A stretch of DNA of 19,508 bases from Candidatus Bathyarchaeum sp. Lineage in GTDB: Archaea > Thermoproteota > Bathyarchaeia > Bathyarchaeales > Bathyarchaeaceae. A program made the translations under genes and the position numbers. The notes beneath the pieces were generated by a model that was given only the letters and a program-made list of their open reading frames with translations, was not told the origin of the DNA and made no database searches. Where the stretch lies: contig JAOZIF010000068.1 in the NCBI GenBank assembly GCA_026014495.1, positions 1 to 19,508 of the forward strand. The letters run 5' to 3'. Positions 1 to 19,508 of this stretch are shown one piece after another. Numbering within the stretch: position 1 is the stretch's first letter; each line of letters starts with the position of its first letter.

Positions 1-17
1 AAAGAAAATAAACCCAT
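1..17 (-). CDS. 5' end of a gene running off the left edge (MGLFS...)
   Basis: Minus-strand GGAGGG Shine-Dalgarno followed by AAAATT and ATG at 17..15; reads ATG GGT TTA TTT TCT to the window edge. An in-frame upstream ATG also exists at 56. Too short to identify. Confidence 0.3.
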
Positions 18-443
18 AATTTTCCCTCCCTTCTTTTTTTGGGAGTAAAACTTCATCGGAAGAAAAAGGGGCTGAAAATGCTCAGGCACGGAAAATGAAC
101 AATAACAAAAAGCACTAGTGGTTGTTTGATGTTGTTTTCATTTTTTTCTCCTCTTAATACCCGTGCACGAGCCTCAGCAAACCCCGATTCTTCTGAATTC
201 GAGTATATCTGCAAAAACTACTGTATATTCTACTATTTTTAGAAAATGTAAATATGCACCAAAGACTTTACAAAAACACTGACCATCAGGTGAAGCTTGC
301 TGTTTTCACTTATTGTGGCGATGTCTTCCACAAAATACCTTTTTTCACCTTGTCCTCTTTTGGACTGGAATTGTTTTAGTTTAGAATCTGTTCTAACATT
401 AGCTTGGGTCCATTCACTTCTAGGGTGACATTGCTTACTGTGT

Positions 444-1595
444 TTATCTATTGGCTATTGTTCCATTCCAAAATATTAGTTTGCTATATGCGTTTGTGTT
501 GCTAGAATTTAAGCCGTCATCATAAATTACATCCAGTTTAGTTCCATATTGTTCTAGTAGACTGTCAAGATTTGTACATAGTTCAAGCGAAAAATCGTCA
601 GCTGCCCATAAACCCCAAATCTTGTCGTTTGGTCCTCGAAAACCATACCCATAATCTTTTGGAAGAACATATGCTACCCAGTCATTTTTTACATTATTTG
701 TTCTGGGATTATCTTGGATGTACTGCCAGAATCGTTTTAAAGCGTTTAAGTGCTCTTCCTCTAAAATTCCATGAGTATATTCTTCATTAGTATCAAATAT
801 TACAATGTATTTTGCGCCATTTTCATATGCTAAGATCATGTCGTCGTAAAGTTCTTCGCCTGATTCAATGTATGGTGGCTCATTATATGTCCAAGTAACC
901 ATTATTCCCCACTCCTTTTTTTGAACTGTAGCTGCTCCTCTACAGAGTGCCACATTTAATTGTCTACTGTAGTTCCACCCAAACTCTGCAAAGACTACAT
1001 CATATCCTGCTTTGTAGTCAAACCAGTAGAGGGCATAGTCTGAAGTATACAATGGAAAATTCATAGAACTGTTAAAACCTTGTTTGTACCAGTTCAATCG
1101 CTCAGTTGCATCGTTTACAAACTGCTCTTCTGCATCAGTGTAGTTTTCTGCTTCATCAACTCTGAACGGTCTAGGAGTTTTTAGGTCCAATTGCCTTCCA
1201 CATCCTTCATCGAAGGCGTATAATCCAAGAAATTGTTCGCCCCATTTATTGACACAATCAACATAACAGCATACAAACCATTCCATTATGGGAGGCATGT
1301 CCGAGTAAACTATAAACGAAAAGCCCTTCTCGTAAACATATTGACATGTCTCGTAGAGTTGCGTGGTGTTGTAAGTTATACCTGTGCAACCTATAACCAC
1401 TAAATTTGTGTAACTGCTGATTTCGTCAACGAGCATTTGAATTTCTGTAATGTTATCGTAGGCCACATCAATTCCGACGTAAAATTTAATTTGTTCATCT
1501 TTTGGGGGGTCTTTAGCAATTAAAGAATATTGTAAGAGAAGGGCAAAAACTAGCAGAGAACAAAAAAGGATAATTAAAAAGGTTTTGTGTTTCAT
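444..1595 (-). CDS. Secreted or membrane-anchored hypothetical protein, 383 aa, possibly a glycoside-hydrolase-like TIM barrel
   Basis: N-terminal basic-hydrophobic leader MKHKTFLIILFCSLLVFALLLQYSLIA; aromatic/acidic-rich body with FLGLYAFDEG and VVFAEFGWN segments; ATG overlaps the upstream TGA (ATGA, 1592-1595). The function is inference only. Confidence 0.8.
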   Translation of the reverse strand: MKHKTFLIILFCSLLVFALLLQYSLIAKDPPKDEQIKFYVGIDVAYDNITEIQMLVDEISSYTNLVVIGCTGITYNTTQLYETCQYVYEKGFSFIVYSDMPPIMEWFVCCYVDCVNKWGEQFLGLYAFDEGCGRQLDLKTPRPFRVDEAENYTDAEEQFVNDATERLNWYKQGFNSSMNFPLYTSDYALYWFDYKAGYDVVFAEFGWNYSRQLNVALCRGAATVQKKEWGIMVTWTYNEPPYIESGEELYDDMILAYENGAKYIVIFDTNEEYTHGILEEEHLNALKRFWQYIQDNPRTNNVKNDWVAYVLPKDYGYGFRGPNDKIWGLWAADDFSLELCTNLDSLLEQYGTKLDVIYDDGLNSSNTNAYSKLIFWNGTIANR

Positions 1596-2476
1596 TTTAT
1601 TTTAATCTCTCTTGCTCGAACAACATGAGCTCTTCTTTTTCCAGATTTAATTCTAAGCTCTTTTGCGACAATTTTAAGCGAAGTTAGTTTCTTTAAAGCT
1701 GTTAACCACGCCGCCGCTTGTACATCCATATGAAACACCCACTCTCTAGTCATTTCGATTGCTTGGTTTGGACAAACTTTTTCACAGGCTGAACAGAAAA
1801 TGCACAACTCATCATTGATTGCAGGTTTTCCGTCTTCAATGTGGATTGCATAAGTTGGACAAACTTCGGAACAAGCTACACAGCCTTCAGGACAAGCATC
1901 TAGGTTCACAGTTATTTTTCCCATAAACGGTTTCTTAACTAAGATAGCCTTTTGATCACAAGCAAACTCGCAACGTCTACAATAAACACAAAGAGATTTA
2001 TCGATTTTAACATCAATTCTTTCAAGGGTTTCTCCATTTTCCGAGGATGTTGTTGATACTTTGATGGCTTCTGTGGGGCATTCCTTTTGGCATCTGAAGT
2101 CGCAATCGGAAACACACTTCTCTTTGGATACCGTGATTTCCTTTACCAAAACAGGAAATGCCTCGTTTTCTACAATAGTAGCGATTTCTTTTCCATCCAC
2201 TTCCATGACCAGTGCATTCAAAGGACACAATACACTACATTCGCCACACATAACACAGGCATCATCATCTATGTCAATTGACGGTTTTTGGATCAGATGA
2301 CCCTCATAGACTGTTGATTGCAGCAGTTTTATTGCTTCATGAGGACAGACTTCAAAACATACACCACATCCATTGCATATATCCTTGTTCAATTGTAAAC
2401 GATAGTTTTTTGTGAGAAACTTTCGTTCTATTATTGTTTCCTTCAGATTCTCTTGTTTAACCGCTTGTCCACGCAA
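1592..2476 (-). CDS. Polyferredoxin (about six 4Fe-4S motifs), FwdF/FmdF-like
   Basis: Six ferredoxin-type motifs: CNGCGVCFEVCP, CVMCGECSVLCP, CVSDCDFRCQKECP, CVYCRRCEFAC, CPEGCVACSEVCP, CIFCSACEKVCP. The N-terminal layout (..CP.EAI....P.I.ID.D.CV.CG.C..LCP.NAL) resembles FwdF. TTG start at 2476 chosen because GAGGT lies 7 nt upstream; the ORF track start is 2494. Confidence 0.85.
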   Translation of the reverse strand: MRGQAVKQENLKETIIERKFLTKNYRLQLNKDICNGCGVCFEVCPHEAIKLLQSTVYEGHLIQKPSIDIDDDACVMCGECSVLCPLNALVMEVDGKEIATIVENEAFPVLVKEITVSKEKCVSDCDFRCQKECPTEAIKVSTTSSENGETLERIDVKIDKSLCVYCRRCEFACDQKAILVKKPFMGKITVNLDACPEGCVACSEVCPTYAIHIEDGKPAINDELCIFCSACEKVCPNQAIEMTREWVFHMDVQAAAWLTALKKLTSLKIVAKELRIKSGKRRAHVVRAREIKIK

Positions 2477-2520
2477 ACCATCAACCTCAATCAATTTTCA
2501 CGGTTCCCAGTTGCATAAGA

Positions 2521-4968
2521 TCACGCCTTTGCAACCTCAGTAACAACATTAACTTTTTTTTGAGCCAAAGATTGAACAGTTTTTTCTATCTCCAGCTTAG
2601 TAGCACCCTCAACGATTCTTTGCATCTCCCTAATTTTTGATGCAAACTTTTCTCCTTCTGCTGCACTAATCCAAGCTAACTGAAGCCGATTCTTATCCAA
2701 CCCCAATCGTTCCATTTTTTTCCACAATTTTTCAACTCGTCTCTTTGTCTGATAATTAGCATCGATGTAATGGCAATCATTCAGGTGACAACCAGCAACC
2801 AGCACAGCCGCAGCACCTCTAGCAAAAGCCCTTTCAACAAATTTTGGAGAAATCCTGCCGGAGCACATGGTCCGTATTATGCGAACACTAGACGGATATT
2901 GCATTCTGCTTACTCCCGCAAAATCTGCGCCAGCATAGGAGCACCAATTACAACAAAAAGCGATTATTTTCTTGTCCGCATCCTTTGCTGTAGCTGCATC
3001 TATCTGTGCAAATATTTGATCGTCAGTAAAGTGTCGCATTTGTATTGCATTAAATGAACATTCTGCACCACAAGTGCCACATCCTGCGCATGCTGCTTCA
3101 ATAACAGTGGCAAGTTTCTTTTCTTTATCCACAATAATTGCATTATATGGACAAACTCTCGCGCACAAACCACAACCCATGCATTTGTCAGAAAGCATTG
3201 TGGGCGTCAGTGCTTCGACAGTAACACTTCCTTTTGCCATAAGAATTCCTGCACGGGCTGCTGCTGCACTTGCTTGCGTCACGCTATCTTTGATGTCTTT
3301 GGGGCCTTCAGCACAACCTGCAAGAAAAACGCCTCCAGTTGGAGTGTCTACAGGCCTCAATTTCGGATGGGCTTCCATGAAGAAACCATCTGTTGTCTTT
3401 GACAATCTAAGCAACTGTTGAACTTTTTCGCTATCATCTCTGGGTCTAAGACCCACTGACAAAATTACCATGGCCGCATTTACGGTGTAAATTTTTTTCT
3501 CAAGAGTGTTCTCTCCAACCAGCCACAAATTTTTGGTTTTATTGTCCTCGATTATTTCAGCAGGCAATCCACGTATGAAAATGACGCCTTTTTCTTTTGC
3601 TCGTCTGTACAAATCTTCAAAGCCTTTTCCAAATGCACGAATATCGATGTAAAAAACGTAGATTTTGACATCTGGCCAGTGCTCCTTGATTAGTAGTGCA
3701 TCTTTGATTGTGTTCATACAGCATACATTACTGCAGTATGGGTTTCCTTTTTTTTCAGACCTAGAACCAACACATTGAATGAACACAACTGTTTTCGGAA
3801 CATTCATGTCACTTGGACGAACTAGACGACCTCCAGTAGGTCCACCCGCATTTATGAGCCGTTCAAACTCCAACGAAGTTATTATGTTCGAAAATCTGAG
3901 ATAACCATATTCCATTAATGACACTGGATCAAACACGTCTAAGCCAGTGGCTACAATAATTGTGCCAACCTTCAGTTCAATCTCCTCAGCTTTGTCACTG
4001 AAATTTATGGCATCAGGACCACACACTTCTTTACATTTAGCACAAGTATTCTCGCCAAGGCCAATACAGGATTTAGCGTCAATTATGTACCTAGCTGGAA
4101 CGCTTTGGGCAAATGGCATGTAGATGGCTTTTCGTCCAGAAAGCCCCACTTCAAATTCGTTGGGCACTTCCACAGGGCACACTTTAGTGCAATCACCACA
4201 GGCAGTACAATCCTTTGTGATGTACCTTGGATTCTTTTGTACTTTAACTTGGAAATTCCCGATATATCCACCTACCTCAGTAACTTCACAGTTTGTCAAC
4301 AACTCAATGTTAGGATGTTTTCCAACATCGGACATTTTTGGCGCCAAGATACATATTGAACAATCCATTGTTGGAAACGTCTTATCAATCTGAGCCATTT
4401 TTCCTCCAATGCTGGGCTGTTTTTCAACCAAATACACTTTGTACCCAGTGTCAGCCAAATCTAAAGCTGCCTGAATACCCGCAACCCCGCCTCCAATAAC
4501 TAACGTCTGTCTTGTTACGGGGACAACAGTCTCTTCTTGTGGCTCCAGAAGCGCTGACCTAGCAACGGCCATGTGAACTAGATCCTTGGCTTTCGCTGTA
4601 GCTTGTTCTGGTTCGTATAAGTGTACCCAACTACAGTGCTCTCTTATGTTAGCCATCTCGAAGAGATATTTGTTTAGTCCAGCCTCTTCACAGGTCCTTC
4701 TGAATGTTGGTTCATGAAGTCGGGGTGTGCACGATGCTACTACTACCCTGTTAAGGTTATGTTCTTTGATGTCTTTCTTGATTGTTTCTTGCCCTGGATC
4801 TGAGCATGTATACAAATTATGCTTTGACAGTACAACATTAGGAAGCTTAGAAGCATATTCAGCTACGTCTGCGCAGTCTACTGAACCTGCAATGTTTTTG
4901 CCACAGTGACAAACATAAACTCCAATACGGAGTTCTTCGTCTGGTTTAGATTGAATTTTAGGTTCCAT
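2521..4968 (-). CDS. hdrA: Heterodisulfide reductase subunit A fused to a C-terminal MvhD [2Fe-2S] domain (about 815 aa)
   Basis: HdrA signatures RIGVYVCHCG, VVVASCTPRLHE, NIREHCSWVH, GGGVAG FAD loop, DKTFPTMDCSICI, FIQCVGSR, CSNVCC, plus inserted and C-terminal ferredoxin motifs. These are followed by MvhD motifs IIAFCCNWCSYAGAD, IRTMCSGR and GCHLNDCHY. ATG at 4968 has GGAGA upstream. Confidence 0.95.
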   Translation of the reverse strand: MEPKIQSKPDEELRIGVYVCHCGKNIAGSVDCADVAEYASKLPNVVLSKHNLYTCSDPGQETIKKDIKEHNLNRVVVASCTPRLHEPTFRRTCEEAGLNKYLFEMANIREHCSWVHLYEPEQATAKAKDLVHMAVARSALLEPQEETVVPVTRQTLVIGGGVAGIQAALDLADTGYKVYLVEKQPSIGGKMAQIDKTFPTMDCSICILAPKMSDVGKHPNIELLTNCEVTEVGGYIGNFQVKVQKNPRYITKDCTACGDCTKVCPVEVPNEFEVGLSGRKAIYMPFAQSVPARYIIDAKSCIGLGENTCAKCKEVCGPDAINFSDKAEEIELKVGTIIVATGLDVFDPVSLMEYGYLRFSNIITSLEFERLINAGGPTGGRLVRPSDMNVPKTVVFIQCVGSRSEKKGNPYCSNVCCMNTIKDALLIKEHWPDVKIYVFYIDIRAFGKGFEDLYRRAKEKGVIFIRGLPAEIIEDNKTKNLWLVGENTLEKKIYTVNAAMVILSVGLRPRDDSEKVQQLLRLSKTTDGFFMEAHPKLRPVDTPTGGVFLAGCAEGPKDIKDSVTQASAAAARAGILMAKGSVTVEALTPTMLSDKCMGCGLCARVCPYNAIIVDKEKKLATVIEAACAGCGTCGAECSFNAIQMRHFTDDQIFAQIDAATAKDADKKIIAFCCNWCSYAGADFAGVSRMQYPSSVRIIRTMCSGRISPKFVERAFARGAAAVLVAGCHLNDCHYIDANYQTKRRVEKLWKKMERLGLDKNRLQLAWISAAEGEKFASKIREMQRIVEGATKLEIEKTVQSLAQKKVNVVTEVAKA

Positions 4969-6523
4969 TGTTTTCTCTCCCAAAAGCGTTTTCTGCAATA
5001 TCAACTGGGTCCAATGGAATGCCTCTTAGATGGTGGTCGATAGAAAATGCTGCCTGTTTTCCAGCCAGTATGGCTTCGATAAGGGTTCCTGTTCCTAATA
5101 CGGCGTCTCCTCCTGCGAAAATGTTTGGTGAACTTGTTTCCAAAGTGAAGGGGTCTGTTACAATGGTTTTTTGGGTTGTTAATTCAACTGTTTTGGGCAG
5201 AAAAACGGTGTTTGGAGATTGACCGATTGCCATTATAACTGAGTCAGTTGGCATCATAAATTCAGAGCCTTGAATTGGAATAGGACGTCTCCTGCCCGTT
5301 GCATCCTGTTCGCCCAGCTCCATTTTTACACATTCAATTTTGGTTACTTTACCGTTTTCGCCCAAGATTTTTTTTGGAGAGACTAAAAAGTCGATTTTTA
5401 TTCCTTTATCTTTAGCTTCTTTGATTTCCCATGGACTTGCGGGTATCTCCTCTTTTGATCTTCTGTATAGTATCGTGACATCTTTAGCTCCAAGTTTTAA
5501 TGCGGTTCTGGCAGAGTCGATGGCGACGTTGCCTCCGCCGATTATTGAAACCGTGTTTAGCAGTTCGACATTTTTTGTGTTGGCTTTTTCCAGAAAATCA
5601 AGAGCGTGGAAGACTCCGTTTAGTTCTGCGCCTTGGATAGTGAAGTTTTGGTCTTCTTGGGCTCCTGTGGCCACAAATATTGCGTCGTAGCCTTCTTCTA
5701 GAAGTTTCTTTACTTTCTGGGTTCCGTCAATGGGAGTGCTTGTTTTTATTTCAACTCCTAAATCTTTTATTCGCATAATATCGAAGTCAACTAACTTCTT
5801 TGGAAGCCGATATTTTGGAATGCACCTTCTTAACATTCCACCCGCTGACGGTAACGCCTCAAAAACTGTTACAGAATACCCTTTTTTGGCTAAATCATGG
5901 GCTGCTGACATCCCTGCTGGACCAGAACCAATGATGGCAACATTTTTTGTGCTTTTGGCGAAAGGTTGTTCTTTGCTTTTTTCAGGGCTGCTTGTTAGAA
6001 TAGCTTGTTGAATTGCGTCAGCTACTATTTGTTGATTTTTTATTACCCGTTCAGGATGGAAACAAACATAGCTGCATGAAATTGGCAATGGAATGTTTTT
6101 ACTGATTATTTCCAATGCTTTAATGAAGCCTTCAGAGTATCCGGATTCAACGGCATATCTTCTGACAACCTGAAAGATTTCTGGAAGGTTAAGTTTCTGC
6201 GGACATCGTCTATAACAACGATAACACCAAGCGCACAACCACAATTGAGGTGACTTTAGAATTTTTTCATCACCTAGAGGCAAGCTGTGGAGAAGTATCC
6301 GAGGATTATAATATTCTGGGAGTATTTTTGCAATTGGACAAATACCCGTGCAAATTCCACAACCGTTACAGTATTTCAGTTTCTCAAAATCAAGCAGGTC
6401 TTCCAGAATTTTATCTAAACTGGGGCGTTGTTCATTACCCTGTAACTCGTCTTTAGGAACATGCATTGGATGCAACATTTCTGTTTTAGTCTCTCCTATT
6501 TTGGGGCTATCTTTGTGTGCCAT
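4958..6523 (-). CDS. Fusion of an HdrC-like 2x[4Fe-4S] domain and a GltD/SudA(NfnB)-type FAD/NAD(P) oxidoreductase (about 521 aa)
   Basis: N-terminal CNGCGICTGICP...NPR...WLCAWCYRCYRRCP (HdrC pattern), then IPLPISCSYVCFHP (partial GltD Fe-S motif), GSGPAG, GGMLRRCIPKYRLP, ATGA, GGGNVAIDSAR, YRR and FAGGD. Its stop overlaps the hdrA start by 11 nt. The start is uncertain (6523 ATG; track gives 6562). Confidence 0.88.
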   Translation of the reverse strand: MAHKDSPKIGETKTEMLHPMHVPKDELQGNEQRPSLDKILEDLLDFEKLKYCNGCGICTGICPIAKILPEYYNPRILLHSLPLGDEKILKSPQLWLCAWCYRCYRRCPQKLNLPEIFQVVRRYAVESGYSEGFIKALEIISKNIPLPISCSYVCFHPERVIKNQQIVADAIQQAILTSSPEKSKEQPFAKSTKNVAIIGSGPAGMSAAHDLAKKGYSVTVFEALPSAGGMLRRCIPKYRLPKKLVDFDIMRIKDLGVEIKTSTPIDGTQKVKKLLEEGYDAIFVATGAQEDQNFTIQGAELNGVFHALDFLEKANTKNVELLNTVSIIGGGNVAIDSARTALKLGAKDVTILYRRSKEEIPASPWEIKEAKDKGIKIDFLVSPKKILGENGKVTKIECVKMELGEQDATGRRRPIPIQGSEFMMPTDSVIMAIGQSPNTVFLPKTVELTTQKTIVTDPFTLETSSPNIFAGGDAVLGTGTLIEAILAGKQAAFSIDHHLRGIPLDPVDIAENAFGRENNGT

Positions 6524-6666
6524 CACATTTTGTTTTGTACATTTTCTGGTTTTGACCCACAATTAGCACAAAAACTGAATTGCTTTGGAAAAGTGTGTTG
6601 ACTGCATCCAAACGGGTATGCCCTCGAAACAGCCAGTTTTGTTTTAAGAATTCGTGTAGTGCTCAT
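6523..6666 (-). CDS. Possible 47-aa ORF with a degenerate zinc-ribbon motif
   Basis: MSTTRILKTKLAVSRAYPFGCSQHTFPKQFSFCANCGSKPENVQNKM; FCANCG resembles a zinc-ribbon half-site; its TGA overlaps the next ATG (TGATG). A TATA-like TTTATA only about 15 nt upstream argues it may lie in the 5' UTR or promoter instead. Confidence 0.3.
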   Translation of the reverse strand: MSTTRILKTKLAVSRAYPFGCSQHTFPKQFSFCANCGSKPENVQNKM

Positions 6667-6870
6667 TTTTTTATCGTATAAACAATAATGGTATAATGTG
6701 GGTAAAATTTGAGGCTGCAAATGAAGGATTATTGCGAATATAGTTTCAGCAAATGTGACTCTTAACTATGGAAAACAATCAATGTCGTTCTAGACACAAA
6801 TGTTAGTAACAAAAATTGTAACTTAGGTTCCATTCTAAACAAACATAAGTTATACCAAAAAAGATTTCAC

Positions 6871-7147
6871 ATAACATTTGGTACAAGAAGTGAACGGTGT
6901 GTCTGGAAAGCAACTACATTATCCTCAAACAAATGTCATTCTTTATGTCAAACAATTTCTAGGCCACAGAAAAGTCGAAACTACACTTCTTTACATTCAA
7001 CTTGCCAAAACGATATTTGAAGGCATAAACGAAGAGTTCATCGTCAGAGTAGCAAAGACAAAAGAGGAAATTACTGGGCTATTGGAAGTCGGCTTTGAGT
7101 ATGTCTGTGAAAAGGACGGGCTGATCTACTTTAGAAAACGTAAATAA
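6871..7147 (+). pseudogene. C-terminal relic of an archaeal tyrosine recombinase/integrase, frameshifted
   Basis: ILYVKQFLGHRKVETTLLYIQL carries the LGH...T..Y catalytic tail, followed by VAKTKEE...LLEVGFEYVCEKDGLIYFRKRK. The preceding WKATTL motif (6904-6921) is in a different frame, the H-x-x-R box is absent, and there is no N-terminal part. Confidence 0.8.
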
Positions 7148-7181
7148 GCACCATAGACTTTACCAAAACGGTGAAAATCGA

Positions 7182-7964
7182 GTGAAGATTGCTGTTTCTG
7201 GAAAAGGTGGAGTGGGTAAGACCCTTGTTTCTGGGACTCTTTCTGGGTATTTTGCACAAAAAGGCTTCAAAGTTATGGCTATTGATGCAGACCCATCGCC
7301 TAACCTAGCTTTAACTTTGGGAATACCTGTTGAGGAAGCAAACAAGATAGTTCCAATTTCCGAGAATTCCGAACTACTAGAGTCAAAGACCAAAACTGAC
7401 TATCCTGGAGTATTCAAACTCCATTTCACTGTGGATGACATAGTTGAACAGAACGGAATGAAGTCACCCTATGGCGTAAACTTGCTTGTCATGGGAACAA
7501 TCAAATCTGCTGGTGGAGGATGCGCCTGCGGAGCTAATGCTGTTATCAGGGAGCTTCTTCGCCACCTGATTGTTGACCGAGACGAGATTGTCATTGTGGA
7601 CATGGAGGCTGGCGTGGAGCACATGGGACGGGGAACAGCGAGCCACGTCGATGTTATGCTTGTAGTTGTTGATTCTAGCCGAAAGTCTTTGGAGATAGCC
7701 AAGAAAATTTCTGGTTTCGCTCATGATGCGGGAATAAAGAACGTTTTTGTTGTTGGAAACAGGGTTAGAGACTCTGAAGAAACGGAGTTGATTACTGATT
7801 TCACCGAAAAAAATGGGCTCTCGTTACTTGCTTTGATTCCATACGATGATACCGTCATAAAAGCTGACCGTGTTGGAGAGGCTCCTCTTAAGTACGCACA
7901 AACTTCAGAGGGCGTAAAGGCTATTCAAGTAATCGGCGAAAAACTTCTTCAAGACAGGGCATAA
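7182..7964 (+). CDS. cooC: CooC/AcsF-type nickel-insertion ATPase (CO dehydrogenase/ACS maturation factor)
   Basis: MKIAVSGKGGVGKT deviant Walker A, IDADPSPNL, GGGCAC Ni-binding CxC, VDMEAGVEHMGRG switch II; GGTGA SD 7 nt before the GTG. Confidence 0.92.
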   Translation: MKIAVSGKGGVGKTLVSGTLSGYFAQKGFKVMAIDADPSPNLALTLGIPVEEANKIVPISENSELLESKTKTDYPGVFKLHFTVDDIVEQNGMKSPYGVNLLVMGTIKSAGGGCACGANAVIRELLRHLIVDRDEIVIVDMEAGVEHMGRGTASHVDVMLVVVDSSRKSLEIAKKISGFAHDAGIKNVFVVGNRVRDSEETELITDFTEKNGLSLLALIPYDDTVIKADRVGEAPLKYAQTSEGVKAIQVIGEKLLQDRA

Positions 7965-7986
7965 CTTTTTGTAGGTTCTGGAAGGT

Positions 7987-8421
7987 TTGAGCCAAAAGGA
8001 AATCAAATCTGTTCTAGAAAGTTACAGAACTGTAGCTGTTGTGGGGCTATCTAGAAACCCCGTCAAAGCTAGCCATAAAGTAGCACGGTATTTGCAGTCT
8101 GTTGGTTACCGTGTTATTCCTGTTAATCCTTTTGTTGACAAACTTTTGGGAGAATCGTCGTACAAAAGCCTCTTGGATATACCCGAAAAAGTAGACATAA
8201 TAGACATATTCAGGCCCTCCGGAGATGTTTCTACCCTTGTAGATGAAGCCATCACATTAAAGAAAAAAGTTGGGTCTCCCAAGGTTATCTGGATGCAGTT
8301 AGGAATCGTTAACGAAGATGCAGCTAGGCGCGCAAAAGAGGCGGGTTTCACTGTCGTAATGGACAGATGCATTATGATGGAGCATAAACGCCTCAGCATG
8401 GAAGACGTTCTGGAACGTTGA
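7987..8421 (+). CDS. CoA-binding protein (YccU-like)
   Basis: VAVVGLSRNP.KASH.VARYLQ..GY.VIPVNP, VDIIDIFRP, WMQLGI.NE.AA..A..AG..VVMDRCIM; lies 22 nt downstream of cooC on the same strand. Confidence 0.92.
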   Translation: MSQKEIKSVLESYRTVAVVGLSRNPVKASHKVARYLQSVGYRVIPVNPFVDKLLGESSYKSLLDIPEKVDIIDIFRPSGDVSTLVDEAITLKKKVGSPKVIWMQLGIVNEDAARRAKEAGFTVVMDRCIMMEHKRLSMEDVLER

Positions 8422-8488
8422 ATGAGAAACATCTTAAATAATTGTTGCTAGTTTGTTATTACATTACACTCAAAGGAAGGAAACAGCC

Positions 8489-8632
8489 ATGGATTTGTCT
8501 GAACAAAGAATTCTCGGTTCTCTTGTCTTGCTTGCTGGTATATCATGCCTGGCAATTGGATTATACACAGACCAATTAACAACTGTAACAGAAATTATCG
8601 GTAACGTACTCAAAGCAGCAATCGCTGGTTAA
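8489..8632 (+). CDS. Small membrane protein, 47 aa (absent from the ORF track)
   Basis: MDLSEQRILGSLVLLAGISCLAIGLYTDQLTTVTEIIGNVLKAAIAG; GGAAGG SD upstream, TATA-like CTTAAATA about 50 nt upstream, one hydrophobic helix, and it fills the gap between two genes. Confidence 0.65.
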   Translation: MDLSEQRILGSLVLLAGISCLAIGLYTDQLTTVTEIIGNVLKAAIAG

Positions 8633-8648
8633 TTTATTAGGCGACTTT

Positions 8649-9662
8649 TTATTTTTTATGTGACGTCCAAAGGCCTAATAGTTGTGAGGTTTCCTTAAGA
8701 GGATTTTTTAGAACCATTGAAACTCCGACAGTGCATTCAAGCCAACACCCCTTGCATGCGGAGACTTTACGCCATGCTTCACTGTCTTGTTTTTTCAAAG
8801 CATTATCGACAGAATCACATAACGTGTCGCCAAGCATGAGGTCTGAGCGAGCAGGACACGCCAAAAGTTTTCCTTCTGGATTAATTGCAACATACAGTTC
8901 TCCAGCGTGACATATTTTTGGCGTTTTTCCCTTGAAGAACTGTTCAAAGCCTTTGAGAAACTCTGTAGGTACTGCTAGAAAACTGGGGTCAGAGTGCTTA
9001 AGTTTTAGCAAATAGTCTATCAGCTTGGAAACTTGTTTGCTGCTTGGAACATTTTCAGGTGATGGCGGATAAGGATGCATGGGCTGAACTTGAGCAAAAT
9101 CAACTTTGCTGCGGAGTTCCTCTTCTATGAATTGGGGTAAAATATCGATGTTCCATGGAGTGGCAACGCTGTTTACTCCAACTTTTACTCCATTTTTTTT
9201 CAGCAAACTTACAGCTTTAGTTGCTTTATCATAAGTTCCGGGCACTCCCCTTATCTGATCATGAACCTCTTTAGGTCCGTCAAGTGATACGACAACCGTG
9301 TCAAAGGCATCCGCTATTTCATTAACTCTGTTTTGGTTCAGGAGTGTTCCATTGGTGTTCATACTAACTAAGCATCCGTGAGATGCCACTCTCTTGGCTA
9401 GAACAATCAGGTCTTTACGCAAAAGGGGCTCGCCTCCGCTGAGGTCAAAAAATGGAACCCCCAATTTACAGACCGCATCTATTGCTGCCAATGCCTTTTT
9501 TGTTGGCAGTTCGGGGATTTCATTTTTCCACCATTCACAAAAAGTGCATTTCATGTTACATCTACCTGTCACGTTGTATGATGCAAAGAGTGGAGTGGGT
9601 CTGCCTGCCTTGAACTTGAGAAATCCAGTAACTACCTTGGTGGCTAATTGGCTTGTTTTCAT
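8649..9662 (-). CDS. Radical SAM protein with a SPASM/Twitch-like C-terminal Cys cluster
   Basis: CNMKCTFC (CxxxCxxC), SGGEPLLR, NTNG, VSLDG..EVHD.IRG, then C-terminal CHAG...INPEG...CP...CKGCWLEC. Substrate not assignable. Track start is 9677. Confidence 0.9.
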   Translation of the reverse strand: MKTSQLATKVVTGFLKFKAGRPTPLFASYNVTGRCNMKCTFCEWWKNEIPELPTKKALAAIDAVCKLGVPFFDLSGGEPLLRKDLIVLAKRVASHGCLVSMNTNGTLLNQNRVNEIADAFDTVVVSLDGPKEVHDQIRGVPGTYDKATKAVSLLKKNGVKVGVNSVATPWNIDILPQFIEEELRSKVDFAQVQPMHPYPPSPENVPSSKQVSKLIDYLLKLKHSDPSFLAVPTEFLKGFEQFFKGKTPKICHAGELYVAINPEGKLLACPARSDLMLGDTLCDSVDNALKKQDSEAWRKVSACKGCWLECTVGVSMVLKNPLKETSQLLGLWTSHKK

Positions 9663-9743
9663 GCTTCTATTCCACAACTTTTGTTATAACGTAACAAAAC
9701 TGATGTTCAGTGAATCTTAGGTATGTCCCATCTTCTTGGTAGT

Positions 9744-10325
9744 TTAATTTTTTTGTTTCATTCGGTCATACATTTTTTCTAGAGTCCAGCGGATTGAAGA
9801 TTTTAGTTCCCGTAATCTTTCAGACCTGAGGTTTGTAATTGTTATCTCTTTGATTGCGTTTCCGTCCTGTTTAATATCATAGGCCACCGTCTTTTCCGGG
9901 TCTAACTTACCTTTGCTGACATCTTCTTTGTCTTTTTCCAGCATCTTCGCCAACACTCGCTCCACAAAAAATGATATGAACGGCGGCGTATTGATGTCAA
10001 AGTTTTTATCTTCCGCCAACACGATCTGTGTTTCATCTTTTTCGGTGTATATTTGGGCTAAAACGTCTCCAGTCACAGTCTTTAATGGAATACCTTTTCT
10101 TTGTGGCTTAGCCGGAGACGGCTGTGGTGCTTCTTGTTTTTTAGGTGCCTGAACTGGCTTGTTGATTTCAGCTCTTTTGAAGCTTTCCTTAAGCAGGGTT
10201 GAGTCTATTAGACTAAGCAACGTTTTTACTCCATCTAATTCTGTTTCCATTTCTTCTACACGTTTTTCTAGGAGAGCACGCAACTTGGCTATCTTTTTGA
10301 TTTTTTCTCTTTCTTCTTCACTCAT
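9744..10325 (-). CDS. Hypothetical protein (about 193 aa) with an N-terminal coiled coil
   Basis: Heptad-like N-terminus (LRALLEKRVEEMETELDGVKTLL), Pro/Gln linker, globular C-terminus containing TPPFISFFVERVL; ATG at 10325 with a purine-rich SD. Confidence 0.8.
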   Translation of the reverse strand: MSEEEREKIKKIAKLRALLEKRVEEMETELDGVKTLLSLIDSTLLKESFKRAEINKPVQAPKKQEAPQPSPAKPQRKGIPLKTVTGDVLAQIYTEKDETQIVLAEDKNFDINTPPFISFFVERVLAKMLEKDKEDVSKGKLDPEKTVAYDIKQDGNAIKEITITNLRSERLRELKSSIRWTLEKMYDRMKQKN

Positions 10326-10482
10326 CTTTGTATTCCCTTCAAGCAACAATTCTACGTTTCAGTCCAAGCTTCAAGTGACTATTTTACAATAATACGTATG
10401 AAATAAGCCCTTTTAAGCTTGGTTTATCTTAGGAAAACAGTTACACCCAACTTAACGAAATAAAATGTATGTTTGTGAATGT

Positions 10483-10956
10483 TTATGTTGTTAGAGTGGG
10501 TAGTTCGTCGGCGTGTTTGAATTCTATGTTCCAGCCTTCTTCTAAAAAGTGTTCAAACTCCTTGAAGACACTGCTTTTTGTTTCGTTAATTTTTCGGCAG
10601 ATGTTTTTTCCTGTATACATGCAGCTTAGATCAAATATGGCGTTTTTTTGTGACAACTCTGTGTTTTCTTTAATCCAAGATATCAAGAATTCTGGGGGTC
10701 TTTCTTGGAATAGCCAACCAGTGTATGAAATGTTTACTACTTCGTAAGAGTTGCCGCGGCGGATTCCGCATTTGCGGTTTTTGGCGATTTTTTCAAATGT
10801 GGATGGGTGGATGGTTTGTGTCCAAAGAAAACTGTGGTATTTGTTGTCTTCTGTTTTTATCCAGTCTTCAGTTTCGCATGTTTCCCAACCAGTCAATCGG
10901 CATTGCTCCTTAAAATTGTCGATTAATCTCCAAACTGTGGGAAATGGAAAATTCAT
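10483..10956 (-). CDS. Hypothetical protein, 157 aa
   Basis: Clean ORF filling the gap between genes, with protein-like composition; divergent from the Lrp gene. Confidence 0.75.
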   Translation of the reverse strand: MNFPFPTVWRLIDNFKEQCRLTGWETCETEDWIKTEDNKYHSFLWTQTIHPSTFEKIAKNRKCGIRRGNSYEVVNISYTGWLFQERPPEFLISWIKENTELSQKNAIFDLSCMYTGKNICRKINETKSSVFKEFEHFLEEGWNIEFKHADELPTLTT

Positions 10957-11116
10957 TGGTATTTCCTAGTTGTTATCTATAGAATACTAATCTATTGTCA
11001 TAGATTTAAGGTTGTTTGACAGGAATGCCGAAAAAATGTTGGTTGAGTCTTCAAAAATTGAACAAATGTAGGTTGAATTGCTTTTTATGTTACATTTTTC
11101 TGTAACTTGTGGTAAA

Positions 11117-11150
11117 TTCCGTAAACTTGACAATTGAAAATTTTACGGAA
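11117..11150. promoter_or_regulatory. 34-bp imperfect palindrome, candidate Lrp operator
   Basis: TTCCGTAAA-cttga-CAATTG-aaaat-TTTACGGAA: perfect 9-bp arms with the CAATTG palindrome exactly at the centre, in the intergenic region between two divergent genes. Confidence 0.6.
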
Positions 11151-11235
11151 AAAGGTTGAAGAATCTACATTTTTCCGACAGCAAACGCTAAATTAGCAAA
11201 CTTGGCAGATAGTCTGTATATTCAAGGTTTGGACA

Positions 11236-11715
11236 ATGAAACTAAAAAACCAAGTATTTTCTCTTGATGATCTAGACTTGAAAATATTGCATATTATCCA
11301 AGAAAATTCAAAGCAAACATACTCGGAAGTGGGTCGTCAACTAGGCGTAGCCCATTCTACAGTCTATGATCGAATAAGAAAGTTAGAGAAAAGCGGTGTT
11401 ATTAAAAAATGGACCGTTGAACTTGACCTTGAAACGCTTGGTTTAAACCATATTACGGCACTCATGACCGTTTACACTGACCCAAAAGAGAGCGAGAACG
11501 TTGCAAAAAAGTTGTCAGATGCTAAGGAGGTTTTGGAGGTTTCATTGTCGCTTTCTGAAGAACTGTTGATACTTGTAAAAGTGCTTGCCAATGACCAAGA
11601 TGAGCTTCATTCGTTCATAGCAAAAAAGGTTGCACCCCTTCAGGGTGTGCTGAGAATCCGAACTTCGATAATTACAAAGAAAATTAAAGAAGAAAGGTTT
11701 TTGATTACGACATAA
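11236..11715 (+). CDS. Lrp/AsnC family transcriptional regulator
   Basis: LDDLDLKILHIIQENSKQTYSEVGRQLGVAHSTVYDRIRKLEKSGVIK HTH, followed by a RAM-type C-terminal domain ending GVLRIRTSII. Confidence 0.95.
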   Translation: MKLKNQVFSLDDLDLKILHIIQENSKQTYSEVGRQLGVAHSTVYDRIRKLEKSGVIKKWTVELDLETLGLNHITALMTVYTDPKESENVAKKLSDAKEVLEVSLSLSEELLILVKVLANDQDELHSFIAKKVAPLQGVLRIRTSIITKKIKEERFLITT

Positions 11716-11795
11716 TGAAAAGTATAAAAGTTTAAGTATCTACAGTTAAAGTGGAAAGAATCTCTTTCTTGTATTAAAACGGAGAGTTTCAATCG

Positions 11796-12125
11796 TTGAC
11801 TCCTTCATCTTCCACTCGAATTCTTAGAGAATTATCAAGAAAGAACGCTTTCTATTTCTTTTCGTCTGTAGGCAACTACACTGGACACAGAGCAATGTCT
11901 CTAGAGGAGTTTGCAACAAAAATCAGAGAAGTCGAAACTGCCTCTTTAGAGTTTCACCTATACCGAGGAGACTTCGAAAAATGGGCAGATGAAGTTCTTG
12001 AAGACCCTGAACTAACAAGAAGAATAAGTGCAGTGAAACTTTTAGAGCCCACCGGCAACGCATTACGAGACCAGATGGATTTCACAATTTCAAAACGTCT
12101 TGTGGAACTGAAGAGCAGTCAATAG
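11796..12125 (+). CDS. DUF5752-like protein, 109 aa
   Basis: AFYF....G.YTG..A.SLEEF...I.......LEFHLYRGDFEKW...L.D.EL pattern recognised as DUF5752-type; GGAGA SD before the TTG. Confidence 0.7.
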   Translation: MTPSSSTRILRELSRKNAFYFFSSVGNYTGHRAMSLEEFATKIREVETASLEFHLYRGDFEKWADEVLEDPELTRRISAVKLLEPTGNALRDQMDFTISKRLVELKSSQ

Positions 12126-12134
12126 TCTAGCGAG

Positions 12135-13895
12135 TTAGCCATCTATTTTTTTGAGTTGCCCTCTGTACATCTCAACAAGTTCTTGTGTTGTTGTTGCGTC
12201 CTCGGCAGATTTGTCCACTCGGTATTTTCCTGTGAACCGCGGAAACCTGATTGCAACTCCGCTTCCTTCTCTTATGATGTTCATGGCGCATGTGTGGATT
12301 GGGCTAAGTGTAATGTCTGCACCTCTAATTTCTATGACAACCTTTGGCTCAAACCATACGTCCATCTCGAGTGTTGAGTCTACACGGGGATGTTTATGGC
12401 TTATTTTATGGCTGTCTAGCAGTTTTGGAAGTTTTTCAAGGTCTGCGTCGGTGAATCCAGTTCCAACTTTTGTTACTGACTCAAAAGTATCCGTGTCTGG
12501 GTTGTATGCTGCCAAAAGATATGCTCCATATGTTCCTGCTCGTTTTCCTCGTCCATAGAATGCTCCAACCACGACCAAGTCCACGGTATCTGTTATTTCG
12601 CTTTTGTAGTCCCGTTTGTATTTTATCCAGAGCCATCCTCTTGCTCCTGCCTGATAAACAGAATCCTGATTCATGGATTTGCACATTATCCCCTCACTTC
12701 CATCATCAACAGTTTTCTCAAAAAACTGTTCCAGTTCCTCTGGGTTTTCTGCGATTATGCTCTCTGCCACTTTGACATTGTCTGTTTTTTCAATAATTTT
12801 TTTGAGGTATTCGTGACGGACTGGATACGGTTGTAATGTCAAATCTTTTCCATCGACATACAGGGCTTCAAACATGAAGAGCGTGATGGGGTGCTCTTTC
12901 ATTGCTTCTTGTATTCCATATTTTCGTCTGCGGTGCATTAGTTCCTGAAACGGCTTCATCTCTCCCGTTTGTGGGTCAACAGCAACTGCTTCCGCTTCCA
13001 CAATTGCTTCCTTAGCCATAACGTGCTTTTGAATATACTCGACTCCATCTGGATATTGGTCAGTGATGTTTTCTAGACGGCGTGAAAAAAGAATTACGTC
13101 ATTATTTTTCTTGTGCGCTTGTATTCTTTCGCCATCATACTTGTATTCTGCCCTGCATTTTCCTCCAAGCTTTTCAAGAATCTCGGCAGACGAGCTTAAT
13201 CGTTCAGCAAGCATTGGACGAATAGGTTCCCCAGGAAGCACCTCAAACTGTTTGATGCGCTCAATTCCTTCTTCGGCAACAAGTTTCGCAACTCTGCCCA
13301 AGTCTGATGAGATGTTGTATGCGCGTTCTAGTTCTTCACGTGTTTCTTTTCCGCCCCCAAAGGCTACTGCTAGTGCATCCAACACTGTCATGTCTGCAAT
13401 TCCTAATCTTAGGCTTCCCGTTACTGTTCGAACAATGTATTTTGCTTCGCTTGGCGATGCATCAGAGAGCAAACCCGCTAACATACTTAGTTTCATGTCC
13501 ACAGAGCCTGAACCCGTGGAGTTTGCCGTTTTGTCTAATGTTTCATAGACTCTTTGAACCGTTAATGGCGTTGAAAAAAAGGTTGACTGAGTTTTCTTTT
13601 CCATGAACTTTTGGGTAGTCTCTCCGAGGTCACCAGTTTTTTGCATGTCTTCTTCTATGTCTTTTTCTCTGTGACCCGCAGCCCGTGCAACAGCGCGTAC
13701 AGCCAGTTTCTCTGCGATTCCTATCTCTATTCCAAAAAAGTCAGGATACAGTTTTCCTTGAGTTAAATATACAACCTTGTCAATCAGGCTCGTTGGAGTC
13801 TCCTTTAGTATTTCAACTAGATAATCCGTCATTTCAAGCCTTTTTGTTGTTGCTTCAATTCTTTCGTAAGCATCAGCGATGCTGGAGTACCTCAC
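12135..13895 (-). CDS. lig: ATP-dependent DNA ligase (archaeal, about 586 aa)
   Basis: Motif I EYKYDGER, N-terminal DNA-binding domain (LRLGI), EGIMCK, WIKYKRDY, DLVVVGAFYGRGKR and IRFPRF. GTG start at 13895 with GAGGAAG SD; the track start is 13952. Confidence 0.97.
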   Translation of the reverse strand: MRYSSIADAYERIEATTKRLEMTDYLVEILKETPTSLIDKVVYLTQGKLYPDFFGIEIGIAEKLAVRAVARAAGHREKDIEEDMQKTGDLGETTQKFMEKKTQSTFFSTPLTVQRVYETLDKTANSTGSGSVDMKLSMLAGLLSDASPSEAKYIVRTVTGSLRLGIADMTVLDALAVAFGGGKETREELERAYNISSDLGRVAKLVAEEGIERIKQFEVLPGEPIRPMLAERLSSSAEILEKLGGKCRAEYKYDGERIQAHKKNNDVILFSRRLENITDQYPDGVEYIQKHVMAKEAIVEAEAVAVDPQTGEMKPFQELMHRRRKYGIQEAMKEHPITLFMFEALYVDGKDLTLQPYPVRHEYLKKIIEKTDNVKVAESIIAENPEELEQFFEKTVDDGSEGIMCKSMNQDSVYQAGARGWLWIKYKRDYKSEITDTVDLVVVGAFYGRGKRAGTYGAYLLAAYNPDTDTFESVTKVGTGFTDADLEKLPKLLDSHKISHKHPRVDSTLEMDVWFEPKVVIEIRGADITLSPIHTCAMNIIREGSGVAIRFPRFTGKYRVDKSAEDATTTQELVEMYRGQLKKIDG

Positions 13896-13939
13896 TGGAA
13901 ACTTCCTCACAACTAGAAAGATGCTTGCAAAGATATTAG

Positions 13940-13948
13940 TTTTTAAAA
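13940..13948 (-). promoter_or_regulatory. Putative TATA box for lig
   Basis: TTTTAAAAA on the minus strand about 45 nt upstream of the GTG start. Confidence 0.4.
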
Positions 13949-14071
13949 TCAAAACGTGAATTGACAGTTTTGTTATTGCTTAATTTTCCAAGAAAAACCA
14001 CGTTTTCAACAATGTACTTCTATTAGTTTCCTAATATGCCACAATAACGATTCAAACTATGATTAAATTGC

Positions 14072-14102
14072 GGGTTTGGGGTTAATTTTTACCCACAAAT
14101 CC
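14072..14102. repeat. Imperfect 31-bp palindrome whose left arm recurs at 15221-15235
   Basis: GGGTTTGGGGTTAATTTTTACCCACAAATCC; the arm GGGTTTG-GGGTTAA recurs as GGGTTTGCGGGTTAA just after the NosD-like gene. Confidence 0.4.
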
Positions 14103-14289
14103 AACAACTATCTCCTGTTCAGTAACTCTCTATCATCTACTTTCTAACTAACAATCTAAAAAAACGCACATAAAAACTGTAAATTCTTGTCAAAGTTTCT
14201 TGACCCTGAAAGCTGTGTTTTAGTCAATATTTTTTGATAAAAACCCTTTTTTCTGTTTTCAGCTATATGTTCTTGTTGGTGCATTTAGT

Positions 14290-15216
14290 GTGGGTGAAAC
14301 GAAAACAGTTTCATGTTTTCTATTTCTGTTCCTTTTTGTGTTTTTACTTTTTTATGGTGTAAACTCCGTTAATGCCCTTGTAATTAATTCTGATGGAACT
14401 GTTGACTCACCTAAGTATGTTAATCAAAACGGAGATGTGTATGTTGTTACTGCTGATGTAGGTAGTCTTACAGTGAATAGAGATAATATCATTGTTGATG
14501 GTGATTGGCATAAATTAGATGCTGGAGCAGACTCTGCAGTTCGAATGATAAATGTACAGAATGTAACGTTGAAAAATTTCATCATAACTAGGGGTGCTCA
14601 GTGTCCATTACAAGTCGGAATTGTCTTACAATACTCGTCAAATTGTACAATTTCAGGTAACACAATTTCAAGAACAGAACATGTTAATCCTAAGTTTTGG
14701 TCAACGTCTGGAATTTGTATCTCTGGTGGGGGTTCCCATACAATATCTGAAAATAACATTACAAACAATTGTGTAGGCATTCTTCTCGGATCTTCTGTTT
14801 CACCTAATACCGTAGTTGAAAATAGCATAACAAACTGCTCAACAGGAATTTCCATTACTGGTTCTTCGAGTAACCTGATTTATGGTAACAACTTTGTTCA
14901 TAATTCTAAAGATATTTTCGATATGGGTACTTCATATCCTGATGTGACTTCTTCCTCGATTAACATTTGGGATAATGGTATTACAGGCAATTACTGGAGT
15001 AACTACATGGGACAAGATATAAATGGCGATAATGTTGGCGATAGTCCTCACACAATTTTCGAGAACAACCAAGATAACTATCCTTTAATGACTCCTATAG
15101 ATATAGAAGTAATTCCTGAATTTCCTTCATTGGTAATACTGCCCTTGTTTCTAACTACAACTCTACTGTTAACAATCTGCAGAAAACGTCTGAAAAAACT
15201 AAAGATAATTTTTTAA
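14290..15216 (+). CDS. Secreted parallel beta-helix (NosD/CASH-like) cell-surface protein with a C-terminal PEF-type sorting signal
   Basis: Signal peptide ending VNSVNA; repeated I.GN.I / ENNITNN..GI.L units; N.WDNG..GNYWSNY.G.D.NGD.VGD.P; C-terminal IPEFP + hydrophobic helix + RKRLKK. Confidence 0.9.
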   Translation: MGETKTVSCFLFLFLFVFLLFYGVNSVNALVINSDGTVDSPKYVNQNGDVYVVTADVGSLTVNRDNIIVDGDWHKLDAGADSAVRMINVQNVTLKNFIITRGAQCPLQVGIVLQYSSNCTISGNTISRTEHVNPKFWSTSGICISGGGSHTISENNITNNCVGILLGSSVSPNTVVENSITNCSTGISITGSSSNLIYGNNFVHNSKDIFDMGTSYPDVTSSSINIWDNGITGNYWSNYMGQDINGDNVGDSPHTIFENNQDNYPLMTPIDIEVIPEFPSLVILPLFLTTTLLLTICRKRLKKLKIIF

Positions 15217-15318
15217 CATTGGGTTTGCGGGTTAAAATTCAGTTTTTGAGTGTTTTTTAATGTTGCTTGGGAGCGTATGAAAAATTGTCTGCAAAATTAT
15301 CATGATTTTTCAATTGTC

Positions 15319-15624
15319 TTATTTTTTTGCTAGCAGTAATAGTCCACACAGTATGTTTAGGGCTCCTATAAGCCCTAGAACGCCTACAAATAACGGGTTT
15401 AAGAACATGTTTATTGATGTTAAGATGCTGTACGCTGATATGACAGCAGTAAAGATGCCAACAGCGAACATAACAAAAGACAACACTCTGCTTGTAATCT
15501 CTGCTAATTTGAAAACGTCCAATGCTTCTGTTCCTGTGGTGTCCTTGAAAATCGGGGCTCTTTTTGGAATATAGTCTGGTGCGCGAACAGAAATTTCCCG
15601 TTTTTTCTTCGATTTTCTTGGCAA
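15319..15624 (-). CDS. Small membrane protein, 101 aa (basic N-terminus + 2 TM)
   Basis: GGTGA SD 6 nt before the TTG; two hydrophobic helices ending GALNILCGLLLLAKK; last gene of the APC operon. Confidence 0.75.
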   Translation of the reverse strand: MPRKSKKKREISVRAPDYIPKRAPIFKDTTGTEALDVFKLAEITSRVLSFVMFAVGIFTAVISAYSILTSINMFLNPLFVGVLGLIGALNILCGLLLLAKK

Positions 15625-15658
15625 CTTGACTCACCACTTAACCTAAACCATAATCTTT

Positions 15659-17158
15659 TTAATCAATTTTGCGTGCGGACACAAAAATGTTCAGTATGCC
15701 CGCAATAATGGACACCAAGCCGACAAGAATTATGATTACAAGTAGGGAAGATGTCACAATAAGTGGAGCCACAGCAATCACTGTTACTCCTGCGCCAAAA
15801 CATATGCCGCCAACTGCAACCTGTAACCTGTTAAAGTCGACTTCGCGTTTCACCATCCTTAGATAATATGTAACAAGCACTATTGATATCATTCCCAGAC
15901 TGGATAGTAAAGCACTTGAAGCGTTAACGTCGTTCAAGACTATTGGAAATGTAAGTAGCAAAACAGACATGACTATTCCAGCGATGGGAGTAAGCGGATA
16001 GAACGGCGCCTTGAACGGTCTTTCTAGACGAGGCTTTTTTCTTCTGAGTTGAATAAGCGACAGATTAACCAAAGCAAACACTAACAAAGAACCAAAACTC
16101 GCCGCGTAACCAAGAAACTCTACTGCTCCACTGGTGCCAAAAAATATCACAAAAAGCGAGCTTGCAATAATTGCTATGTAGCGTGTTCCAAATCGTTTGT
16201 GTGCCTTTTGTAGTGCATTGGGCAAATATCCATCTCTACTCATGCCCCCCAGAATGCTGGACTGAACACTCATTGCCGTGCCCACAGACGAAACACTAGC
16301 AAATATACCCGCCAAAGCAAAAAGGATGGCGCCTATAGGACCCAAAATAGTTGACGCTGCAATGTTAAGCAAAGGCAACTCACTGCCAGTTACTTCCCCC
16401 CCAAGAGGGACTGCCCCAACAGCAACGTAAGCAACCGCAAAATAAACTGCAGTCAACAAAACGGTTGTTATCATCAAAGCTCGGGGAACATTTTTTCCTG
16501 GATTTTTAATCTGCGGAGCCCCAGCCACTAGCGCTCTCATTCCAACAAACATAGGAAAAAGGTAGGCAGCAGTTGCGAAAAAGACTACTAAACTGTTGCC
16601 TGTGGCTTCGGGTACTATGTTTTGTGGTGTCAGAGTGTATCCAACGCTCATTGCAAGAAAAATTACGAATATGGTCAAGAATGCTCCCACAATGAGTGTG
16701 GTTGCTTCTTCTACTCCTCGAATGGCTAAGATTATGAGAATAACAACTAAGCCTATAATCAACAAAGAAACATTGGCTAAAACAAGGTCTTGTATTGACG
16801 GTGCAAAAACCGAAAAAAGCACTCCAAGCTGTTCAACGAAAACCACAGCAGCAAGGGCTCCACCAAATATGCTGGCAAGCCACCTAAGACAGCCCGCCAT
16901 GAACGCTATAACGCCACCAAACGCAACTTTGGTGTAGGTGTATTCGCCTCCAACCTCTGGGATGGCTGCGCTGAGTTCACTGTAACTAAGCATTGTTAAC
17001 AGATTAATTATGCCACAAAAGAACAGAGCAGATAGCATGCTAGGTCCTGCCAAATCAAAATAGGCATAATTTAGTAACGCAAAAATCTCAAACCCTATTG
17101 CACCGCCCAAACCCATTATAACTGCACTAAAAAGACCATATTTTTTCTCGTTAGTCAA
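15659..17158 (-). CDS. APC-superfamily amino acid permease with an extra C-terminal 2-TM extension
   Basis: G.AIG..IF (TM1), SYSELSAAIPEVGGEYTY..VAFG, IKNPGKNVPRA, GMSRDGYLP, RPFKAPFYP; AAGGAGG SD upstream of the TTG. Confidence 0.93.
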   Translation of the reverse strand: MTNEKKYGLFSAVIMGLGGAIGFEIFALLNYAYFDLAGPSMLSALFFCGIINLLTMLSYSELSAAIPEVGGEYTYTKVAFGGVIAFMAGCLRWLASIFGGALAAVVFVEQLGVLFSVFAPSIQDLVLANVSLLIIGLVVILIILAIRGVEEATTLIVGAFLTIFVIFLAMSVGYTLTPQNIVPEATGNSLVVFFATAAYLFPMFVGMRALVAGAPQIKNPGKNVPRALMITTVLLTAVYFAVAYVAVGAVPLGGEVTGSELPLLNIAASTILGPIGAILFALAGIFASVSSVGTAMSVQSSILGGMSRDGYLPNALQKAHKRFGTRYIAIIASSLFVIFFGTSGAVEFLGYAASFGSLLVFALVNLSLIQLRRKKPRLERPFKAPFYPLTPIAGIVMSVLLLTFPIVLNDVNASSALLSSLGMISIVLVTYYLRMVKREVDFNRLQVAVGGICFGAGVTVIAVAPLIVTSSLLVIIILVGLVSIIAGILNIFVSARKID

Positions 17159-17173
17159 GTAACATGTTCCTCC

Positions 17174-17407
17174 TTAGTCTATTCTCCACCATTCACGAAT
17201 CAAAGAAACCCCATTTATAACAGAAAAAACACTGAACAACACTAGAACAAGCAGACAAAGTGGCAAAAGTTCAAGAGGCAACTTGAATAATGTTTGAACT
17301 TCCAGAATATTAAAAAATAGCAAAACTGCCAAAACTGCAGCTGCTCCTCCTATTAAACTCTGGACTATTCCAACGATTGTGGACAGGATTCTTCTGTTTT
17401 TAATCAT
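17174..17407 (-). CDS. Small membrane protein, 77 aa (2 TM)
   Basis: ATG at 17407 with GGTGA SD, just after the upstream stop; two hydrophobic helices. The track start at 17449 would overlap the upstream gene. Confidence 0.7.
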   Translation of the reverse strand: MIKNRRILSTIVGIVQSLIGGAAAVLAVLLFFNILEVQTLFKLPLELLPLCLLVLVLFSVFSVINGVSLIREWWRID

Positions 17408-17411
17408 GTTT

Positions 17412-17642
17412 TCACCTTCGCCAGAGTATGATTCCAGCCAATAAATCAATCAAACCAATCGCCAACAACAGACCTAACCAGAGGCTCTGAAGATTCTCAG
17501 TTTCGATAACGCCAAAGTCAACTACCCCCAAGAAGCTGACAATGAACACTGCTGTTATTATGATTCCCACAAATATTAGAAACCCACCTAAGGCAACCGC
17601 AAATCTACTAAATAATTTTGTAATACCCGACACCTTTTTCAC
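17412..17642 (-). CDS. Small membrane protein, 76 aa (2 TM)
   Basis: GTG start overlaps the upstream TGA (GTGA); two hydrophobic helices; similar to the C-terminal extension of the APC permease. Confidence 0.75.
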   Translation of the reverse strand: MKKVSGITKLFSRFAVALGGFLIFVGIIITAVFIVSFLGVVDFGVIETENLQSLWLGLLLAIGLIDLLAGIILWRR

Positions 17643-17833
17643 CCTGTTATCCTTTGCTCCGAATACTTCGTATTGATCAAATCATTAATAATCGTCCTTT
17701 TCTGTGGAACTGTAGATTTTTCATCAGTAACATCTCTGACAAGTCTTCTGGTTGTAATAATCTCAAGGACGTCCAAAATTGTCAACCTCACATTTTTGAA
17801 CAGTTTCTGATCAGCCTCTACTGCCTCATTCAA
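17639..17833 (-). CDS. Hypothetical soluble protein, 64 aa, first gene of the APC operon
   Basis: Stop overlaps the next start by 4 nt, suggesting translational coupling; no recognisable motif. Confidence 0.5.
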   Translation of the reverse strand: MNEAVEADQKLFKNVRLTILDVLEIITTRRLVRDVTDEKSTVPQKRTIINDLINTKYSEQRITG

Positions 17834-18005
17834 GCAAGTTGCCTCGCTTCTAAAGCGCCTCTTCCCCCTTTTTGTGTAACTAAGGCATTTTTAGCATCTT
17901 ATCTGTTTTCACATTTAAATTTTCACTGAATCCCCATGCTGGTGCCTTCAATATTTCTACAAACGAACCATTTTCTTCGTAACTTCGTGTTATCAACGAT
18001 TATTG

Positions 18006-18021
18006 CAACAAAATTTAAGAA
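18006..18021 (+). promoter_or_regulatory. Putative BRE/TATA promoter for purA
   Basis: CAACAAAA-TTTAAGAA, with TTTAAG about 37 nt upstream of the ATG. Confidence 0.4.
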
Positions 18022-18055
18022 CCACAGACCACGTTGAACATGCTGGAGCGATACT

Positions 18056-19072
18056 ATGCCCTGTACAGTATTAGTTTGTGGATTTTTCGGAGACACCGGA
18101 AAAGGAAAAATGATATCCTATTTAGCTATAAAAGACAAAACTGCAGTAACGGCAAGAGCTGGGGTTGGTCCCAATGCAGGCCACACTGTAGTTTATGAAG
18201 GAAAAACCTACAAGCTCAGAATGCTGCCCAGTGCCTTCACAGCTCCTGATTGTCGCCTTCTTATTGGACCCGGAGTTCTGGTTAACCCCGAAATTTTCTT
18301 AAATGAAGTAAACGACCTAGGCACAAAAGGCAGAGTTGGCGTAGACCCACAATGTGCAATAATTGAACCTAAACACATGGAAGCAGACAAAAAAGGGTAT
18401 CTTGCACAAAAAATTAAATCAACTGGTTCAGGGTCAGGTCCATGCAACTCTGATCGAGTAATGCGAATCGCCAAATTAGCTCGCGAATTTCCAAATCTCA
18501 AAGAATTTTTGGTGGACGTTCCCCTAGAAGTGAACACCGCCATTAACGAGGGAAAAAACGTTTTGATTGAAGGCACCCAAGGAACATACCTTTCACTGTT
18601 CCACGGAACCTACCCCTACTGCACATCTAAAGACGTTTGCGCAGCGGCTGCGTGTTCAGATGTTGGTGTTGGCCCAACAAGCGTTGATGATGTTATAGTA
18701 GTATTCAAAGCTTACAATACCCGTGTCGGAGGTGGTCCTCTTGCAGGTGAGCTTTCATGGGAAGAAGCGCAAAAACGTGGATGGGCTGAAATTGCAACAA
18801 ATACTGGACGAAAACGAAGAGCTGCGCCCTTTGATTTTGATTTGGCAAAACGTGCAGTTATGTTGAATGGCGCCACCCAAGTTACCGTAACAAAGATTGA
18901 TGTTCTGTTTCCTGAATGCAAAGGCCTTACAGCATATGATGAAATCTCTAGGGAAGCAAAAGCGTTTGTCGAGAACATAGAAAAGCAACTCAAAGTTCCC
19001 GTTACAATGCTGGGTACTGGTCCAGGCACAATGGAAGTAGTCGATAGGCGAGCTGATTTAAAGAAAAGCTAA
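18056..19072 (+). CDS. purA: Adenylosuccinate synthetase, short archaeal form
   Basis: FGDTGKGK P-loop, GPNAGHT, EGTQGT.LSL.HGTYPY.TS, TRVGGGP, TGRKRR, TKID GTP-specificity motif, GTGP. Confidence 0.95.
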   Translation: MPCTVLVCGFFGDTGKGKMISYLAIKDKTAVTARAGVGPNAGHTVVYEGKTYKLRMLPSAFTAPDCRLLIGPGVLVNPEIFLNEVNDLGTKGRVGVDPQCAIIEPKHMEADKKGYLAQKIKSTGSGSGPCNSDRVMRIAKLAREFPNLKEFLVDVPLEVNTAINEGKNVLIEGTQGTYLSLFHGTYPYCTSKDVCAAAACSDVGVGPTSVDDVIVVFKAYNTRVGGGPLAGELSWEEAQKRGWAEIATNTGRKRRAAPFDFDLAKRAVMLNGATQVTVTKIDVLFPECKGLTAYDEISREAKAFVENIEKQLKVPVTMLGTGPGTMEVVDRRADLKKS

Positions 19073-19212
19073 AAGAGCAAGAGGACCAATAGAGTGTGAA
19101 TCAGCAAAAAGTTACCCAGTGGATACAAACGAGTGTTAGAAAATTGCAGTCTAGGCCGTAAGTTGCCAAATTTGTTGACGCCACTAAACAACTATGTTCT
19201 AATCGAGAGATA

Positions 19213-19220
19213 CTTTAAAA
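19213..19220 (+). promoter_or_regulatory. Putative TATA box for the eL22-like gene
   Basis: CTTTAAAA preceded by purine-rich GAGAGA, about 43 nt upstream of the ATG at 19263; GAGGT SD just before the start. Confidence 0.4.
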
Positions 19221-19262
19221 GGCAGTTCTGTTTTTGGTTGTGGATGTGAGGTTTAACTTAAC

Positions 19263-19508
19263 ATGTCAAGTGTTGCGATAAATGTTTCTGAGCTTCAAAG
19301 TTTTGATGATGATTGTGTAAAAGAGTTGGCGGCCTTTCTTGAGGAACGCTTAGAAGGCACTGTTGCTGTTGGAAAACAGGAAGTAACCCTAAATTTTGAG
19401 GAAGGCAAAGAAGCTTCAAGGTCGTGTTTGCGGTTGCTTCTTCGAAAATATTTGCATCAAGCATACTTGAAAGAGGATTTCAGGGTTATTTCTGGCGGAG
19501 AAGACAGT
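19263..19508 (+). CDS. eL22 (L22e)-like ribosomal protein, truncated at the window edge (absent from the ORF track)
   Basis: Open to the edge for 82 codons: MSSVAINVSELQSFDDDCVKELAAFLEERLEGTVAVGKQEVTLNFEEGKEASRSCLRLLLRKYLHQAYLKEDFRVISGGEDS. The LRLLLRKYLH...LKEDFRVIS segment resembles the eukaryotic eL22 helix-strand (L..L.KKYLKK..LRDWLRVVA). Confidence 0.7.
   Translation, partial: MSSVAINVSELQSFDDDCVKELAAFLEERLEGTVAVGKQEVTLNFEEGKEASRSCLRLLLRKYLHQAYLKEDFRVISGGEDS

Follow-up and report, generated by a model that had tools for sequence, protein, structure and literature searches.

In the MvhAGD-HdrABC complex of methanogens (5ODC, 8RVU, 7BKB), HdrA binds FAD, provides six [4Fe-4S] sites, and is accompanied by an MvhD module. 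In M. acetivorans, an HdrA2, in which HdrA and MvhD are fused, shares an operon with a polyferredoxin (MA2868/MA2867), and hdrBC lie outside this operon. The enzyme (HdrA2B2C2) has HdrB2C2 as a partner and CoM-S-S-CoB as a substrate and uses F420H2 and ferredoxin, and HdrA2 alone exhibits Fdx:F420 activity (PMC5296606). NAD(P)H-linked Hdr systems that do not need HdrB and associate HdrA and MvhD with a GltD/NfnB-type NAD(P)H module have also been proposed, from genomes alone: HdrL of D. autotrophicum (PMC2702500, 2009), HdrAL/POR of S. fumaroxidans (PMC5947623, 2018), HdrA-NfnB of ANME-1 (PMC9012536, 2022), and type III HdrA of Bathyarchaeota (PMC12054007, 2025). A role as the entry point of NAD(P)H was proposed for such GltD-bearing HdrA proteins (PMC2702500, PMC9012536, PMC12054007). 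A related FAD/NADPH fold with a YRR(S/T) motif is found in NfnSL/NfnAB and in the GltD-like NADP(H) domain of NfnABC/StnABC (5JCA, 4YLF, 9N5U, 9BOV, 8OH5).

Three minus-strand redox genes in tandem were found in a 19,508-nucleotide stretch of DNA (the window) from the MAG of a sediment archaeon (Bathyarchaeia), which encode a chimeric subunit (the chimera), an HdrA2, and a polyferredoxin, just as an earlier sequence-only reading had placed them (Table 1). What is new here is a conserved gene set that pairs HdrA with an NADPH-binding subunit instead of the usual disulfide reductase. The same reading had called it a candidate new complex, which goes too far, since GltD-bearing HdrB-less HdrA systems had already been described from genomes; the set is a new variant and not a new kind, because the related architectures HdrL, type III HdrA, and HdrAL/POR already appear in genome papers. 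We assign a probability of about 0.5 to the reading that these genes encode an HdrB-independent HdrA2 complex that has NADP(H) at the end of its HdrC branch and passes electrons to or from ferredoxin-level partners. The predicted complex probably links the NADPH and ferredoxin pools of the cell.

Table 1. Features of the three-gene locus, in positions of the window.
Feature	Position	Strand	Evidence or remark
Chimera: HdrC-like::GltD/NfnB-like FAD/NADPH flavoprotein	4958..6523	-	Pfam, NCBIfam, PDB matches, AF2 + Foldseek
HdrC-like dicluster domain of chimera	6113..6388	-	residues 27-118 of 502-aa form
FAD + NADPH dinucleotide-binding part of chimera	5021..5974	-	residues 165-482
HdrA2, HdrA flavoprotein with C-terminal MvhD domain, 815 aa	2521..4968	-	NF040770, 5odc alignments
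Polyferredoxin, six cluster motifs	1592..2494	-	Pfam Fer4 families, PDB FmdF/FwdF matches
Possible zinc-ribbon ORF, 47 aa	6526..6666	-	ORF list; membership in system uncertain

The chimera gene starts at ATG 6523 (521 aa, as first read) or ATG 6466 (502 aa, public gene call P0001), and its end at 4958 overlaps the HdrA2 start (ATG 4968) by the 11 nt noted previously. The gap of about 45 nt that was reported between the HdrA2 gene end (2521) and the polyferredoxin is correct for a start at TTG 2476 (44 nt), but it is 26 nt when TTG 2494 is used. A domain search of the window detected neither a CCG (HdrB) domain nor a NiFe hydrogenase domain, which agrees with the claim that the operon lacks hdrB and the window lacks mvhAG. 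Compared with MvhAGD-HdrABC, the Bathyarchaeia set has neither HdrB nor its non-cubane CCG clusters, its MvhD is fused to HdrA, and hydrogenase and Fmd genes are absent from the operon.

In the chimera, Pfam assigned an HdrC-type Fer4_8/Fer4_17 domain followed by a GltD/NfnB-type Pyr_redox_2 domain. Partial matches to gltA/PRK12771/HdrC were obtained with NCBIfam, and PDB matches were NfnA (9n5u), NfnB (4ylf), and HdrC (8rvv/5odc). Its AF2 model (pLDDT 85) was matched best by NfnL/NfnABC/StnC in Foldseek (E 1e-37 to 1e-34, TM 0.64-0.67). The HdrC-like domain carries CxxCxxCxxxCP two times with the YNPR and LWLCAWC signatures, matches solved HdrC chains at E of about 1e-15, and shares 38-42% identity over residues 27-118 with the two HdrC proteins of the genome; its eight HdrC-type cysteines (C33, 36, 39, 43, 78, 81, 84, and 88) are invariant in 49 homologues. 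It lacks the C-terminal, HdrB-binding part present in the HdrC of MvhAGD-HdrABC and is fused to the NADPH flavoprotein. The latter part bears GSGPAG (FAD), GGGNVA, and YRRS motifs; residues about 83-482 were aligned with NfnB/NfnL/NfnABC-NfnA/StnC, and the flavoprotein part also with DPD. The YRRS motif (Y334 R335 R336 S337), nearly invariant in the clade and similar to that of NADPH-binding NfnB/NfnA, suggests specificity for NADPH. As judged from its sequence, the chimera joins an HdrC-type dicluster domain to an NAD(P)H flavoprotein in one polypeptide, as had been proposed. The second Fe-S motif typical of GltD has degenerated to "SCSYVCFHPER", and the chimera may have originated by an HdrC-type two-[4Fe-4S] domain taking the place of the N-terminal Fe-S domain of an NADPH-binding NfnB/GltD-type FAD enzyme.

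Unlike the Nfn systems, the Bathyarchaeia operon has no NfnA/NfnS partner, and the N-terminal cluster motifs of the chimera differ from those of NfnB. Its flavin is probably not itself the bifurcating site, because only one exit route from the flavin is visible. In HdrL-type proteins, HdrA itself carries the canonical GltD module (Fer4_20, "CGRVC..C...C") as an insertion at its inserted-ferredoxin domain, whereas here the module is a separate subunit with its own Fe-S domain replaced by an HdrC-type domain, so that the module would point at the HdrC site and not at the ferredoxin site.

HdrA2 scored 1276 bits against NF040770 (cut-off 1100). Its residues 11-658 align end to end with residues 2-648 of M. 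wolfeii HdrA (5odc_A, E 1.3e-254) and residues 665-789 with MvhD (5odc_D, E 1.1e-45), with the FlpD/MvhD domain located at residues 680-798 of an 827-aa ORF. All cluster cysteines, including C399/C412/C416/C417, are invariant in 16 sequences, and the protein has retained its FAD site, each of the six [4Fe-4S] sites, and the cysteines for the [2Fe-2S] cluster of MvhD. This HdrA is therefore canonical, and the loss of bifurcating-FAD residues considered in the sequence-only reading was not seen in the alignment. Like the M. acetivorans protein, it is an HdrA-MvhD fusion above the NCBIfam HdrA2 cut-off that is co-operonic with a polyferredoxin, with hdrBC outside the operon; a dedicated HdrC::GltD subunit translationally coupled to HdrA2 and the gene order chimera, HdrA2, polyferredoxin distinguish the Bathyarchaeia set. 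Co-folding of HdrA2 1-660 with chimera 15-128 gave a score of 0.65 (best of 3 controls, 0.00), above a mark that recovers 58 of 80 solved complexes and admits 2 of 110 mismatched pairs, although this pass may reflect likeness to known complexes, because HdrA-HdrC complexes have already been solved (5ODC and others). The runs agreed in at least 96% of contacts with a partner pLDDT of at least 80. The modeled interface comprises chimera residues 32-57 and 87-91, around the first Cys motif, and HdrA2 residues 399, 403-407, 467-471, and 484-493, which supports the presumed HdrA/HdrC-like contact and a position of the HdrC-like domain beside the C399 cluster loop, where HdrC would be expected. With this dicluster domain predicted to dock at the HdrA surface where HdrC sits in methanogen HdrABC, the branch would end in NADP+/NADPH, not in HdrB and the heterodisulfide.

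Besides the source genome, 14 in a sample of 201 Bathyarchaeia species genomes carry a full-length orthologue of the chimera; the HdrA2 gene adjoins it in 14/14, which rejects a pairing by chance. Ca. Bathyarchaeum and a metagenome contig of 57% identity have the pair as well. A dedicated HdrA2 subclade of at least 64% identity is found in 15 sampled genomes, namely the 14 with an adjoining chimera and G015, whose HdrA2 copy of this type begins right at the edge of a contig; outside the subclade, the best remaining matches do not exceed 58%. HdrA2 is more conserved (65-89% identity) than the chimera (40-71%). Counting the window, 13 of 16 loci have a ferredoxin-type module after HdrA2. This module is a polyferredoxin in the window, in Ca. 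Bathyarchaeum, and in three genomes (G169, G139, and G148), and a KOR-type delta ferredoxin with alpha-beta-gamma in seven (G062, G130, G124, G110, G184, G072, and G123), where the delta-alpha-beta-gamma genes correspond to a 2-oxoglutarate-type 2-oxoacid:ferredoxin oxidoreductase (OFOR). In G043, a polyferredoxin gene is clustered beside a rearranged chimera/HdrA2 pair, and another contig shows the same association in a different gene order. The three-gene synteny sought in relatives is hence strict for the chimera and HdrA2, but the third gene varies between polyferredoxin and OFOR. One bacterial cluster of the HdrL/HdrAL group is likewise tied to an OFOR.

The three products may form one soluble iron-sulfur flavoprotein complex with the HdrA2-type (HdrA-MvhD fused) flavoprotein as its core. 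The six-cluster polyferredoxin would be the ferredoxin-level partner, in whose position OFOR delta-alpha-beta-gamma stands in sister lineages, and the NADP(H) pool would be joined to low-potential (ferredoxin or 2-oxoacid) electrons via the HdrA flavin. Most likely, the flavin would bifurcate or confurcate electrons with the help of a third partner of mid potential that acts at the MvhD domain. The leading candidate for it is H2 via MvhAG (NADPH + reduced ferredoxin <-> 2 H2), and F420 is the alternative. None of 15 loci contained a gene for such a partner (mvhAG, frhB, fdh, hdrB, or fwd) up to about 8 kb from the operon. MvhG occurs in 11 of the 14 operon-bearing genomes, which does not discriminate because it is present in 57% of the class sample anyway. 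A hydrogenase may dock on HdrA2, as first suggested, but synteny does not support this; in this genus, mvhGA shares its operon with a different hdrA/mvhD-hdrC-hdrB set.

The absence of a third partner from synteny in these 15 loci also fits a linear, non-bifurcating ferredoxin (2-oxoacid):NADP+ oxidoreductase, a tentative alternative that we consider unlikely though worth weighing. Electrons would flow from ferredoxin, polyferredoxin, or OFOR through the HdrA2 clusters, the HdrC-like domain, and the GltD flavin to NADP+, or in reverse, similar to pyruvate:NADP+ oxidoreductase or the NAD-dependent phenylglyoxylate dehydrogenase PadEFGHI. Precedents are known in which an NAD(P)-reducing flavoprotein is added to an OFOR, OFOR genes are directly joined into the operon in 7 lineages, and the NCBIfam PadE/G/H/I models gave weak matches. 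A simple wire, however, would need no 815-aa HdrA-MvhD that keeps its FAD, six [4Fe-4S], and [2Fe-2S] sites at 65-89% identity, and OFOR with plain GltD-type proteins but no full HdrA exists in other Bathyarchaeia clusters (L076). A downhill drop of about 200 mV would moreover be wasted.

Outside the operon, the genome carries two hdrCB pairs (contigs C82 and C186) and mvhGA, each in its own operon, so the search for hdrB elsewhere found two copies, each with its own hdrC. An NADPH-dependent heterodisulfide reductase, in which the chimera does no more than supply HdrA2 with electrons from NADPH and HdrC/HdrB from C82 or C186 complete HdrABC, was considered; it is improbable. The C186 pair would suit it: its operon also has NfnA-like and NfnB-like genes as well as MvhD domains and lacks an HdrA of its own, but a paralogous polyferredoxin-HdrA2 pair, widespread in the class, is located 10 kb away as a more natural partner. 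Moreover, both hdrB genes belong with an hdrC in other operons, hdrB is present in 0/15 orthologous loci, and the co-fold sets the chimera itself at the HdrC place on HdrA2.

Slightly less probable still is the scheme of the sequence-only reading, in which the polyferredoxin is the FwdF equivalent wired to formylmethanofuran dehydrogenase, which would drive the reduction of CO2 along with that of NAD(P)+. The protein carries six motifs of the CxxCxxCxxxC type, which make up three 2x[4Fe-4S] units, and its C-terminus is a conserved basic helix, a tail kept in its orthologues after HdrA2 in 5 related loci. Its best PDB matches are FmdF (7bkb_K, 1.4e-41) and FwdF (5t5i_F, 5.8e-38). In methanogens, FmdF/FwdF links Hdr to Fmd (PMC13580544, PMC13518236). 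FwdF is also its best NCBIfam match, but the 164 bits obtained are below the cut-off of 375, and six clusters were found instead of eight. The genome holds fwdA, fwdB, and fwdD with a cdhC fragment, and mcrA was not found in it, for which reason the description as a non-methanogenic C1 archaeon is reasonable; these fwd genes, however, lie on contig C137, in the covered part of which no polyferredoxin was seen. In sister lineages, the third-gene position holds KOR-type OFOR genes or a delta-type ferredoxin and never fwd, and nearly the whole class has the paralogous polyferredoxin-HdrA2 pair, a pairing also known from Methanosarcina (PMC5296606). The link to formylmethanofuran dehydrogenase is hence not supported. 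Equally improbable is a scheme like class II benzoyl-CoA reductase, in which ferredoxin-level electrons from KOR or the polyferredoxin would be split one and one at the HdrA flavin, downhill to NADP+ and uphill to a very-low-potential acceptor, as has been proposed for BamBCDEFGHI with its HdrA-like modules and NAD-linked subunits (bioRxiv 10.64898/2026.04.10.717634); it is purely analogical, and a very-low-potential reductase (AOR/BamB-like) lies near 0/15 loci.

The stop of the possible zinc-ribbon ORF overlaps ATG 6523 of the chimera gene, and the corresponding operon of Ca. Bathyarchaeum has a counterpart upstream of it (L015 7016-7156) that is 49% identical to the window ORF with 47/47 residues aligned.

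Three open reading frames arranged head to tail on the minus strand constitute an operon in the window, which is a complete 19.5-kb contig (C96) of the genome G000 (2.19 Mb, 196 contigs, 93% complete), assigned to Bathyarchaeia by the public names of its nearest homologues. The domains that the sequence-only reading had assigned to the three products, namely an HdrC-like domain fused to a GltD/NfnB-like flavoprotein (hereafter the chimera), an HdrA-MvhD fusion (HdrA2), and a polyferredoxin, were borne out by Pfam and NCBIfam. Neither hdrB nor hydrogenase genes were found in the window, where the other genes encode unrelated proteins: a P-loop ATPase, a CoA-binding protein, a radical-SAM enzyme, an Lrp/AsnC regulator, DNA ligase, NosD, a permease, and PurA. 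Scans of the window with sigma-70 promoter and terminator models, which are not applicable to archaea, gave no more matches than in shuffled sequence. The ATG of a downstream gene for a 383-aa protein overlaps the polyferredoxin stop by 4 nt. This gene was rejected as a member of the system, since it was not found beside the operon in relatives and has at least 8 paralogues in G000.

Coordinates of the operon genes and adjoining reading frames in the window
Feature	Position	Strand	Remarks
47-aa ORF	6526-6666	-	Zinc-ribbon-like (C-x2-H ... C-x2-C); stop overlaps ATG 6523 of the chimera gene
Chimera	4958-6523	-	521 aa; 502 aa from ATG 6466 (start in the public gene call P0001)
HdrA2	2521-4968	-	815 aa; 11-nt overlap with the chimera gene
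Polyferredoxin	1592-2494	-	300 aa; gap to HdrA2 26 nt (TTG 2494) or 44 nt (TTG 2476)
383-aa protein	444-1595	-	N-terminal hydrophobic anchor; without Pfam or NCBIfam family

The chimera was identified as a genuine hybrid of an HdrC-type dicluster domain and a GltD/NfnB-type pyridine-nucleotide flavoprotein. Its residues 27-118, numbered in the 502-aa form, exhibited 38-42% identity to the two HdrC proteins of G000 itself and matched solved HdrC chains at E values of about 1e-15. The HdrC signatures CxxCxxCxxxCP (two motifs, Fer4_8/17 type), YNPR, and LWLCAWCxxCxxRCPQ are present, and none of the eight HdrC-type cysteines varies across 49 homologues. The full-length HdrC models (TIGR03290 / NF041779) gave only 66.5 bits against a cut-off of 160; the profile match covers positions 2-81 of 144, and the remainder, including the C-terminal part with which HdrC embraces HdrB, is absent and replaced by the GltD-like enzyme. 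From about residue 83, the chimera aligns with NfnB, NfnL, the GltD-like part of NfnABC NfnA, and StnC, and both the FAD and NADPH dinucleotide folds were detected (Pyr_redox_2, E 1.5e-38; aligned to 4ylf_B, 5jca_L, and 9n5u_A). Fer4_20, the Fe-S domain that NfnB and GltD possess at their own N-terminus, gave no match in the chimera, and the canonical second cluster motif of these proteins (CGRVC..C...C) is shrunk to 'xCFHPER', of which the cysteines are not conserved. The score against the curated gltA model also lay below its cut-off (294 vs 472), and no NfnA or GltB partner gene is located in the operon. The second dinucleotide fold contains GGGNVA followed by a conserved YRRS, which is the same arrangement as in the aligned NADPH-binding NfnB and NfnA proteins; it is from this motif that we infer a specificity for NADPH. 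More distant homologues have an acidic residue at the YRRS position. The AF2 model of the chimera was confident, with a pLDDT of 85 and a pTM of 0.86.

The second product, HdrA2, passed the NCBIfam model NF040770 with 1276 bits (cut-off 1100) over profile positions 1-774 of 777. Its residues 11-658 align without large gaps with HdrA of M. wolfeii (5odc_A, 2-648; E 1.3e-254), and the C-terminal residues 665-789 form an MvhD/FlpD domain that aligns with MvhD at E 1.1e-45. HdrA2 has the thioredoxin-reductase fold that binds FAD and the cysteines of every [4Fe-4S] site, including the CC-containing quartet C399/C412/C416/C417, whose aligned counterparts in the solved enzyme are C386/C399/C403/C404. 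Across 16 aligned orthologues and paralogues, the cysteines C20/22, C203/206, C254-264, C301-316, C399/412/416/417, C596-606, and C627-637 were all invariant. A loss of flavin or cluster residues, named in the sequence-only reading as an argument against its proposed bifurcating complex, is therefore not applicable to HdrA2.

The third product, the polyferredoxin, contains six cluster motifs and a conserved basic C-terminal helix. Its best solved-structure matches were FmdF and FwdF, and its best family match was FwdF, yet with only 164 bits against the NCBIfam cut-off of 375. It was hence not assigned to FwdF/FmdF, because it scores below the cut-off, has six instead of eight [4Fe-4S] motifs, and is encoded apart from fwdA, fwdB, and fwdD, which are located on contig C137.

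The position of the chimera relative to HdrA2 was evaluated by co-folding HdrA2 residues 1-660 with the HdrC-like domain of the chimera (residues 15-128). This gave a score of 0.65, whereas the best of three controls scored 0.00. Among solved complexes, 58 of 80 attained the mark set for such co-folds, compared with 2 of 110 mismatched pairs. Agreement between the runs covered at least 96% of the contacts, and the pLDDT of the partner was at least 80. In the modeled interface, the first cluster motif of the chimera was placed against the region of HdrA2 residues 399, 403-407, and 467-493, beside the C399 quartet. The model supports binding of the HdrC-like domain to HdrA2 in the sense of a likeness to the HdrA-HdrC complexes, which have already been solved, and is thus no independent proof of binding.

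The chimera family comprises more than 120 metagenomic clusters at 57% identity or higher, and the named ones all belong to Bathyarchaeota or Thermoproteota. Full-length orthologues were detected in 14 genomes besides G000 within a sample of 201 Bathyarchaeia species genomes, which are related genomes and not independent trials; in all 14 the chimera gene adjoins that of HdrA2. Within the same sample, HdrA2 copies of at least 64% identity were restricted to the chimera-bearing genomes, plus one copy at a contig edge, and all remaining matches (58% identity or lower) represent a widespread paralogue. In the window's own genus, the operon was found in only one of five other species. The gene following HdrA2 is variable. 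A polyferredoxin is encoded there in the window, Ca. Bathyarchaeum, G169, G139, and G148. The delta ferredoxin together with the alpha, beta, and gamma subunits of a 2-oxoacid:ferredoxin oxidoreductase (KOR/OFOR), typed as 2-oxoglutarate/2-oxoacid by NCBIfam, takes this position in the genomes G062, G130, G124, G110, G184, G072, and G123. In G081 (locus L158, 13685-15047), the place of the KOR or polyferredoxin after HdrA2 is taken by a delta-type ferredoxin and, next to it, cdhC, which encodes the acetyl-CoA synthase subunit. The operon genes are rearranged but still clustered in G043 and G101, and the chimera-HdrA2 pair stands alone at two loci. A 2,4-diaminopentanoate dehydrogenase-like gene (DAP_DH_C) lies divergently upstream of the operon at L153, L155, L157, and L160 (G062, G124, G184, and G072), which hints at an amino-acid (ornithine) fermentation context for the KOR-type operon.

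These observations allowed us to propose how the complex might work. On the basis of the co-fold, the strict co-occurrence, and the gene overlap, the chimera would sit at the HdrC site of HdrA2, and the branch ending in HdrB in methanogens would terminate at the GltD flavin and NADP(H) instead. Ferredoxin-level electrons would be given or taken by the polyferredoxin or KOR delta subunit. The canonical Hdr geometry (Wagner et al. 2017, as cited in PMC13689815) would demand that the MvhD domain be served by a donor of about -420 mV, for which H2 via MvhAG would be the obvious candidate. F420 may be an alternative donor, because HdrA2 of M. acetivorans alone has Fdx:F420 activity (PMC5296606). 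The operon would then encode a three-way HdrA-based bifurcating or confurcating enzyme using NADP+/NADPH in place of the heterodisulfide, a tentative reading to which we assign a probability of roughly 0.35. One possibility is that MvhAG docks on the fused MvhD domain, with NADPH and reduced ferredoxin or 2-oxoglutarate being interconverted with 2 H2; the complex could then be an archaeal [NiFe]/HdrA counterpart to the HydABC hydrogenases, which depend on NADH and ferredoxin. Another possibility is a confurcase that produces F420H2 from ferredoxin and NADPH. The three-way enzyme would in several lineages be hard-wired to a 2-oxoglutarate:ferredoxin oxidoreductase.

Only two types of partner are visible from the sequence, NADP(H) and the ferredoxin-level module. 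When the 15 loci were searched with a panel of 26 proteins, none of mvhAG, frhB, hdrB, fwdB, and nfnA was found near the operon, up to about 8-10 kb on each side. Synteny hence offers no support for MvhAG/H2 or F420 as the partner, and a linear transfer between ferredoxin (2-oxoacid) and NADP+ therefore stays a serious rival to the three-way reading. MvhG was detected in 11 of the 14 operon genomes, which was rejected as uninformative, given that 57% of all genomes in the sample possess it and that within the same order nearly all do.

We also considered whether the N-terminus of the chimera might be the same module as the insert known from HdrL and type III HdrA. Such proteins have been described from genomes alone: HdrL, a GltD-bearing HdrA, together with mvhD from D. 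autotrophicum (PMC2702500), the HdrAL/POR cluster of S. fumaroxidans (PMC5947623), the ANME-1 HdrA with its inserted NfnB (PMC9012536), and type III HdrA, of which one class is from Bathyarchaeota (PMC12054007). In these proteins, a canonical GltD module resides inside the inserted-ferredoxin domain of HdrA, whereas the window has two separate genes. The HdrL and type III proteins of Bathyarchaeia and bacteria (L031, L034, P0128, and others) possess the canonical GltD N-terminal motif and are not HdrC-like; only the first HdrA ferredoxin motif aligns with the chimera, and its N-terminus was hence rejected as a type III HdrA/HdrL insert. In contrast to those proteins, the chimera is a separate subunit, its own Fe-S domain is replaced by one of HdrC type, and it is linked to an HdrA2 subclade dedicated to it. 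Full-text literature searches found no separate HdrC::GltD subunit with a dedicated HdrA2. Bathyarchaeia join GltD to HdrA in many ways, including the type III HdrA with inserted GltD (L031 and L034). A separate GltD-like family of about 560-700 aa was also observed in this class (L030, L032, L036, L039-L041, and L044; P0126), whose members either are fused to ferredoxin and MvhD domains or have these behind them, with an HdrA-like gene coming next. Among the matches listed in a contig profile search with the chimera alignment, there were only bacterial and Asgard HdrL-type loci of 42% identity or lower and none from Bathyarchaeia. A 40%-identical homologue of the chimera (P0125) lies on a 48-kb ENA contig with TonB-dependent receptor genes (L065) in the order Fd-KOR alpha-beta-gamma-chimera-HdrA2, of which HdrA2 is split or frameshifted. 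The receptor genes made it look bacterial at first, but its KOR and HdrA2 genes share 60-74% identity with their Bathyarchaeia counterparts. Since either a chimeric assembly or horizontal transfer to a bacterium could account for this, P0125 was not counted as an independent bacterial case.

Few flavin-based electron-bifurcating cores are known, HdrA being one of them, and Bathyarchaeia rank among the most abundant sediment archaea. The HdrA family was described in 2026 as the one not using NAD(P)H (PMC13689815), and the way in which Bathyarchaeia keep ferredoxin, NAD(P)H, F420, and H2 in balance is an unsettled question (PMC7886697). The conserved two- or three-gene unit appears to fill the HdrC position of HdrA with an NADPH flavoprotein, and it is welded to a 2-oxoglutarate-type OFOR in sister lineages. 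The operon hence offers a candidate NADP-coupled Hdr enzyme that is concrete and can be expressed, and its variation a natural experiment on rewiring the high-potential branch of HdrA. If the three-way reading is true, the Hdr family of bifurcating enzymes would gain its first NADP-coupled member; a linear ferredoxin:NADP+ reductase would be an ordinary entry on a known list.

The operon does not conform to an ordinary HdrABC complex, in which an HdrB with two CCG domains is encoded together with HdrA and HdrC: no CCG domain is encoded in the window or the 15 orthologous loci. G000 possesses two copies of hdrB, each with its own hdrC, in operons other than that of the window. One hdrC-hdrB pair lies behind an HdrA-MvhD gene truncated by the contig boundary, the three genes occupying positions 1-2004 of C82, and mvhG with a partial mvhA is located at the end of C46 (39437-41076). 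Since the same operon is intact in the congener G148 (mvhG-mvhA-hdrA/mvhD-hdrC-hdrB; L068, 5026-11258), the genes on C46 and C82 were identified as one canonical Mvh-Hdr operon split by the assembly. In another congener, G090, mvhGA is directly followed by gap-pgk without hdrACB. The other hdrC-hdrB pair, on C186 (L013, 3408-8463), lies behind genes for a double MvhD-ferredoxin protein, an NfnA-like protein, and an NfnB-like protein. This cluster encodes Fd-MvhD-Fd-MvhD (406 aa), NfnA-like, NfnB-like (with Fer4_20), HdrC, and HdrB without its own HdrA, and is another uncharacterised NADPH-linked Hdr arrangement. A second polyferredoxin-HdrA2 pair (L012, 4786-8159) lies 10 kb from it on the same contig, with an HdrA2 51-53% identical to that of the window.

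No mcrA was found in G000, and the operon-linked KOR has no orthologue there (best match, 33% identity). A CofE gene is present, and contig C71 (L049, 4678-15644) encodes an Fpo/Nuo-like membrane complex composed of NuoB, fused NuoCD, NuoH, and three antiporter-like subunits; next comes an FrhB/FpoF-like protein of 499 aa that has two CBS domains. The absence of CdhC from the Pfam search of G000 was a false negative: tblastn with the CdhC of a relative detected the last 122 residues of the protein (72% identity) right where C166 begins. ACS is therefore probably present, its gene being broken by the assembly.

Several neighbours of the operon recur elsewhere. The 47-aa ORF has a full-length counterpart of 49% identity upstream of the same operon in Ca. 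Bathyarchaeum (L015, 7016-7156), and in Ca. Bathyarchaeum and G148 there is, ahead of the chimera, also an additional gene for a Fer4_11 iron-sulfur protein. The genes at 7182-12125 of the window partly recur beside the operon on a 57%-identical metagenome contig, that of the homologue P0119; those shared are a CbiA/ParA/NifH-like P-loop ATPase, a radical-SAM protein, an Lrp/AsnC regulator, and DUF5752. The P0119 contig also contains genes for NifU and a MinD-type Fe-S ATPase, which may be maturation factors.
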